Below are positions 1 to 64,000 of a DNA stretch of 64,000 bases, piece after piece. Numbering within the stretch: the stretch's first letter is position 1; each line of letters starts with the position of its first letter. The position numbers were made by a program, and so were the translations under genes. The notes below the pieces were generated by a model. It saw only the letters and a program-made list of their open reading frames with translations, was not told the origin of the DNA and ran no database searches. Source of the DNA: Longimicrobiales bacterium (GTDB lineage Bacteria > Gemmatimonadota > Gemmatimonadetes > Longimicrobiales > Gaopeijiaceae); assembly GCA_965116905.1 (NCBI GenBank), contig OZ220732.1:3872001-3936000 (forward strand), in the 5' to 3' direction.

Positions 1-1088
1 GCGCTCTCGGGACCCACGTGTATGCGATCCAGGTCGTCCACCCCCGCGATCGACCCGCCCCCGGCCCCGATCTCGACCATCTCGATCACCGGAATCCGCA
101 CGGGCAGCCCGCTGCCCTGCTTGAAGCGGTAGCTGCGCGCCACCTCGAAGGTCCGCGAGTGGAGCGGCTCGCCCCCGTCGATCACGCAGAGCTTGGCGGT
201 CGTGCCCCCCATGTCGAACGAGAGCACGTCGCCCAGCTCCAGCTCGCGTGCCAGATGGCTCGCAAGGATCGCACCCCCGGCGGGACCGGATTCCACCAGA
301 CGAACCGGTGCCGCGACCGCCGTCTCGAGCGTCGTCAGGCCGCCCCCCGAGGTCATGAGCAGGAAGGGGCAGTCGAGCCCCGATTCGCGCAGCGACTCCG
401 CCAGCCCCTGGAGATAGCGCGACATGAGGGGCTGGACGTACGCGTTCGTGCAGGCCGTCGAGAGACGCTCGTACTCCCTGACCTCCGGACAGACATCGGA
501 GGCCAGCGTGGTGAAGAGATCGGGACGCTCCTCGGCGAGGATCGCGCGGATCCGCTGTTCGTGCGCGGGGTTGGCGTACCCGTGGATCAGACCCACCGCG
601 AGGGACTCGATCCCGTGTTCGTCCAGGACCGGCACGAGCGCCCGGACGGTGTCTTCGTCCAGTGGAACCAACACGCGTCCGTGTCGGTCCACGCGCTCGC
701 GTACGGGCAGCCGCAATCGCCGCGGTACCAGCGGGGGCGGCCGGTCGACGCCGATGTCGTACTGCTCGAAGCGGTTCTCCTGGGCCATCTCGATGGCGTC
801 GCGGTGCCCCTCGGTGACGATGAGCGCGGTGCGCGCGCCCTTTCGCTCGATGACGGCGTTGGTCGCCAGGGTCGTGCCGTGAATGACCAGCCGCACGGCC
901 GATGGAGGAACCGCGGCGATGCCCATCACTTTGTGAATGCCTTCGAGCACGCCTTGCTGGGGCGCGGCATGGGTCGTGAGCACCTTGGTGGTCACGAGTC
1001 GGTTCCCCGTCTCCAGGGCGATGTCGGTGAAGGTCCCCCCGATGTCGATCGCCAGTCTCGCGGCAGGCCCGTCCGCGCCGCCGCTCAC
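1..1088 (-). CDS. Hydantoinase A / 5-oxoprolinase ATP-binding subunit family (runs off window start)
   Basis: Manual minus-strand translation from GTG at 1088 (overlaps SDR stop): LAIDIGGTFTD...HGTTLATNAVIERKGARTALIVTEG; later SFDMGGTT. Absent from the ORF track because there is no stop in the window. Confidence 0.9.
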   Translation of the reverse strand, partial: MSGGADGPAARLAIDIGGTFTDIALETGNRLVTTKVLTTHAAPQQGVLEGIHKVMGIAAVPPSAVRLVIHGTTLATNAVIERKGARTALIVTEGHRDAIEMAQENRFEQYDIGVDRPPPLVPRRLRLPVRERVDRHGRVLVPLDEDTVRALVPVLDEHGIESLAVGLIHGYANPAHEQRIRAILAEERPDLFTTLASDVCPEVREYERLSTACTNAYVQPLMSRYLQGLAESLRESGLDCPFLLMTSGGGLTTLETAVAAPVRLVESGPAGGAILASHLARELELGDVLSFDMGGTTAKLCVIDGGEPLHSRTFEVARSYRFKQGSGLPVRIPVIEMVEIGAGGGSIAGVDDLDRIHVGPES

Positions 1089-1882
1089 GCCTTCTCTCCG
1101 TCCTCGCGAACCGGTACGGTGTAGTTGAGGGACAGCCGGCCGCCGTCCGGGTAGATCGTCTCGCCGGTCAGGTAGGAAGCGTATTCGGAGGCCAGGAAGA
1201 CGGCGACGCTGGCGACCTCGGCGGGATCGCCGATCCTCCCCATGGGCGTGCGCGACAGAATCGTTCGCCGGGCTTCGTCGTTGGCGATCACCACCTTGAG
1301 CATGTCGGTGAGGATCGTGCCCGGCCCGATCGCGTTGACGCGGATGTCGTGCGGCGCGAGGGCCATCGCCATCGCCTTGGTCATCTGCGCGACGCCGCCC
1401 TTCGAGGCCGCGTACGCCATCTGGTCAGGAATCGTGACGACGGCGTTGGTCGAAGACATGTTGATGATGACGCCCTTCGTCCCCCGATCCACCATGTGGC
1501 GCGCGACCTCCCGGCTGACCAGGAAGGTACCGCGGAGGTTTACCGCGATGACGCGGTCGAAATTCTCCACCGTGGCGTCCAGGATGGAGCCCGGAACGAT
1601 GATCCCGGCGTTGTTGAGCAGGATGTCACAGCCGCCGAAGCGGTCGACGCACGCCTCGAGCAGCGCCGCACAGTCCCCCTCGTCGCTGACGTCGGCGCGG
1701 ACGGCGAGGGTGGCCGCGCCGGTCTTGTTGGCCACCTGCCTGGCGGTCTCCGCGCACTGTTCGGCGAGAACATCGGCCAGCACCACGGCGGCACCGTGTT
1801 CGGCAAACGCCCGGGCGCACGCGGCGCCGATCCCCCTGGCCGCGCCGGTGACGACGGCGGTCCTTCCCTCGAGCGAAATCAC
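1085..1882 (-). CDS. Short-chain dehydrogenase/reductase (SDR)
   Basis: TGAARGIG, NNAG, YAASK motifs. Confidence 0.92.
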   Translation of the reverse strand: MISLEGRTAVVTGAARGIGAACARAFAEHGAAVVLADVLAEQCAETARQVANKTGAATLAVRADVSDEGDCAALLEACVDRFGGCDILLNNAGIIVPGSILDATVENFDRVIAVNLRGTFLVSREVARHMVDRGTKGVIINMSSTNAVVTIPDQMAYAASKGGVAQMTKAMAMALAPHDIRVNAIGPGTILTDMLKVVIANDEARRTILSRTPMGRIGDPAEVASVAVFLASEYASYLTGETIYPDGGRLSLNYTVPVREDGEKA

Positions 1883-1919
1883 GGGATGAGCAGAATCACG
1901 GGATGAGCAGAATCACGGG
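1877..1919. repeat. 17-bp tandem repeat (2.5 copies) over the SDR start codon
   Basis: aatcacgggatgagcag at 1877 and 1894, partial copy at 1911. Confidence 0.9.
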
Positions 1920-1946
1920 CTGCCATGGGCTCCGAGGCGTCGGGGG

Positions 1947-2417
1947 TCAACCGTAGGGCATCGGCGACACCTTGCCGAGGAGCCGCGCGTAGACCGTCAG
2001 CGCTCCCCGGTGGTGGGCCGTATGATCCGCGATGGCACCGACGATGGCGGCGCGTGGCGCACCCCGCATGATGCGCTCGTCGGGGATGGGAGCATGGAGG
2101 ACCTCGTCGGGCGCAGCCTCGATGGCGGAGATGGCCGCGGCGTAGGCGCGGTCCAGCCACGCGTTCGCGTCGGCCAGGGACGTGACGGCCCTGGCGGCCG
2201 CGATGAGGCCCTCGAAGTCCATGTTCCAGCCCTCGCCGAACGCCCCCTCCACGAACCAGTCGACCGAGTCGGCGGCGTGCGCGATATGACCCGCCACCGT
2301 GTAGAGCTCGGGTTGGGGCGCGAACCCCGAGTCATCTTCGTCGAAAACCGATATCGTGGTCTTCATGTACTTGAGTGACGTCTGAAGCTGGGTGACCAGG
2401 GGGGCGGCGGCCGACAT
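1947..2417 (-). CDS. DinB family protein
   Basis: HIAH and HTAHHRGAL metal-binding His motifs; about 156 aa from ATG 2417. Confidence 0.85.
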   Translation of the reverse strand: MSAAAPLVTQLQTSLKYMKTTISVFDEDDSGFAPQPELYTVAGHIAHAADSVDWFVEGAFGEGWNMDFEGLIAAARAVTSLADANAWLDRAYAAAISAIEAAPDEVLHAPIPDERIMRGAPRAAIVGAIADHTAHHRGALTVYARLLGKVSPMPYG

Positions 2418-2536
2418 GTTCACCTGTCCTGTGCGATCGCGAAGGTTGCAGGAACGGGCGGCGGAGTTGTCGCCCGGGGTTGCCAAGTCTAGCTTGCCGA
2501 CTTGCCGACGCCAATCCCCTCAGCCCGGCCGGTTCC

Positions 2537-3859
2537 ATGAAGCGCACGCCATCGCCCCGCAGGCCGCTCTCCGCGGCCTCGTTCCCGCTCCTCACCGCCC
2601 TCGCCAAGCTCACCACGCTTGCGACGCTCGCGACCCTCGCCCCGATCGCGGGCATCGCCCAGGAGCTGCCGAGAATCGCTCCCGAAGAGGCGGGCTTCGA
2701 GGCAGACCGCCTGTCGCGGATCGAGGAGATCCTGCACGACTACGTATCGCAGGGCGAGCTTCCCGGCGCGGTCGTGGCCGTCCTCCGCAACGGGGCGGTC
2801 GTGTACGAGCAGGCCGTCGGCTACAGCGACGTGGAAACGGGCGCGCCGCTCGCGACCGACGCCGTCTTCCGCATCGCGTCGCAGTCGAAGGCCGTCGTCA
2901 GCGTCGCCGTGATGATGCTTCAGGACGAAGGCGCGCTTCTGATCAGCGACCCGGTCGGCAAATACCTTCCCGCATTCGCACAGACGACGGTGGCCGTGCC
3001 CGGAGAGGACGGCGCGTACAAGGTGGTGCCGGCGGACCGAGCGGTCACGATCCGCGACCTCCTGACCCATACGGCCGGCATATCCTACGGCTACGGACCG
3101 GGCGGCGACCGCTGGCAGGAGGCGGACATCACCGGGTGGTACTTCGCCCACCGGGACGAACCCGTCCGCGAGACCGTGGACCGCATGGCGGCCCTGCCGT
3201 TTCAGGCCCAGCCGGGGGACCGGTTCGTGTACGGCTACGCCACCGACATTCTCGGCGCCCTGGTGGAAGAGGTCTCGGGCCTCTCGCTGGACAGGTTCCT
3301 CGCGACGCGCCTCTTCGAGCCCCTGGACATGCGCGACACCCACTTCTATCTGCCACCCGGCAAGGAAGACCGGCTGGCCGCGGTGCACGGCCACGACGCC
3401 GCCGGCAAGCTGATTCGCTCGCCCGAGGGACCGGGGATGGACACGCAGGGACAGTACGTGAACGGACCCCGCGCGAGCTACTCGGGTGGCGCGGGCCTGC
3501 TCTCCACCGCGCGCGACTACGCCCGCTTCCTGCAGATGATGCTGAACGGCGGCTCGCTCGGAGACGCCCGCATTCTGTCGCCCGCGAGCGTGGCACTCAT
3601 GACCGCCAACCACGTCGGCGACCTGCTCGGTCCCGGCAGCGGCTTCGGCCTGGGTTTCCAGGTGCGCCTGGATCTGGGGGCGTCCGGCCAGCCCGGTTCC
3701 GTCGGCGACTACGGTTGGGGCGGCGCCTATCACACGACGTACTGGGTCGATCCGGCAGAGCAACTCGTGGTCGTGTACTTCACTCAACTCCGCAGCGTCC
3801 GGCAACCGGACGACCACGCCAAGCTGCGTGCGCTCGTTTACGGCGCGCTATCGCGATAA
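2537..3859 (+). CDS. Serine hydrolase, beta-lactamase class C-like, secreted
   Basis: FRIASQSK (SxxK), LLTHTAG, WGG motif, signal peptide. Confidence 0.9.
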   Translation: MKRTPSPRRPLSAASFPLLTALAKLTTLATLATLAPIAGIAQELPRIAPEEAGFEADRLSRIEEILHDYVSQGELPGAVVAVLRNGAVVYEQAVGYSDVETGAPLATDAVFRIASQSKAVVSVAVMMLQDEGALLISDPVGKYLPAFAQTTVAVPGEDGAYKVVPADRAVTIRDLLTHTAGISYGYGPGGDRWQEADITGWYFAHRDEPVRETVDRMAALPFQAQPGDRFVYGYATDILGALVEEVSGLSLDRFLATRLFEPLDMRDTHFYLPPGKEDRLAAVHGHDAAGKLIRSPEGPGMDTQGQYVNGPRASYSGGAGLLSTARDYARFLQMMLNGGSLGDARILSPASVALMTANHVGDLLGPGSGFGLGFQVRLDLGASGQPGSVGDYGWGGAYHTTYWVDPAEQLVVVYFTQLRSVRQPDDHAKLRALVYGALSR

Positions 3860-3910
3860 GTTGTCTGCGTAAGTCTCCAACTCGACTTCGGGCAGGGAGA
3901 ACAGGTCAGG

Positions 3911-5017
3911 ATGATTCTCATTGACCGGCATACGAGCACCGGCAAGGGTCCGTTCCAGGCCACGCTGCGGATCAAGCCGGCGTCACGCGTGCAGCTGATC
4001 GACGTCCGGGGCAGGCTGCGTGAGGAATTCGGAGACGAGTTCACCCGCTTTACCAAGTCCTTCTACATATCAAACCACACCACCGCCGGGTATCTGGACC
4101 AGCGCCTCGCGGAGCTCCTGGAGCACGACGGCCAGGGGATCGAGGGCTACCTGCAACTCTTCCAGCATCTCTTCCCGCCGGGCGCGGACTACGTGCACGA
4201 CACGATGCACCTGCGGACCGAGCTGACGGAGGAGCAGCGGGCCAACGAGCCGCTCAACGCCGATTCCCACCTGACGTTCATCGGCGCGGGTCTGCGGAAC
4301 TCGGCTTCGTACGAGCTCGACGGGCCCGAGCCGGTCTGGTTCGTGGAGCTTGACGGCGTTCATGTCGGGGGCACGCGCCACCGGCGCACGACGGTCGTGG
4401 CCTACGACGGCGAGGACGAGGTCGTCCGCCTCATGGTGCCCGTCAAGTCGTCGCCACACCCCATCGATGCGCAGAATCTCCGCGACGCCGAGCTGGGCTT
4501 CATCGGCGAACTGGAGGCGCTGGTGGAGAAGCACGGGGTATCGTTCGGACGGTTCGACGTGCTCCTGCCCGACGAGGAGCAGGACGCGGGACTGACGGTG
4601 AACGAATACGAGACCCTGCTCATGAATCACGACCTGCGCGAAGCCCTGAAGAACCCCTTCCGCTTCATGGCCCGGACCGGGAGGGACGTGACCGGCGCGC
4701 TGCGCGACCCGCGGACCCTGCCCGCCAAGGCGCTTAACTTCGCGCAGTTCGATGCCCTGCAGGTCCTCAACAAGCTGATGGACACCACGCGCCTGCGGGA
4801 ATCGATGGTGGAACGCGTGGTCAACCGGGCACTGGCGCTCCCGGTGTCACACTTCCTGCGCATGAAGCGCGGGTTCAGCCTGCCGGTGCTGGACCGAACG
4901 GGCGACGGGAGCGGCGAGATCGGCTGGGGCACCTACCAGAGCCCGATCCTTGTCCAGTGGAAGGCGCCCCCGCGCCCGATCCGGGAGTTGGAGGTCAGGC
5001 TGGTGAGGTTCGTGTAG
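3911..5017 (+). CDS. YjbQ/UPF0047-like protein, apparently two domains
   Basis: HTTAG and NADSHL in the first half; AGLTVNE and GWGTYQ in the second half. Confidence 0.6.
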   Translation: MILIDRHTSTGKGPFQATLRIKPASRVQLIDVRGRLREEFGDEFTRFTKSFYISNHTTAGYLDQRLAELLEHDGQGIEGYLQLFQHLFPPGADYVHDTMHLRTELTEEQRANEPLNADSHLTFIGAGLRNSASYELDGPEPVWFVELDGVHVGGTRHRRTTVVAYDGEDEVVRLMVPVKSSPHPIDAQNLRDAELGFIGELEALVEKHGVSFGRFDVLLPDEEQDAGLTVNEYETLLMNHDLREALKNPFRFMARTGRDVTGALRDPRTLPAKALNFAQFDALQVLNKLMDTTRLRESMVERVVNRALALPVSHFLRMKRGFSLPVLDRTGDGSGEIGWGTYQSPILVQWKAPPRPIRELEVRLVRFV

Positions 5018-5024
5018 CGGGGAT

Positions 5025-6299
5025 TCAACCCTCGCCGGGAAGACGCAACTCGTGCATGACGACCGTCTCGATCCCGAGATCGCTGGCCGACACTCCGAGC
5101 GCGTAGTCGGCCCCGAACTCCCAGACCGAGAAGCCTGCCGCCTCGCCGGGGCGTTCGAGGTGGCAGAGGAACTCGCCGTCGCGGGAGAAGGCCATGGCGC
5201 GTGTCGGGCCCGCCCCCGGCCGCCGGTACGGCCAGACCCAGAGACGCCCATCGCGGCCGACCTGCACGTCTGAGATGGCCGGCATCACGTCGGCTATGGG
5301 TCGCTCGGGGCTGATGTTCGGACCGTCGTAGTCGTCGTCCCAGATGTTGCTGCCCGTGCTGCGCCGCCTGATGTATTCCTCGCGCCAGGTGCGCACGTCG
5401 GCGGGGGTCACTTCCTGATCAGGAACTTGCCAGCGAACGATGGAGCGGAGGTTGAACGCCTCGTCCAGCAGCCGCACCTCGGCGGTCGCGGTGTGCGCGA
5501 GCGCGATCGTCCGCTCCCTGGCGTCGACACGGGCAAGGGGATCGAACAGGACACCTATGTAGTAGTTGTAAGCCTCGGTGTCCGGAGCCGGTCCGAGCCT
5601 TCGCGTCGGGAGCCGCGAGAGAACCCCGACCCGGTTGCCGTCCCGGTCGTGAACCTCAACGACCGCAGTGTCGGGTTTCGTGAAATCACGGCTGCGCGGC
5701 GACTTTTCGAGCGAGTTCACCGACACGCCGTTGTCGAGCACCCCGCCGCCGCGCGACGGGTTCGGGTAGATCGGGTCGAGCGCGACGTTGCGGACCCACT
5801 CGCCCGCGGCTGTGAAGACGACGTAGCGGTAGGGCCGGTAGTCCCCGACCCAGATCGTGTCGCCCGGCAGCACCCAGAGTACGAAGGGATCCTGGAATTC
5901 GCCGGGCCCCTCGCCGTGACGGCCCATCGAACGCAGGTGCCGCCCATCCGGAGCGAAGATCCTCACCTCGGCGCTCGTCCGGTCCGCGACCGCTACCGAG
6001 CCGTCCGCAAGCCGGCCCACGCCCCGAACGCTCGAGAACCACTGCGTGTCGTCGTTCTCATCGTCCCCAACACTGAAGATCGGCGTCTCGCTCAGTGTGC
6101 ACGCCGCCGTGTACGTCGCAGGGTCGCTCGTCACGATCCGCACCCCCGCGCTGTCGATCGCGATCATGGGGACCGGCGGCTCTCCCGCGTCGCAGGCAGC
6201 GGCGGTCAGGGCCGCGAGGAGGAGGACCGGTGCGCGGGGCGGAAGGCGCAGGTCCGGGGGAACACGCGCCGTCCGCTGTTGTCCGACCGTTCCGTTCAT
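5025..6299 (-). CDS. 6-bladed beta-propeller lipoprotein
   Basis: LTAAAC lipobox-like; GRHGEGPGEF motif; start uncertain. Confidence 0.75.
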   Translation of the reverse strand: MNGTVGQQRTARVPPDLRLPPRAPVLLLAALTAAACDAGEPPVPMIAIDSAGVRIVTSDPATYTAACTLSETPIFSVGDDENDDTQWFSSVRGVGRLADGSVAVADRTSAEVRIFAPDGRHLRSMGRHGEGPGEFQDPFVLWVLPGDTIWVGDYRPYRYVVFTAAGEWVRNVALDPIYPNPSRGGGVLDNGVSVNSLEKSPRSRDFTKPDTAVVEVHDRDGNRVGVLSRLPTRRLGPAPDTEAYNYYIGVLFDPLARVDARERTIALAHTATAEVRLLDEAFNLRSIVRWQVPDQEVTPADVRTWREEYIRRRSTGSNIWDDDYDGPNISPERPIADVMPAISDVQVGRDGRLWVWPYRRPGAGPTRAMAFSRDGEFLCHLERPGEAAGFSVWEFGADYALGVSASDLGIETVVMHELRLPGEG

Positions 6300-6404
6300 G
6301 GTGCGCGTCCTTCGGATCCCTGGCATGATCGTGGTTTGCGTCGACACCGCCCGACCGCAAGTTACATCAGGTGTAACCATGCCGCATCCGAATCCGGAGT
6401 CGTG

Positions 6405-6839
6405 ATGGCCCAACTGCAGAACTACGCGAACCACGCCAGGCGCCCGCCACTGCTGTTCCTCGCGGGGTGCTACCTCTCAACGGCCGCTACGCTGGGCATC
6501 GGCTACCTGCTCGTCGTGGATTTCAGCGCAGGGACCCTGGCCCTGTTCGTGGTCGCGGCCTGTACGGCGATCGGTCTTCTCTATGCGCGGCGCTTCTCAA
6601 CCGGCGTTCAGGACCGGGTGATCCGCCTGGAGGAGCGCCTCCGGCTGGAGAGGATTCTGCCGGACGAACTGCAGGGCGAAATCGGGCAGCTGACGACGGA
6701 CCAGCTCATCGGTTTGCGCTTCGCCTCCGACGCGGAGCTGGCCGGATTGGTCCGCCGGGTCCTCGCGGGCGAACTGACGGACCCGAAGTCCATAAAGCAG
6801 GCCGTCGAACACTGGCGCGCCGACCATCAGCGCGTCTGA
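6405..6839 (+). CDS. Conserved membrane protein (DUF6526-like)
   Basis: QNYANH...QDRVIRLEERLR...LRFASD...W.AD..RV pattern; two TM segments. Confidence 0.7.
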   Translation: MAQLQNYANHARRPPLLFLAGCYLSTAATLGIGYLLVVDFSAGTLALFVVAACTAIGLLYARRFSTGVQDRVIRLEERLRLERILPDELQGEIGQLTTDQLIGLRFASDAELAGLVRRVLAGELTDPKSIKQAVEHWRADHQRV

Positions 6840-6856
6840 AAAGAGGGCCGCAAGCG

Positions 6857-7633
6857 CTACACCAGCGACCGCCCCTGTGCCCCGTCCACCGCCACGCACG
6901 CCCCGGTGATCAGGCTCGCGCGCTCCGACGCCAGGAAGGTCACCACATCCCCCACCTCCTCACCCTTCCCGAACCGCCCTAGCGGCAGGTTCGCCCGCAC
7001 GAACGCCCGCATCCCGTCCGGGTCGGCCTTCACCCGCTTGTCCCAGCTGCCGCCCGGGAACTGGATCGACCCGGGCGCCACGCAGTTCACGCGGATCGCG
7101 TCCTTCGCCAGCTCCAGCGCCATGATCCCGGCTGCCGAGATCAGCGCCGTCTTGGTCGTGTTGTAGATCGACAGCCCGGGTCCGCCCTTTTCCCGCCCGA
7201 AGACCGACGACACAAACACGATCGAGCCGCCACCCGCCTCGCGCATCAGCGGAATCGCCAGCCGCGCGGCCCGGAAGCCCGACAGCACGTTCAGCTGGAT
7301 GATGTCCAGCCAGTCCTGGTCGCTCGTCTCCTCGAAGCGGCCGCGCCGGTTGCCGCCGACGTTGTTGACGAGGACGTCGAGGGCGCCGAAACGGCCGCGC
7401 ACGGCGTCGACCAGCTCGGCCGCGCCACCCTCTTCGGCGATGTCGCACCGCACGGGCAGCACCTCGGCGCCCTCGCCCCGCAACGTCTTCGCCGCCGCCG
7501 CCAGCCCCTCCTCGCCACGCGCGCAGATCGCCAGCCGCGCGCCCTCGGCCGCCAGCGCCCGCGCACTGTAGAAGCCGAGGCCGCGGCTGCCGCCCGTGAC
7601 AACCGCGACCTTTCCGGCAAGTCCCAGGTCCAT
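6857..7633 (-). CDS. SDR oxidoreductase
   Basis: TGGSRGLG, NNVG, YNTTK. Confidence 0.92.
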   Translation of the reverse strand: MDLGLAGKVAVVTGGSRGLGFYSARALAAEGARLAICARGEEGLAAAAKTLRGEGAEVLPVRCDIAEEGGAAELVDAVRGRFGALDVLVNNVGGNRRGRFEETSDQDWLDIIQLNVLSGFRAARLAIPLMREAGGGSIVFVSSVFGREKGGPGLSIYNTTKTALISAAGIMALELAKDAIRVNCVAPGSIQFPGGSWDKRVKADPDGMRAFVRANLPLGRFGKGEEVGDVVTFLASERASLITGACVAVDGAQGRSLV

Positions 7634-7637
7634 GCCG

Positions 7638-10600
7638 TCAGCGCCCCGCGCCGTCGTCCGAGATGTTCGCGCGCAGCAGCCGCTCCAGCCGCGCCACGTG
7701 CCCTTCCAGCGCCGTGTTCAGCTGGTCGTACCGCACGATCGCGTCCTGCCCCGGCTCCTGGTCGGCGCGCGTGAGGTTGCTGTACAGGTACTGGAGCTGA
7801 TCCACGAGCATGGGACGCGAGTAGCGGATCGGCGCCGTGACGAGTTCGCGCTCGATCGCCTCGATCTCGGCCGCCAGGTTGCCGCCGCCCCGCTCCCGCG
7901 CCTCGTTGATGCGGTGAACGGCGAGCCGGCCCTCGCTCAGCGCGTCCCGCGCCTGCAGCGCCAGCTCCACCTGCCGCTGAACCACGTCCTCGCCGATCCC
8001 CTCGGCCACGACGCGCGGGTCGAGCGTGACCTCGAAGGTACGGCTCGCGTTCCAGTCCCCCGCCGACAGTCGGGCGGTGTAGGTCCCCGGCGGCACCATC
8101 GGACCGCCCCGCCCCGAGCGGATCGGGTTGGGATCCCACGGGCCCGGGTACGAGAGGTCCCAGGTGAAGCGATGGGTCCCGGCGCCGGAAGGCAGCCTCG
8201 GGGTGCCGAAACGCTCCAGGCGCCACTCCCGCATGCCGGGCTCGGCCGGGACCGTGTACTCGCCGGGGCCCTCGTTGGAGAAGGAGCGCACGACATCGCC
8301 GCTCGAGGCCACGATGTCGAGCGTGATGGGTCCCGCCACTTCGTCCGTCAGCATGTAGTCGATGTGGGCGCCGGCCGGCGGATACTCGGGCTCATGCGGG
8401 TCGCGCGCGCGGAAGCCGCCGAAGCCGCCGCCGTAACGCAGACGATGAGCATCGCGGATTTCGAAGAGGTGCGCGCTAGCGCTGGCTACACGGTCGCTGA
8501 GTTCGTGCAGCGGCGTGACGTTGTCCAGGATCCAGAATCCCCGGCCCATTGTCGACAAGACCAGGTCCCCGTGCACCACCTTCATGTCCGTGATGGGCGT
8601 CACCGGAAGGTTCAGCTGGAAGGGCTGCCAGGATCCGCCGTCGTCGAACGAGGCGAACATCCCGAACTCGGTGCCGAGGTAGAGCAGGCCCTCGCGGTCG
8701 GGGTCCTCGCGCACGACGCGGACGGGGTGGTTGTTCGGCACGCCGTTGTCGCCGGTCGTGATCCGCGTCCAGGTCGCACCGTAGTCGTCGGTGCGGTAGG
8801 TGTGCGGGGTGAAGTCGCCCATCATGTAGCGGAGAATGGCCACATAGGCCTTGGCCGCGTCGTGATGGGACACTTCGATCGTCTGCACCCGCCCGTAGGG
8901 GCCGATGCCGGGGGGCGTCACGTCGGTCCAGCTGCGGCCGCCGTCGCGGGTGATGTGCACCGGCCCGTCGTTGGCCCCCGCCCAGATCACGCCCGGCTCC
9001 AGCACCGACTCCTGGATGTCGTAGAGGACCGAGAAGTGCTCCTCGCCGGTGACGTCGATGGTGATCGGCGTGCCCGAGACGACCTGCGTTTCGGGGGTGA
9101 AGGCGGTGAGGTCGGGCGAGATCGTCTCCCAGAGCTGCCCGCCGTTGGTGGTCACGTGCACGAACTGCGACCCGTGATAGACCTTGTTCGGGTCGTGCGG
9201 CGAGACATGGATGGGCACCACGCGCTGGAAGCGGAAGTCCAGGTCGCGCGGGTTGTGCCCGTACAGGTTCCCGAAGCCGACGTAGTACTGCGCCTCCTGT
9301 CCCGTGCGCCGGTTGTAGAGGCCGAAACGACCCTTGCAGTTGGCGTAGACGATGTCCGGATCGCCGGGCTTCGGCACCACCGGCCCGGTTTCGCAGCCTC
9401 CGTGGGCCTCCCACGCCGACTGGGAGCCGCCGGGCTCCGAGCGCTCGGGCAGGGCGGGCACCGAGATCGTCGAATTGTCCTGCTGGCCCGCGTAGAGGCG
9501 GTAGGGGAAGTCGTCCGAGACATCCACCTGGTAGAGCTCGGCGGTCGGCTGGTTGTACTGGGTGGACCACGTCATGCCGCCGTCGAGCGAGACGTTGGCC
9601 CCGCCGTCGTTCGACTGGATCATGATGTCCGGGTTCTCCGGGTTGATCCACAGGTCGTGGTTGTCCCCGTGCGGCGTCCGCTCGGGATTCCAGCTCACGC
9701 CTCCGTCGACGGACTTCCAGTGCCCTTCGGCCATGCCCCAGAGGATGTCGGGATCGGTCGGGTGACCCTCCAGGTTGTTGTAGTAGAACGGCCGGTTGCG
9801 GATCGGCTGGAAGTCGGTGACCTGCCGCCAGGTGGCGCCCCGGTCGTCGGAGCGGTAGACGCCGCCCGCGTCGCCAGGCGCCTCGATGAGTACGTACACA
9901 CGGTCGGGATCGGCCGCGCTGACCGCGAGGTCGGACTTGCCGCGCAGGCCGGTGGGCAGCCCGTCGGTCGCGCGGTCCCAGCTGTCGCCCCCGTCGCGCG
10001 AAATGAAGACGCCACCCTGCATGCCGCCGGAAATGATCGTCCACGGCTTGCGCTCCGCCTGCCACATGCTCGCGTAGATGGTGTTCGGGTCGTCGGGCGC
10101 GAACTCCAGGTCGACCGCGCCGGTGCTGTCCGACACGAAGAGGACGTTCTCCCAGCTCGCACCCCCGTCGCTGCTGCGGTAGATGCCCCGCTCGTCATTC
10201 GGCGTGAAGGGGTTGCCGATTGCGGCCACGTAGACCAGGTCGGGGTTGTCGGGGTGAATGAGGATCGCGCCGGAATTCCCGGTGGCCTCAAGCCCCACAT
10301 GCCGCCAGGTGGCCCCGGCGTCGGTGGATTTGTAGACCCCGTCGCCGATGATCACGTTGCTGCGCAACCCGTCCGAGCCGGTCGACACGTAGACGATGTC
10401 CGGGTCCGAGTCGGCCACGCGAATCGCGCCAATCGAGCCCGTCCCGAAGTACCCGTCCGAGATGTTGTGCCAGCTGTGGCCGTTGTCGGTCGTCTTCCAC
10501 ACGCCTCCCCCGGTGGCACCCATGTAGAAGGTCGTCGGGTGGGCGACGTGGCCGGCGACCGCAGTGACGCGGCCACCCCGTGACGGCCCGACGTAGCGGT

Positions 10601-10796
10601 AGCGCAGGCTGCCGAAGAGGTCGTCGTCGAACGTTGCGGTGGCGCTCCGCGCGGCGGGGGCGGCGCTCTGCGCGCTGGCACCTCCGCTCTGCGCGCTGGC
10701 GCCTTCGCTCTGCGCGGCAGCGGGCGCGGGCGGGAAGAGGGCGGCGCAAGCGGCCGCGGCGGCGGCGAGGGTCGTGATGCCCAGAAGCCTTCTCAT
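7638..10796 (-). CDS. VPS10/BNR-repeat glycosyl hydrolase-like secreted protein
   Basis: GPSRGGR start motif, many SxDGGxxW Asp-boxes, signal peptide. Confidence 0.9.
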   Translation of the reverse strand: MRRLLGITTLAAAAAACAALFPPAPAAAQSEGASAQSGGASAQSAAPAARSATATFDDDLFGSLRYRYVGPSRGGRVTAVAGHVAHPTTFYMGATGGGVWKTTDNGHSWHNISDGYFGTGSIGAIRVADSDPDIVYVSTGSDGLRSNVIIGDGVYKSTDAGATWRHVGLEATGNSGAILIHPDNPDLVYVAAIGNPFTPNDERGIYRSSDGGASWENVLFVSDSTGAVDLEFAPDDPNTIYASMWQAERKPWTIISGGMQGGVFISRDGGDSWDRATDGLPTGLRGKSDLAVSAADPDRVYVLIEAPGDAGGVYRSDDRGATWRQVTDFQPIRNRPFYYNNLEGHPTDPDILWGMAEGHWKSVDGGVSWNPERTPHGDNHDLWINPENPDIMIQSNDGGANVSLDGGMTWSTQYNQPTAELYQVDVSDDFPYRLYAGQQDNSTISVPALPERSEPGGSQSAWEAHGGCETGPVVPKPGDPDIVYANCKGRFGLYNRRTGQEAQYYVGFGNLYGHNPRDLDFRFQRVVPIHVSPHDPNKVYHGSQFVHVTTNGGQLWETISPDLTAFTPETQVVSGTPITIDVTGEEHFSVLYDIQESVLEPGVIWAGANDGPVHITRDGGRSWTDVTPPGIGPYGRVQTIEVSHHDAAKAYVAILRYMMGDFTPHTYRTDDYGATWTRITTGDNGVPNNHPVRVVREDPDREGLLYLGTEFGMFASFDDGGSWQPFQLNLPVTPITDMKVVHGDLVLSTMGRGFWILDNVTPLHELSDRVASASAHLFEIRDAHRLRYGGGFGGFRARDPHEPEYPPAGAHIDYMLTDEVAGPITLDIVASSGDVVRSFSNEGPGEYTVPAEPGMREWRLERFGTPRLPSGAGTHRFTWDLSYPGPWDPNPIRSGRGGPMVPPGTYTARLSAGDWNASRTFEVTLDPRVVAEGIGEDVVQRQVELALQARDALSEGRLAVHRINEARERGGGNLAAEIEAIERELVTAPIRYSRPMLVDQLQYLYSNLTRADQEPGQDAIVRYDQLNTALEGHVARLERLLRANISDDGAGR
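10642..10716. repeat. 21-bp in-frame tandem repeats encoding AQSxGAS units after the signal peptide
   Basis: cgctctgcgcgctggc repeated with period 21. Confidence 0.7.
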
Positions 10797-10972
10797 GCGG
10801 GATCTCTTTCGGGTTGGGGCGTGGGGATCGTGATTCCTGGCTCTTGCGTTCGTGGGCTCGTGCCCGGAGGCTCGCGCCCGGAGCCAGCCGGTTCAAGGTA
10901 TCGCGCCGGGTGGCGCTGGTACAGCCGGTGAAACGCAACAGGCCGGACCGGGCGCCGCCGGACCCCGTGCGT

Positions 10973-11563
10973 TCACCGCCGCCCAATCGGAATCCCGCGC
11001 AGCGCCACTCTGAGCACCGCGAGTTCCGCGTTCTCGCGGACCCGCCACCTCCCCTCCTCCAGGACGAGGGTCGTGGTCGGCGCGGCCTCGATGATGATCC
11101 CCATGTGGTCGGTGGTCTCCCTGTACACCACGTGGCGGATCGTGTCTCCCTCCGGCACCGTGCCGAGGATGCGGAAGTCGGTCATGACCTGCGACTCCAT
11201 CAGGCCGCGGGCGTAGCGCGTCAGCCCCGCCATCGAGCGCTCGAAGACCTCCCGGCTGGACCAGCTCGCCCACTCTTCGCGCGTAGCGTCGTAGAGCTGG
11301 ATCAGGACGCTGTCGCCCCGCAGACTCTCGACCAGCTGCCGCGAGATGAGGTGGAACTCGTCGAGGGCGGCGGTGTGCAGCTCCGCCGAGACTCGCTCCC
11401 AGCGCAGACGGCTGAGCGCGTCGAAGAAGCGCTGGGCGGTCCCCTCGGGGGTGCTCCCGGGGGCGTCCTGGGCCGTGGCGGGGAGCGGTGCGGCCGCGGC
11501 GAGCACGGTGGCCGCGAGAATCGGACGGAGAGCCCACGTCCTGCGGCGCGGGATGGTGCGCAT
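10973..11563 (-). CDS. Hypothetical secreted protein
   Basis: Signal peptide ending ATA-Q; likely start ATG 11563. Confidence 0.65.
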   Translation of the reverse strand: MRTIPRRRTWALRPILAATVLAAAAPLPATAQDAPGSTPEGTAQRFFDALSRLRWERVSAELHTAALDEFHLISRQLVESLRGDSVLIQLYDATREEWASWSSREVFERSMAGLTRYARGLMESQVMTDFRILGTVPEGDTIRHVVYRETTDHMGIIIEAAPTTTLVLEEGRWRVRENAELAVLRVALRGIPIGRR

Positions 11564-11579
11564 CAAAAAATGATGCGCG
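11564..11579 (+). repeat. 16-bp direct repeat, left copy
   Basis: caaaaaatgatgcgcg, identical to 12593-12608. Confidence 0.85.
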
Positions 11580-11604
11580 TGTGTCGAGAGCACCGGCGAC
11601 GGCA

Positions 11605-12168
11605 TCATGGTGGCAACCGCATCCCGAGCGCGGCGGCCGCTCCGTGGAGCGCCGGAGTTTCAGCTGAAACCTCCTGCGGCTCCCCGAAGTGCAGGCGTCC
11701 CTCCAGGCGCGCCGTAAAGAGGACGACGCCGTGCCAATCGCCCCAGAAGCTGGACCACCACCGGAGTCCGATGTTCCCGCTGTCCCAGATCGACGCGGCG
11801 ATCGGCTGGGTTCGGCGGCGGTGTCGGGATGCGATTCGGTCCGGCCCGATGCGACGGCGGCGCAGCGTCGCCGGATCGCAGAGGTCAACAAGCTCCGCCG
11901 CCTCATCGACCTCCAACTGCACGTCGACCAGTGCAAGAGGTCGTCCGGCCCGGCGAAGGTGAGCCCGGCGGAGCGGTCTGTTGCGCCAGGGTTGAAGGGC
12001 CTCGGCAACCGCGTGGGCGGGCGATTCGGCCAGGTAGAGGACCGGGGAGCAGGCCACGGGCAGGTCGAAACGCCCACGGCCCGTGGTCGGAGGGATCCAG
12101 GAAGGCGAAAAGGGGGATCCGTCGCGTACATCGTGATCCCAGGGGAAGACGCGCCAGAAGAGAGTCAA
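11605..12168 (-). CDS. RES-domain toxin (NAD+ phosphorylase family)
   Basis: GRFD, LYLAES..AVAE, GLRWWS motifs; start approximate (TTG 12168). Confidence 0.85.
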   Translation of the reverse strand: MTLFWRVFPWDHDVRDGSPFSPSWIPPTTGRGRFDLPVACSPVLYLAESPAHAVAEALQPWRNRPLRRAHLRRAGRPLALVDVQLEVDEAAELVDLCDPATLRRRRIGPDRIASRHRRRTQPIAASIWDSGNIGLRWWSSFWGDWHGVVLFTARLEGRLHFGEPQEVSAETPALHGAAAALGMRLPP

Positions 12169-12182
12169 GGTCAGAGCACTGG

Positions 12183-12557
12183 TTACGCGAAGACGCCGGC
12201 CTTCATCGCCTCGAGGGCGCCCACCACCTCGGCCAGCTGACTCTGCTGGATGTGGTACGCCGGCGTGGCGCCATCGAGATGGGCGTTCGCTCCGGTCAGC
12301 CACTCCTCCACGATGTCGGGCTCCAGCCAGCGAAGCAGCATCTCGACGACCAGCGCCAGTCCGGCAAGCCGGTCGGCGTTGTCCCGGTCCGGCCGCTGAC
12401 CGCTTCGCCACCGCGAGACCTGCGACTGTGACACGCCCAGAATCTCCGCCATCGCGCGGTCGGAATGCACCACCGCGCGAATCATGTCCAGGTGGCTTCG
12501 GGCTCTTGCGGAGCGACGGTCGGGTGTTTGCACGACGACTTCGGCGGCTTGACTCAT
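12183..12557 (-). CDS. Xre/MbcA/ParS-type antitoxin
   Basis: HTH (AEILGVSQSQVSRW) and C-terminal WL...N.HL.G.TP; upstream of RES. Confidence 0.88.
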   Translation of the reverse strand: MSQAAEVVVQTPDRRSARARSHLDMIRAVVHSDRAMAEILGVSQSQVSRWRSGQRPDRDNADRLAGLALVVEMLLRWLEPDIVEEWLTGANAHLDGATPAYHIQQSQLAEVVGALEAMKAGVFA

Positions 12558-12592
12558 GGGGTCAAGCTACCGGGACGAAAACCGGCGCGCAA

Positions 12593-12608
12593 CAAAAAAT
12601 GATGCGCG
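12593..12608 (+). repeat. 16-bp direct repeat, right copy
   Basis: caaaaaatgatgcgcg. Confidence 0.85.
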
Positions 12609-12650
12609 GCTACCGCGGATGCGTGGCTACCGTCAGATGCGCGGCTACCG
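12601..12650. repeat. Three copies of a 15-mer spanning the serine hydrolase stop codon
   Basis: gatgcgYggctaccg at 12601, 12618, 12636. Confidence 0.85.
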
Positions 12651-14105
12651 CAGCGTCGGCTTGTCCAGGGAGTCCCAGCCGTAGGCGCGCTGGATGCGCT
12701 CCATGACCTCTCGGAAGACCTGGCCGCCGCCCGACGCGTTGGTCATGACGGCGGCTCCGTACCCCTTGGCCTTGTGGGCGATCAGGAAGCAGGTGAAGCC
12801 CCAGTTGCCGCCCGAGTGGCTGAAGTACCAGCCCTCGCCCTGGCGCATGATGTTGAAGCCCACCGCGAAGTCGCCCACGCCGATCGGGCTGAGCATCTCG
12901 GCCGCCGAGGCGGCGGTGATCACGCGGTCCGCGTCGCCGCGCGCGGCCTTCTGCACCTCGATGGCGAAGCGTGCCAGGTCCCGGGCGTTGGTCCAGAGCC
13001 CGGCCGCGGCCATGGCCGAGTACACGTGCCACTTGGGGTCGCCCAGGGCCCGGCCGCCTGCGTGGGCGCGAGCCGCGTTGGCGTCGCGGTCGGGGGGGAG
13101 CGGCTGGGCGAAGGTGCTGGTGGTCATCCCGACGGGCTCGAGGACGGTCTTCCGCATGAGTTCCGGGAAGGACTCGCCGAAGACGTCGGTGAGCGCGAGC
13201 TGCATGATCGTGGTGCCGCCGCCCGAGTAGTGCATGGCCGTGAGCGGCGGCCGCACCATGGTCACGGCCTCCACGTTGGACGGCTCATCGCCGTCGAGGA
13301 TCTGCACCGCGGTGGGACGCGGGACGCCGGGGTCGTAGCCGGGGAAGCCGTGCCCGTCGCCGAGGCCCGCGGTGTGGCTGAAGAGCAGGCGCGGCGTGAC
13401 CGGCCGCCCGTTTGTGAAGCCGTTGCCGTCCAGCTGCCAGGACGTGAGGACCGTGTTGATGTCGTCGTCCAGCGAGAAGCGGCCGTCCTGCACGGCCACC
13501 ATGGCCGCCATCGCGGTCACGGGCTTGCTGATCGACGCCGCCTGGAAGAGCGTCTCGACATCGACCGGGGCGCCGGTCGCCACGTCCGCGATCCCGTAGC
13601 CCTTGGCCCAGTGCACCTCGAAGTCGTGGATCACGGCCACGCTGATGCCCGGCACGCCGAACCGTTCCATGACCTCATCGAGCGTCAGCACGTCCAGGCC
13701 CTGGCGGTTCGGCGTCTGGACGCCCTCGATGATGGCCTGCATCTCGGCGGGGGTCGCGACCTGCGCGGCTGGTGCGACCGCGGCGACCGGGGCGACGGGC
13801 GCGACCGGGACGGCCTCGCGAACGCGCTGCTGGGAAGCCACCGGCGCTGGCACGGTCACCGAGGCCAGCACGGCCGCCGCGATGGCCAGGAGTCCGTGGA
13901 TAAAGCCGCCCGAGCACCGAGAGCGGCGAGGCGCCGGGCCGGCAGGGCGCGACGAAGGGCCAGTAGCAGCGCTACGGGCCCGAGGAGCAACGCAGAGCGA
14001 AGCGGCCCGGCCCGGATGCATCGCCGGGCGAATGCCGGGGGGATTTTGTCCACGGGCTCCCGGCGTCAGCGCCGTACGGTGGACCTTGCCGGCAAGTCTT
14101 ATCAT
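12645..14105 (-). CDS. Serine hydrolase (beta-lactamase family) with repeat-derived N-terminal insertion
   Basis: FQAASISK, YSGGG, HSGGN; AGGAGG upstream of ATG 14105. Confidence 0.88.
   Translation of the reverse strand: MIRLAGKVHRTALTPGARGQNPPGIRPAMHPGRAASLCVAPRARSAATGPSSRPAGPAPRRSRCSGGFIHGLLAIAAAVLASVTVPAPVASQQRVREAVPVAPVAPVAAVAPAAQVATPAEMQAIIEGVQTPNRQGLDVLTLDEVMERFGVPGISVAVIHDFEVHWAKGYGIADVATGAPVDVETLFQAASISKPVTAMAAMVAVQDGRFSLDDDINTVLTSWQLDGNGFTNGRPVTPRLLFSHTAGLGDGHGFPGYDPGVPRPTAVQILDGDEPSNVEAVTMVRPPLTAMHYSGGGTTIMQLALTDVFGESFPELMRKTVLEPVGMTTSTFAQPLPPDRDANAARAHAGGRALGDPKWHVYSAMAAAGLWTNARDLARFAIEVQKAARGDADRVITAASAAEMLSPIGVGDFAVGFNIMRQGEGWYFSHSGGNWGFTCFLIAHKAKGYGAAVMTNASGGGQVFREVMERIQRAYGWDSLDKPTLR
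13889..14060. mobile_element. MITE-like element with 16-bp imperfect terminal inverted repeats, in-frame within a CDS
   Basis: ggagtccgtggataaa (13889-13904) / tttgtccacgggctcc (14045-14060); related partial copy at about 20230-20330. Confidence 0.65.
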
Positions 14106-14109
14106 CCTG

Positions 14110-14997
14110 CTACCCCTCCTTTGTGCTCCCCGGCTTCACCGCCTGGATCGTACCGCCGTAGATCGCATCCACGAAGCTGTGGACCTCGGCCGCGCGCGCG
14201 GGATCGCGGCGGATGACCTCCTGCACCCGCGGATCCGAGAGGATGTGCTCGGACGGATAGCGCTGGCGCTTGTCGACGCCGATGGCCGTGAATCCGGCGG
14301 CGGCCAGATCGGCCTGGTACTCGGCGATCCCGACCGGCAGGCAGCCGACCAGCGACTCCCGGGAGTTCCCCACGAAGTCGGGCATGGGCCGGTCCGACAC
14401 CAGGTCCGAGACCATGACGCGGCCACCGGGCCTGAGCACCCGCATCGTCTCGGCCAGAACGCGTGGACGGTCGGCCGAGAGGTTGAGGACGCAGTTCGAG
14501 ATGACTGCGTCGACGGTGGCATCGGCCACCGGCAGGGCCTCGATCTCGCCCAGCCGGAACTCGACGTTGGCGAAGCCGCCGCTGAGGGCGTTGGCGCGGG
14601 CCTTTTCCACCATCTCGGGCGTCATGTCCACGCCGATGACCTTGCCGGTCGGCCCTACCCGCTCTGCGGCCAGGAAGCAGTCGAATCCGGCGCCCGAGCC
14701 GAGGTCCAGCACGGTCTCGCCGGGAGCCAGCGACGCCAGCGCGACGGGGTTTCCGCAGCCGAGACCCAGGTTGGCTCCCTCGGGGACGCGGCTCAGTTCG
14801 TCCTGGTCGTACCCGACGGCACAGCTGATCTCGTCGGCGACGGAGGTGGTTGTGGCGGTAGCCGTGGCGCCGCTGCCGCCTGGGCTGGTCGAAGGGGCGC
14901 CGCAGTCCGAAGGCCCGCAGCAGCCGTCGCCCGTCGTGGCGGCCCGCGCGTAGCGTTCGCGCACGGCGGTGCGCCGTTCGGTGGCGTTGATGGTCAT
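14110..14997 (-). CDS. arsM: Arsenite S-adenosylmethionine methyltransferase
   Basis: N-terminal CC, GLGCGNP, LDLGSGAGFD, ISNCVLNL, GC. Confidence 0.88.
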   Translation of the reverse strand: MTINATERRTAVRERYARAATTGDGCCGPSDCGAPSTSPGGSGATATATTTSVADEISCAVGYDQDELSRVPEGANLGLGCGNPVALASLAPGETVLDLGSGAGFDCFLAAERVGPTGKVIGVDMTPEMVEKARANALSGGFANVEFRLGEIEALPVADATVDAVISNCVLNLSADRPRVLAETMRVLRPGGRVMVSDLVSDRPMPDFVGNSRESLVGCLPVGIAEYQADLAAAGFTAIGVDKRQRYPSEHILSDPRVQEVIRRDPARAAEVHSFVDAIYGGTIQAVKPGSTKEG

Positions 14998-16235
14998 GTG
15001 GTCGCTCCTTCAGCGGTGGGGGCCTTGGGGTCGCGCACCCGCTGCAGCAGTATGAGCCCGATCAGGAAGAGTGCGGTCAGAACGAGGAGGCCGGGTCGCT
15101 GGTTGCCGGCCGCCAGGTAGGTGACCCCGCCGAAGAGCAGCGGGCCGAGGACGGAGGAGGACTTTCCGCAAAGCGCGTAGAAGCCGAACATCTGTGCCTC
15201 CCGTCCGTCGGGGATCAGCGACGCCATGAACGCCCGGCTGGCGGACTGCGCTACACCCAGACCAATACCGGCAATGACCGCTAGCACGTAGAACGCGGTC
15301 TGGCTTTCGATGAAATACGCCGTGATGCCCGCGAGCACCCACAGCACCAGCACCCCCGTCAATACCTTCTTCGGTCCGAGGCTGTCGGTCGGCTTCGCGA
15401 GCGCAAGGGCCCCGGCCAGCGCCGAGAACTGCACGATGAGGAACAATGTGATGACGCCCTGCAGCGTGAAGCCGAAGGTCCCCATGGCGATGACCCCGGC
15501 CATCGCGATGATCGTGAGTACACCGTCGATGTAGAAGAAGTACGCGAACATGAATCTGCGCATGTCCCGGATCTGCCACACCTCGGCCGCAATCTTCCTC
15601 AGGTTGGATATCCCCCAGCGGGCCGCCTTGCCGATGCTCATGACCCCCGGCCGGTCACGCGGGAGGCGTCGGAAAGCCGGGATTGAGAAGATCAGGAAGA
15701 ACGCCACGACCGTGGGCCAGATGAACTCGTATCTCTCCTGCATGCCGAAGGGGAGTACGAGGAGCAGACCGAGCGCGGATCCGAGGTATCCCCAGCCGAA
15801 GCCCTTCCCCGATACCTCGCCGAGTCTGTCGACAGGTGCGATGTCCGGGAGGTAGGCGTTGTAAAACACGACGGCGCTCTCGAATCCTACGTTTGCGATG
15901 ACGAAGAAGAGAAAGCCGGCGAGGATCATCCCCTCTTCCAGCGTCGTCATGAGCGCAACGCCCACGAGGCAGGCTGCGACATAGAACCCGAAGAACTTCT
16001 TTCGCGAGCCGCCGCGGTCGGCGATCGCGCCCAGCAACGGAGAACTGAACGCTACCAGCAGCGCGGACGCGGAAACCGCCGAAGTCCACCACAGCTCTCC
16101 CCGGCCCCCTTCATCGGCGACGATTCGGTTGACGTAGAACAGCGGAAACACCGCCGTCGTCACCACCGCCGGATAGATCGAGTTCGCGAAGTCGTAAAGC
16201 ACCCATGAACGGACGGTGCGCTTGTCGTAGCTCAA
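14994..16235 (-). CDS. MFS transporter (UMF1/Atg22-like)
   Basis: W.LYDFANS, FYNAYLP; about 12 TM segments. Confidence 0.88.
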   Translation of the reverse strand: MSYDKRTVRSWVLYDFANSIYPAVVTTAVFPLFYVNRIVADEGGRGELWWTSAVSASALLVAFSSPLLGAIADRGGSRKKFFGFYVAACLVGVALMTTLEEGMILAGFLFFVIANVGFESAVVFYNAYLPDIAPVDRLGEVSGKGFGWGYLGSALGLLLVLPFGMQERYEFIWPTVVAFFLIFSIPAFRRLPRDRPGVMSIGKAARWGISNLRKIAAEVWQIRDMRRFMFAYFFYIDGVLTIIAMAGVIAMGTFGFTLQGVITLFLIVQFSALAGALALAKPTDSLGPKKVLTGVLVLWVLAGITAYFIESQTAFYVLAVIAGIGLGVAQSASRAFMASLIPDGREAQMFGFYALCGKSSSVLGPLLFGGVTYLAAGNQRPGLLVLTALFLIGLILLQRVRDPKAPTAEGATT

Positions 16236-16295
16236 GGGGTCGCCCTCAGACCGGTTGCCGGAGGCTGGTGGAAGTCCGCATGGGGTCGCGGCCGG

Positions 16296-16568
16296 CTATT
16301 CCCCCCGTGCCTTCTTGATGCCGAACCCCACCCCGGATCCCACACCCAACCCGATGAGGGCGGCCGTGCCCCATCCCAGGCCCACGAGGGGAACCAGGCC
16401 CACCAACGGCGTGGCGACGATTGCGGTCGCCGCACCCGCAGCCAGGCCCATCCCGCCGGGCGACTTCTCCGCAACCTTGGTGTAACGCAGCTTGCGGCGT
16501 ACGAATTCCTTGCACTTCACGTGCCCCAAAGCCCCTACCGTTCCCCCCACGAGCGTCTCGATGATCAT
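16296..16568 (-). CDS. Small Gly-rich membrane protein, hypothetical
   Basis: 90 aa; hydrophobic Gly-rich C-terminal half; AAGGA upstream. Confidence 0.65.
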   Translation of the reverse strand: MIIETLVGGTVGALGHVKCKEFVRRKLRYTKVAEKSPGGMGLAAGAATAIVATPLVGLVPLVGLGWGTAALIGLGVGSGVGFGIKKARGE

Positions 16569-16652
16569 CTTCTCTGTCCTTTCCCGGGGCTCAACCCCGT
16601 TTTCCGCTCAAATACGGTCCCAGCAACCGCAACGTTTCCGGGCCGGCCACCG

Positions 16653-17165
16653 TCAGGAGGGCCTTCCCATTTCGGCGAACACCCTGCTGACGTGCGTCGA
16701 CACGTCCTGCAGGGCAAAGATCGACGCCGCGTCGAGCTTCCTGCTGATCTTTCGACCGACCAGCCTCCGCAGGAAGCGCAGCGGCTCTTCGAAGTCGGCA
16801 TCGAACAGCGGATCCGAGCCTCGATTGAGGTTTTCGAGGATGCGCAGGGCCAGGTAGGTGTCGTCGAGAAGCCCCGCCATGCCCTGGGTCATCTCGGGAA
16901 TCAGATCGACGGGATTGACGAAGTAGCGCGCCGCGTGCTCGAGCAGCGGCATGACGACCACCTTGAGGCCACGCTGGTCCGCGGCCTGGGCGGCCCTGGC
17001 CAGCAGTACGGGGACGGTCTCCACGACCTCGATCGCGACCGAGGCCGCCTCGGCTACCTCCTGTTCGGTCGCGTTCGGCGCGGTGCCGCGGATGAACTCC
17101 TCCAGCATCCCGTTGTCCCGGACCTTCGCGCTGTCGATGACAGCCTGAACGTCTCTGAGGTCCAT
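16653..17165 (-). CDS. DUF1232/YkvA-like protein
   Basis: YFVNPVDLIPE...GLLDD motif. Confidence 0.7.
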   Translation of the reverse strand: MDLRDVQAVIDSAKVRDNGMLEEFIRGTAPNATEQEVAEAASVAIEVVETVPVLLARAAQAADQRGLKVVVMPLLEHAARYFVNPVDLIPEMTQGMAGLLDDTYLALRILENLNRGSDPLFDADFEEPLRFLRRLVGRKISRKLDAASIFALQDVSTHVSRVFAEMGRPS

Positions 17166-17172
17166 CCGACTC

Positions 17173-19050
17173 CTATCGTCTGCGGTAGACCGTGATTCCG
17201 CCCCCTACGCCACCCGATACCAGGTCGCGGTCCCCATCCCCGTCGATGTCGACGAAGACGGGTGCGGTGAATGTGGGGACTGCGGGCGCAAAAGGCACGG
17301 TCTCGACGAAAACCGGCGCGCCGGGCGAACCCTCGTTCAGGTAGAACAGAAGCCCGGAGGCCTCCGTTCCCACGGCGAGATCCAGGTCGCCGTCGCCGTC
17401 CAGATCGAGAATGGCGGGAACGCTCCGGCGGCCGACATCGATGTCCTGGAATTCGTCCGAGACGAGCACGAAGTCGGGCGAACCCGGGCCGCCGTCGTTG
17501 CGGTAGTAGTTGAGCATGCCGGACGACTCGCCGACGATGAGGTCGAGGTCGCCGTCCGCGTCCAGGTCTCCCAGCGCGGGAGTGGTGTTGCGCCCCCGCG
17601 TGAGTGTGGCCGCCGCCGAATCCACAAGGGTCCAGCGCGGCAGCACGTCCTCCGGACCGCGGTTCCCGGCCGCACCGCCACCGCGGCCGCCGTCGTTGCG
17701 GTAGTAGGCGACACGGTCGCGCCACTCGCCCAGCAGCATGTCGTCGTCGCCGTCGCCGTCGAGATCTCCGAACGCGGGGGCATAGTGATACGCCTCCGGG
17801 AGGCCCGGCACCGGACCCCGCGCGGTGAAGGCGGGTGCGGTGGGTGAACCGGTGTTCTCGAACACGAAGAGCCGGCCGCTGCGGGTGTCCCCAGGCTCGA
17901 TCTTGTTGGACACCAGCAGATCCAGGTCGCCGTCGCCGTCGAGATCGGTGAACGCGGGAATCGACTCGCTGCCCACGTCGAGGCTGCGGATGAGGCGTTT
18001 TGTGGTCTCGGTGAACCCGCCGTCGGCACCCTGTTCGAACTGGTGAAGGTTGTCGACGGTGGTGAGATTCGGGTTGAAGGCCCCGCCCAGCACCCCCATG
18101 ATCAGGTCCATGTCGCCGTCCTGGTCGACGTCCCCCAGCGCGGGGGCGTTGTAGCCCGACGTGCCCACCGGGTCGCGCAGCGGGAACGGCCTCGGCACGC
18201 CCCTGAGCACGGGACGGCGACAGCTGCCGGTGTTCTCGATGAAGAGGAGGCCGGGCTCGAAGAAGTCGCCCCAGAAGAGGTCGTGGTCGCCGTCCGCGTC
18301 GACGTCGCCGAGCGCCATGGTGTTCGCGCCGTGCAGACTGCCCTGGAACGCGCCGACGATTTCGATGTCCTCGAACGAGTCCGTGACGTGACGGAAGAGC
18401 GGCACGCCGTCCTCGTCGATCGACTCGGCTTCGTAGCGCGTAATTGTGCCGGTGAGGCGGCCGATCAGGAGGTCGAGCATCCCGTCGCAGTCGATGTCCG
18501 CCGCGTTGGGAATGTTCTGGCGGTCGGAGAAGACGGGTTCCCCCGCGACATCCTTGATCGTGTCGGTCGCCAGGACGTAGGCGGCCGGCCCCGTCCCGCC
18601 GTCGTTGCGGTAGTAGCGGATGTAGCTGAAGGGCTCTTCGGCGAGGAGGTCGAGGTCTCCGTCGAGATCCACGTCCACGAACCGGAACCATTCGCCCACC
18701 GGCAGGTCCTCGAAGGCGTCGGTGACCCAGCGGTAGACCGGGGGACCGCCTTCGGACTCGTTGCGGAAGAACATCACCCGGTTCGACCGCTCCTGGATGA
18801 AGAGGTCCAGATCGCCGTCGCCATCCGCATCGGCGAGCTGGGGACGGGGGAGGTTGAAGCCGCCCAGGAAGGGATGATCGACCGGATCCCCCGCCTCGTC
18901 CGTGACTGCGATGCCGGTGACGACGCGCTCCCAGTCGGAGGCCGAGGCGGACGATACCGGAGCCGGAGGCGGCGGGGCCGGCGCCGGGGCACAGACGCCG
19001 ATGAACCCCGAAAGGATCAGGACGGCGGCGGTTGTGCGGCCGAGGGTCAC
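17173..19050 (-). CDS. FG-GAP/VCBS repeat protein
   Basis: Many D.DGDGD.DL repeats; GTG 19050 overlaps the upstream stop. Confidence 0.85.
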   Translation of the reverse strand: MTLGRTTAAVLILSGFIGVCAPAPAPPPPAPVSSASASDWERVVTGIAVTDEAGDPVDHPFLGGFNLPRPQLADADGDGDLDLFIQERSNRVMFFRNESEGGPPVYRWVTDAFEDLPVGEWFRFVDVDLDGDLDLLAEEPFSYIRYYRNDGGTGPAAYVLATDTIKDVAGEPVFSDRQNIPNAADIDCDGMLDLLIGRLTGTITRYEAESIDEDGVPLFRHVTDSFEDIEIVGAFQGSLHGANTMALGDVDADGDHDLFWGDFFEPGLLFIENTGSCRRPVLRGVPRPFPLRDPVGTSGYNAPALGDVDQDGDMDLIMGVLGGAFNPNLTTVDNLHQFEQGADGGFTETTKRLIRSLDVGSESIPAFTDLDGDGDLDLLVSNKIEPGDTRSGRLFVFENTGSPTAPAFTARGPVPGLPEAYHYAPAFGDLDGDGDDDMLLGEWRDRVAYYRNDGGRGGGAAGNRGPEDVLPRWTLVDSAAATLTRGRNTTPALGDLDADGDLDLIVGESSGMLNYYRNDGGPGSPDFVLVSDEFQDIDVGRRSVPAILDLDGDGDLDLAVGTEASGLLFYLNEGSPGAPVFVETVPFAPAVPTFTAPVFVDIDGDGDRDLVSGGVGGGITVYRRR

Positions 19051-20342
19051 GGGAGGGTGGGTCCCGGCTGCGCCGGCGTTGGCACGCCTGGCGGCGCATC
19101 GGTGGGCGGCGCTCCGCCTGGCGACGCATCGGTGGGCGGCGCTCCGGTCGGCGGCGCTCCGGCCGGGCCCGACGCGGCCACCGCGCCCAGCGAGATCCCG
19201 GCCGGATACGTCCCGACCTCGATCGTCTGCACGACCTCCAGCGTCCGGGTGTCGATCTTCACCACCGTGCCCACGTCGGCGTTGTTTTCCACCCGGCGCG
19301 TGGGCGTGTAGGCGCCCTTCAGGTTCCGGTTCGACACGAAGAGGTAGCGGCCGTCGGCCGTCACCGCGCTGCCGTGCGGTTCCACGATGCCCGGCGCGGT
19401 GATCCGCCGCACGACGGACCAGCCCTCCGTCTCGACCACCACGACCGCGTCGTCGTCCTTGGCGCCGAAGTACACCCGGTCCCCGCTCGGCGAGAAGACC
19501 GGGTGCCACGGCTGGGTCCCCACATCGATCTCGGCAACGAGGCCGAGCGCCGGAGTCGTGGCGTCGAAGACCAGGAGCTTTCCGGTGAGCTGCGTCGTGG
19601 CGACGAGATGGCGGCCGTCGGGAGACAGCGCGAACTGCACGAGGGTGTGGGGCGGTCCCTCGATGTCCACCAGTTCCAGCGCCTCGGTGCCGCCTTCCAC
19701 CACCGCGACGCGGTTCTCGACCAGCGAGGCCGTGAAGATGCGGTTCGTGGCCGGGTCGATGGTCAGCGCGTGCGGCCGCGGGAAGAACACGTCCAGCTCC
19801 TGGACGGTCATGTCGTCGCGGTCGATCTCGCCGATGCGCTGGGGCGGATTGACCGCCATCATCGAACGGCCCACGTAGAGCCGGTCGCTGGACGGGTCGA
19901 TGGACAACAGCCCGGGCGTCTCGAAGGGCGCGCGGCTGACCAGTTCATTGTCCGCGTTGAAGCGGAGGACGTTGCCGCCGCCGATCAGCGAGACGTACCA
20001 GTGGCTGCCGTCCGGGTCGACCGCCGTGTGGTGGGGGCGGCAGTTGGGGTCGAAGCCGAGCTGGGTGAGGTCGATGGTCTGGAGGACCGTTCCCGACGCC
20101 GCGTCGATGACGGAAACGCTGGCGGCGGCCTGGTTGGCAACGTACACGCGCTCGGCCGTTGCGGTCTGGCCGTGCGCGACCGTCGCGGCGCCGTTCAGTG
20201 CCGCGGCAGCGAAGGCCGGCAGGACCGCGAGGAGTCCGTGGACGAGGGCGCCCGAGCGGCGAGAGTGCCGAGAGCGGCGACCGTGGCGAGGCGCCGGGCC
20301 GGCTTGGCGCGTTGCCGCGCGAGGGGTAAGCGACAAGGTCAT
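19047..20342 (-). CDS. YncE/YVTN beta-propeller protein with GAPPT-repeat tail
   Basis: VYVANQ..SVSVID, PH/PWH blades; low-complexity C-terminus. Confidence 0.82.
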   Translation of the reverse strand: MTLSLTPRAATRQAGPAPRHGRRSRHSRRSGALVHGLLAVLPAFAAAALNGAATVAHGQTATAERVYVANQAAASVSVIDAASGTVLQTIDLTQLGFDPNCRPHHTAVDPDGSHWYVSLIGGGNVLRFNADNELVSRAPFETPGLLSIDPSSDRLYVGRSMMAVNPPQRIGEIDRDDMTVQELDVFFPRPHALTIDPATNRIFTASLVENRVAVVEGGTEALELVDIEGPPHTLVQFALSPDGRHLVATTQLTGKLLVFDATTPALGLVAEIDVGTQPWHPVFSPSGDRVYFGAKDDDAVVVVETEGWSVVRRITAPGIVEPHGSAVTADGRYLFVSNRNLKGAYTPTRRVENNADVGTVVKIDTRTLEVVQTIEVGTYPAGISLGAVAASGPAGAPPTGAPPTDASPGGAPPTDAPPGVPTPAQPGPTLP

Positions 20343-20376
20343 CACTGCGCCTTTCGACCGGGAGAACACTCTCACG

Positions 20377-20414
20377 TCAGGAGACGGGCGTGCGCATCAG
20401 GAGACGGGCGTGCG
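20377..20414. repeat. 18-bp duplication of the last codons and stop of the choice-of-anchor B gene
   Basis: tcaggagacgggcgtgcg at 20377 and 20397. Confidence 0.88.
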
Positions 20415-22784
20415 GTTCCGCTTCTTGACCAGGAACAGTCCCTGTGACCCCGAAGTCACGACGATGACCCCGGATGCGAAGAACGGATAGTTGCTCCAGG
20501 AACCGTCCATCGACGGGGAGTCCTCGCCCGGCACCGTGTCGAAGAACGCGACTTCGAGCGGGTTGACCGCATCGGAGATGTCCAGAACACGCAGTCCGCT
20601 GTTGTAGTTGGACTGGTACATCAGGTCGCCGACGATGTAGAGGTTGTGATCGCTGGCCGTGTTTTCCGAAATATGCTCCTTGACCATGATCGGCTCGTCC
20701 AGGTCGCTGACGTCCCAGATGAGAGTCCGCGTCCCCTGCGTGAGCCCGCCCACCTCGTCCAGCTCGTCGTTCATGTAGAAGTAGGCCTGATCCTCGGTGA
20801 GCCAGCCCTGATGCGTGTAGGCGGCGTTGGGGTATACGCCCATCGCCAGGGCGATCGGATTGTCCTTGTCGGTGACGTCGGCGATGCTCAGCGCGGTCTC
20901 GTTGGAGCCGAAGCAGATCTCCTTGCCGGCATGCTCCTGGTCGGGTCCGTCGTAGATGACGCACTGCGCGTCATGGGAGTAGCCGGTGCCCGACCTGCCC
21001 GTGGTCGGGTCGGCGAAGCACCCCACGAAGACCGGGTCCTGGGGCTCCTGGATGTTGATCATGTGGAGCCCGCCGCCACAGGTGTCGCCGCCCCCGCTGC
21101 TGCCGACGGCGTACGCGAACCCTGTTTCCTCGTTGATCACGATGTTGTGAACGCTGTTGACCCGGTCGTAGTGCGCGTTCATGTCGAAGGTGAGCATCTC
21201 GCCGGCGAAGTCGCGCAGCCGTGTGAGGTCGAACACCTGCATGCCGTGGTCGGCCGCCCCGTCCGCCACGATGAACACGTGATCGCGATAGACCTTCATG
21301 TCCCTCCAGATGCTTCCTGGCGCCCATTCCGGCTTGGGCAGGTTGCCGACGACGACCGGGTTGACCGGGTCGGTCACATCCACGAAGGACGTGCCGTCCA
21401 TCCGTCCGACTATGGCGTAGTCGCGCTGGGAATCGGGATCCGTCCATCCCCACACGTCGTTGACGCGCACGCCGCGGCTGCCGCCCAGATCCTCGACCGG
21501 CACGAACGAGACCAGGTCCACATCGCTGCACCCGAACGCGGACGCGCTCCCCTCGGCGCAGTCGACCTGGCCGCCGAGCACGGGGTCCATTCCCGTGATG
21601 TCCGTGAAGACGGAGTAACCCTCGGTCCAGCCGTCACCGTCACGCTCGAGGATCAGTGTCGTGCCCGCGCCGTAGTCGTCCCGGGGCATCCCCGAGACCA
21701 GCACCCCGTTGCCGTAGGCCACCCTCGTGCCCATCCAGGCTCCGGGTGTGGGTGCGGGATCGGTCAGCTTCATCGCGGAGGCCCAGCCACCCGCACCGTC
21801 GCCGACAAACTCGTAGATGCCGCCCCTGCGAGTGTCCACCCCCGGAGCGCCCACCCAGAGCGTCGGTCCGTCGGTCGCCATTGTGGACCCGAACTGGTCT
21901 CCGGGAGATCCGTCGAAGGCGCCGAGCTGGCCCACCGCGGTCCACGCACCGTCGTCGCTACCGTCGCCGCGAGCGAAGACGAACACCGCCCCCGGGTCGT
22001 TCAACGTATGCCCTGCGGCCACGAGGATACGGTCTTCCATGATCAGCGCGGAGGTGCCCAGGTAGGTTCCGCCTGCTGCTGCGAGCTCGGCGGTCATGGC
22101 CCACCCGTCGGGGCCGTTTTGGTAGACGAACGCGACACCCATCGCGGAATCGGCAACCGGAGCACCCACGACCAGCAGGTCGTCGGAAAGCGCGATCGCT
22201 CCGCCGAAACCGATCCTCTCCCCTGGCCGGGGGGACTCCAGCTCGGCCTCCTGGATCCAGGAGCCGTCGACGTGGCGGAACAGCCGGACGGTTCCGTCCT
22301 GGCGCATCGAGGCCGTGGCCACCGCCGCGCGATCGCCACTCAGCGCCGCGAGGCCCATCATCGTACCTTCGGGAAACCCATCGGCGACGACCATCCCGTC
22401 ATGGGTCCACCCGGTCCCCGTGCGGACGTACGAATGGATGCCACCGCCCTGGGGCGAGCGCGGGTTCATGGCAGTCACGAGCATCCGGTCCCGCGATACG
22501 GCGATCCCGTAGCCGAATCCGTCGCCGACGGAGGGCTCCGGGGCCGTCAGCCGGCCGGCTTCGACCCAGCGGTTCCCCTCCCGAACGTAGGTGTAGATGC
22601 CCCCTTCGCTGGAGCCGCCAAACGCGGGGTCCGCCACCAGCACCTCGTTGCCCCAGACCGCCACGCTTCCTCCGAACCCCTGCGCAACCAGCGAGCCGGG
22701 GAGCAGTACCACCGCCACCAGCCCTGCGCGAACAACCGTCGACACTCTTCCCATTTTCCCTTTCCTGACCATCATCGATGACAA
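20397..22784 (-). CDS. Choice-of-anchor B family protein with N-terminal FG-GAP repeats
   Basis: NDVWGWTDP, WRDMKVY, HDAQC, YTHQGWL, HNLY, GSWSNYPFF. Confidence 0.88.
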   Translation of the reverse strand: MSSMMVRKGKMGRVSTVVRAGLVAVVLLPGSLVAQGFGGSVAVWGNEVLVADPAFGGSSEGGIYTYVREGNRWVEAGRLTAPEPSVGDGFGYGIAVSRDRMLVTAMNPRSPQGGGIHSYVRTGTGWTHDGMVVADGFPEGTMMGLAALSGDRAAVATASMRQDGTVRLFRHVDGSWIQEAELESPRPGERIGFGGAIALSDDLLVVGAPVADSAMGVAFVYQNGPDGWAMTAELAAAGGTYLGTSALIMEDRILVAAGHTLNDPGAVFVFARGDGSDDGAWTAVGQLGAFDGSPGDQFGSTMATDGPTLWVGAPGVDTRRGGIYEFVGDGAGGWASAMKLTDPAPTPGAWMGTRVAYGNGVLVSGMPRDDYGAGTTLILERDGDGWTEGYSVFTDITGMDPVLGGQVDCAEGSASAFGCSDVDLVSFVPVEDLGGSRGVRVNDVWGWTDPDSQRDYAIVGRMDGTSFVDVTDPVNPVVVGNLPKPEWAPGSIWRDMKVYRDHVFIVADGAADHGMQVFDLTRLRDFAGEMLTFDMNAHYDRVNSVHNIVINEETGFAYAVGSSGGGDTCGGGLHMINIQEPQDPVFVGCFADPTTGRSGTGYSHDAQCVIYDGPDQEHAGKEICFGSNETALSIADVTDKDNPIALAMGVYPNAAYTHQGWLTEDQAYFYMNDELDEVGGLTQGTRTLIWDVSDLDEPIMVKEHISENTASDHNLYIVGDLMYQSNYNSGLRVLDISDAVNPLEVAFFDTVPGEDSPSMDGSWSNYPFFASGVIVVTSGSQGLFLVKKRNRTPVS

Positions 22785-22881
22785 GGCGACAAGATAGTAA
22801 GGCTGGCACTAAAGGTGCGCGCGGACAAGACTACATTCAGGTGTCGCTGGGGAGATTCAGGCATCGGCGAGGAGACGCAAC

Positions 22882-23667
22882 ATGCATGTCACCTACTTCA
22901 TTCCGGGGCCGCTCTCGCGCGGTCCTCTCGGGTCCGGGGAACTGGAGCGGCGCCGGGCGTATCTGGAACGCCACGCGGCTCCCGGCACAACCGTTGCGGT
23001 TCAGGACAGCGAGGACGGACCGGCGTCAATCGAAAGCTCGGCGGAGGAAGCCCTGAGCGTGCCGTCCCTGCTGGCCGCGGCTCCCCGGCTCGAGTCGAGC
23101 GGAACGAATGCCATCATCGTAGGCTGTTTCGGTGATCCCGGACTATGCGCCGTCCGTGAGGTCACCGGCATTCCCGTGGTGGGTCCCGGCCAGGCGAGCG
23201 GCCACCTTGCGGCCCAGCTCGGCGATCGCTTTGCGGTTTTGACGGTGGTGGACGAGGTGGTTCCCTCCGTGTACAGGCAGATGCGTGGTCACGGCCTGGA
23301 GGGGTTCGTCTCGGAGGTGCGGGCGGTGGAGGTGCCGGTTCTGGAGCTGCGCAGCCGGCGCGACGAGGTGCTGGTCACGCTTGAAGGCGAGGGGCGCGCG
23401 GCCATATCGAACGGTGCCGACACGATCGTCCTCGGATGCATGACGATGGGCTTTCTGGACGTCGCACGGGATTTGCAAGCGCGTCTGGGCGTGCCGGTCG
23501 TCAATCCCGCCGTGGCTGCGCTCAAGGCTGCAGAGGGAATGGTCGCGTCCGGTCTGGTGCCGTCCGCGCGTGCCTATCCGACCCCTCGCAAGGAGCTGAA
23601 GGAGGCCGGCGTTGCGGCAACCTCAGGACAGCGCGACAACCAGCGGGGCAGCCACCCGCTTGAGTAG
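22882..23667 (+). CDS. Asp/Glu/hydantoin racemase family
   Basis: GPASIES, GCFGDPG, LGCM. Confidence 0.88.
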   Translation: MHVTYFIPGPLSRGPLGSGELERRRAYLERHAAPGTTVAVQDSEDGPASIESSAEEALSVPSLLAAAPRLESSGTNAIIVGCFGDPGLCAVREVTGIPVVGPGQASGHLAAQLGDRFAVLTVVDEVVPSVYRQMRGHGLEGFVSEVRAVEVPVLELRSRRDEVLVTLEGEGRAAISNGADTIVLGCMTMGFLDVARDLQARLGVPVVNPAVAALKAAEGMVASGLVPSARAYPTPRKELKEAGVAATSGQRDNQRGSHPLE

Positions 23668-25410
23668 CCACGACGCTTCCGTGAAGCCGGCTACCACCTG
23701 GTTGACCTGGCGCCGCAGGTCGGTCACCACGAATGGAAACAGCTCCGGCTCCTCTTCCTCCTTCAGGGCGGCCAGCTCGGGCACTCTGGCAAGCCTGGGA
23801 ATGGGAACCCGAGGCGTCGCCGGATCGTGCTCGAACCGGGGTCCTGCGGCGTATCCGATGGGAACCAGGATCCGTGCCAGTCGAAGCAGCGTCTCGTTTG
23901 CCACATCAGGTTCGAGACTGCCGTCTTCGATCGTGTCGTAGAAGGCGTTCAGCCGCTCCAACAGTTCATCGTAGGCATCTCTTACCGGCGCCAGGTTGAA
24001 CACCTTGCCGAGGTCCTTGTCGATCGTTTCTTCATACGCCGCCAGAGCATCTCCCAGTTCGGCCATCGTCGCCCGGAAATCCAGTGGCAGCACTTCGTCG
24101 TCGAGGAACCTCCCGATGGCGGTCAGATAGACCCGGAGGTCGCGTTCCAGGTTGGCGCGGTCCGCGACCTCGATCCGATCCTTCTCGGTGTGCCACGCGA
24201 TGTTGCCCCCGCAGCCGCCCACGGGATAGAACCCGAGCCGGTCCCGCTCCTCCTCGGGGATGTTGGACAGCAGCATGAAAAACGAGGTAAGGCCGATCTG
24301 GTCAAACGAATAGTCCCCCGCCCTCAGGGGCCGCTGGCGGGTCGGCTCGACACCCGCCACGGAATGGATGGAGGACCGGCAGACCTCTTCCGCCTCGGCC
24401 ATCCACGGTACGGCGTCATACTCGGTCGCGCCCCAGCACCCCGGCGAGTCGATGTTGACCGCGGCCACGCACTGCCGGGAGAGTTCGAGAGCGAACTGGT
24501 CCGCGTACCAGGTCGAGCCACCGTAGCGGCCGGTGGAATGCGCAGGCCACCAGGCCACCCGTAGCGACCGCCGCAGGTCCTCCCGGTGTTGGTAGAAGAT
24601 GTGCGCCAACTCGAGCAGGGTCGCGTCGCCCACCGCATTGTCGCCGATCCCGACGTCCCACGAGTCGTAGTGGCCGTGCGCGAGGACGAACTCCTCCTCT
24701 CGGCCATCGATGCGCGCGACAGGGAGCTGGCAGGGGTACCAGCCTTCCTCGAGGTCGGTGTGGAGCGTAATCGCGTCCAGCCCGTCCGCGATCGCTTCCA
24801 CCAACTGGTTCCCGTCCCAGCGATCAATGGCTGCCACCGGGCTGGTGGGACGCTGCCCCAGCTGCGACGCACCCGGCGTACCCCACACGGTCGTGCAGAT
24901 TCCCCAGTGGACGCGGCTGCCCGGATTGATGTACACCTGGCCGGCGGCGCCCGCGGCCTCGAAGCGCGCGACGGACACGGGCATCGGCATCCCCTCGGTC
25001 ACCACGATCTTGCCGGCAATGTCGTCCGGGAGTGAACCATGCGCAGACTTGAACAGATCGGCGGCGTCGGTCGACGGGTTGGCCGGAACGTGGACGGGCG
25101 GCGCCGTCTGTCCCTTCGGGGGGGTCGACGCCGAGAACGAGGGCGGCTTGCCGGCGAAGCGCTCGCCCCCGAATTCGACCGATGCCCCCCGGGGTATGGA
25201 CAGGTAGAGGTCCGGCTCGTAGACGTCGTGGGGGATGCCCGCTTGCTGAAGGCGCGACACGATGTAGTGGGCGGCCGCACGCTCGTCCGGCGACCCGGAC
25301 TCGCGCACGAGCACCGCGAATCGCTCGATCAGGCTCCATCCTTCCGAGCCCTCCTCGAATGACACCTTTGACAGCAGAGATTCGATCAGACTGTTGGTAC
25401 CTCGGGACAT
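23623..25410 (-). CDS. M28 family peptidase with PA domain
   Basis: HGHYDSW, DNAVG, NIDSPG, WHT; start ATG 25410. Confidence 0.85.
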   Translation of the reverse strand: MSRGTNSLIESLLSKVSFEEGSEGWSLIERFAVLVRESGSPDERAAAHYIVSRLQQAGIPHDVYEPDLYLSIPRGASVEFGGERFAGKPPSFSASTPPKGQTAPPVHVPANPSTDAADLFKSAHGSLPDDIAGKIVVTEGMPMPVSVARFEAAGAAGQVYINPGSRVHWGICTTVWGTPGASQLGQRPTSPVAAIDRWDGNQLVEAIADGLDAITLHTDLEEGWYPCQLPVARIDGREEEFVLAHGHYDSWDVGIGDNAVGDATLLELAHIFYQHREDLRRSLRVAWWPAHSTGRYGGSTWYADQFALELSRQCVAAVNIDSPGCWGATEYDAVPWMAEAEEVCRSSIHSVAGVEPTRQRPLRAGDYSFDQIGLTSFFMLLSNIPEEERDRLGFYPVGGCGGNIAWHTEKDRIEVADRANLERDLRVYLTAIGRFLDDEVLPLDFRATMAELGDALAAYEETIDKDLGKVFNLAPVRDAYDELLERLNAFYDTIEDGSLEPDVANETLLRLARILVPIGYAAGPRFEHDPATPRVPIPRLARVPELAALKEEEEPELFPFVVTDLRRQVNQVVAGFTEASWLLKRVAAPLVVALS

Positions 25411-25590
25411 GACTTCCACGGGTTGGAGGCGTCGTGTTCCGGGAGTACAATAACCCACCCCGCAACCCCAACGACCCGTGAGTCCGCCCCGGCGTTGGCA
25501 CCGAGCCGGGAAAACAATCCCTCGGAATGACCGATTCTGTCGGATGAAGGAGCGCGGCGGTCGCAGCTCTGACGATCGACGGCACGCGGC

Positions 25591-26295
25591 TCACCAGTCC
25601 ATGGCGTCCGGCTCGGGCTCGTAGATCGCGAACCCCTTGCGGGTGATCAGGAAAGAGCCCGTCAGGACGAGCGCTGCGCCGACCAAAGCACCGCCGATGG
25701 CGATCGCCAGGGTGTGGTCGCTGGCCATGATGGCCTGGATCAACCGCAACGGACCCCCGAAGAGGCGGTCGACGAGGTACCCACCCGCCATGACCGCCCC
25801 CAGAGCAACCATCGCACCATAGGGAACCAGCAGCTTGATCTTGAAGCGAAGCACAAGCGCAAGGAGCACGGCCGACATCACCGAGAGCATGGTCCAGGCT
25901 CCCAGAAAGGCGGCGATGATGATGCGGATCAAGCCCAGGTCTCCCAGAAACGCGGGGCCCACGATACCACCAGCCGCAGCCATCGGCACTGCTCCCAGCG
26001 CCGCAATAAGGACCAGCGCCGTTAGGCGGGCTCCCGCAAGCGTCAAGGGGGTTACGGGGAGTGTGGTGAGCACCTCCAGGTTGCCCGTCATCCTGTCCTG
26101 AAGCGCATCAAACGGTATCTGCATGCCAAGTGCGCCACCAACCGCAGCTAGCCCGAAGCTCAGCACAGACGTTGGGGATTCCACCATGAGCGAGAAGACC
26201 ACAACCGCCAAGAGGAAGACACCAATTCGCACCAAGCCCTGGCGGAAACGTCGCAACTCGAGTCCCACCAGAGTCCAATAGGGTTGATCAGTCAT
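25591..26295 (-). CDS. ABC-2 type permease
   Basis: About 6 TM segments; D...G.LE.L.TLPV motif; start overlaps ATPase stop. Confidence 0.8.
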   Translation of the reverse strand: MTDQPYWTLVGLELRRFRQGLVRIGVFLLAVVVFSLMVESPTSVLSFGLAAVGGALGMQIPFDALQDRMTGNLEVLTTLPVTPLTLAGARLTALVLIAALGAVPMAAAGGIVGPAFLGDLGLIRIIIAAFLGAWTMLSVMSAVLLALVLRFKIKLLVPYGAMVALGAVMAGGYLVDRLFGGPLRLIQAIMASDHTLAIAIGGALVGAALVLTGSFLITRKGFAIYEPEPDAMDW

Positions 26296-27004
26296 CGGAT
26301 TCCAAGGCTGAAATGAGGATTTGCGAGAGGGGAGCACCGGGATCGCGTTCCGCCAGCTCCTTCGTGGTGACGTCTTCGAGGATCCGTCCCTGCCGCATCA
26401 GGATGACGCGCTCGGCAATGAACTCCACGTCTTCGAGGATGTGACTGGAAAAGAGGACGAGACGATCACCGCCCGTGGGTGCGCAATCGCCGATGATCTT
26501 CAGTAACTCGCGGCGCTTGACCGGATCGATGGCCGTGGTGGGCTCGTCGAGTATGAGGACAGGTGGCCGGTGCGCCTCGGCCGTTACCAGAGACAGCTTG
26601 ACCGACATGCCCCTGGAAAGCGTGCCCACCTTCGACGCGCCCGGAAGCTCAAGGCGAGTGAGGAGTTCCTGTTCGTAGTCGCGGTCCCAGGTGGGGAAGA
26701 AGGTCGAGAGGAACCGCAGGTGCTCGTCGATGGTCATCCACCCGAATCCGAGCAGGCGTTCAGGGAGAAACCCGATGCGCGCCCTGACCCCCGGCAACTG
26801 GGCCTTGATGTCGCCTCCGTCCACCTCCACCCGGCCCTCGTATTCCCGAAGCCGACCCGCAATCGCCTTGAGGGTCGTGCTCTTCCCGGCCCCGTTCGCG
26901 CCAACCAACGCAACGCGTTCTCCCGGATCGACGGTCAAGTCCATCGGCTCCAGGAAGAAGTTGGAATACCGGACGCTGAATCCCCGCAGCCTCACCCCCG
27001 CCAT
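26288..27004 (-). CDS. ABC transporter ATP-binding protein
   Basis: GANGAGKST, LSRGM, LILDEPT, SSH; start ATG 27004. Confidence 0.92.
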   Translation of the reverse strand: MAGVRLRGFSVRYSNFFLEPMDLTVDPGERVALVGANGAGKSTTLKAIAGRLREYEGRVEVDGGDIKAQLPGVRARIGFLPERLLGFGWMTIDEHLRFLSTFFPTWDRDYEQELLTRLELPGASKVGTLSRGMSVKLSLVTAEAHRPPVLILDEPTTAIDPVKRRELLKIIGDCAPTGGDRLVLFSSHILEDVEFIAERVILMRQGRILEDVTTKELAERDPGAPLSQILISALESDD

Positions 27005-27048
27005 GTGGCAACCCCCACGCCGCCCGCCCACCCTCTCTCTCGTCCGCT

Positions 27049-27729
27049 CTACAATGTGACCCATGCTCGCGCTCCTGAAAAGGCCACCATCACGCCCCAG
27101 AAGAAAAGCGCCAGTCCGAGAGACGGCCGGAGCTCGGGGCCGTCGCACCGACGCAGAGCAATCACGAGGAACCCGAACCAGAGGAAATGACCCACCGAAA
27201 AACTCTGGGCGACCGCTAGCAGACCCGGGTTTGTGGCTGGGACGAAGGCAGCCACCCCCAGGTTGGCCTGGAGATCCGCGGGCGAGGTCGGGCTCCCACC
27301 TGTGGCCCAGTGCAGATAGAGGGCCTGCAACACGCCCTGCGCCGCCAAAATGGCCTCTCCATATAGCAATACGGAGAGCATCGGTCGGACGCGCCGCCGC
27401 GAGTTCGCCAGCACAAGCACAGCCCAACCCAGGGCTGTGAGAAGCCCCGCCTTGAGCAGGTGAACCAGGGGCGACATAACCGCTACTACCCCCAGTACAA
27501 AGAGAGTCCCCTGGGCAATCTCCGGTCCCTGGGTTGCCATGGCACTCAATACCAACGGCCGTAGCGAGAACGCCGCTACTACAGAGAACACCCATCCGAT
27601 CACCAGGGGTGGTACGATAGGGCGATGATCGCGAATGTCGTCCAGGCTGGGAACGAGCATGTTAAGAAAGTGCCGCAGCCGTCCCAGTATCCGTTGCATG
27701 CCTCCGGCGGCCCCCTCTTGTCCACTCAT
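27049..27729 (-). CDS. Yip1-like multi-pass membrane protein
   Basis: About 5 TM segments, 226 aa; ATGA overlap with redoxin stop. Confidence 0.6.
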   Translation of the reverse strand: MSGQEGAAGGMQRILGRLRHFLNMLVPSLDDIRDHRPIVPPLVIGWVFSVVAAFSLRPLVLSAMATQGPEIAQGTLFVLGVVAVMSPLVHLLKAGLLTALGWAVLVLANSRRRVRPMLSVLLYGEAILAAQGVLQALYLHWATGGSPTSPADLQANLGVAAFVPATNPGLLAVAQSFSVGHFLWFGFLVIALRRCDGPELRPSLGLALFFWGVMVAFSGARAWVTL

Positions 27730-28268
27730 GACTTGGATTCTCCCATTCCGGTGATTGCCGCGACGTTCTCCGCAAGCATGTTCCTGTTGCTGCGTCCGAC
27801 TCGTATGATCCGGACCGTGTCGGTCTCGTCGACCCAAAAGGTCGCCGGCACCGCGTTGACCCCCAGAGCCCTGCCCACACTTCCGTCTCGGTCGTGTACC
27901 GTCCTGGCGCGAAGCGATGGGGGAACCCACGTCGCGCTTTCCATGACCGACCTGGGAGATGCCACCACCCAGACCGCTACACCGCCCGCGTCACCACCCA
28001 CCACCGACTCCCACAATCCCAACTCCGCCTCGCAATGAACGCACCTGCGATCCACATAGATCAAAGCCGTCGCACCAGCGCCGCTCGCCCGGTATGTCCA
28101 CATCTCCGACTCGCCGATCCAACCCGAGACGGGTGGAAGCACCCAGGGCGGAGCTTCGGGGCCATCCCCTTTCCCGCCCATCCACACAAATGGCATAATC
28201 GCTAGACCCGAAACACAAGCCGCCACCACCAATGCTGCAGTCTTCTGACGTATCGATCGTTGTGGCAT
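27726..28268 (-). CDS. Membrane-anchored thioredoxin-fold redoxin (TlpA-like)
   Basis: N-terminal TM, CVHC motif, GVNAVPAT cis-Pro loop; GGAGG before ATG 28268. Confidence 0.8.
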   Translation of the reverse strand: MPQRSIRQKTAALVVAACVSGLAIMPFVWMGGKGDGPEAPPWVLPPVSGWIGESEMWTYRASGAGATALIYVDRRCVHCEAELGLWESVVGGDAGGVAVWVVASPRSVMESATWVPPSLRARTVHDRDGSVGRALGVNAVPATFWVDETDTVRIIRVGRSNRNMLAENVAAITGMGESKS

Positions 28269-28286
28269 CTCAATGACTCCTCCCAC

Positions 28287-28323
28287 AGGGGGACCCGGAC
28301 GCAGCCGCTGCCCGGGTCCCCCT
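28287..28323. terminator. GC-rich stem-loop between the precursor array and the redoxin gene
   Basis: agggggacccgg / ccgggtccccct, 12-bp perfect inverted repeat with inner gcagc/gctgc; no clear U-tract on the minus strand. Confidence 0.6.
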
Positions 28324-28341
28324 CCGCTTTCCCGTTTTGGC

Positions 28342-28641
28342 CTAGAACGCGACGTAGCAAGTGACTGCGCACCGCACCAGGTCCACAATGTCACTTTGTT
28401 GGCTGGCAGAAACGCCGACAAGGCACCGCACGCACAGTCCCTGCAATATGAACAGCGTTGGGATTGTGCCGATATACTGGCCGCCGATAACGCGCTCGGT
28501 CATCTGTGTCTCGAAGAATGTCTCCATCGAGCCCGTGTCGGAGTTCACACCGTACCCTGCACCTGATCCGCCGCTGGTCGCTAAGACTGCGACGATAGCC
28601 GTCACCCCCAAGCCTCGGACGATCCTGTTTGTTGTCCTCAT
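28342..28641 (-). CDS. Precursor peptide 5 (signal + VIGG + CVRC-X17-CAVTC)
   Basis: 99 aa; shares the architecture of four neighbours. Confidence 0.8.
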   Translation of the reverse strand: MRTTNRIVRGLGVTAIVAVLATSGGSGAGYGVNSDTGSMETFFETQMTERVIGGQYIGTIPTLFILQGLCVRCLVGVSASQQSDIVDLVRCAVTCYVAF

Positions 28642-28680
28642 CTTACCCCCTGTCTTTCTCTACACAAGAAGACCAGATCC

Positions 28681-28974
28681 CTAGAGATCATCTGCAAAGG
28701 CCACGCCGCACAGGAACCCACAACCCATCAAAGCGATGGCGCCTGCTCCACCCGACACAACCGTTGTCGCTAGACCCCCTGCAGCGCATCCTATGCATCC
28801 CAACTTCTTCCACCATCCCTGCCCTTGAATCACGGTTGAAGTCGATGCTGCCACCGAACGCGTTTCCAACGCCACATCCAGTTCGGTACCGCCTCCTGCT
28901 CCTCGCAGTGACCCCGCCATCAGCACCGCGACCATTACGGCTCCCATGAACCGTCTATTCCGTAGTCTCTTCAT
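28681..28974 (-). CDS. Precursor peptide 4 (signal + IQGQG + CIGC-X21-CGFLC)
   Basis: AGGAGG RBS overlapping the upstream stop; ATG 28974. Confidence 0.85.
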   Translation of the reverse strand: MKRLRNRRFMGAVMVAVLMAGSLRGAGGGTELDVALETRSVAASTSTVIQGQGWWKKLGCIGCAAGGLATTVVSGGAGAIALMGCGFLCGVAFADDL

Positions 28975-28984
28975 CGTTTTCCTC

Positions 28985-29281
28985 CTAGAAGTATGTAGCT
29001 TTTGCAAGCTTCCCACATGCAAAACCGCAAGCAATGCCCAGGAAGCCTCCAACGCCAGTTATTGTTACCAGAACGATCGTGCCGGCGATGCACCCCCAGC
29101 ACGCCAGATTGAGGCCCGTGTTCTGAGCGCCCACGACGGTTTCCTCCAACACCATGCTTGTCTCGACCGCTCTGGTACCGTCGACGGCGGCTTGTGCTTG
29201 CCGATTCCCCGCGGTTGTGGCGTTCGCCAGCGCAACCACGGTCAAGACCCGTAGCACTGTTGTAATGCTCGTACTCTTCAT
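28985..29281 (-). CDS. Precursor peptide 3 (signal + VVGA + CWGC-X20-CGFAC)
   Basis: ATG 29281, purine-rich RBS. Confidence 0.85.
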   Translation of the reverse strand: MKSTSITTVLRVLTVVALANATTAGNRQAQAAVDGTRAVETSMVLEETVVGAQNTGLNLACWGCIAGTIVLVTITGVGGFLGIACGFACGKLAKATYF

Positions 29282-29319
29282 TTGCGCCTGCCTTTCCCTT
29301 TTGTCGCCAAGACCGATGA

Positions 29320-29655
29320 TCATCCGAACCCGAGTGTACAGACAAAGGAGCACGCCCCTACAGCAAACGGAGCCACCGACGCCAATGCTATTAGCCCGAG
29401 GATGCTCGCTCCGCCGCCTACTAGAATGGCTCCGGCGCACCCGAGGCAGCCTACCCTGGCAAGTGCCTGTCCGCCTTCGACCGCGGTAGCCTCTCGCTCG
29501 ACGGCCGTTCGAGCAGATCCCTGCACGTGAATGAGGTCCGCTGGCGTAGCCGCCCGCCCGCCGAGCGCATGCGGCTGCATCGAGCCGCTCGCGAGAGCAA
29601 GCAAGATCATCATCGCCGTGCCGACGTGTGCCTGTTTATGCGTTTTCATACTCAT
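29320..29655 (-). CDS. Precursor peptide 2 (signal + TAVEGG + CLGC-X28-CSFVC)
   Basis: GGAG upstream; several nearby Met codons (29667-29649). Confidence 0.85.
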   Translation of the reverse strand: MSMKTHKQAHVGTAMMILLALASGSMQPHALGGRAATPADLIHVQGSARTAVEREATAVEGGQALARVGCLGCAGAILVGGGASILGLIALASVAPFAVGACSFVCTLGFG

Positions 29656-29672
29656 GCTCATCTCCATGTCGA

Positions 29673-29963
29673 TCAGAAGATTGTCTCGTGACACGCGGCC
29701 ACACACCCGGCGAGCGCAACTGTCGAACCGTTTACAGCCATTGCTGCGATGATCCCGCCGGTCTTGACCAGAACGATGCCCGAGACGACGCAACCAAGGC
29801 AGATCGTGAACGCTCCCCATCCCCGACCCTCAACCGCGGTCGGTCCTCCGTCTCCCAACGCGGCGACCGGTGGCCCCCCGGTCAGCTGGGCTCCCTGTGC
29901 CGCGAGCAGCGCAAGGCAGAGCGCGTACACGGTGGCCCGCATTCGTCCTTTCCTCATCATCAT
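29673..29963 (-). CDS. Precursor peptide 1 (signal + TAVEGRG + CLGC-X28-CVAAC)
   Basis: AAGGAGGAGG RBS directly upstream. Confidence 0.85.
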   Translation of the reverse strand: MMMRKGRMRATVYALCLALLAAQGAQLTGGPPVAALGDGGPTAVEGRGWGAFTICLGCVVSGIVLVKTGGIIAAMAVNGSTVALAGCVAACHETIF

Positions 29964-30025
29964 CCTCCTCCTTCAGCGATTGTGAACAGAGCCGCAACGC
30001 CCCTCGCCGCGGCCGGAACCAGGGT

Positions 30026-30664
30026 CTACGCCGCGAGCACGATCGACTCGCCGGACCAGATCTCCTGGAATGCTTCTTCGCTGATCGAGTAGCGCCCCGC
30101 CGTGGGATCCACCACGGTCAGACGACCGGACGGCGATCGTCCGGTAACCGTCACGAAATGATTCCGGTTCACCCACGCGATGAACGGCGTACGCGCGTCG
30201 CGCAGGTCTGCCCGCGTGAGGCGTACCAGCGTGAGCGGCAGACCGAATCGGCCAGCGGCCCGAATCAGGCCGCCGGCGGTGGTTCCCCTCGGCCCCATGT
30301 CCGCGAGCACGGCGAGCGTGTCCGTCGAAGGGACCTCGACGCCGACCGCGCGCATCATGTTGGCGAGCGCAGCGGGTCCGCAGTCATTCAGGGCGGACTG
30401 GAAGACGACCGAGTCATCTCCCAGAAACTCCGCATTCAGCCTGGCCAGATCGACGCGTGCCGCGAGTCGCCCCATGCGGGGCAGGTCGGAGACTGCAAAC
30501 GCCGCGAGCAAGATCGTCGCGGGCACCAGCACCAGGGTCAGGATCGCTGTGCGGCGGCGATATGCGACGCGGTGCTCCGAGGGTGGTTTCGGACGGCAGG
30601 ACGCTTCGTGCCGGCTTTCAGGCATCCGGGGGACTCCGTTTTCGGTGGGTCGTGACTCAATCAA
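30026..30664 (-). CDS. Stand-alone C39 family cysteine peptidase with N-terminal TM anchor
   Basis: FQSALNDCGPAALA (Q,C), NHFV (H), VVDP..GR (D); start may be ATG 30625. Confidence 0.88.
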   Translation of the reverse strand: MIESRPTENGVPRMPESRHEASCRPKPPSEHRVAYRRRTAILTLVLVPATILLAAFAVSDLPRMGRLAARVDLARLNAEFLGDDSVVFQSALNDCGPAALANMMRAVGVEVPSTDTLAVLADMGPRGTTAGGLIRAAGRFGLPLTLVRLTRADLRDARTPFIAWVNRNHFVTVTGRSPSGRLTVVDPTAGRYSISEEAFQEIWSGESIVLAA

Positions 30665-30882
30665 GCGAGACCCACGGTACCCGCCCCGGATGTGCGTTTA
30701 CATGTCTGGTTGGGACAAACGGTTCCAGGAGCGCGATTCGCGCCCTTCAGGCACGCGATTCGGGGGCACGCCGACCCCCGAACACCCCCACGCGGCAGGA
30801 CACCCCGCCCCCACAGCCCCCCTCCGCTGGAGAGCGGCTCGCGCTGGGGAGCAGCTCGCCCGCGGCAGCGCCCCCACCCCGG

Positions 30883-31509
30883 CTACAGCGTCTTCAGGAC
30901 CTCCAGAATGTCCTCGTTGGTGGGCCGCACCCGGTAGTCCACCTCCACGAAGCGGTACCGCACGACGCCTTCCTTGTCGATCACGTAGGTGGCGGGATGC
31001 GGCAGAGGCCGGTTGGGAGGCGCGTTTTCGTTGAACAGGCCGTAGCGGTCGATCACGGCGTGGTCCGGGTCGGAGAGCATGATGAAGTCGGGGGCCATGC
31101 CGTCGCTGGCGGCCACCCGGTCGATCATCAGCTGCATTCCCTCCTCGTCATCCACCGACACCGTCACAATTTCGGTCTGGTCCTTGAGGTCGTCGGGCAA
31201 CAGGGCTCTCAGCTCCACGAGCTGACTGGCGCAGAACGGTCACCAGTGGCCCCGGTAAAAGACGAGCACGACGTTCTTGTCCCCACGGAAGCCCGAGAGC
31301 GCCACAGGGCCGCGGTCGAAGGACTCCAATGTGAACAGCGGCGCTTCGTCCCCGACAGCCACGCGCTCGATGTCGGTGCCCGGCAGGTCGTGACCGTCGG
31401 CCGGACCCAGGTCCTGTGCGCGAGTCGGGGTTGCGGTGGCAACCAGCCCCAGGAGGACCGGCAACGCGGCGAATCGCACGCCAGCCAGAAATCGAGTGGA
31501 TGGGAACAT
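30883..31509 (-). CDS. AhpC/TSA-like redoxin, probable selenoprotein (UxxC), secreted
   Basis: In-frame TGA at 31242-31240 in VFYRGHW-U-PFC joins two track ORFs; signal peptide ending TRA-Q. Confidence 0.85.
31209..31225 (-). promoter_or_regulatory. Candidate bacterial SECIS hairpin
   Basis: UCAGCUC-GUG-GAGCUGA starting 14 nt after the UGA. Confidence 0.55.
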
Positions 31510-31582
31510 GTTTGTGGTCCGTTGCAAAGTGGCGGATTCGGACCGGGTACACGCCCGGTTCCGGGACACCTATGTTAATCGC

Positions 31583-33241
31583 ATGTGCTCAGTCCTCGCC
31601 ATCCTGGAGTTGGACCCCACGGATCCGCCGCCCCGCGACCGGGTCCTGACGCTATCGAAGCTGCAGCGACACCGCGGCCCCGACTGGTCCGGCGTTTTCA
31701 CTCACGAGCGCGCCGTCCTCGCCCACAACCGCCTCGCCATCGTGGATGTGGAACACGGCGCCCAGCCGCTGCAGAACGCCGACGGCACCCACGTCCTGGC
31801 CGTCAACGGCGAGATCTACAACCACCGCCAGCTCGAGTCCGAGCTCGGAAGCCCCTATCGGTTCCTCACCAGAAGCGACTGCGAGGTCATCCTTGCCCTG
31901 TACGCGGAGCACGGAAGCGACTTCCTGGATCGTCTGAACGGGATCTTCGCCTTCGTACTGTACGACCTGGAGCAGGACCGGTACCTCGTGGGACGCGACC
32001 ACCTCGGCATCGTCCCCCTGTACACCGGCTACGACGACGACGGCCGGTTCCATGTCGCGTCCGAAATGAAGGCCCTGACGCCGGTCTGCCGCACGGTCTC
32101 CGAATTCCCGCCCGGACACCTTCTCGATTCCTCGGAGGGCACGCCCCGACCGTACTACAAGCGGGCCTGGCGGAACTTCGGCGCCGCGACGGAGGATCCC
32201 GACCCGTCACGCATCCGCGAGGCGCTCGAGGCCGCCGTGCACCGGCAGCTCATGTCCGACGTGCCCTACGGCGTGCTCCTGTCCGGAGGACTGGACTCCT
32301 CCATCGTGTCCGCTGTGGCGCGGCGCTTTTCGCGAAACCGGATCGAGGATGACGACCGCACCGAGGCGTGGTGGCCCCGCCTGCATTCGTTCTGCATCGG
32401 GCTGGAGGGATCCCCCGACCTGGCCGCCGCCCGCGTCGTGGCCGACCACATCGGCACCGTGCACCACGAGTTCCACTTCACCGTGCAGGACGGACTGGAC
32501 GCGCTCTCCGACGTCATTCATCACCTGGAGACCTACGACGTGACGACCGTGCGGGCCGCCACGCCGATGTACCTGATGGCCCGGCGCATTCGCACCCTGG
32601 GGATCAAGATGGTGCTGTCGGGCGAGGGCGCCGACGAGGTGTTCGGGGGCTACCTGTACTTCCATCGGGCGCCCGACCCCCGCTCATTCCACGAAGAGAC
32701 CGTCCGCAAGATCGACCGGCTGCACCAGTACGACTGTCTGCGCGCCAACAAGGCCATGGCCGCGTGGGGAATCGAGGCCCGCGTCCCCTTCCTCGACAAG
32801 GAATTCCTGGACGTGGCCATGTCGATCGATCCGGCCGGCAAGATGCCCGGCGGCGGCATCGAGAAGCGCATCCTTCGCGAAGCCTTCACCGACTACCTCC
32901 CGGCCGAGGTGGTGTGGCGGCAGAAGGAGCAGTTCTCGGACGGCGTGGGGTATTCCTGGATCGACTCGCTGAAGGAATTCGCGGAGAAGAGCGTGAGCGA
33001 CCGCAAGATGGCCAGCGCCCCCTTCCGCTTCCCCCACAACCCTCCCGCCGACAAGGAAGCGTACCTGTACCGGCGGATCTTCGAGTCGCATTTCCCGCTG
33101 CCGGCCGCCGCTCACTGTGTGCCAGGCGGACCCAGCGTCGCGTGCTCCACACCCGAGGCGCTGGCGTGGGACGAGGTGTTGTCGAAGACGCTCGACCCTT
33201 CGGGACGGGCGGTTGCCGGAGTGCACGAGGCCGCCTACTGA
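31583..33241 (+). CDS. asnB: Asparagine synthase (glutamine-hydrolysing)
   Basis: Met-Cys start, HRGPD, NGEIYNH, LSGGLDSS, SGEGADE, RQKEQFSDGVG. Confidence 0.95.
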   Translation: MCSVLAILELDPTDPPPRDRVLTLSKLQRHRGPDWSGVFTHERAVLAHNRLAIVDVEHGAQPLQNADGTHVLAVNGEIYNHRQLESELGSPYRFLTRSDCEVILALYAEHGSDFLDRLNGIFAFVLYDLEQDRYLVGRDHLGIVPLYTGYDDDGRFHVASEMKALTPVCRTVSEFPPGHLLDSSEGTPRPYYKRAWRNFGAATEDPDPSRIREALEAAVHRQLMSDVPYGVLLSGGLDSSIVSAVARRFSRNRIEDDDRTEAWWPRLHSFCIGLEGSPDLAAARVVADHIGTVHHEFHFTVQDGLDALSDVIHHLETYDVTTVRAATPMYLMARRIRTLGIKMVLSGEGADEVFGGYLYFHRAPDPRSFHEETVRKIDRLHQYDCLRANKAMAAWGIEARVPFLDKEFLDVAMSIDPAGKMPGGGIEKRILREAFTDYLPAEVVWRQKEQFSDGVGYSWIDSLKEFAEKSVSDRKMASAPFRFPHNPPADKEAYLYRRIFESHFPLPAAAHCVPGGPSVACSTPEALAWDEVLSKTLDPSGRAVAGVHEAAY

Positions 33242-33316
33242 GGCTGAAAACCCGGCTCGCCCTCCGCAAACGGCCGGCCGCCCTTCGCCGGGCTGCGGCT
33301 CGGAGGCGTTGCGCGG

Positions 33317-34711
33317 CTAGTCCGTAGCCGACCTCCCCGCCTTCAGGTAGTCCAGCAGCAGGTTGGTCATCGCGCGGATCCCGACCGGCACGGCGGAGTT
33401 GTCCGCCTGGAAGTCCGGCGTATGGTGGCCACCCGAGGTCCCGCCGGGAATGACCTGTCCCAGACGGAAGAAGAACCCGGGGACTTCGTTGGCGAAGTAC
33501 GCGAAGTCCTCGCCGCCCATCGTCGGATCCAGGTCGACGACGTTCTCCTCGCCCACGACTCTCGCCAGCGTGGGCAGCATGCGTTCGCCGAGCGCCGGGT
33601 CGTTGATCGTGGCCGGCGTCCCCCGGTCGTAGTCCAGCTCGTAGGTGCCGCCCCCCGCCGCCGTGATCCCGGCCAGGATCTCGCCCATGCGCTGCTCGAC
33701 CGCGTCGCGCACGTCGGGGTTGTAGGTGCGTACCGTACCCTCCATCTCGACCACGTGCGGGATGATGTTGAAGCGGGTGCCGCCCCGGATGATCCCCACC
33801 GTCACCACGCTGGGCTCGAGCGGGGGCAGGTTGCGCGACCGGATGGTCTGGAATGCGCTGACCGCCTGGGACGCCATCATGATCGGGTCGATCCCGAGAT
33901 GGGGCGCGGCGCCGTGGGACTGCAGCCCCAGGATACGGATCTTGAAGTGGTCCACGGCCGCGAGCGCCGGTCCGGAGGTGAACCCGACCTTGCCCACCTC
34001 CATCTCGGCGAAGGAGTGGAGGCCGAAGATCGCGCTCGGGGCGGGATCCTGCAGGACGCCCTCGGCCACCATCATGCGCGCGCCGCCGTCCTCACCCGGC
34101 GGAGGCCCTTCCTCGGCCGGCTGGAAGATGAACTTGACCGTCCCCGGCAGCTCGTCGCGCATGCCGGCCAGCACCGACGCCACGCCCAGCTGCACGGCGA
34201 CGTGGATGTCGTGGCCGCACGCATGGGATACCCCCACCTCCTGGCCCAGGTAGGTGGTGCGCACCGTGGACCGGAAGGAGTAGGGCGTCATCTCGGTGAC
34301 CGGAAGCGCGTCCATGTCGGCCCGCACCGCCACCACCGGGCCGGGCAGGCCGCCGCGGAGAATGCCCACGACGCCCGTGTGCGCGATCCCCGTGTGCACT
34401 TCGTCGAAGCCGAGCGCGCGCAGGTGGTCGGCGACCAGCGCCGCCGTGTTGAATTCGCGGTTGCCGAGCTCGGGATACTGATGGATGTGCTCCCGCAGGC
34501 GAATGATCGTGTCCTGGACGGTGGCCACCAGCTCGTCGACGCGCGGGTCCTGAGCGGCCGCGGGCGAAAAGGGACCAGCCAGGGCGAGTCCGGCCGTCAC
34601 CGCCAGCGAGGCCGCGGCGACTCGAATGGCGGCGGCGACTGGAATGGCCGCGGCGACTCGCTTGGCGGAAGCGGGGCGCATTGCCCGGATGCGTTCGTCG
34701 TTCATCTTCAT
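33317..34711 (-). CDS. M20 amidohydrolase, secreted
   Basis: H..PEL, RADMDALP, HACGHD, FQPAEE, GEDF. Confidence 0.92.
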   Translation of the reverse strand: MKMNDERIRAMRPASAKRVAAAIPVAAAIRVAAASLAVTAGLALAGPFSPAAAQDPRVDELVATVQDTIIRLREHIHQYPELGNREFNTAALVADHLRALGFDEVHTGIAHTGVVGILRGGLPGPVVAVRADMDALPVTEMTPYSFRSTVRTTYLGQEVGVSHACGHDIHVAVQLGVASVLAGMRDELPGTVKFIFQPAEEGPPPGEDGGARMMVAEGVLQDPAPSAIFGLHSFAEMEVGKVGFTSGPALAAVDHFKIRILGLQSHGAAPHLGIDPIMMASQAVSAFQTIRSRNLPPLEPSVVTVGIIRGGTRFNIIPHVVEMEGTVRTYNPDVRDAVEQRMGEILAGITAAGGGTYELDYDRGTPATINDPALGERMLPTLARVVGEENVVDLDPTMGGEDFAYFANEVPGFFFRLGQVIPGGTSGGHHTPDFQADNSAVPVGIRAMTNLLLDYLKAGRSATD

Positions 34712-35658
34712 CGTTCCATCCCTCCAGCGAGGCTCTGATAGACGGCGCGCACGAACCGCTCGGGGTTGGCGCCCCACACATCGTCGAGATCGGCCGTGGG
34801 GGCTGCGGCGACCACCTGATCTTCCGTGCGTCCGTTGGCCACCAGGCTCGCCACGCGCATGCGCACGGTCTCGAGCATGTCGCGGTACTCGCGCAGATGT
34901 TCCGGCGACGCGAGATCTCCGTGACCCGGCATGATCCTCGTGCCGTCGTTCGAACGTTCCAGCACGAAGTTGGCCGCCGCGATGACACCGTCGACGCCGC
35001 CGCCACTGTCCATGTCGACGAACGGGTAGCGGCCGCGGAAGAACGTGTCCCCCATGTGGAAGACGTTGGCCCGCGGGAAGTGCACGATCGCGTCGCCGTC
35101 CGTGTGGGCCTTGCCGATGTGCGTCACGTCGATGTGCCGGCCGTTCCAATGAAACTGAACGCCGTCGTCGAATGTGACGACGGGAAGGGCAGCGCGCGGC
35201 GCCTGGCTGGACCGGCCCACCAGGTCCGCGAACTCGGCCGGGTTCATCCGCCGATAGACATTCCGGTGGGCGACAATCATGGCGCCGGCGTCGCCCAGAT
35301 TCTCGTTGCCCCCGGTATGGTCACCGTGCCAGTGGGTGTTGAGCACCCAGCGAACAGGCTGGTCGGTCACCTCCGCGACCGCCGCGAGGATCTTCGCCGT
35401 CAAGGGCGCGAACTGGTCGTCGATGAGGAACGCGCCATCCTCTCCCACGGACAATCCGATGTTCCCGCCCCGTCCCATCAGCATGAACAGGTCGCTCTCG
35501 AGGGGGATGGTGGTGATCTCCACATCCGACATGTCCTGCTGCGCCCCCAACGTGCCCGCGCCGACACACGCCAGCGCGGCCGCGAGGACAACTGCGGCCG
35601 ACGCGGCTCCGGCCAGACGGCCCGACTCTCCCGCAAAGTCAATCCTCATACCACGCAT
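34708..35658 (-). CDS. Metallo-beta-lactamase fold hydrolase (cyclase-like)
   Basis: THWHGDHTGGN, HTDGD, PGHG. Confidence 0.9.
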   Translation of the reverse strand: MRGMRIDFAGESGRLAGAASAAVVLAAALACVGAGTLGAQQDMSDVEITTIPLESDLFMLMGRGGNIGLSVGEDGAFLIDDQFAPLTAKILAAVAEVTDQPVRWVLNTHWHGDHTGGNENLGDAGAMIVAHRNVYRRMNPAEFADLVGRSSQAPRAALPVVTFDDGVQFHWNGRHIDVTHIGKAHTDGDAIVHFPRANVFHMGDTFFRGRYPFVDMDSGGGVDGVIAAANFVLERSNDGTRIMPGHGDLASPEHLREYRDMLETVRMRVASLVANGRTEDQVVAAAPTADLDDVWGANPERFVRAVYQSLAGGMER

Positions 35659-35801
35659 CTCCCGTTCCTGTTGATTCGGCCTGCGCCCCCGACAAACCGG
35701 GCCGTCGGCGCTCGCATCCGTTTGACGCCGGGCGTGATCGCCCTACCTATTGTCTAACCAACGGCCTATTCGGTGGCAATTACCAGGATGGAAGAGCGAC
35801 C

Positions 35802-36677
35802 ATGAGCAGACTTACTGAAGCGGGCGTCAGGCGGGTCGACGCAGAGGCCTCCCGGCGCTTCCGCAACCTGCTGCGCAACACGCTGGTTCTCGTCCCGTTC
35901 GTGCTTGCGTGCGCAGAGGCACCTCCCGCCGCGTACGCGGAGCCAGCCCCCGAACTGCCCCCCGCGATCATCGGCGAGGGAGGGGCTCTCGAGGGCAGCG
36001 CCGTCAACTACGTGGACGGGGACGAACTCACGACCGGCTACCTCGCCGTTCCGGACGGCGACGGTCCGTTTCCGGCGCTGGTGATCATCCACGAGTGGAA
36101 CGGCCTCCAGGACCGCGTTCGCCAGCTCACCGACGACTTCGCGGACGAGGGGTACGTAACCCTCGCGGCGGACCTGTTTCGCGGGCGCACCGGCTCCAAC
36201 CCGGACGAGAACATGGCGCTGGTCCGCGAAGCGCAGTCGGATCCGGAGGCGATGATCGCGAACCTCAATGCCGCGGTGGCCCACCTCAAGGGCCGTCCCG
36301 ATGTTACCGGACGGGTCGGCGCCATGGGATGGTGTTTCGGTGGAGGGGTCGCGCTCTCGTTCGGTCTCGACGGTGTGAATCACGAAGCGACCGCGATCTT
36401 CTACGGTCGCCTCGTGGATGACCCGGAGGTCGTCGCCCGGCTGGACCACGAGGTGTACGGCACCTTCGCCGCGCTCGACAACGGTCCGTCCCCGCAGTCC
36501 GTCGCGGCGTTCGAGAATGCGCTGCGGGCCGCTGGCGTCGAGCACGACCTGCACATCTATGACGATGTGAACCACGGCTTCTGGCTGCGCGTGGACGGCG
36601 ACCCGGATGTGCGCGGTGCGCCGGCCGCCGACGCCTGGGAACGTCTGAAGGCGTACCTGCAGAGGACGCTCGGCTGA
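35802..36677 (+). CDS. Dienelactone hydrolase family lipoprotein
   Basis: IHEW.GL, GWCFGG, HGF. Confidence 0.9.
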   Translation: MSRLTEAGVRRVDAEASRRFRNLLRNTLVLVPFVLACAEAPPAAYAEPAPELPPAIIGEGGALEGSAVNYVDGDELTTGYLAVPDGDGPFPALVIIHEWNGLQDRVRQLTDDFADEGYVTLAADLFRGRTGSNPDENMALVREAQSDPEAMIANLNAAVAHLKGRPDVTGRVGAMGWCFGGGVALSFGLDGVNHEATAIFYGRLVDDPEVVARLDHEVYGTFAALDNGPSPQSVAAFENALRAAGVEHDLHIYDDVNHGFWLRVDGDPDVRGAPAADAWERLKAYLQRTLG

Positions 36678-36870
36678 TGCCGGGTGCCAGGCCGGGTCGA
36701 GCCGATCGGGGGAATCGGATCGGCCGGGTGTCACCCCGCGTGGACGCCCACTGTCCCCACGGGAGGATACGCGGGGGCGGCGCCGGCCTGAAAGCGCCGT
36801 CACGGCACATGGCCAGAGCGGCACGGGTCTTGCGCTAGAGTATCGCCGAACCCGCAACCAGGAGACCGAA

Positions 36871-37653
36871 ATGCTCGGTAAAGAACGGAGTTTCGGGGCA
36901 GCGACCGTGTTTGGGCGCCTCCTTGTCCTTCTCCTGCTGGCGGCATCCGTGCCGGCGCCGGTGAACGCCCAGAACCGCGACTTCCTGTTCGGAACACCCA
37001 GGGCGACCTTCACGTTCAGGGCCGGGCTCCACATGCCCCGCGCCGGGAGCGGCGACGGCACTCAAAGCCTGTGGGATCTGACCCGCCAGGAGTTGACGGT
37101 CGATACGCGGGATCTGGCCGGGGCATCGATCGGCGGGGATCTCGCGGTCCGCGCCACGCCGCGGTTGGACCTGCTCCTCAGCGTGGGATACACCAACGCC
37201 AGGACCAGGTCGGAGTTCCGGGAGTGGGTGGACAACGACGATCTTCCGATCGAGCAGACCACCGAGTTCTCGATCCGCCCCATCACCGCCGGCGTGAAGG
37301 CCTACCTGAAGGACCGGGGGAGAGCCATCGGCCGCTTCGCGTGGATTCCGGAAACATGGAACCCCTACGTGGGTGTCGCCGGCGGCATCGTGTCGTACCG
37401 CTTTGTACAGCACGGCGACTTCATCGACTTCGAAACCCTGGAGATCTTCGGCGACCGCTTTTATTCGCGGGACAGGGGCGCTACGATACAATTGTTCAGC
37501 GGGATGGACGTCGCCGTGAACGGTCGGATACTGTTTGTGGGCGAGGCGAAGTACGGCTTCGCAAGCGCCCCGCTCTCGGCCGATTTCGTGGGCTTCCCGG
37601 ATCTCGACCTGGCGGGTCTGCAGGTCACGTTCGGGATCGGATTCAGGCTGTGA
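36871..37653 (+). CDS. Outer-membrane beta-barrel protein
   Basis: Signal peptide, amphipathic strands, PYVG.AGG, C-terminal GIGFRL. Confidence 0.75.
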   Translation: MLGKERSFGAATVFGRLLVLLLLAASVPAPVNAQNRDFLFGTPRATFTFRAGLHMPRAGSGDGTQSLWDLTRQELTVDTRDLAGASIGGDLAVRATPRLDLLLSVGYTNARTRSEFREWVDNDDLPIEQTTEFSIRPITAGVKAYLKDRGRAIGRFAWIPETWNPYVGVAGGIVSYRFVQHGDFIDFETLEIFGDRFYSRDRGATIQLFSGMDVAVNGRILFVGEAKYGFASAPLSADFVGFPDLDLAGLQVTFGIGFRL

Positions 37654-37721
37654 CGGCGAACGCACCGGGGCGGACGCTCCCGGCACGGAGGAAAACAATG
37701 CGCGATGCAAGGGGATCAGAC

Positions 37722-38930
37722 ATGTTGACGAGAACGAAGGGCATCAGTGTGCTGGCCGGGCTCCTGCTCGCTGCCATTCCCGGCGCCGTGCAGGCGCAAA
37801 CCGGCGAGACGCGGGCGGGGTGGCAGCCCTACCTCGGTTGCTGGCAGCCGAACACGCCGACCCAGGCCGAATGGCCCGCCGCCGACGAGGCTGCCGCGGA
37901 CCGGGGCATCCTCTGCTTCGTACCGAGCGGCGCCGACGTGGAGATGCTCACCATCGTGGACGGTGAAATCACGCACCGCGAGAACTACTTCGCCGACGGG
38001 CAGCCGCACCCGGTCGAGCAGGACGACTGCCGCGGGACGGAGTCGGCCAGGTTTTCCGACGACGGCCGCCGTCTGTACACGACGTCCAACCTGACCTGCG
38101 ACAACGGAACGGTCCGCAACAGCACCGGCATCATCTCGATGCCGGGCCCCGGGGAGTGGCTGGATGTGCGGGCGCTTCGGGCAAACGGCGGCACCACCGC
38201 CTGGTCGCAGTGGTACACCCACGCCGATGACTCCGTGCTGGCGGACCTGGGGCTCCCGAGGCGCACCGAGCCGCTCCCGTTCGTCCTGCAGGGGGCCGAG
38301 TTCTTTGCGGCTGCCCGCGTCACGATCGACGACGTGATCGACGCTTCGCTCAATGTCGATGCGAAGGCCGTCGCGGGCTGGATCGCACAGATCCGGCAGG
38401 AGTTCGACGGACTGGATTCCGAACAGCTGATCCGGCTGGACGACGCCGGGGTGCCGGCGGAAGTGATCGATGTCATCGTAGCCATCTCCTACCCGCAGCA
38501 TTTCGCGCTCGGAGGCGGTGCCGCGCTCGCGGATGAAGCGTACGGCTCGGACCAGCGAACCCACCGCCGCGTGTACATGACCAGCCCCTTCGGCTACTAC
38601 TACTCGCCCCTGATGTACGGATACGGGCGCTACGGGCGCTACGGCTATGGCTATCCCGGCTACTACGGCTACGGATCGAGCTACTGGGGTGGATGGGGCG
38701 GCGGCTACTACAGGCCGGTCGTCGTGGACGTCAATCGCGCGCCGTCAAGATCCAGCGGTGGCCGAGTGATCGCCGGCAGGGGATATCGCGGTCCGCGGTC
38801 GGTCAGTACGGGCGGCGGGTACTCGGGGGGCAGGAGCGTCGGGTCCGTTAGCGGCCGCAGCTCCGGGGCAAGCGCGAGTTCCGGCCGGAGCAGCAGTGGC
38901 CGAACCGCCAAGCGCCGCGGCGGAAAATGA
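37722..38930 (+). CDS. Hypothetical secreted protein with Tyr/Gly- and Ser/Arg-rich tail
   Basis: Signal peptide ending VQA-Q; low-complexity C-terminus. Confidence 0.7.
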   Translation: MLTRTKGISVLAGLLLAAIPGAVQAQTGETRAGWQPYLGCWQPNTPTQAEWPAADEAAADRGILCFVPSGADVEMLTIVDGEITHRENYFADGQPHPVEQDDCRGTESARFSDDGRRLYTTSNLTCDNGTVRNSTGIISMPGPGEWLDVRALRANGGTTAWSQWYTHADDSVLADLGLPRRTEPLPFVLQGAEFFAAARVTIDDVIDASLNVDAKAVAGWIAQIRQEFDGLDSEQLIRLDDAGVPAEVIDVIVAISYPQHFALGGGAALADEAYGSDQRTHRRVYMTSPFGYYYSPLMYGYGRYGRYGYGYPGYYGYGSSYWGGWGGGYYRPVVVDVNRAPSRSSGGRVIAGRGYRGPRSVSTGGGYSGGRSVGSVSGRSSGASASSGRSSSGRTAKRRGGK

Positions 38931-38937
38931 CCTGCCC

Positions 38938-39675
38938 GTGACGGAAGTCGCCCCGGCTATCCTCGTTCAGGAGGCGGCCGGGGGCCTATCCGAAACGCTG
39001 GCCTCCAGCCCGCTCCTGGCTCTTGTCGTGCTCTTCGGAGCCGGGGTGGCGACCAGCCTGACGCCGTGCGTGTACCCGATGATTCCGATCACGGCCTCCG
39101 TGATCTCGGGGACGGCGACCGACGGGCAGCCCATGCGGCGGACCGTGGGCCTGACCATGACCTATGTCGTGGGAATGGCGCTGCTCTATGCCTTCCTGGG
39201 ACTCCTCGCCGGCCTTACCGGGACGCTCTTCGGCACCGTGAGCGCCAGCCCCTGGGCGCTCTTCGCGATCGGCAACCTGCTCGTGTTCTTTGCGCTGGCC
39301 ATGCTCGACGTGATCCCGGTGAGGGTGCCGCAGCGGTTGCTGACGTGGGCCGGGAGCCGGGAAGGCGGTTCCTACGGCGCCGTCTTCGTACTGGGGGCCA
39401 CCTCCGGCGTCGTGGCCGCTCCGTGTGGGGCACCGGCCTTTGCGGCGGTCTTGGCGTGGGTTGCGGCTACGAGGGCTGGCGCAATGGGGTTTCTCTACCT
39501 ATTCGTCTTTTCCCTGGGGATGACCGCCCTGCTGGTCGTGGTCGGGCTGTTCTCGGGCACCCTTTCGCGCCTTCCGAAGTCGGGGAAGTGGATGGTAACG
39601 GTGAAACGTCTCGCCGCTCTCGTCATGCTGGGGGTGGCGGAATACTACTTTATCCAAGTCGGATACAACCTGTGA
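38938..39675 (+). CDS. ccdA: CcdA/DsbD transmembrane electron transporter
   Basis: SLTPCVYP and APC motifs; start approximate. Confidence 0.82.
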   Translation: MTEVAPAILVQEAAGGLSETLASSPLLALVVLFGAGVATSLTPCVYPMIPITASVISGTATDGQPMRRTVGLTMTYVVGMALLYAFLGLLAGLTGTLFGTVSASPWALFAIGNLLVFFALAMLDVIPVRVPQRLLTWAGSREGGSYGAVFVLGATSGVVAAPCGAPAFAAVLAWVAATRAGAMGFLYLFVFSLGMTALLVVVGLFSGTLSRLPKSGKWMVTVKRLAALVMLGVAEYYFIQVGYNL

Positions 39676-40235
39676 GGAGCGAACCAGTGAGGAGCGAACC
39701 GGTGAGCGTAAAGAGGACCACCACGATTCTCTTGACCGGGATCGCGATCGCGGCGGCCGGTCCGGGCACCGCGGCGGCCCAGGACGACGGCCTGGGCCTC
39801 CCCCCGGGCACACAGGCGCCGGACGCCCAGGTTCAGGACCTCGACGGCAACGCCGTGTCGCTGCTGGACGTGGTGGGCAACGGCCCTGCGCTCATCGAAT
39901 TCTGGGCGTCGTGGTGCGAGCAGTGCGAGGCGCTGCAGCCCCAGATCGACGAGATCCAGACGCGCTTCTCCGATCGCATCACCGTGGTGGCCGTCGCCGT
40001 CGCCGTGAACCAGACGCCGAGGCGGATACGGCGTCATGTCGACCGGCACGCGCCCGGCTATGCATACGTGTACGACGCCGGGGGCGAGGCGGTGAGAGCC
40101 TATCAGGCCCTCACGACGGCGATTGTGGTGCTGGTGGACGGCGACGGGCGCATTGTCTCCACGGGCGTGGGGCCCGGGCAGGACCTGGTGGGCTCGGTGG
40201 AGTCGATGCTGGGGGCTGGACCCGCCGGGCACTGA
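39672..40235 (+). CDS. TlpA-family disulfide reductase
   Basis: FWASWCEQC; signal peptide; 15-bp repeat at the start gives three in-frame GTGs (39672, 39687, 39702). Confidence 0.85.
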   Translation: MRSEPVRSEPVSVKRTTTILLTGIAIAAAGPGTAAAQDDGLGLPPGTQAPDAQVQDLDGNAVSLLDVVGNGPALIEFWASWCEQCEALQPQIDEIQTRFSDRITVVAVAVAVNQTPRRIRRHVDRHAPGYAYVYDAGGEAVRAYQALTTAIVVLVDGDGRIVSTGVGPGQDLVGSVESMLGAGPAGH

Positions 40236-40301
40236 CGAACACGCGGCCCGGTTCCCGTTCGCATCCGCGCGGCGCCGGCCCCGCCCGGGGGCGTGGCAGC
40301 C

Positions 40302-40889
40302 CTACCCTTCGTCCGGCTCCGGTGTCACCTCGTCGATTACCGCGGCCAGTTCCTCGTATGCGGCCGGATCGACCTGGTTGAACTGCGGGATCACCTTCGC
40401 CACGCGGCCATCGGGCCCGACCACGATCACGGCGCGGCTCCCGACCATCCCGTTGTCCCGTAGCGATCCGCCGAACGCCATGAAGGCGCCGCCGTCCGGA
40501 TCGCTGCCGAAGAGGTAGGGGAAGTCCTCGTCCTTCAGCCAGGAAGCGCCCTCCTCGGCCGAATCGTTGGAAATCGCCATGAGCACCACGTTGCGGCCTT
40601 CGTTGAACAGTTCTGCGTACTGATCACGGTACGCTCTCATTTGAACCGTTCAGCCACGCGTCCTGACTCTGAAGAAAAACGCCAGGACCACCGTCTCGCC
40701 GCGGTAGTCGCTCAGGCGGACCCGGTCCGAGAGCACTCCGTGACGGGTCGCCCCGGTCAGTTCGAAGTCGGGCGCCATGGCGCCGACCTCGATGAGCCCG
40801 TCGCCCGCCTCCTGGGCCATCGCCCCGCTCGGCGCGCCAAGACCCACCACGGCAGCCAGCCCGGCCACCACCAGCAATCTACGAGTCAT
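40302..40889 (-). CDS. Peroxiredoxin (BCP/AhpC-like), probable selenoprotein (TxxU), secreted
   Basis: In-frame TGA at 40652-40650 in FFFRVRTRG-U-TVQM at the peroxidatic Cys position; signal peptide ending AMA-Q. Confidence 0.85.
40615..40634 (-). promoter_or_regulatory. Candidate bacterial SECIS hairpin
   Basis: GCGUAC-8nt-GUACGC 15 nt after the UGA; lower stem ACGGUUC/GAACUGU. Confidence 0.55.
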
Positions 40890-40907
40890 GCGGCTTCTCC
40901 TTGGGTG

Positions 40908-40957
40908 AGAGTATGTGAGTATGAGTATATGAGTATATGAGTATATGAGTATATGAG
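40908..40957. repeat. AT-rich 8-bp microsatellite (TGAGTATA)4 plus degenerate copies
   Basis: Perfect copies at 40922-40953. Confidence 0.92.
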
Positions 40958-40993
40958 CAGGAATCACTGCCCCACGTGCGATCGCCGTCGCAC

Positions 40994-41902
40994 TCAGTTG
41001 CTGCCCGCGGTCGCAGCCTTGATCGCCTTGACCGTCTGGTCGACCCGGAATCCCAGCAACTTTTTCCCGATATCGATCGTCGCTTCCTTGTCGGCGATGC
41101 TCACCCCGTTGATCGACGCCTTCCCCGCGGCGACCCGCTGCGCGTGGCGGACCGAAGACGGATCCTCGGTCATCATGATCGCGGTGATCACGAAGTCGTC
41201 GTGGAAGCCGTCGTTCGTGGGCTGGACGATCCCGAGCTCGCTCTCCATCCACTCGAAGACCTCGGCGTAGCGATAGAACTCGGGAATGAAGTGGGCGCGC
41301 GCGCTCCCACGCCACTGCTCGTCGAGTTCGGCCGCCACCGCCGCCATGCCGGCCTGGTTGCCCCCGCTGTCGCCGATGAAGACGATGTCGGTGAACCCGT
41401 GGGCGCGCAGGCTGCTCGCCATGTCGTCCAGGACCGCGCGGAACGTCTCCTCCCGCAGGCTGATCGTGCCCGGGTACCGCATGTGGCCCGACGGACTGTC
41501 GATGTCGCCTTCGGGGACGAGCTTGAGAACGGGGGCGCAGAGCGCGTTGCCCAGCTTGCGCGCGATGCCCTCGCAGGCGCCCGTCAGCACGTAGTTGTGC
41601 TTGCCCGTCGCGAGGTAGGGGCCGTTCTGCTCGATCCCGCCCGTCGAGATGATCGCGGTGGTCTTGCCCTCGCGGAGCGCGTCGCGCACCTCCATCCAGG
41701 TGAGTTCCTCGATCCAGACCGAGTTGAGGGCGTCGATCGGACGCTCCATCTGCATGTCGGCCAGGAGCGCTTCCGCCTGCCGCGCGGCCATCGTGGCGCG
41801 CTGCTCCGCGTTCATCGCACGCCGGCCCTGCTGTGCGTCACCGGTCCCCGGCGCGGCCAGCATCATTCCGGCCGCCGCCAGCACCCACCTCCGGTACTTC
41901 AT
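40994..41902 (-). CDS. Creatininase family protein, secreted
   Basis: EELTW.E, GGIEQNGP, PGTISL, GDSGGN. Confidence 0.88.
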   Translation of the reverse strand: MKYRRWVLAAAGMMLAAPGTGDAQQGRRAMNAEQRATMAARQAEALLADMQMERPIDALNSVWIEELTWMEVRDALREGKTTAIISTGGIEQNGPYLATGKHNYVLTGACEGIARKLGNALCAPVLKLVPEGDIDSPSGHMRYPGTISLREETFRAVLDDMASSLRAHGFTDIVFIGDSGGNQAGMAAVAAELDEQWRGSARAHFIPEFYRYAEVFEWMESELGIVQPTNDGFHDDFVITAIMMTEDPSSVRHAQRVAAGKASINGVSIADKEATIDIGKKLLGFRVDQTVKAIKAATAGSN

Positions 41903-42083
41903 CGCAAATCCTCCGTCTCCGGGGCTCCAACTTCACGAACCCTCACGCGGGCATCCGCCCACGCGCGTCGCGCACGTCGTTTTCCGCGCATGATTGTAGC
42001 GTTGGCGCCCTTCAAAGGCGACCTTTCGCGACCCGCCACAGCTTGCCACGAAAGAGCTCTACACTGCTTCAGGAGCGCCACCC

Positions 42084-43064
42084 ATGCACGCCGCACCCGC
42101 GACAGCCCGGTCCCGTCTCGCCTGCCTGGCACTGATCCCACTCCTGGCCCATTCCTGCTCCCCCGCGCCGGCCGACGACGTCCTCCGCACGGCGGACCCC
42201 TACGCCCGCGGCTACACCGACGCCGACTTCCCGCGCGTCCAGGAACTCGCCCCCGGGGTCTACTCGTACGAGCAGCTGCGCTCCGCGGGCGACGAGCGCT
42301 TCACCACCGTGAGCATGTTCGTCGTGACGGACGAAGGCGTCCTGGTCGCCGACGGCCAGGGCAGCCCGGACGAGACGCGGCGCATGATCGAGACCATCGC
42401 CGGCATCACCGACCGGCCCATCACCCACGTCGTTGTCTGCTCCGACCACGGCGACCACACGGCAGGCAACTCCGAGTTCCCCGCCGACGCCCGCTTCTAC
42501 GCCCACCCCACCTCCCAGGCGGTACTGCAGGTGGTCGCCGACAACCCGATCCGCCCCGACGACGCGCCCCCGGTCGTGGTGCCCACCCACCTGGTCGAGA
42601 GCGGCGAGACGCTTCACCTCGGCGGGCGCGAGATCCGGCTCCTCTTCCTGGGACGCGCCCACACCGGCGGCGACCTGGTCGTGCACCTGCCCGCCGAGAA
42701 GATCCTCTTCATGAGCGAGGCGTACCTGAACCGGGTCTTCCCGGCGATGCGCTCGGCCTACCCGTCCGAGTGGGTGGCGATGATCGAGGCCGCGCAGGAG
42801 ATGGACGTGGACATCTACGTGCCGGGGCACGGCTTCGTGGACTCGCCCGCGGTCCTCGCCGAGGAACTCGAGACCTACCGGCAGGCCGTCGTCCAGGTGA
42901 TCGCCGAGGCCACCCGCCTCCACAACGCCGGGCTAGCGCTCGAAGACGCCGTCGCGCAGGCCGACTTCGGGGCCCTGGACGGCTGGTCGCTCCGCGCCAG
43001 CCAGGCGCCGAGGGCCATCGGCCGCGTCTACATGGAACTGAACGGGGAGCTGCCGCGGCCCTGA
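42084..43064 (+). CDS. Metallo-beta-lactamase fold lipoprotein
   Basis: SDHGDH, HTGGD, PGHG; lipobox-like AHSC. Confidence 0.82.
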   Translation: MHAAPATARSRLACLALIPLLAHSCSPAPADDVLRTADPYARGYTDADFPRVQELAPGVYSYEQLRSAGDERFTTVSMFVVTDEGVLVADGQGSPDETRRMIETIAGITDRPITHVVVCSDHGDHTAGNSEFPADARFYAHPTSQAVLQVVADNPIRPDDAPPVVVPTHLVESGETLHLGGREIRLLFLGRAHTGGDLVVHLPAEKILFMSEAYLNRVFPAMRSAYPSEWVAMIEAAQEMDVDIYVPGHGFVDSPAVLAEELETYRQAVVQVIAEATRLHNAGLALEDAVAQADFGALDGWSLRASQAPRAIGRVYMELNGELPRP

Positions 43065-43074
43065 CACCAATGCC

Positions 43075-45144
43075 GTGACGCCGCCCCACTGGCCCCCCGC
43101 CGAGGTCCGCCATATTCTCAAGCGGCTCCAACTACACCAGTCCCATCCGGAGGAACATGTGAAACCGACCATTCGGGCCTCAGCGGGCCGCACGCTCGCC
43201 GCCGCCCTCTCCCTCTCAGCCCTCACCGTCGTCGCGCTCTCCCTCGCCGCCCCGCCCGCCGCCTCGGCACAGGACGGCGAGTGGCGCTACTGGGGTGCCG
43301 ACGCTGCGAGCTCCCGCTATTCCCCCCTCGACCAGATCGACGCCTCCAACTTCAGCGACCTCGAAATCGCGTGGACGTGGCGCGGCGACAACTTCAGCCC
43401 CAACCCCACGCAATACCTGCGTGCGACTCCGATCTACGTGAACGGGACGCTTTATTCGGTGGCCGGCACCCGCCGCACCGCCGTCGCGATCGATCCCGCG
43501 ACCGGCGAGACCCTGTGGACCTTCCGCGAGCCCCACACCAAGCGCTGGGAGGACTCGATGCGGAAGGACTACGGCAAGGGCGTCGCCTATGCCGAGGTGG
43601 ACGGGCGCGGCATGATCTACCTGGTCACCCCCGCCTTCTTCATGCACGCGTTGGATCCCGAGACCGGGCACCCCATCGAGTCCTTCGGCAAGCACGGGAC
43701 CGTCGACCTCCTGGCCAACCTCGGCCCCTGGGAGCACCACCCCGAAGACGGCCTGCCCCCCGAGGTCGGCTACATCACCAACTCGTCGCCCCCGATCGTC
43801 GTCAACGGCGTGGTCGTGGTCGGCAACTCCCACGAACAGGGCTACTTCCAGACCCGGAAGGAGAACGTGCCCGGCAACGTCCTCGCGTACGACGCGGCGA
43901 CCGGCGAGCACATGTGGACCTTCAACGTGATCCCGCAGGAGGGCGAGTTCGGCAACGACACCTGGGAGAACGACGCCTGGAAGTGGACCGGCAACGTGTC
44001 GGCGTGGGCGCCCCTCTCGGCGGACCCCGAGCTGGGCCTCGTCTACGTCGTCACCGACCCGCCGACGATCGACTACTACGGCGGCTTCCACCCCGGCGAC
44101 AACCTCTTCGCCACGTCCATCCTCGCGATCGACGTGCAGACGGGCGAGCGGCGCTGGCACTACCAGACCGTGCACCACGACGTCTGGAACTACGACAACC
44201 CCACCGCGCCCAACCTCGTGGACATCAACGTCGACGGGCGCGCCATCAAGGCGATCGTGCAGACCACCAAGCAGGGCTGGGCCTACGTCCTCGACCGCGA
44301 GACCGGCGAGCCCGTCTGGCCGATCGAGGAGCGCCCGGTCCCGCAGTCCGACGTGCCCGGCGAGCAGCTGTCGCCGACGCAGCCCTTCGTCACCCGTCCC
44401 GCCCCCTACGAGATGCAGGGCATCACCGAGGACGACCTGATCGACTTCACCCCGGAGCTCCGCGCAATGGCGCTCGACATCGTGAAGGATTTCCGGCTGG
44501 GCCCGCTCTTCAATCCCCCCTCGATCGAAGGCGCCGCCGACGGCACGCAGGCCGCCATACACTGTCCCGGAGCCAACGGCGGGGCCAACATCCCCGGCGG
44601 CGCCGCGGTGGACCCCGAGACGGCGATCCTCTACGTCGCCTCGACCCGCGGCTGCAGCGCCCCGCGTCTCCAGCCGGGCAAGGACGTGGACGCCGACGCC
44701 AACGTCGACTGGGTGAGCGTCGGACCGGGCGGTGTTCGAGGTCCCCAGGGACTGCCGATCTTCAAGCCCCCGTACGGCACCATCACGGCCATCGACCTCA
44801 ACACCGGCGATCACGTCTGGCAGATCCCCAACGGCCACACCCCGGACGCGATCCGCAACCACCCGCTCCTCGAGGGCGTCGACATCGGCAACACCGGCGC
44901 GCGCTCGCACGCGACCAAGCTGGTGACCAGCACCCTGCTCATGTACGCCGAGGGCCGCGGCGCCGCCCCCGTATTCCGCGCGGTCGACAAGATGACCGGC
45001 AAGGAACTGGGATCCGTCGAGATCCCCGGATCCACCGTCACGGCCCCGATGACCTACATGCACGAGGGCTTCCAGTACGTGGTGATGGCGATCAACCGGC
45101 GCGGGCTCCCGGGCTCGCTGGTGGCGCTGCGCCTGCCGGAGTAG
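43075..45144 (+). CDS. PQQ-dependent dehydrogenase (glucose/quinate family)
   Basis: RYSPLDQI, WHYQTVHHDVWNYD, PPYG, PMTY; real start possibly GTG near 43159. Confidence 0.9.
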   Translation: MTPPHWPPAEVRHILKRLQLHQSHPEEHVKPTIRASAGRTLAAALSLSALTVVALSLAAPPAASAQDGEWRYWGADAASSRYSPLDQIDASNFSDLEIAWTWRGDNFSPNPTQYLRATPIYVNGTLYSVAGTRRTAVAIDPATGETLWTFREPHTKRWEDSMRKDYGKGVAYAEVDGRGMIYLVTPAFFMHALDPETGHPIESFGKHGTVDLLANLGPWEHHPEDGLPPEVGYITNSSPPIVVNGVVVVGNSHEQGYFQTRKENVPGNVLAYDAATGEHMWTFNVIPQEGEFGNDTWENDAWKWTGNVSAWAPLSADPELGLVYVVTDPPTIDYYGGFHPGDNLFATSILAIDVQTGERRWHYQTVHHDVWNYDNPTAPNLVDINVDGRAIKAIVQTTKQGWAYVLDRETGEPVWPIEERPVPQSDVPGEQLSPTQPFVTRPAPYEMQGITEDDLIDFTPELRAMALDIVKDFRLGPLFNPPSIEGAADGTQAAIHCPGANGGANIPGGAAVDPETAILYVASTRGCSAPRLQPGKDVDADANVDWVSVGPGGVRGPQGLPIFKPPYGTITAIDLNTGDHVWQIPNGHTPDAIRNHPLLEGVDIGNTGARSHATKLVTSTLLMYAEGRGAAPVFRAVDKMTGKELGSVEIPGSTVTAPMTYMHEGFQYVVMAINRRGLPGSLVALRLPE

Positions 45145-45146
45145 GA

Positions 45147-46034
45147 ATGAGGACGACGAAACCGGCGGCGGCCGCGCTCGCCGCGCTGACCGGCATCCTT
45201 CTGGCCACGGGGTGCCTGCGGGATACCCCGCCGGGGGGTGGCGCCGATCCGGCCACCGCGGGCGCTGCCCAGGCCACGGCGGGCGCGGCCCCCATCGGCC
45301 TCTTCGACGGCACGGCGGGCGAGTGGATCGACCTGTCCCACGCGTTCGGCCCGTCGACCATCTACTGGCCCACCGACACCCTGGGCTTCCAGCTCAACGA
45401 ATTGGCGTACGGCCACACCGAGGCCGGCTATTTCTACGCATCCTACTCCTTCGCGTCGGCCGAGCACGGCGGCACCCACCTGGACGCGCCGATCCACTTC
45501 GCCGAGGGGCGCCAGGCCGCCCACGAAATCCCGCTCTCCCGCCTCATTGCCCCGGCCTCGGTGGTTGACGTCTCGGCGGGGGCCGACGCCGACCCGGACT
45601 ACCTCCTGTCGGTCGACGACCTCACCGCGTGGGAGGCCGAGCACGGCCCGCTCGCCGACGGCACCGCGCTGCTCATCCGCACCGGGTGGTCCTCACGCTG
45701 GAGCGACCGCACCGCCTACCTGGGCACCGACCTGACCGGCCCCGATGCCGTGCCCGAACTGCACTTCCCGGGCATCGGCACCGAGGCCGCGCAGTGGCTC
45801 GTCGACAACCGCAACATCGGCGCGATCGGCCTCGACACACCCAGCATCGACTACGGCCAATCCACCGACTTCCGGTCGCACGTGATCCTCTACAGCGACA
45901 ACATCGTGGGGTTCGAGAACCTCACCAACCTGGACCGGCTGCCGCCCACCGGCGCCGGAATCGTCGCGCTCCCGATGAAGATCGAGGGCGGGAGCGGCGG
46001 GCCGCTGAGGATCGTGGGGTGGGTGCCGGGCTGA
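45147..46034 (+). CDS. Cyclase / kynurenine formamidase-like family lipoprotein
   Basis: EHGGTHLDAP.HF, GLDTPSID, ENL, GSGGPLR. Confidence 0.88.
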   Translation: MRTTKPAAAALAALTGILLATGCLRDTPPGGGADPATAGAAQATAGAAPIGLFDGTAGEWIDLSHAFGPSTIYWPTDTLGFQLNELAYGHTEAGYFYASYSFASAEHGGTHLDAPIHFAEGRQAAHEIPLSRLIAPASVVDVSAGADADPDYLLSVDDLTAWEAEHGPLADGTALLIRTGWSSRWSDRTAYLGTDLTGPDAVPELHFPGIGTEAAQWLVDNRNIGAIGLDTPSIDYGQSTDFRSHVILYSDNIVGFENLTNLDRLPPTGAGIVALPMKIEGGSGGPLRIVGWVPG

Positions 46035-48815
46035 TCACCGCGTCTCCCACAGCCAGTCGTAGCTGAGGCGCACGTAGTAGTAGCCGCCGTTGAAGCCGTA
46101 GGGAGCACTCTCGGGATAGAGCGCGCCGAGGCCGGACGCGGCGGGATTCTCGTCCGGGTAGGTGTTGAACAGGTTGTTGGCGCCGAAGGCGATCGCCGCG
46201 TTGTCCGCCACCGGCACCGAGACTTCGGCGTCGAAGAGAACGCGCGCGCCGTACCGGAGATCGGGGTCGCTGAGTTCGGAATCGTAGAAGCCGTCGTAGT
46301 AGGTCCCCCGGACCAGGGCGCTCAGGCTGCCCAGTTGCTGCGACAGGCTGAGCACGCTGCGGTAGCGCGGCAGCGCCCGCTCGAGCTGGTCCACCCGCGC
46401 GTCGTTCACGACTTCCGGGTTGCGCTCGGTGACCTGGGTGCCGGTGTAGTTGAAGAGCAGGCTCACGTTGGTCGCCTCGCCGGGCGAGTAGTTCGCCACC
46501 AGGTCGATGCCCTGGGTGAGGGTCGCGAAGTCGTTGGTGAAGAAGCGGAACTCCGCGAGGTTCGCGGCGCTCGTCACCCCCTCCGAAACCAGCTGCGTGA
46601 CCTCGTTGGGCTCGAGCTTGAAGGTCCTGGTCTGCGCAAAGCGATCCGAGATCGAGATGCGGAAGTAGTCCGCCGTGAATCGGAACGCGCCCGCCTCGTA
46701 CATGACGCCGCCGGTAAGGCTGACCGACGTCTCGGGCTCCAGCTGCCTGCCCCCACGCGTCCTTGCCACCTCCGAGGTGGAGGGAATGGTACCGCGATTG
46801 ACCAGATCGCCGAGCTCGGTGTCGAAGACCGTCGAGACGTTGAAGGCATTCTGCTGCCCCGGCGTGGGTGCGCGGAAGCCGGTGTTGGCGTTCGCGCGGA
46901 ACGCGATCCGGTCGGTGGCCTCGAATCGGAAGGAGACCTTACCGGTCGCCTTGCCGCCGAAGTCGGAGAAGTTCTCGTAGCGGCCCGCGATCCCGATGGC
47001 CCAGGGATCGTCGGCCCTGCCCAGGTTCAGGTCGGCATACACCGCGGTGTTGCTGCGCGTCCAGTCGCCGGCGGCCAGCGGGCTGAAGCCGGGGAAGCCG
47101 TTGGACGAGGAACTGAAGCCCTGGGCGGCGTACGGCCCGATCTTCCAGGACTCGTCCTGGCCCTGCCCGATCTCGAAGCGCTCCTCGCGCTGCTCGAACC
47201 CGGCCGCGACGTTGGCCGCATCGTTGACCTGATAGGAGAGATCGAGGTTGAGGTTGATCTCTTCCTGGTTGTACAGACCGGGGTCGAAGTCCGTGGGCGT
47301 GTCCGGACCGAGGGCCGCGTTCACCGTGTTGTAGATGAAGAAGTCGGCCAGGTTCCGGCCCCAGCTCGTACTGGCATCCCAGTGGACGCCGCTGTCGGTA
47401 CGGCCCCTGATGCCGCCGACGATCGAGGCGTCGAAGACCTCGCCGCCGAACTGCGGCGTGAAGCCACCGGGGAACATCTCCTGGTAGGAGAAGCAGTTCG
47501 GGTCGTCGAACACCTGCTGGAGCGCGGCCTGGTCGGGGATGTTGTTGGTGATCGTCACGACCGGGCAGTTGGCCGATCCCAGGCCCTTCGCCTGCAGCAC
47601 GTCGCCGATCAGCAGCGTCGCGCCGCCATCGCCCGAGAAGACGCCGCCGCGAGTGTTCGGGTTGCGGAAGAAGAAGCCGCCGTCCACTCGCTTCGTGGCG
47701 ATGTTGCCGAAGGCGTAGACCTGCTCGTCGTCGTCGAAGTTGTAGCCGGTGTTGAGGAAGACCTTGAGGTCGTCGGAGACCCTCGGGGAACCCCAGACCT
47801 GCGCGGTCGGCGTCCGCACGGCCGTGTTGCCCGCCGCGACGAGCCCGGCCGCGTCGTTTCGCTGGATGGCGCGGTCCGTCGGCTCCTGGTTGCCGTACTC
47901 CACGCTGACGTTGGCGAATCCTGACTCGCCGAGCGGGATTCCGAAATTGCCCGCCACCGAGGTCGCGTTCCCGTGGCCGCCCCAGCTCCGGTCCGAGCCA
48001 TCGAGAAACTCGTCGCCGTCGAAGTGCCGGCCCTGTTTGACCTGCACCGACCCGCCCGAGCGGTCGTTCTTCAGCTGGAAGTTCAGCACGCCGGCGATGG
48101 CGTCCGAGCCGTACTGCGCCGAGGCACCGTCGCGCAGCACCTCCACCTGCCGCAGCGCGATGCCCGGGATGGCCCCGATGTCGGGCCCCTGGGCGCCGTC
48201 GGAAAGCCCTCCGCCGAGCCAGGTGATCACCGCGCCCCGGTGTCGGCGCTTGCCGTTGATAAGCACCAGCGTGTGGTCGGACGCAAGGCCGCGCAGGTTG
48301 GCCGGCCGCGAGATCGTCGCCGCGTCACTGATCGGCTGGATGTTCACGTTGTACGAGGGAACGACGTTGCGAAGCAGGAAGTCGATATTGGTCTCGGCCT
48401 GCCGCGAGATCTCCGACACCGGGATCACGTCGACGGGCACCATCGACTCGGTGACGGTTCTGGGCCTCGTGCGGCTTCCCACCACCACAAGCTCGTTCAG
48501 TTCGAATGCCGCGATTCCGAGTGCGATATCCAGGGTGACGGACTGCCCCGAGGCGACCGTCACGTCCTGGGTCTGCAGTCCGTATCCGAGGAGCCGGACT
48601 TCAAGGGTATGGGTGCCGGCAGGCACGCCGGTGATCGAGAAGGTGCCCGTCGCGCCGGTGTACTCCACCAGGCCGAGGGCGGGGATTTCGACCCGGGCGT
48701 TCCCGAGTCCCATCGCGCTGTCTCCACTGCGAACGGTTCCTTCTATCGTGCCCTGGGCGAGAGCCGTCGCCGGCATGGCCAACAGGGCGAGAATCATAAA
48801 TCCACGCTTGATCAT
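46035..48815 (-). CDS. TonB-dependent receptor with N-terminal carboxypeptidase-regulatory-like domain
   Basis: VVVGSR, LVLINGKR, EVLRDGASAQYGSDAIAGVLNF, NNLFN; ATG 48815. Confidence 0.92.
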   Translation of the reverse strand: MIKRGFMILALLAMPATALAQGTIEGTVRSGDSAMGLGNARVEIPALGLVEYTGATGTFSITGVPAGTHTLEVRLLGYGLQTQDVTVASGQSVTLDIALGIAAFELNELVVVGSRTRPRTVTESMVPVDVIPVSEISRQAETNIDFLLRNVVPSYNVNIQPISDAATISRPANLRGLASDHTLVLINGKRRHRGAVITWLGGGLSDGAQGPDIGAIPGIALRQVEVLRDGASAQYGSDAIAGVLNFQLKNDRSGGSVQVKQGRHFDGDEFLDGSDRSWGGHGNATSVAGNFGIPLGESGFANVSVEYGNQEPTDRAIQRNDAAGLVAAGNTAVRTPTAQVWGSPRVSDDLKVFLNTGYNFDDDEQVYAFGNIATKRVDGGFFFRNPNTRGGVFSGDGGATLLIGDVLQAKGLGSANCPVVTITNNIPDQAALQQVFDDPNCFSYQEMFPGGFTPQFGGEVFDASIVGGIRGRTDSGVHWDASTSWGRNLADFFIYNTVNAALGPDTPTDFDPGLYNQEEINLNLDLSYQVNDAANVAAGFEQREERFEIGQGQDESWKIGPYAAQGFSSSSNGFPGFSPLAAGDWTRSNTAVYADLNLGRADDPWAIGIAGRYENFSDFGGKATGKVSFRFEATDRIAFRANANTGFRAPTPGQQNAFNVSTVFDTELGDLVNRGTIPSTSEVARTRGGRQLEPETSVSLTGGVMYEAGAFRFTADYFRISISDRFAQTRTFKLEPNEVTQLVSEGVTSAANLAEFRFFTNDFATLTQGIDLVANYSPGEATNVSLLFNYTGTQVTERNPEVVNDARVDQLERALPRYRSVLSLSQQLGSLSALVRGTYYDGFYDSELSDPDLRYGARVLFDAEVSVPVADNAAIAFGANNLFNTYPDENPAASGLGALYPESAPYGFNGGYYYVRLSYDWLWETR

Positions 48816-49018
48816 TCGTGTTGTCTCCCTGGAGTGTTCAACGAGATACGTTCGACATACGCCGTCACCGACGAGAAGTGTCACCGACGAGGAGCGTCAC
48901 CGAAGATAAGTGTCTCCGATGCGATTGTGTTGCCCCGTCCCGTCGACGTGCGCATTCTGGACCGACCTGCCGCTACCACGGTATCCCGTAGTATCCGGAT
49001 CTCGAATGGAGGTTCCCA

Positions 49019-52000
49019 ATGCGCCGGCAATCCCATGTTCCGACGACCCTCAGGTACGTTCACCGCCTCGTCCCGGCCTTGCTCTGGATGCTCATCCCGA
49101 CCGGCCCGGGGAATGCCGTGCTCGCCCAGGAGACCGGCCCCCCGGACTGGGACGTCACCGCCCCCCGCGGCGAGACGCACGAGATCGACTTCATGACGAG
49201 CGAGGGGACGTGGATGTCGGTCGACCTCTCCGCCGACGGCGAGTGGGTCGTCTTCGACCTGCTGGGCCACGTCTACCGGGTGCCGGCCGGCGGCGGCGAG
49301 GCGGTTGCGCTGACGCAGAACAGCGGCATCGCGGTCAACTATCACCCGCGTTTCTCGCCCGACGGCGCCATGATCGCCTTCATCTCCGACCGCAGCGGCC
49401 AGAGCAACCTGTGGCTGATGGACTCGGACGGATCCAACCCCCGTCCCGTCTTCGAGGACCAGTCGTTGCGTGCCTGGGAGCCGGCCTGGTCTCCGGATGG
49501 TCGTTTTATTGTAGTGCGCCGTTCGTCGACGCAGCGCGGAGCCGGAGGCGCCGGGCTGTGGATGTATTCACGGGACGGAGGAGAGGGAGTCGAGCTGGTC
49601 GGCTCCGACTACCCGGCCGCCGCGTGGCCCGCGTTCTCGCCCGACGGCGGATCGCTCTACTTCCAGGTCCGTACGGCGCCCCCCGGGATCTGGTCGGGGC
49701 GCTCCGACATCGTGCACGGCTACAAGCAGATCCGCAGGCTCGACCTCGAGACGGGGCGGGTCGACGAGGTCACGACGGGCCAGGTCGTGCAGCAGGGGCA
49801 GACCTCGAGCGGCGGCGGGATCGCCCCCGAACCGTCGCCTGACGGGCGCTGGCTCGCCTTCGCGCGGCGCATCCCCGACGGGACGATCTCGCACAAGGGG
49901 CTCAGGTTCGGTCCCCGCACCGCGCTCTGGCTGCGCGACCTCGAGACCGGGGCGGAGCGCGTGCTGATGGACCCGATCGAGGTCGACATGGCCGAGGGCA
50001 TGAAGGTCTCGCGCGATCTTCCCGGCTACGCGTGGTCGCGGGACAGCCGCTCGATCGTCATCCCGGCCGGAGGGAAGATCCGCCGGGTCGATGTCGAGAG
50101 CGGCGACGTGTCCACGATCGCGTTCACGGCGCGGGTGCACCGCGTGATCTCGGAGATGGCGGGACGGCCTCAGGAGCCGCTCGGCACGACCTTCACGGTG
50201 AAGTTCCCGCGCTGGACGGCCTCGTCCCCCGACGGGAGCCGTCTCGCCTTCCACGCCGTGGGCCGGATCTGGATGATGGACCTGCCGGACGGCCCGCCCA
50301 CCCGCCTCACCGACGACTCCTTCGACCACTCGGAGATCGCGCCCGCCTGGTCGCCGGACGGCCGCGCCATCGCGTTCACCAGCTGGGAGCAGAACGGGCG
50401 CGGCCACGTCTGGCGCGTGTCGGCCGACGGCGGCGCGCCGGAGCAGCTCACCACCCGCGAGGGCGAGTACATGAACACGGTGTGGAGCCCCGACGGCGGC
50501 GAGATCGTGGTCACCCGGGGCGCCGGGGCCACCAGCCGGGGCCGCACGGTGGCCAGCAACGAGTACTTCGAGTTCGTGGCGGTTCCCGCGGACGGCGGCG
50601 ACACCCGCACGATCACCAAGGTGGCGCGTCCCTACACCGGCGGCCGCCCGATGATGCCCCGCCGTCCCCCGCCCCAGGCGTGGTTCGGCCCCGACGGGCG
50701 GCTCTTCTACGCCGAGGCGCTCGGCCCCATGGGCGACGACCCCGCGGGCACCGACATCGCCTCGATTCGCATGGACGGCACCGACCGCCGGGTCCACTTC
50801 ACGCTTCCCGACGCCGACGAGGCCTCCGTGTCCCCTGACGGCGCGTGGCTCGCCTTCCAGGAGGGCGACAACGTCTACCGCATGCCGTTCCCGTACGGCG
50901 GCACGGGGTCCAACACGGTGCGCATCGCCAAGCGCGACGGCCAGCTCCCCGTGACCCAGCTCAGCGTGGAGGGCGGCATCCACCCGCGCTGGCGCGACGC
51001 CACGACGCTCGAGTTCGTGAGCGGCCCGCGCTACTACGCGCACGACGTCACCACGGGTGAGACGCAGGAAGTGCCGATCCGGCTGGAACTCCCCCGCCAC
51101 ATCGCGTCCGGCACGGTCGCCTTCACGGGCGCCCGCATCATCACGGTCGAGAACGACGTCGTCCTCGAAAACGGAACACTCGTCGCTGCGGACGGCAGGC
51201 TCACCTGCATCGGCGAGTGCGACACCGGCGGCGCGGACCAGGTGTTCGACGCGACGGGCAAGACGATCATCCCCGGCCTGATCGACATGCACGCCCACCA
51301 CCACCGCGACCACCTGGGCATCATCCCGCTGCGCAACTGGGAGTCGGCGATCTACCTCGCGTACGGGGTAACGACGACGCTCGACAACTCGCAGTGGTCG
51401 GCCAACGTGTTCCCGGCCGCCGAGCTGGTCGAATCGGGCAGGATGATCGGGCCGCGCGTCTACAGCACGGGCGATCCGGTGTATTCGGGCGACGGCGCGC
51501 GCCAGAACGAAATCTCCAGCTACGAACTGGCGGACCAGAACGTGGCGCGGCTCATGTCGTGGGGTGCGGTGTCGATCAAGGAGTACCTGCAGCCGACGCG
51601 GCAACAGCGGCAGTGGGTCACCGAAGCGGCGCGCGTGCGCGGACTGCGGGTCACCTCGGAGGGCGGCGACATCGAGTTCAACATGGGCATGATCATGGAT
51701 GGGCACACGGGGTGGGAGCACCCTCAGAGCTACGTGCCGCTCTACAGCGACGTGGCGAAGTTCTTCGGGCAGGCGGATGCCGTGTACTCGCCGACCTTCA
51801 TGGTGGGCGGTCCGGGGCCGTGGAACGAGGAGTACTTCTACCAGGAGTACGAGATCTGGAAGGATCCCAAGATGCAGTACTGGCTGCCCTGGCGGATGCT
51901 GGTTCCGGTGACGCGGCGGCGGATGCTGCGGCCGGAGACCGACTACTCGTTCCCGCTGATCGCCCGCGGGATGGCCGACATCATCGACGAGGGCGGCTGG

Positions 52001-52399
52001 GGCGCGATCGGTGCGCACGGCCAGCTGCACGGACTCGGTCCGCACTACGAGGTCTGGATGGTCGCGGCGGGTTCGGACGAGCACACCGCGATCGAGGTCG
52101 GCACCATCCACGGCGCGCACTTCCTGGGGCTGGCGCACGAGTTGGGGTCGTTGGCCGAGGGCAAGCTGGCCGACTTCGTGGTGCTCAACTCCAACCCGCT
52201 CGACGACATCCGCGCCACGGCCGATATCGACTACGTGGTCAAGGACGGCATCGTGTACGACAGCGACACGCTGGATGAGCTGTGGCCGCGGGACCGTCCC
52301 TTCGGCGAGCCCTACTGGGTGGACTACGACGCGCTCCTCAGCGACGACCGGCCGACGGACTACTGGGACCGGAATCGGGAGCGGGAGGGGGGGCGTTGA
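49019..52399 (+). CDS. PD40-repeat + amidohydrolase fusion protein
   Basis: EGTWMSVD.S.DG, repeated P.WSPDG, PGLIDMHAH, G.L..GKLAD. Confidence 0.88.
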   Translation: MRRQSHVPTTLRYVHRLVPALLWMLIPTGPGNAVLAQETGPPDWDVTAPRGETHEIDFMTSEGTWMSVDLSADGEWVVFDLLGHVYRVPAGGGEAVALTQNSGIAVNYHPRFSPDGAMIAFISDRSGQSNLWLMDSDGSNPRPVFEDQSLRAWEPAWSPDGRFIVVRRSSTQRGAGGAGLWMYSRDGGEGVELVGSDYPAAAWPAFSPDGGSLYFQVRTAPPGIWSGRSDIVHGYKQIRRLDLETGRVDEVTTGQVVQQGQTSSGGGIAPEPSPDGRWLAFARRIPDGTISHKGLRFGPRTALWLRDLETGAERVLMDPIEVDMAEGMKVSRDLPGYAWSRDSRSIVIPAGGKIRRVDVESGDVSTIAFTARVHRVISEMAGRPQEPLGTTFTVKFPRWTASSPDGSRLAFHAVGRIWMMDLPDGPPTRLTDDSFDHSEIAPAWSPDGRAIAFTSWEQNGRGHVWRVSADGGAPEQLTTREGEYMNTVWSPDGGEIVVTRGAGATSRGRTVASNEYFEFVAVPADGGDTRTITKVARPYTGGRPMMPRRPPPQAWFGPDGRLFYAEALGPMGDDPAGTDIASIRMDGTDRRVHFTLPDADEASVSPDGAWLAFQEGDNVYRMPFPYGGTGSNTVRIAKRDGQLPVTQLSVEGGIHPRWRDATTLEFVSGPRYYAHDVTTGETQEVPIRLELPRHIASGTVAFTGARIITVENDVVLENGTLVAADGRLTCIGECDTGGADQVFDATGKTIIPGLIDMHAHHHRDHLGIIPLRNWESAIYLAYGVTTTLDNSQWSANVFPAAELVESGRMIGPRVYSTGDPVYSGDGARQNEISSYELADQNVARLMSWGAVSIKEYLQPTRQQRQWVTEAARVRGLRVTSEGGDIEFNMGMIMDGHTGWEHPQSYVPLYSDVAKFFGQADAVYSPTFMVGGPGPWNEEYFYQEYEIWKDPKMQYWLPWRMLVPVTRRRMLRPETDYSFPLIARGMADIIDEGGWGAIGAHGQLHGLGPHYEVWMVAAGSDEHTAIEVGTIHGAHFLGLAHELGSLAEGKLADFVVLNSNPLDDIRATADIDYVVKDGIVYDSDTLDELWPRDRPFGEPYWVDYDALLSDDRPTDYWDRNREREGGR

Positions 52400-52805
52400 C
52401 ACGAAGTGTCGTGCGCAGCGGTCATATAGGTGAAGCCCCGCTCCAGCTTTCGACCTTGCCCGGAGACCGAAATGTCCACCTTTGCGAGAACATCCGTCGA
52501 CGAAGCAGCCTGCGGCCCGCTGGCCACTACGCTGTGTGGATTGTGCGAGTTGGAATACGATTGCGTTAGGGACACCGTTGGTTGGGTACAGAGGGAGATC
52601 GGTCTCTCGCGAGAGTTCCAGGAGGCCAGAGGAGTCGTGGTGTTGGAGGTCGACAAGGAGCGTTGCGCCCGGTGCGCCAGCTTATTGGCCGAGTGTTTCG
52701 GACGGTCCTCACCTCGATTCCGGTATTGACCGACATCGCGGGCAGGAGGTGTCCAGCCCGTGGGCCGGAGCCGAAGGGTGTGAACCATCGACCGCCCCCT
52801 GGCGA

Positions 52806-53092
52806 CTAGACGGCACCCCTCGGCACAACCCACTCCAGCGCCTGCCCGGTAACCGCTGCGATCCGATCAAAGTCGGAATCGTAGTGCAGCAGGACCATCC
52901 CGGCGTGCTCCGCGGCGGCTGCGATGATCAGGTCCGGAATCGGCACGCTGTGTTGCCCGCGAAGCGCCAGCAGGCCCTGCACTTCGACGGCGCGCTGGAA
53001 CATCGCCTCGGTCAGCACCACGTGGCGGTAGGCGAGGGCGCGTCGGCGGAGGACATTCGCGCCAGCGCGCTCTTGTCGATCAGGTAGGGCAT
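52806..53092 (-). pseudogene. vapC: VapC/PIN toxin with internal deletion and frameshift
   Basis: MPYLIDKSALARM from ATG 53092 hits TGA after 26 codons; C-terminal half (PDLIIAAAAE, LHYDSDFD) is in another frame; span 287 bp. Confidence 0.75.
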
Positions 53093-53112
53093 GTCGGTCG
53101 GCCGTTGACGTG

Positions 53113-53322
53113 CTAGTAGCGCCACGCCTTCGACATGACCGCCGGGTCGCGCAGGTCCAGCCCGTCCATCTCGATTAGCGCCCGGATCTCCCGGCGCCTT
53201 GCCTCGCGGCGCTCCACTTCGCGGAGCGCCCTGTCGATCGTCTCCCTGATGGACGAGGTTCCGAGCAGGATCCGCACGCGGGCAACGAGTTCATCGTCGA
53301 TGACGACGCTGGTCTCGGGGAC
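53113..53322 (-). pseudogene. vapB: VapB-like antitoxin lacking a canonical start codon
   Basis: ETSVVIDDELV...LGT...ETIDRAL...AWR; GTC where a start is expected after GGAGG. Confidence 0.6.
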
Positions 53323-53381
53323 GCCTCCAGGCGGTCGAATCGAGCAACGGGCTGGGAGCGTACGTCTCGGTAGGCGTCGTG

Positions 53382-53442
53382 GTAGCTGTCGTGCTGTTGG
53401 TACAGTTTATGACCTAAGTTGAACTAACAGCACGACGGCTAC
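53382..53442. repeat. Long imperfect inverted repeat between vapB and ahcY
   Basis: gtagctgtcgtgctgtt / aacagcacgacggctac, pairing inward to a short loop. Confidence 0.8.
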
Positions 53443-53594
53443 TGAGGGGTCGTGCACACCAGTGGTGCCGCGGCCGGGAATCCGTCCATCTTGTCCGCCA
53501 GGCTTCCGGGTCTGGATCAGTCACCCGCCACGGCTAGATTAGACCCACGCATTTGCACGCAACTGGAGCAATTGCACGCAACCCGAGGTGCAGA

Positions 53595-55079
<1,485 letters not shown>

Positions 55080-55083
55080 GGGC

Positions 55084-55497
55084 GTGACCCGCATCGCCGC
55101 CCTTGCGCCGGCTCTGGTCCTGCCCGCGCTGCTGTCCTGCAGCGAACCTCCCGAGCCGCTTCTGGGCGAATGGGTGTCGGTCGGCTCCGAGCGACCGCCG
55201 ATGACCTACATCTTCGACAATGACAGCACGATGAAGTGGGTCGTCGAACTGGAGACGGGACCCGATACCGTATCCGTGCCCTACCGGGTGAACCATCAGG
55301 CCGATCCGGTCCACCTCGATGTCGGGCCGTGGGACGACGGACCCGTGGCGGGCCGCACCCTCTTCGGGATCGTGGAGATTCAGGGGCCGGACAGGTTCCA
55401 GGTGGACTTTGAGCCCGCGGACCCCGACGGGGACGGCTCGGAGCGGCCGATCGGGTTCTCCGATCAGGCGGTGACATTTGTCAGGAAGGTGAATTGA
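55084..55497 (+). CDS. Hypothetical lipoprotein
   Basis: LLSC lipobox; LLGEW. Confidence 0.7.
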   Translation: MTRIAALAPALVLPALLSCSEPPEPLLGEWVSVGSERPPMTYIFDNDSTMKWVVELETGPDTVSVPYRVNHQADPVHLDVGPWDDGPVAGRTLFGIVEIQGPDRFQVDFEPADPDGDGSERPIGFSDQAVTFVRKVN

Positions 55498-55606
55498 GAG
55501 GGGCCGCGCTGAGTGAGGGAGCGTTGCTCGGCGGCTGTTCGCGCCCCGGATGACCGCGCCGCCGCACTGACGGCGCGGCCTCCGGTGGCTCCGGCCGCGG
55601 GCGAAG

Positions 55607-56062
55607 TCAGCTCCTGCGGCTCACCTCGATCTTCCGGCTGACGGCTTCCTCGGCCTTGGGCAGGCGCACCGTCAGGAGACCGTTCTCGAAGTCGGCCGTG
55701 ATGCCGTCTGCGCGCACGGTGCGCGGCAGGGTGAAGGACCGGCGGAAGGAGCCGAAGCTGCGCTCGACCAGATGGTACTTGCCCCCGGCCTCGCCCTCTT
55801 TGCGGGACTCGCGCTTCTCGCCCGAGATCGTGAGCACGTTGTTCTCGAGGTCGATCTCGACCGCGTCCTCGGGCATGCCGGGAAGCTCGGCGGTGAGAAG
55901 GATCTCGTTCCCCTTCTCCTCCACGCTCACCGGAGGCACCCAGTTGGACGCGTAGGTCAGGTTCCCGAGGCCCGTGTCGCCGAACAGTCGGTTCATGCGG
56001 TTGGCCAGGACATCGAAGTCGTTCAGGGGGACGAAGCGGTTGGTGTGCTTGATCAGTGACAT
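55607..56062 (-). CDS. Hsp20/alpha-crystallin small heat-shock protein
   Basis: AELPG, LTISGEK, ERSFGSF.RSF.LP, NGLL...LPK; GAGGA before ATG 56062. Confidence 0.93.
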   Translation of the reverse strand: MSLIKHTNRFVPLNDFDVLANRMNRLFGDTGLGNLTYASNWVPPVSVEEKGNEILLTAELPGMPEDAVEIDLENNVLTISGEKRESRKEGEAGGKYHLVERSFGSFRRSFTLPRTVRADGITADFENGLLTVRLPKAEEAVSRKIEVSRRS

Positions 56063-56123
56063 TTGGCAGTCCTCGTTCTGATGGTTTAGTGCGGTGCACC
56101 TTCGTGCAGCCGGTGCACCGAAT

Positions 56124-56139
56124 TGCATCGGCCGTGCCA
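56124..56139 (-). promoter_or_regulatory. Sigma54 (-24/-12) promoter for hsp20
   Basis: TGGCACGGCCGATGCA: GG-N10-GC spacing. Confidence 0.7.
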
Positions 56140-56148
56140 CTGAGAAAC

Positions 56149-56269
56149 CTGCCGAAATGGCGGAGAATTAGGTGCGACGCGGTGCCGACTGCCGAAATGG
56201 CAGGGTCGGGACTGCCGAAATGGCGGGGGAATCTGCCGAAATGGCAGGTGGAATCTGTCAAAATGGCAG
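56149..56269. promoter_or_regulatory. Five palindromic CTGCC-N5-GGCAG-type sites upstream of hsp20
   Basis: Copies at 56149, 56189, 56212, 56233, 56255. Confidence 0.75.
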
Positions 56270-56549
56270 GGTTGGAGTGGCCTGAATCACGGCTGGGAAT
56301 CGTCTAAGTCTAACCAGGACTGCACGATCTGCGCTTCTTACCCCTGACCCGTATCTGCTCCCGCCGTACTGAAAAGGCGGGGAAACCGCACCAAGTGGCG
56401 GGAATCCGCAGACGGGCCGTGCGACCTTGCCCGTCGCCTTGGCCCGGTACCGGTCGGCAGGCGTAGGTATCGAGCGCCGCCAACACGCGGATCCGGAACA
56501 CGAATCTCTCGCCACACGGCTTGTCCGCGCAAGAATGGGGGAAAACCCC

Positions 56550-56593
56550 CAAGAGATACAGGGTTTTCCCTCAAGAGATACAGGGTTTTCCCT
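56550..56593. repeat. 22-bp direct repeat upstream of the Cys-rich peptide gene
   Basis: caagagatacagggttttccct x2, preceded by the inverted half-site gggaaaaccc. Confidence 0.85.
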
Positions 56594-56684
56594 CTATTCC
56601 CGCACCACTGTCGCTTGCGAACGTTAGTGCACGTCCCGTGAAAGGGTGACGGGCGATACAACCACCCCCACAAGGAGGGGACAA

Positions 56685-56957
56685 ATGTCTCGATGGATCT
56701 CGACCCTGGCTCTGGTGCTGCTGTTCGCTGTCGGAATGGCCATCGGAGCAACCGGCGGCCCGCAACCGCTGAGCGCTTCCGAGACGTGCGAGGAGGACGT
56801 CTGCGACTACGCTCCCGGTTGGCTCAGCTGGTTGCTGAGTGATCACTGCATCCCCGAGCCTGGCGTCCAGAGTAGCTGCGACATGCTATCCGACAAGCGC
56901 TGTAAGACTCGACCCTGCGATCCCGCGGGAGGTGATGACGACGAAGACGAAGAATAG
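56685..56957 (+). CDS. Small secreted 6-Cys peptide with acidic tail
   Basis: AGGAGG RBS; signal peptide; C-x4-C-x14-C-x9-C-x7-C-x4-C; DDDEDEE. Confidence 0.8.
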   Translation: MSRWISTLALVLLFAVGMAIGATGGPQPLSASETCEEDVCDYAPGWLSWLLSDHCIPEPGVQSSCDMLSDKRCKTRPCDPAGGDDDEDEE

Positions 56958-57040
56958 CGCGTCCGATGCCACTGCCGGGCGGTTTCCGCGATCCGCTCTT
57001 TTCGATTGGGAAACCGCCCGGCAAGACACCTGGAGGTCTC

Positions 57041-59422
57041 ATGCACTGGAGAACATCGGTACTGGCTTTGGCGGCGATCGTTCCCGCGATTGGGCTCTTC
57101 GCGCCACCGTCGGCGGCCCAGTCGGTCGTCCGGGGGGTGGTGCGCGACAGCATAAGCCTGGAGCCCGTGGCGTTCGCACGGGTAACCGTAGCGGCGTCGC
57201 GGGCCGGGCCAGCCCGCGATGCAGCCACGGACGTGTACGGCGCGTTCGTGGTCCCGAATGTTGCGGCTGACACACCGACACTTGTGAGGGTGGAGGCCTT
57301 CGGTTACGCACCGTGGGAGTTGGAGTACAAACCCGGCGAGCTTCCCCCGAATGATCTCAGGGTGTTGCTCATGGTTGCCCCGATTGAGTTGGAGGGAATC
57401 AAAGTGGCCGCACGCCACGCAGGAGACCCGCTTTCCGTCGGGACCGGTACCTACATGATGGACGCCGAGTTGGTTCGTTCACAGCCCGTGGTTCTCGAGA
57501 CGGACGTGCTACGGGCAACCGTGCTGTCGCCATCGGCATCTGCATCCTCGGACTGGGTGTCGGTACCCTATGTCCGCGGCGGCTCAGCCGAGGGCACACC
57601 GGTCCGGTTGGACGGTGTGCGGTTGTTCAACCCGTTTCACATGGGCGGGTTCGTAGCGGCGCTGAATGCGGAAGCAGTGAGTAGCGTGGCGGTGGTAACG
57701 GGATCTTCCGTGGAAACGCTATCGACAGGATCGTTGTCCGGCGCGATAGACATCGCGACCAGGGATGGCACGCGGGACCGGTTTCACACTAGCGGGTCGG
57801 TGGGCCTGGCGTCTGCCCGGCTGACGGCCGAGGGTCCGGTCGGGGAGTCAACTTCGTTCCTGTTGGATGGAAGGCGGACGTACATTGACCTGCTCACGAA
57901 GGGGCTCGCCACGGCGGGGTTGGCGGACTATCGGGTACCGTATTCGTTCGGTGATTTTCACGCAAAACTCACCAGGGACCTCGGCGATGTCCGGCGGCTT
58001 TCACTGACCGGGTACTGGAACTCCGAGCTTCTGGACACCCGACCGGAAGACGTGCCCGAGGGTGACGCCGCGCTAAACAGGGCGACCCGGGCGGACTGGG
58101 GAAACGGCGCGGTAGCGCTGCATTACCGCGATCGGATCGGTCGGGGGACGCTGGTGGACGTGAACCTGGGGCTGAGCGGGTTCGGTGGCACCTATGTGGT
58201 CTTCGAGGACAGGGTGCCGGACTCGGACACAGCCACTGTCGTGCGTGGGAAGATGGACGAATACGGGGTGGAGGTGCGGGTGCGGCATCACGCCGGCTCG
58301 GTCACACTCGACGGGGGATTGCAGGCGACTCGGTTCGAGGCGGCCCACCATGGGGAGGGGAGCGAGTGGGATGGGAGCGACGAAGAAGGCTTGTTGCTAC
58401 CGTTTGACATCTCCCGTGCCTCTCACCGTGCAGCGGCCTACGGCAGCCTTACGGCGTCGGTTGGGCGCGGGGTCAGCGGGACGGTCGGCGCGCGCGTGGA
58501 CCGTTTCGTTGGCGTTGCAACCGCGGCATCCCCGTTCGCTGAACTGTCGCACGAAGCCGGCGCACGGAAGATATGGTTGTCGGCGTCGCGCGCCCATCAA
58601 GCCCTTGCCTCGATCCGCGATGAAGAACCGGTGACGGCCAGTTTCTTCGCTTTCGACTTGCTGGCTCCCGTCGACCATGGCCCGGTTCTCCGCAACACCG
58701 AGCTCTCCGCCGGATGGGAGCGGCGGATCCGAGGGGCGAGACTGCGACTGGAAGGGTACGCCCGCTGGCTGGCCAATCTGCGACTGCCGCCACTCGGCGC
58801 AAACCCTTTCGCTTCTCATCTCCTGGTGACCCCGAACCTGAGGGTGCTCGGGAGCGGGAGAGCACGCGGGATGGAGATGTCGTGGAGTTGGACCGGTGAC
58901 AGATCGACCATTCTTGGCAGTTATAGGTGGTCGCGGGCAACCCGGCAGGTTGCCGGGCACACCTATGTCCCCCGCTTCCACAGGGATCACGAAGGCGAAC
59001 TCAGCGCGAGTCTGAAGCGAGGCCCGTCACTGTGGTCGCTTCGCTTCTCGGCCAGGTCCGGGCAACCGACGACTCCGCTGGTGGCGTTCCTGCCTTTCGC
59101 TGGGCACAGGTTTCCGGACGAGGCGACTCAACAGGTGACCTACGATGTTCTCAACGTCGCCGGCGAGTACAACTCGGACAGGCTTCCGCCATATGCTCGC
59201 ATCGATGTGGGATGGCGCGGATCCTGGGAGGTAGGCTGGCTCGGAGGTGGAATCCTTTCGCCGTACGCTTCGGTCGCGAACCTGTTCAGCCTTCCCAACG
59301 TGGTTGGCGCGGGGCCGGAGCTCGGGAATGTCTCTCCGGGAGCGGGCAACGGCGTCAGCGAATTGTTTTACGCGCCCCAGCTTCCGATGCTTCCGTTCCT
59401 GGGGGTTGAGTTTCGGTTCTGA
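57041..59422 (+). CDS. TonB-dependent receptor-like protein
   Basis: Signal peptide, VRGG plug motif, LDG...FNPFH, RLPPYARID, C-terminal GVEFRF. Confidence 0.85.
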   Translation: MHWRTSVLALAAIVPAIGLFAPPSAAQSVVRGVVRDSISLEPVAFARVTVAASRAGPARDAATDVYGAFVVPNVAADTPTLVRVEAFGYAPWELEYKPGELPPNDLRVLLMVAPIELEGIKVAARHAGDPLSVGTGTYMMDAELVRSQPVVLETDVLRATVLSPSASASSDWVSVPYVRGGSAEGTPVRLDGVRLFNPFHMGGFVAALNAEAVSSVAVVTGSSVETLSTGSLSGAIDIATRDGTRDRFHTSGSVGLASARLTAEGPVGESTSFLLDGRRTYIDLLTKGLATAGLADYRVPYSFGDFHAKLTRDLGDVRRLSLTGYWNSELLDTRPEDVPEGDAALNRATRADWGNGAVALHYRDRIGRGTLVDVNLGLSGFGGTYVVFEDRVPDSDTATVVRGKMDEYGVEVRVRHHAGSVTLDGGLQATRFEAAHHGEGSEWDGSDEEGLLLPFDISRASHRAAAYGSLTASVGRGVSGTVGARVDRFVGVATAASPFAELSHEAGARKIWLSASRAHQALASIRDEEPVTASFFAFDLLAPVDHGPVLRNTELSAGWERRIRGARLRLEGYARWLANLRLPPLGANPFASHLLVTPNLRVLGSGRARGMEMSWSWTGDRSTILGSYRWSRATRQVAGHTYVPRFHRDHEGELSASLKRGPSLWSLRFSARSGQPTTPLVAFLPFAGHRFPDEATQQVTYDVLNVAGEYNSDRLPPYARIDVGWRGSWEVGWLGGGILSPYASVANLFSLPNVVGAGPELGNVSPGAGNGVSELFYAPQLPMLPFLGVEFRF

Positions 59423-59440
59423 GTCAAGGAGAGCATACAC

Positions 59441-60334
59441 ATGGCAAGCCGGAGTGCAGTGAGCGCAAGAACCCTTGGACTAATGTGGATTTGGGCGGTG
59501 GCCTCGGTTGGGTGCGACTACACGCGCCCTTCCGACGTGTTCGTGCCCGACGGAGATGTCATCGCCATCGGGGTGGTTCTAAGTGCGGGATGGCGGACCG
59601 CTTACATGATCGCCACGCACCCACACCGGCCAGGAACAGCCGACGCGCCCGTCGTGGATGCGGTCCTGACGGGCCCGAATGGCCTTGCAGCGTTCAATCG
59701 GGAAGTGGCACCGAAGCATTGTAGTGTTCTCATCGCGGATTTCTGGCATGGGCCACACGTTTGCCTGGAGGCAATACTGCCCGCCCCGGTCCTGAGCGGC
59801 GAGCGCTACACGCTGGAAGGAACAACCCGCCTGGGTCGGTTTGAAGGGATGACGGTCGTGCCGAACCCGGTGAGCATACGTGATCCCAAGGGCGAAATCG
59901 TCTTGCGGCCGGTAAGGTACTACGGCAACGACATCGTCCGTCTGACTTTGAGCTTTGAAAGCCCGCCGGAAGTGGGCATGGTCGTCGTTTCAGCGGCCCA
60001 GGCCGTACAAATGGTCGCGGACAGCGCGGGCAACCTGTCGGCAGAGCCGAGTTTGCTTTCGTATGTCCTGCCGCGTGAGGCCGATCCGGATCAGCGCAGC
60101 GTGGATCTGCGGGTCTGGTCCAATCCGGAATTCCCTTGGCGGCCACCCGAGGCCCGGTTCAACCTGCGCCTGGTGGGGTTAGACGAGAATGCGGGCCGTT
60201 TCGCGTCGTATCGGTACAATGACCTGATCGTCAAACCCTGGCCGAGCTTTGGCCTCGTCGGCGATGACGGCATCTACGGGTACTTCGGCTCCGCGTCTCG
60301 ATCGAGGGCGATACCGGTGATTGTGAGGCCATGA
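59441..60334 (+). CDS. DUF4249-like lipoprotein
   Basis: SVGC lipobox; C-terminal GIYGYFGS; directly after the TBDR. Confidence 0.6.
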   Translation: MASRSAVSARTLGLMWIWAVASVGCDYTRPSDVFVPDGDVIAIGVVLSAGWRTAYMIATHPHRPGTADAPVVDAVLTGPNGLAAFNREVAPKHCSVLIADFWHGPHVCLEAILPAPVLSGERYTLEGTTRLGRFEGMTVVPNPVSIRDPKGEIVLRPVRYYGNDIVRLTLSFESPPEVGMVVVSAAQAVQMVADSAGNLSAEPSLLSYVLPREADPDQRSVDLRVWSNPEFPWRPPEARFNLRLVGLDENAGRFASYRYNDLIVKPWPSFGLVGDDGIYGYFGSASRSRAIPVIVRP

Positions 60335-61515
60335 TGAAGAACGAACATGTTATGAGATGCTGGGAGTTTTTGTCGGCTGGGGTAGCAACCGCATGCCTGA
60401 TCTCGTTCACGGCCTGCGACGCCGGCCGACGTAACGAGACATCCCACCCACTGCCGGATAGGATCCCAGGCTCCGAGGGTGCCATCACTATCGAACACGA
60501 CCCCGCGCCCCATGGCATTGACGGTGCGACGCTCGAGCGGTGGCTTGGAGCGCGCGAAACACTACTGAACACCAGGCTGTTCGCGACGATCGGGAGCCAG
60601 ACGACTGAGGCGCCGGATCTCCTGGGACTCGTCGCCGACGTGGTCGTGGACAGAGCGCGAGATCTCCTTTTCGTCCTGGACGAGCAGGCGCAGGAAGTTC
60701 GAATCTTTACCTTGCGCGGCGACTTTGTCGACGCTTTCGGCGGGATTGGCGACGGACCCTCCGACCTGCGTCTCGCCAATTCAATTGAGCTGATCAGTGG
60801 AGGCCGGGTGTTGGTGGGGACACTCAATCTCCAGGCCAAGGTGTTTGCCGCAACTCCAAACGGCTGGCAGGCCGAACACATTGTTCCCCTGCCGTCCGGG
60901 GCCAGAGGCCTGTGCGCTGGCGCGCGGAATAGAGTATTCGTCAATGCCCATGATCGAAAGACAAACCAACTCGTTCACGAGATCAACCTGAACGCTGGGA
61001 CGGACACCACCCTCCTCAGCGGATTCGCGGGCGGGTATGAGCACGACAATTGGCTGGTGCAAAGGTATCTGGGCACGGGTTCGCTCGCGTGCCTCGCGAT
61101 GCCCCGTCCTCTGGTCGTATTCGGACATGCAAGCATACCGATACTACGGGCTTATGATCCCGATAGTCGCGATCTGGTTTGGGCCAGCCAGCTAACGCAC
61201 TTCACGCCGGTTCAACTGTATTCGGGCACCGACGCCAAGGGCGACTACATCTACCAGGATCGCCCAGAGGAGTGGGACTTTGTGGGTGCCGTCCATAGCA
61301 TTCTGGACATGTACCTTTTGGTGCAGGTAGGCCATGGCGACAGCACTCGCCAAGAACTGACCGTGAAGAGCTATTTGCTCGACGCTCGAACGGGGCACGG
61401 CGCATTCATCGGCGACGAACTGCCCCGGCTCATACCCTATGAGCACGGGTATGTTGGGATCTTCGAAGATCCCTATCCGCGCTTGGAGCTGCGCGTGTTC
61501 CGGGAGGCAACATGA
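60331..61515 (+). CDS. 6-bladed beta-propeller lipoprotein
   Basis: FTAC lipobox; LFVLD, FGGIGDGPSD motif. Confidence 0.72.
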   Translation: MMKNEHVMRCWEFLSAGVATACLISFTACDAGRRNETSHPLPDRIPGSEGAITIEHDPAPHGIDGATLERWLGARETLLNTRLFATIGSQTTEAPDLLGLVADVVVDRARDLLFVLDEQAQEVRIFTLRGDFVDAFGGIGDGPSDLRLANSIELISGGRVLVGTLNLQAKVFAATPNGWQAEHIVPLPSGARGLCAGARNRVFVNAHDRKTNQLVHEINLNAGTDTTLLSGFAGGYEHDNWLVQRYLGTGSLACLAMPRPLVVFGHASIPILRAYDPDSRDLVWASQLTHFTPVQLYSGTDAKGDYIYQDRPEEWDFVGAVHSILDMYLLVQVGHGDSTRQELTVKSYLLDARTGHGAFIGDELPRLIPYEHGYVGIFEDPYPRLELRVFREAT

Positions 61516-62105
61516 CTCCCAATGCACGGAAGTTCTGGTTGGGTTTGGCGGTATTGGTGTCCGGCATCGCTCTCGGATCCGCACTGAAAGGGATTGATCT
61601 AGTGCCCACGCTGAGCATACGGTGGCCGGACCGGACACCTGGGGCCTATCGCCCCGGCACCGTCGTCGGAGCCCGCGACAGCGGAGAGATCGTGTTCGTC
61701 TACGTCGGCTCGTCCCGATGCGTATGGTCAAACCTTCCCGAGACACCGCAAACCGTGCGGGACGCCAAGAGGATGGTGGCTACCCGCGCACGCGAGGCAG
61801 GCATGGGGTTTGCTGCCCTTGGCATCGCCGTTGACCCGGACGCCATCGCCGGGTGGGCGCATCTGGATCAATTCGGTCTCTTCGATGAGGCAATTGTTGG
61901 CAAGGGATGGCGGAATACGGGCAGTCGGAGGTACATATACGGACCCTTGAGCGGGTCGGCGGCAACCCCGCAGCTACTGGTGACGATACGATCGACCTCT
62001 GGCATGAAGAATGACGAGCGCGTCCTTCTCCGCAAGATCGGCTCCACTGGCATCGCTCGCTGGGTCGCCGATGGCGCGCCACTACCGCCGTTGACCGAAC
62101 CGTAG
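61512..62105 (+). CDS. Membrane-anchored thioredoxin-like hypothetical protein
   Basis: N-terminal TM; FVYVGSSRCVWS (CxxS); ATPQ cis-Pro-like motif. Confidence 0.55.
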   Translation: MTPNARKFWLGLAVLVSGIALGSALKGIDLVPTLSIRWPDRTPGAYRPGTVVGARDSGEIVFVYVGSSRCVWSNLPETPQTVRDAKRMVATRAREAGMGFAALGIAVDPDAIAGWAHLDQFGLFDEAIVGKGWRNTGSRRYIYGPLSGSAATPQLLVTIRSTSGMKNDERVLLRKIGSTGIARWVADGAPLPPLTEP

Positions 62106-63365
62106 ACCTGGCTGAATCGTCGCTTCCTGCCCCACGGTTCAATTCAGGGAAACCACCCTCCAGTGATGACCGCTGTTGGATCTCCAGGTCACAGTGGCCG
62201 CCTGGTCGACTCCCCTCGCCACCGAGTCCATGGCGAATCGGTTTCTAGGACTGTGAACTTCCCGTGGGTAGCGGGCCTCTCTGAGCGTGCGCGAGGCGTT
62301 TGCCGAACTACTTGGCGGCGAAACGCTTCAAGTCGTCGGCTCTGCCGAACCTCCGCGAACGTTACCGGACTGTTGGCAACTACCCGCGCTCACGAGACGT
62401 GTCGTGAACGGAAGAGAAATGATGATCGCGCATCTGCTGGGACGCGAAGAAGGCGTTGGAGCCCTTCCGCTGGTCGGGACGCCGAGCCGAGCGGATTACC
62501 CTAGCCAGCCTCCACGGCGGCGGCGTCTTCCAATCGGGAAGGCGGGCTCGCCGGCCCTCCGCTGTGTACTTTTTTCCGACCCCTGGACCCAAATAGGGTC
62601 GCCTGTCGGATTCCGTTTGGCGAGGTAATAATCGGAGGCTTGGCGGGACTTCCAAGGAGCGGGGCGGGGGCGTTTTGGCGAGCCGCTGGCAGACGCCGAT
62701 CCGGCTCCGGGACGGCACTGGAGCCCTTGGGAAATCGTCTTGATTCATGCTGTTGACACAGCCCGAGTCGGGCCTCTCCGTGTACAGGTATGGACACTCT
62801 CTTGCGGCGGCAAACGGGGCGGGAGGCGCGGTGCGTGAACCCGGTGGCGGGCCAGGTCGAGACGAGCCGCGCCCGCGCTGACGAAGGCACCCCGGTGCTC
62901 GCAGCGGCTCTTCGTCGGTTCTCAAGACGGATCGGCCATTCCAAGTCGATTTCCTTTCAGCGCCGAGCCTCGGACTCGAATGCTGGACAGCCACGATGAA
63001 ACCAATTACGGACCACATCCGTAGTGTGCCGCCCTCCGGGTCACCGGAGCGCGAACAGCAGCGCGAATCGAACGAGGCGAAACGCCGGAGGAGATAGCGT
63101 AGGCAGGTTGATCGACCCCAAGGCGGAAGCGGTGCCCGTGTCCATCGGCATCGGCGCTGGCGGAATCGTTCGCCGCTCCGGCTTGGAGGGTACATGGATG
63201 GCCCGGCATCGTTAGCCCCCGTCCCGCTGCCGACTGGGCTTCGCGAGGCTCGCTGAACGGGTTCCCCGAAGCGCTCGCAGGGGGGCTCCGCCGCCGAGTG
63301 GGTGGCGGCCAGCGACGACCTTCGGACAGGTCGCCGCAGGGGTTGTCGGACTCCGCTAAGGCTGG

Positions 63366-63381
63366 TAAGCCAGCATACTCC
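63366..63381 (-). other. Candidate oriT nic site (ColE1/MOBP5-like)
   Basis: Minus strand GGAGTATGCTGGCTTA resembles ColE1 ...TATACTGG/CTTA; just upstream of mobC. Confidence 0.6.
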
Positions 63382-63464
63382 TTGGGGCCACACTCCGTGA
63401 GTCCCCTGCGGAGGCTGGCGGGGGGCTGCGCCCCCTCTGACCCCCGAACCGGCAACGGCGCGCC

Positions 63465-63803
63465 ATGAGCCGTGGACGCGCCGTTTGGGTGAAGGTTCGC
63501 GCCAGCGAGGCGGAGCGTACCGAGTGGCACGCCAAGGCGCGCTCGGCAGGCTTGACGCTGTCGGATCTGGTGCGCCGGGCGGTCGGCCGGACGCACACGT
63601 GGACCGTGCCGCACGCCGAGGTCGAGCGCGAGCGCACCCGGCAGGTGGCGCGCGTCGGCAACAACCTCAACCAGATCGCTCGGTGGGCGAACACCCACAA
63701 GGAGGCGGTCGAGGCCGTCGAGGTGATCGGCCACCTCATCGCCATCAAGCGGGAGATGGCGGCGCTGTCCCCTCCTCAGAACACGGAGGACGATGCTCGT
63801 TAA
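63465..63803 (+). CDS. mobC: Relaxosome accessory protein MobC
   Basis: RHH-like N-terminus and ARVGNNLNQIAR. Confidence 0.92.
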   Translation: MSRGRAVWVKVRASEAERTEWHAKARSAGLTLSDLVRRAVGRTHTWTVPHAEVERERTRQVARVGNNLNQIARWANTHKEAVEAVEVIGHLIAIKREMAALSPPQNTEDDAR

Positions 63804-64000
63804 GTTTCTCGCCCGCGGGACCGGATCGGCGCGGGGCGCGGCGGGCTACCTCCTCGGGGAGCTTGACGCGGCCGGGAAGCCGCGCGAAGGCGTCGAAGTG
63901 CTCCGGGGAGATCCCCACCAGGTGGCCGCCGTGGCCGATGCGCTTCCCTTCGAGCACAAGTACACCTCCGGCGTGATCGCGTGGGCGCCGGAGGACCAAC
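63793..64000 (+). CDS. Relaxase (MbeA/MOBP-type), truncated by window end
   Basis: MLVKFLARGTGS...GYLLG...EVLRGDP...YTSGVI; GGAGG RBS; overlaps mobC. Confidence 0.85.
   Translation, partial: MLVKFLARGTGSARGAAGYLLGELDAAGKPREGVEVLRGDPHQVAAVADALPFEHKYTSGVIAWAPEDQ

Follow-up and report, generated by a model that had tools for sequence, protein, structure and literature searches.

A cassette of Longimicrobiales joins paired cysteine-bearing candidate precursor peptides to an unfused C39 peptidase, a redoxin, a Yip1-like protein and an ABC transporter

The window, a stretch of 64,000 nucleotides from a Longimicrobiales bacterium (GCA_965116905.1 OZ220732.1:3872001-3936000), carries between positions 25591 and 30664 ten reading frames, all on the minus strand and in the order given by an earlier, sequence-only reading. 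A stand-alone C39 cysteine peptidase (30026..30625; 199 aa, not fused to an ABC transporter) is followed by five putative precursors, p1 (29673..29963; 96 aa), p2 (29320..29655; 111 aa) and the variable extras p3 (28985..29281; 98 aa), p4 (28681..28974; 97 aa) and p5 (28342..28641; 99 aa), then by a membrane-anchored thioredoxin-fold oxidoreductase (redoxin/TlpA-like, 27726..28268, with CVHC at residues 76-79), a Yip1/YknW-like multi-pass membrane protein (27049..27729; 226 aa), an ABC transporter ATPase (26288..27004; 238 aa; Pfam ABC_tran, 96 bits) and a fast-evolving ABC-2 type permease (25591..26295; 234 aa). The order C39-p1-p2-(extras)-redoxin-Yip1-like-ATPase-permease recurs in other cassettes. 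The C39 start appears better placed at ATG 30625 than at TTG 30664 because GGAG lies upstream and orthologues have the same length (199 aa); that of the Yip1-like gene is better placed at 27729. Overlapping junctions had been claimed, and those of redoxin with Yip1-like (4 nt) and of ATPase with permease (8 nt) do overlap, whereas all others are gaps of 10-73 nt. No radical SAM, YcaO, LanM or glycosyltransferase reading frame lies between the flanking genes, as had been reported. An upstream peroxiredoxin-like gene was rejected as a cassette member, being present also in five of five cassette-less genomes tested. A promoter and terminator scan returned an uninformative 2 and 5 sites, against 0.9 and 3.9 by chance.

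The lengths of the five precursors and their CxxC..CxxxC cores were confirmed, with cysteine spacings from p1 to p5 of 2-28-3, 2-28-3, 2-20-3, 2-21-3 and 2-17-3; p1 has a fifth cysteine (C16) inside its signal-like helix. Genome-wide, the C-terminal cysteine motif occurs in only eight of 36,227 stop-to-stop segments, and its presence here is not chance since five of the eight are these precursors, neighbours of each other; in the remaining three the inner span is hydrophilic. Candidate cleavage sites are VEGR before G in p1, VEGG before Q in p2, VVGA before Q in p3, IQGQ before G in p4 and VIGG before Q in p5, giving predicted cores at 29673-29822 (49 aa), 29320-29469 (49 aa), 28985-29125, 28681-28818 and 28342-28479, respectively. 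For wider counts we compiled 121 precursors, dropping a contig-truncated precursor (L066), a broken p1 (L097) and a non-double-glycine peptide (L087, whose p1 was seen yet left uncounted, no start being assigned), adding sequences from L066, L069, L073 and L077 (those of a set of 23 loci that were not yet included) and from L080 and L082, and leaving out duplicates. The pattern [VI]-x-G-x before [QG] was found in 114 of the 121, compared with 12.2±3.2 (maximum 23) in 1000 shuffles, the pattern having been chosen after the data were seen and the sequences being related. V or I stands at -4 in 113 of the 114, and the site lies 45-68 residues from the N-terminus, behind a signal-like segment; position counts revealed no canonical upstream leader helix (L..EL), -7/-8 not being L/E. 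By pattern count the n-region is net positive in 116 of the 121 precursors and a hydrophobic stretch is present in all 121. GRAVY rises from about 0 in the spacer to a median of 1.3 in the predicted cores, which have 33-58 aa, begin with G or Q, carry a net charge of -4 to +5 (mostly -2 to +2, hence neutral overall and not cationic) and have low hydrophobic moments (0.03-0.24). The two disulfides proposed for each core could form in the 97 cores with four cysteines, but are not universal, since 24 of the 121 carry only two; in these the offsets agree with C1/C3, but the spacing, which is 20 in 15 of 21, agrees with C2-C3.

The five precursors had been taken as equals; the comparison instead shows a core pair, p1 and p2, accompanied by variable extras (p3-p6). 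The two are paralogues (hhalign P 98.9), adjacent in 29 of 32 loci and the sole precursors in seven of nine loci outside the genus, while the extras are expanded mainly in the source genus. In the alignments G46, G48 and the four cysteines are invariant among 57 p1 sequences, and G61 and the four cysteines among 64 p2 sequences; the glycine at -2 of the site is invariant in both families. The cysteine spacing and the order of p1 and p2 do not vary throughout the class, a constancy also compatible with a structural role.

With the single-copy Yip1-like gene as marker, orthologous cassettes were found in 20 of 53 genomes of the genus; outside it, four more families of the class have cassettes, as do metagenomes. 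These homologous C39/redoxin loci do carry small cysteine-bearing reading frames, in 32 genome loci and in 18 of the best 19 metagenome loci. The cassette site is empty in two genomes (G023, G010) and occupied by unrelated secreted-peptide cassettes in three (G009, G021, G026), and insertions disrupt two copies, that of G130 within p1 and that of G030 within the Yip1-like gene. The cassette thus behaves as an accessory element, which we count in favor of the bacteriocin-like reading developed below. A Yip1-like profile search of the 53 genomes detected no transporter-only (orphan immunity) locus. The cassette is under purifying selection: the precursors (dN/dS 0.25-0.49) and the permease (0.42) evolve faster than the ATPase (0.15), the Yip1-like gene (0.13) and a flanking M28 gene (0.14), and dN/dS, which is 0.14 in the p3 core, exceeded 1 in no region (highest, 0.73, in the p1 core). 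The one RNA-labelled run containing the stretch is a sponge metagenome, whose contigs cover the cassette and its flanks equally; we make no claim of expression, because transcription cannot be read from contigs and the run may include DNA.

Among the gene labels proposed earlier, that of C39 is secure (81 bits for PF03412 against a cut-off of 22), whereas the redoxin domain of the window's own protein scores below threshold (E 9e-4) and the Yip1 assignment is weak. The catalytic C39 residues C82, H156 and D173 and the oxyanion Q76 are invariant in 14 diverse orthologues, and the best PDB match is the PCAT1 peptidase domain (E 5e-14). Of 29 genomes with a C39 match, 21 have an open frame of 205-260 aa and the remaining eight a PCAT-sized paralogue. 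The C39 N-terminus has a basic stretch and one hydrophobic helix (residues 27-43), preceded by a positive-inside charge bias in 13 of 14 orthologues. The redoxin domain was matched in 11 of 11 orthologues, seven of them with a clear charge bias (four ties), and its CxxC is invariant, reading CPHC or CPYC in six of the seven distant orthologues shown. The N-terminal anchors of C39 and redoxin are consistent with work in the periplasm. The Yip1 family was matched weakly in two of ten orthologues (best E 0.006) and the YknW family at E 0.025; the last membrane gene of locus L131, picked by eye as Yip1-like, was rejected for want of a profile match. ABC2_membrane_5 was found in nine of 16 permease orthologues (best E 1e-7), and the best NCBIfam match of the ATPase, PmtA, fell below the PmtA cut-off.

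No credible family was found for 62 precursors in Pfam and NCBIfam, nor did a p1 profile retrieve anything from the PDB by sequence; the possibility that the peptides belong to a known non-bacteriocin family found no convincing support in these three resources. An ESM Atlas search gave best scores of 0.80, which are leads only. The p1 structure model was too poor for use (pLDDT 51). The hairpin core envisaged earlier needs amending in light of the p2 model (core pLDDT 77-88), a kinked hairpin of three helices (62-79, 85-94 and 96-110) with disulfide pairing that is predicted only. Foldseek returned no match for this model, and VIA-align returned generic helical hairpins (best Z 5.1, rmsd 4.2, 51 aligned). 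A literature search with most subscription papers and supplements outside its reach found no paper on the cassette and none joining Yip1, C39, thioredoxin, precursor peptide and ABC transporter; the phrase "stand-alone C39 peptidase" occurred in none of the papers listed.

One resemblance is to double-glycine class II bacteriocins and microcins with PCAT exporters, which have in common with the cassette the C39 fold and catalytic residues, V/I at -4, G at -2 and small Gly/Ala-rich cores with disulfides (pairing here predicted). The adjacent p1 and p2 genes also recall class IIb two-peptide bacteriocins. The latter carry GxxxG-type helix-packing motifs; five [GA]xxx[GA] motifs occur in the p1 core and three in the p2 core, counted without a control in a Gly/Ala-rich background. 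Glycocins of the sublancin type have a glycosyltransferase and a PCAT exporter in their clusters, and the cassette has neither. Compared with PCAT class II systems as described in the accessible part of PMC10233263, the cassette C39 is unfused, the leader is internal instead of standing at the N-terminus as the export signal, and MFP/TolC and a dedicated immunity gene are missing.

The earlier suggestion that no described class shows this combination stands insofar as the peptides match no family convincingly, but the design has precedents in the haemocin locus and in the exported C39 of Fap (PMC5557850, accessible part). Haemocin, named as a bacteriocin in the available text of PMC8873416, is encoded by hmcDCBAI (plasmid NC_005245), whose precursor likewise has a signal-like N-terminus, a spacer and a double-glycine site. 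The locus shares with the cassette an ATPase, a four-cysteine core and a stand-alone C39 with an N-terminal hydrophobic helix (E 1e-18 to the cassette C39 profile), which is probably exported; the cassette precursor profile matches residues 10-74 of the haemocin precursor weakly (E 4e-4). A signal plus double-glycine leader beside a stand-alone C39 is therefore not unprecedented. Haemocin differs in its single precursor, its hydrophilic, cationic 40-aa core (GRAVY -0.45, net +6, CxxC-x12-CxxC), its canonical leader helix, its immunity gene (HmcI) and a beta-barrel-like HmcD (weak match), and its locus lacks the redoxin, Yip1-like protein and ABC-2 permease of the cassette. In Enterococcus faecalis, EntV loses a signal peptide and a propeptide outside the cytoplasm and needs a DsbA disulfide (PMC6606811, in part). 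SDP of Bacillus is a 42-aa disulfide peptide, and the Yip1-family YknW belongs to an ABC system, YknWXYZ, protecting against it (PMC4887032, in part); that transporter is MacB-type, unlike the ABC-2 permease here. EntV and SDP are single peptides of monoderm hosts processed by non-C39 proteases, with no sequence match to the cassette precursors. Halocin C8-like proteins (TIGR04450) end in a hydrophobic, cysteine-rich peptide resembling the precursors, one of 62 of which (p4) gave a trace match (9.8 bits against a cut-off of 27); they have an N-terminal immunity domain, absent from the precursors (<125 aa), and the accessible part of their description reports no conserved C39 neighborhood (10.64898/2026.07.27.741052).

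We infer export, cleavage and activity of the peptides from these features, and rate at about even a reading in which the product is a membrane-active, two-peptide, bacteriocin-like agent. The basic-then-hydrophobic N-terminus would direct each precursor to Sec and be cleaved or kept as a tether. The membrane-anchored C39, facing the periplasm, would cut after [VI]-x-G-x, leaving cores with N-terminal G or Q, the latter able to cyclize to pyroglutamate. The CxHC/CxYC redoxin would introduce a single disulfide or two, with nesting as the simplest arrangement. The ATPase, ABC-2 permease and Yip1-like subunit would then extract the greasy, periplasmically matured cores from the inner membrane, serving both release and self-protection. 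The active unit would be p1+p2, with extras varying its range. The cassette, which contains neither an outer-membrane channel nor a membrane-fusion protein, offers no route across the outer membrane. Counted against this reading are the non-cationic cores, the low hydrophobic moments, the missing L..EL helix and the DsbE/ResA-like redoxin with its partial charge bias. The lack of a small immunity gene, of a transporter-only locus among the 53 genomes and of an outer-membrane channel or membrane-fusion protein, the dN/dS values that nowhere exceed 1 and the fixed cysteine spacing of p1 and p2 also weigh against it.

The same maturation could instead yield p1 and p2 as subunits of a surface fiber, coat or membrane assembly (pilin- or hydrophobin-like), with minor extras, which we consider unlikely. 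Exported stand-alone C39s that work in the periplasm, as proposed for the cassette enzyme, include FapD (Pseudomonas amyloid), FilB and PA2778, of which FapD and FilB serve fiber systems; FapD is periplasmic and catalytically required, its target being stated as unclear in the accessible part of the source (PMC5557850). The fixed spacing and order of p1 and p2, their uniformly hydrophobic, low-moment cores, and the absence from the examined loci of any small gene dedicated to immunity would suit such a role. However, those enzymes act on fiber or envelope proteins accompanied by an outer-membrane barrel, whereas the cassette C39 adjoins clear small substrates and no secretin, usher or barrel gene was found in the loci examined; its FilB match is weak and far below the cut-off (19 bits against 475), FapD is absent among the matches listed, and the cassette swaps sites with unrelated secreted-peptide cassettes. 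Improbable, in our estimate, is a role of the mature peptides as signals or host-directed effectors, tuned by the extras to a host, for example a sponge. The expansion of extras mainly in the source genus, the sponge origin of the RNA-labelled run and the action of EntV on eukaryotes (PMC6606811, in part) speak for it; but the cassettes examined share no conserved receptor, kinase or regulator, cores of 45-50 aa with GRAVY >1 diffuse poorly, and the two-peptide form extends to other families and metagenomes.

The nearest NCBIfam models of the redoxin are DsbE and ResA, usually reductants, which would fit a still less probable scheme in which the ABC unit supplies a metal or cofactor for binding by the four cysteines, which the redoxin would hold in reduced form in the manner of ResA/CcmG. 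The CxxC motif and a weak PDB-profile match of p2 to cytochrome c (E 0.003) point the same way, but CxxCH is found in none of the 97 four-cysteine cores, and a cytochrome c identity for p2 was rejected for this lack. Moreover, CPHC, CVHC and CPYC active sites suit an oxidant, the two-cysteine cores fit poorly, and leader removal and hypervariable extras would be left without explanation. A split PCAT system, with an N-terminal helix that is no Sec signal, cytoplasmic processing and export by the ABC unit, accords with the constant presence of the transporter but is very unlikely given the C39's own anchor with its positive-inside bias, an ABC-2 permease in place of a PCAT membrane domain and the signal-like N-terminus of all precursors.

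A predicted exported C39 here adjoins substrates in which conservation across more than 100 sequences marks the place of cutting and whose core masses can be predicted; with enzyme and marked substrates side by side, the cut site can be tested directly in E. coli. Profile-based mining would miss the precursors, because no Pfam or NCBIfam model covers them. The cassette may also be regarded as a library of short, predicted disulfide peptides that would need no tailoring enzymes and come from a phylum with few cultured members. More tentatively, and at somewhat less than even chances, it may represent an undescribed type of membrane weapon, built on two peptides and spread through a whole class of Gemmatimonadota, that would separate cleavage of the leader from export and has been expanded in one genus to up to six swappable peptides.

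The cassette is real and conserved. The ten genes proposed by the sequence-only reading were found in the proposed order on the minus strand of the window (30625-25591): a C39 peptidase, five precursors (p1-p5), a redoxin, a Yip1-like gene, an ABC ATPase and an ABC-2 permease. The C39 peptidase scored above the Pfam cut-off and the redoxin, ATPase and permease assignments were backed by orthologues, while the Yip1 label drew weak support. Among 36,227 stop-to-stop segments of the whole genome, eight ended in CxxC-x(12-35)-CxxxC, and five of these were the adjacent cassette precursors. GC content was 62.6% in the cassette, 59.9% in the precursors and 67.7% in the genome. The neighbouring secreted peroxiredoxin-like (AhpC/TSA) gene (30883-31569, minus strand), which standard gene calling cuts into two, carries an in-frame TGA in the U-x-x-C position; 12 of 12 relatives retain this TGA, tRNA-Sec is present in the genome, and the gene is likely a selenoprotein. 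An array of 17 tRNA genes within 2 kb was also seen (genome G000, C1:1296478-1298432).

Full-length orthologues of the stand-alone C39 occurred in 12 of 36 other genomes of the genus, with a further one truncated by the end of its contig, and all 12 fetched same-genus loci kept the gene order, with four to six precursors each, between the peroxiredoxin-like gene and an M28 peptidase gene. The Yip1-like gene was present in 20 of 53 genomes of the genus, each of which also had C39. Of 401 genomes drawn from the phylum, with only eight candidates scored per genome, 29 gave C39 matches, 21 stand-alone and 8 the size of a PCAT (an exporter with a C39 domain fused to an ABC transporter). Small precursor ORFs had been expected at homologous C39/redoxin loci and were indeed present outside the genus, both in its own family and in four further families of the class: p1/p2-type precursors lay directly 3' of C39 in 9 of 10 stand-alone matches, followed by redoxin, Yip1-like and ATPase genes in 8 of 10 (one contig ends early); locus L096, also among the ten, is a different cassette. 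The same cassette start was seen in 18 of the best 19 of 80 metagenome loci, near-duplicates among them, and those long enough ran on to the permease. A profile search of 1.84 billion representatives returned 102 matches, all except one small proteins of the same design.

All 121 precursors collected from 32 genome loci show a run of hydrophobic residues close to the N-terminus (n-region net positive in 116), then a polar spacer, then a core, the predicted mature part, of 33-58 residues with median GRAVY of 1.3 and charge near neutral. The Cys pattern is CxxC..CxxxC in 97, and 24 have two core Cys. A predicted double-Gly-type site, [VILA]-x-G-x with the cut before [QG], lies 4-24 residues ahead of the first Cys in 114 of 121 (12±3 in shuffles), counts for related sequences and a pattern fixed after inspecting the data; the first core residue is G in 65 and Q in 49. 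For the five cassette cores, each taken with two disulfides, the calculated monoisotopic masses are 4746.39 (p1), 4517.35 (p2), 4588.31 (p3), 4283.05 (p4) and 4857.47 Da (p5), less another 17.03 Da in p2, p3 and p5 should their N-terminal Gln cyclise. Two paralogous families, p1 and p2, each with invariant Cys and site Gly in alignments, are neighbours in 29 of 32 loci, the exceptions being L087 (p1 uncounted), L097 (p1 broken by an insertion) and L095 (divergent pair at a contig end), and are the sole precursors in 7 of 9 loci outside the genus. In the p2 structure model a signal helix is joined by a disordered spacer to a core of three helices that is modelled with confidence; the p1 model resembles that of p2 and is unreliable, and no known fold stood out in fold searches with the p2 model. 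Cys16 in the p1 signal helix (29916-29918) is invariant in 13 genus sequences and not in distant ones. Extra precursors can precede p1 or even stand upstream of C39 (L080:7588-8588, three recent duplicates with near-identical leaders; L082:7642-8731; L116; L119), and at L087:9033-9666 (minus strand) two additional Cys-rich ORFs, with signal peptides but no Gly site, lie between p2 and redoxin. That the products of the conserved pair are fibre or coat subunits is an unlikely alternative reading, and mature peptides serving as a signal or host effector would be more surprising still.

The Q, C, H and D residues of C39 are retained in 14 diverse orthologues, and positive charge is greater before than after their single N-terminal hydrophobic helix in 13 of 14; given the established positive-inside rule, the catalytic domain is predicted to be periplasmic. 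The redoxin has a similar N-terminal anchor (charge bias in 7 of 11, ties in 4 of 11) and, among orthologues, CVHC, CPHC or CPYC active sites, whose CxxC dipeptides are of a type that favours oxidation; its nearest models are DsbE and ResA, usually reductants. CxxCH was found in none of the precursor cores checked, and we give little credence to the cores being a metal ligand. With C39 predicted in the periplasm, a cytoplasmic split PCAT system seems very improbable. In the route that we favour, precursors would be exported by Sec and cleaved at the Gly site in the periplasm, disulfides would then form in the cores, and the ABC-2/Yip1-like unit would extract the peptides from the inner membrane; p1 and p2 may then act jointly on membranes. 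We regard the maturation route as probable; granted the route, an antibacterial membrane role is modestly favoured, and the two together stand at about an even chance.

A plasmid search with the cassette C39 found the haemocin locus (L106:1482-4290), whose precursor likewise opens with a signal-like segment, followed by a spacer and a double-Gly site, and whose stand-alone C39 has a hydrophobic N-terminus of its own; this C39, too, begins with a signal-like segment, and HmcD resembles an outer-membrane barrel. This arrangement suggests that haemocin maturation may be periplasmic and not via PCAT export. The haemocin core, however, is cationic and hydrophilic, unlike the cassette cores, and its partner genes also differ. 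Published reports describe FapD as a periplasmic C39 with an unclear target (PMC5557850), a signal, propeptide and disulfide logic for EntV (PMC6606811) and for SDP, where the Yip1 protein YknW takes part in peptide protection (PMC4887032), a requirement of class II microcins for PCAT, MFP and an immunity gene (PMC10233263), and a plain signal peptide in Sec-dependent class IIa bacteriocins (PMC3546714). Judged by sequence, the cassette would work like a class II/two-peptide bacteriocin, but membership fails on exporter and leader position. Other peptides share the design: L096:10089-13130 (minus strand) combines a signal plus canonical double-Gly precursor with Cys core, a large permease, an ABC ATPase and a lipoprotein-like C39, and the lower-GC metagenome locus L131:572-5662 (plus strand) combines two unrelated precursors of the signal, Gly-site and hydrophobic Cys type with a thioredoxin-like gene, anchored C39, permease, ATPase and membrane protein. 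At L159:3517-4911, a lipoprotein-like C39 adjoins two DUF6627 (PA2779-like) proteins with Gly-Gly ahead of a hydrophobic C-terminal tail.

Against three close relatives dN/dS was below 1 for all genes, which marks the precursors as coding sequences under constraint; in these pooled, non-independent pairs, precursors (0.25-0.49) and permease (0.42) were faster and ATPase, Yip1-like and M28 genes (0.13-0.15) slower, and dS was 0.6-1.0 for p2-p5 versus 0.36-0.49 for C39, ATPase and M28, which hints at allele exchange. In one sequencing run's contig, 382 unlike letters replace the p2 region (29305-29689); flanking-gene contigs of that run were ~99% alike and cassette contigs 91-94%, possibly from different genomes. 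The cassette site was examined in five cassette-less genomes: it is empty in two, and in three it is occupied by other small, Cys-rich ORFs for secreted products with signal peptides, next to NHL/6-bladed propeller-like proteins (L101:1818-6238, L102:2022-4282, L103:948-2990), one with an ABC transporter. The site is a hot spot for loci of secreted peptides. In two lineages the cassette is disrupted by insertions; together with the empty or swapped site, this is how an accessory interaction locus behaves. Neither a transporter-only locus nor a small immunity gene was found among the genomes and loci examined, which disfavours a simple toxin-immunity reading.

The precursor family is undescribed, its design falling within the double-glycine/C39 kind instead of founding a category of its own. 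What makes the cassette valuable is an enzyme-substrate set open to testing, together with a conserved pair of peptides from a little-studied phylum.

Follow-up and report, generated by a model that had tools for sequence, protein, structure and literature searches.

A candidate operon for bacteriocin-like disulfide peptides with a stand-alone C39 peptidase in a Longimicrobiales bacterium

Described systems and the operon machinery

Several described systems share elements with the locus analysed in this study. TMcin (tmcABCDEP, Staphylococcus aureus G1905) is made in the membrane, where, according to the cited accounts, its leader is cut, it is oxidised by a DsbA-like protein, escorted, and extracted by an ABC transporter (PMC12328743, PMC13712780). 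Thermophilin 13, of the class IIb or Blp type, is described as two peptides encoded alongside a C39 peptidase and an oxidoreductase (PMC10059821), and the C39 domains of PCAT proteins are reported to cleave after GG, GA or GS (PMC10885120). FapD is presented as a periplasmic, catalytically required C39 peptidase (PMC5557850), with its substrate noted as undetermined in a second account (PMC6173800). A Yip1 protein of Bacillus is credited with aiding SDP resistance together with an ABC pair (YknWXYZ; PMC4887032), and Yip1 proteins are said to turn up repeatedly in the clusters of circular and leaderless bacteriocins (PMC8659200, PMC11580447). Fap and Fil are stand-alone periplasm-type C39 systems that build fibres, not toxins. 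Class II microcins, which leave by type I secretion, have clusters defined by a PCAT and a membrane-fusion adaptor.

The window analysed here is a stretch of 64,000 nucleotides from a genome of the Longimicrobiales, an order of the Gemmatimonadota. A ten-gene co-oriented operon was found in it, encoding a C39 peptidase, five precursors (P1 to P5), a thioredoxin-fold protein, a Yip1-like protein, an ABC ATPase and a permease, all on the minus strand. The stand-alone C39 cysteine peptidase (30026..30625, 199 aa; Pfam PF03412, E 7.6e-23) carries one N-terminal hydrophobic anchor, and its catalytic residues Q76, C82, H156 and D173 are intact and show no change in any of 15 aligned orthologues. The thioredoxin-fold protein (27726..28268) is TlpA/DsbE/ResA-like, with an N-terminal anchor, a CVHC motif, and matches to Pfam Redoxin (E 0.00095) and NCBIfam dsbE (E 8e-05) that both lie below cut-off. 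A multi-pass membrane protein of 226 aa (27049..27729) is weakly Yip1/YknW-like (NCBIfam YknW, E 0.055), and two of its 14 orthologues match Pfam Yip1, at best with E 0.0061. The ABC ATPase (26288..27004, 238 aa) matches Pfam ABC_tran (E 1.7e-26), with PmtA as its top NCBIfam match (E 2.6e-36, below cut-off), and the hydrophobic permease (25591..26295, 234 aa) has no Pfam or NCBIfam match. The permease is the fastest-evolving machinery gene, with 57-79% identity in three close relatives against 87-91% for the C39, Yip1-like and ATPase proteins; mosaicism was considered and rejected, since the permease tree broadly tracks the machinery tree and is merely faster. Neither an outer-membrane channel, an adaptor nor a small immunity gene was found among the operon ORFs, and no receptor or regulator gene is present in the operon.

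A G+C-rich RNA hairpin (28286..28327, minus strand) lies between P5 and the thioredoxin gene, with a folding energy of -38.2 kcal/mol and z of -2.67, equalled by 3 of 200 shuffles. A long stem occurs at the equivalent position in several orthologous loci, though not all, as judged there from the stem itself without a shuffle control. The hairpin likely raises the ratio of precursor to machinery mRNA.

The operon resembles TMcin, as that system is described, in having a leader protease, a CxxC oxidoreductase, a membrane helper and an ABC ATPase with a permease, a likeness of function class and not of homology; a hydrophobic helix in the mature peptide and a pathway overlooked by mining tools are further likenesses. 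In the cited accounts, however, TMcin uses the S2P/DUF3267 zinc protease TmcP in place of a C39 cysteine peptidase, and its peptide has one transmembrane helix and a beta-hairpin with one disulfide, whereas the P1 core is modelled, with moderate confidence, as two helices with four Cys. A single precursor and the 2-helix TmcE there stand against 2-6 precursors, a multi-pass Yip1-like helper and a diderm host here. By analogy, we infer that the operon holds one gene for each TMcin task, with no families in common beyond the generic ABC and thioredoxin folds. The likeness to class IIb, as reported, lies in paired Gly/Ala-rich hydrophobic peptides, a double-Gly-like site, a C39 domain and a thiol-disulfide oxidoreductase (PMC10059821). 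Class IIb precursor genes lie side by side and are passed on together, as P1 and P2 are in all intact loci. The short double-glycine leader of class IIb (GG, GA or GS) has a partial counterpart here: V/I-x-G-x is conserved and 72 of 108 precursors have a canonical residue at -1, but the leader is 40-65 aa long and carries a signal-type h-region. The C39 domain, fused there to the ABC exporter as a PCAT, is here a separate protein of 199 aa beside a separate ATPase and permease. Two predicted disulfides per peptide and neutral cores also set the operon apart. Because it resembles both TMcin and class IIb but departs from what defines each of them, we regard the operon as a variant of the unmodified disulfide bacteriocin-like RiPP systems.

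The remaining systems are alike in single components. Fap, as its sources present it, shares a stand-alone C39 that works beyond the cytoplasm on substrates exported by Sec (PMC5557850, PMC6173800). The FapF-like outer-membrane barrel and Asn/Gln repeats of Fap have no equivalent here, where the substrates are short helical hydrophobic cores, and FapD is soluble whereas the operon C39 has a long anchor. No operon ORF corresponds to a Fap or Fil outer-membrane secretion barrel or repeat fibre subunit, and the FilB model scores 19 bits against a cut-off of 475. SDP shares a disulfide peptide of ~42-50 aa cut from a larger precursor and, as described, protection by Yip1 and an ABC pair (PMC4887032). 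The operon, with four Cys and a C39, lacks a membrane-fusion protein, a MacB-type permease and the Sdp genes, and YknW is matched only at E 0.055. In circular and leaderless clusters, hydrophobic helical peptides, at times in several precursor copies, are described with Yip1-like and ABC genes next to them (PMC8659200, PMC11580447); the operon gives no SpoIIM/DUF95 Pfam match, and adds a signal peptide, a C39 and a disulfide scaffold. Class II microcins differ in that neither PCAT nor membrane-fusion adaptor is present in the operon.

Precursor array, leaders and processing site

Five tandem precursor ORFs of 94-111 aa, arranged head to tail on the minus strand, bear out the array proposed in the first-pass annotation. 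P1 (29673..29963, 94-96 aa) has a predicted core of 49 aa at 29676-29822, and P2 (29320..29655, about 111 aa, its start codon uncertain by a few codons) one of 49 aa at 29323-29469, both with the pattern CxxC-28-CxxxC. The three following genes occupy lineage-specific slots: P3 (28985..29281, 98 aa; predicted core 28988-29125, 46 aa, CxxC-20-CxxxC), P4 (28681..28974, 97 aa; predicted core 28684-28818, 45 aa, CxxC-21-CxxxC) and P5 (28342..28641, 99 aa; predicted core 28345-28479, 45 aa, CxxC-17-CxxxC with a polar loop). Each precursor begins with a basic N-terminus and a hydrophobic stretch; a polar spacer then leads to a V/I-x-G-x site, behind which the C-terminal core ends in CxxC...CxxxC. 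Four of the five genes have a clear purine-rich ribosome site. The mechanical ORF list had stretched P2, P3 and P4 to 166, 151 and 123 aa, so the spurious upstream extensions suspected earlier are real. The G+C content drops to 57-59% over P3-P5, between flanks of 65-70%. Among 42,938 six-frame ORFs of the genome, only seven carry a Gly site with a C-terminal CxxC..CxxxC; five of them are P1-P5, so the array is not a product of chance, and this pattern scan found no precursor copies elsewhere in the genome.

The TAVEG motif of P1 and P2, and the CVRC and polar SASQQSD loop of P5, are present as first noted. The cores are 20-39% identical in pairs. The earlier statement that the peptides share little besides Cys spacing, the Gly site and, in P1 and P2, TAVEG overlooked that P1 and P2 are paralogues (HHalign 96.6%, E 6e-10) and that a signal-type leader, with a basic n-region and a hydrophobic h-region, is common to 103 of 108 homologous precursors. 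These 108 remained from a catalogue of 112 homologues after four were dropped, either for absence of the site pattern or for a mis-framed ORF. Four Cys in the pattern occur in 83 of them, two Cys in 22 and three Cys in 3. The expected conservation of Cys in homologues is borne out for those 83 and fails for the two-Cys and three-Cys forms. An invariant scaffold is likewise too strong a term, as the loop between the Cys pairs measures 28, 28, 20, 21 and 17 residues in P1-P5. The cores are near neutral and hydrophobic, with a median net charge of 0 and a GRAVY of 1.3 over the 108 precursors. Most membrane-killing bacteriocins are unlike such near-neutral cores.

An AxA-like site, by a loose pattern, was found in 86 of 108 leaders. 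The processing site has the consensus acidic-V/I-x-G-x, of which positions -4 and -2 are partly imposed by the search pattern; in 105 of the 108 precursors the next residue is G or Q. The -1 residue is a canonical G, A or S in 72 of 108 and R, Q or T in 32; judging from these residues, the latter could be cut one residue earlier, or the C39 specificity could be altered. The Gly processing site assigned in the first-pass annotation is supported by the adjoining intact C39, by its conservation and by a natural variant: in genome G293 (L093:11073-11360), P1 is split precisely at the predicted cleavage site, with a decayed leader ORF ending in IGGR and a leaderless core of 52 aa that has its own ATG and RBS in a stop/start overlap. 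Three further leaderless 52-aa forms of P1 exist (the proteins listed include P0140, P0144 and P0158), and such forms show that the signal is dispensable in some lineages. A Cys of the P1 leader, invariant in 20 of 20 genus P1 proteins, was considered as a lipoprotein signal and rejected, as no consistent lipobox surrounds it and it is lost in distant homologues. In protein P0165, present on three contigs, the C39 and P1 form a single ORF of 310 aa, probably through loss of the C39 stop codon.

No family match was obtained for the precursors in Pfam, NCBIfam, PDB sequences or plasmids. Bacteriocin models matched none of the five window precursors, 20 P1 (Pfam), 20 P2 and 30 distant homologues (NCBIfam), and stray weak matches to BagZ, MxcG and PetJ were dismissed as composition. 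The best ESM Atlas scores, 0.75-0.76, are below the lead threshold, the nearest named cluster being Bacteriocin_IIc at 0.75, a lead only. The full P1 model gave no Foldseek match at E 0.001, and VIA-align of the P1 core gave a best Z of 6.5, to generic helical hairpins. No description of the cluster was found in the main texts of largely open-access full-text literature, and an unnamed "RiPP-like" listing is possible. A sponge BGC survey mentions Gemmatimonadota RiPPs only in general terms (PMC11832590).

Distribution, selection and slot turnover

A C39 orthologue was found in 22 of 53 genus genomes and the Yip1-like gene in 20, all of them C39-positive; the other two C39-positive loci end at contig edges. 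The genus set comprises 20 loci besides the window, with G013 left out as its C39 is cut by the contig end. The order C39, precursors, thioredoxin, Yip1-like, ATPase is kept in 19 of these 20, the last being cut by a contig edge, and in 8 of 8 loci outside the genus; the permease follows the ATPase in 28 of 28. At a threshold of E 0.01, the P1 profile found a match in 27 of the 401 phylum genomes. Eight strong matches lie outside the genus, in five families, and all eight genomes carry the operon, which is thus known from about 30 genomes of the Gemmatimonadota. Whereas genus loci hold 4-6 precursors each, P1 and P2 are the sole precursors in seven of these eight; in the eighth, G293, the split P1 and P2 are joined by two Cys-rich ORFs of no relation to them, short Cys/Trp-rich precursors with a common signal and no Gly site. 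Searched against 1.84 billion representatives, the profile retrieved 113 proteins, which carry no taxon labels, and 108 of them keep CxxC..CxxxC. A scan of 11 metagenome loci showed the system in four, while five held other C39 proteins or were too short, one was a repeat of G041 and one ended within C39. One metagenome locus has an additional precursor-like ORF upstream of the C39 gene (L103:4827-5933). A separate PCAT-sized C39 ORF lies in the same genome outside the window (G000:C1:4045797-4048196), with similar ORFs in many relatives.

P1 occupies the first slot and P2 the second in every array, and the four Cys and the site Gly are invariant in 26 of 26 P1 and 26 of 26 P2. Since the two are the sole precursors in seven of eight outside-genus loci and lead every array, P1 and P2 are the conserved minimal set. 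Slots 3-6 vary by lineage, with four-Cys peptides in one clade and two-Cys peptides in 9 of 20 genus loci, a distribution that matches the machinery tree. Core dN/dS, pooled by the Nei-Gojobori method over short segments of the 4-5 closest genomes without a site test, is 0.72 for P1, 0.33 for P2, 0.12 for P3, 0.29 for P4 and 0.44 for P5, and the P1 signal region, at 0.11, is the most constrained part. Positive selection on the cores was not seen, no core having a dN/dS above 1, and values below 1 indicate that the precursor genes are translated and selected. At 1.0 and 0.9, the dS of the P4 and P5 cores is higher than in the machinery genes (0.28-0.56), which may reflect allele exchange or alignment noise.

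The array had been called hypervariable and read as a diversifying peptide library. Neither description is supported as it stands, since orthologues exist for every slot and their dN/dS stays below 1. The array consists of stable paralogues with orthologues in sister species, its variety coming from gain, loss and replacement in slots 3-6. A distinct role for P5 was also proposed; its class occurs in only 4 of 21 genus loci, the window included, and in one metagenome locus, so that a universal role must be abandoned.

The same AhpC-like and M28 genes flank the operon in all 19 of the other genus loci that are complete. Five C39-negative genomes were checked: the slot is empty, with nearly adjacent flanks, in two, and holds an unrelated peptide cassette in three. 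This alternative cassette lies on the minus strand (L110:821-5187 in G009, L111:602-4797 in G051, L112:651-4256 in G020) and encodes a six-bladed beta-propeller protein (weak DUF5128), an ABC ATPase, a permease and two secreted precursors. The leader of these precursors is conserved and closes with SAQ, their cores contain 4-8 Cys and a PW motif, and no Pfam match was found for them. Close copies of its permease occur in 7 of 53 genus genomes and distant copies in 15 more; the seven are all C39-negative, but they are kin and not independent. With its patchy presence (22 of 53), the empty or exchanged slot and the fast permease, the operon behaves like conflict cargo.

Individual loci show further changes. 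In G064 (L041), P1 is truncated by an insertion with methyltransferase-like, nuclease-like and transposase-like ORFs (named by eye), and in G052 (L038) the thioredoxin gene is spread over two frames, with ~1.5 kb breaking up the Yip1-like gene. A close relative of the locus occurs in a sponge metagenome run, and in a related strain (run X1, record 4, window 29305-29689) 382 divergent bases replace P2 while the flanking genes align at 90% or more. An RNA-labelled sponge run covered 29 of 30 bins including the flanks; we do not count this as transcription because depth is flat, flanks are covered and contigs reach 21 kb, so that DNA carry-over is possible. Two AhpC/TSA-type genes of the window (30883-31569 and 40302-41315, both minus strand) contain an in-frame TGA, at an x-P-F-C (UxxC-like) position in the former, which suggests that both are candidate selenoproteins.

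Proposed maturation and competing readings

The P1 core alone was modelled by AlphaFold2 as two helices, 2-21 and 26-48, with a pLDDT of 72, and the full precursor model also shows a two-helix core. In such an antiparallel hairpin, the CxxC would be set beside the CxxxC at the end bearing both termini, the disulfide pairing itself not being read from the model. Co-folding of the P1 and P2 cores scored 0.02 with the partner fold uncertain, a result that counts neither for nor against a complex. The more positive flank of a membrane helix lies on the cytoplasmic side by the positive-inside rule. The anchor is present in 29 of 29 C39 proteins with its N-side more positive in 27, so the peptidase domain is predicted, by charge counting only, to face the periplasm. 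The CxxC and anchor of the thioredoxin-fold protein are kept in 28 of 28 loci; only 17 of these 28 proteins have the greater positive charge on the N-side, a weak signal for a periplasmic position.

We propose the following route. The basic and hydrophobic leader would send the precursor to Sec and keep it at the inner membrane, where the anchored C39 would cut at V/I-x-G-x, removing leader and spacer. The anchored thioredoxin would make or reshuffle the CxxC-to-CxxxC disulfides, with first-to-fourth and second-to-third pairing predicted; in an antiparallel hairpin these would come to lie at one end, on the membrane side of both enzymes. The Yip1-like protein and the ABC pair would escort and extract the peptides and shield the producer, and the mature peptides would permeabilise target membranes. 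That the operon forms a processed disulfide peptide system is very probable, and a maturation route on the periplasm side is quite likely. To the main reading, a bacteriocin-like, membrane-attacking P1+P2 pair with lineage-specific extra peptides, matured on the periplasmic side of the inner membrane, we assign a probability of about 0.58. A multi-component pore former, as suggested at first, is a plausible candidate reading, with P1 and P2 indicated as the conserved unit. Near-neutral cores, the lack of an outer-membrane exit gene and of a small immunity gene in the operon, and the fibre-building role of Fap and Fil weigh against an antibacterial P1+P2, and the non-canonical -1 residues, the anchor charge of the thioredoxin and the leaderless P1 forms weigh against the maturation route.

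The same maturation could also serve an arsenal in which every peptide is an independent weapon and P1 and P2 co-occur merely by inheritance, a reading nearest to the earlier library idea. Such an arsenal would fit genus loci that carry 4-6 precursors and show turnover in slots 3-6, the raised dS of the P4 and P5 cores, as allele exchange predicts, and the highest core dN/dS in P1. We still consider it unlikely, as P1 and P2 keep their pairing and order throughout five families of the class, no intact locus has just one of them, and no core exceeds a dN/dS of 1. Slightly less likely again are structural subunits, either major/minor pilin-like or forming a membrane ring, retained on the producer after maturation by C39 and thioredoxin and extracted for assembly by the ABC and Yip1-like proteins. 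Neutral, very hydrophobic two-helix cores would suit this, as would the absence of an outer-membrane exporter and an immunity gene from the operon and a hairpin behind the array that fits high subunit output; the periplasmic C39 FapD is described as serving an amyloid fibre (PMC5557850), and the operon C39 scores weakly against the pilus-system FilB (E 0.00067, below cut-off). However, no secretin, outer-membrane barrel or assembly ATPase was found in any locus read, the slot may be empty or swapped for another peptide cassette, and the permease evolves fast.

The topology itself bears on an inside-out route, in which a cytoplasmic C39 would cut the leader, the separate ABC pair would export the cores like a split PCAT, and the hydrophobic leader would be a tether only. 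C39 domains and double-glycine-like sites are normally cytoplasmic according to the cited accounts (PMC10885120, PMC5557850), arginines are also found after the C39 anchor, and leaderless P1 variants exist. The anchor charge in 27 of 29 C39 proteins, the n- and h-regions of 103 of 108 leaders with their loosely defined AxA-like sites in 86, and the resemblance of the ATPase and permease to ABC-2 type exporters and not to PCAT make this route improbable. We give least credence, as a very improbable reading, to signals or host-modulating factors: the near relative of the locus in a sponge metagenome run and the neutral, hydrophobic cores would agree with these, but the operon has neither receptor nor regulator, and four further families of the class have the system as well.

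Beyond the main reading of a membrane-attacking pair, we tentatively put forward, at somewhat less than even odds, a phylum-wide new class of ribosomal peptides of Gram-negative bacteria, matured on the periplasmic side of the inner membrane. It would combine a Sec-type leader, a double-Gly site, an anchored stand-alone C39, a dedicated disulfide catalyst, a Yip1 escort and an ABC extractor to give a two-component pore of neutral, doubly stapled helical hairpins, to which each lineage would add further subunits in the swappable slot. The peptide family spans more than 100 clusters at 50% identity, is nameless in databases, and comes from a phylum with almost no characterised antimicrobials. 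For a C39 peptidase working outside the cytoplasm, its precursors offer the clearest candidate substrates. The minimal two-precursor form comprises seven genes, small enough to be expressed whole, with cores short enough for synthesis. If the main reading is true, membrane-located RiPP maturation, so far represented by the Gram-positive TMcin, would extend to a diderm with unrelated enzymes.
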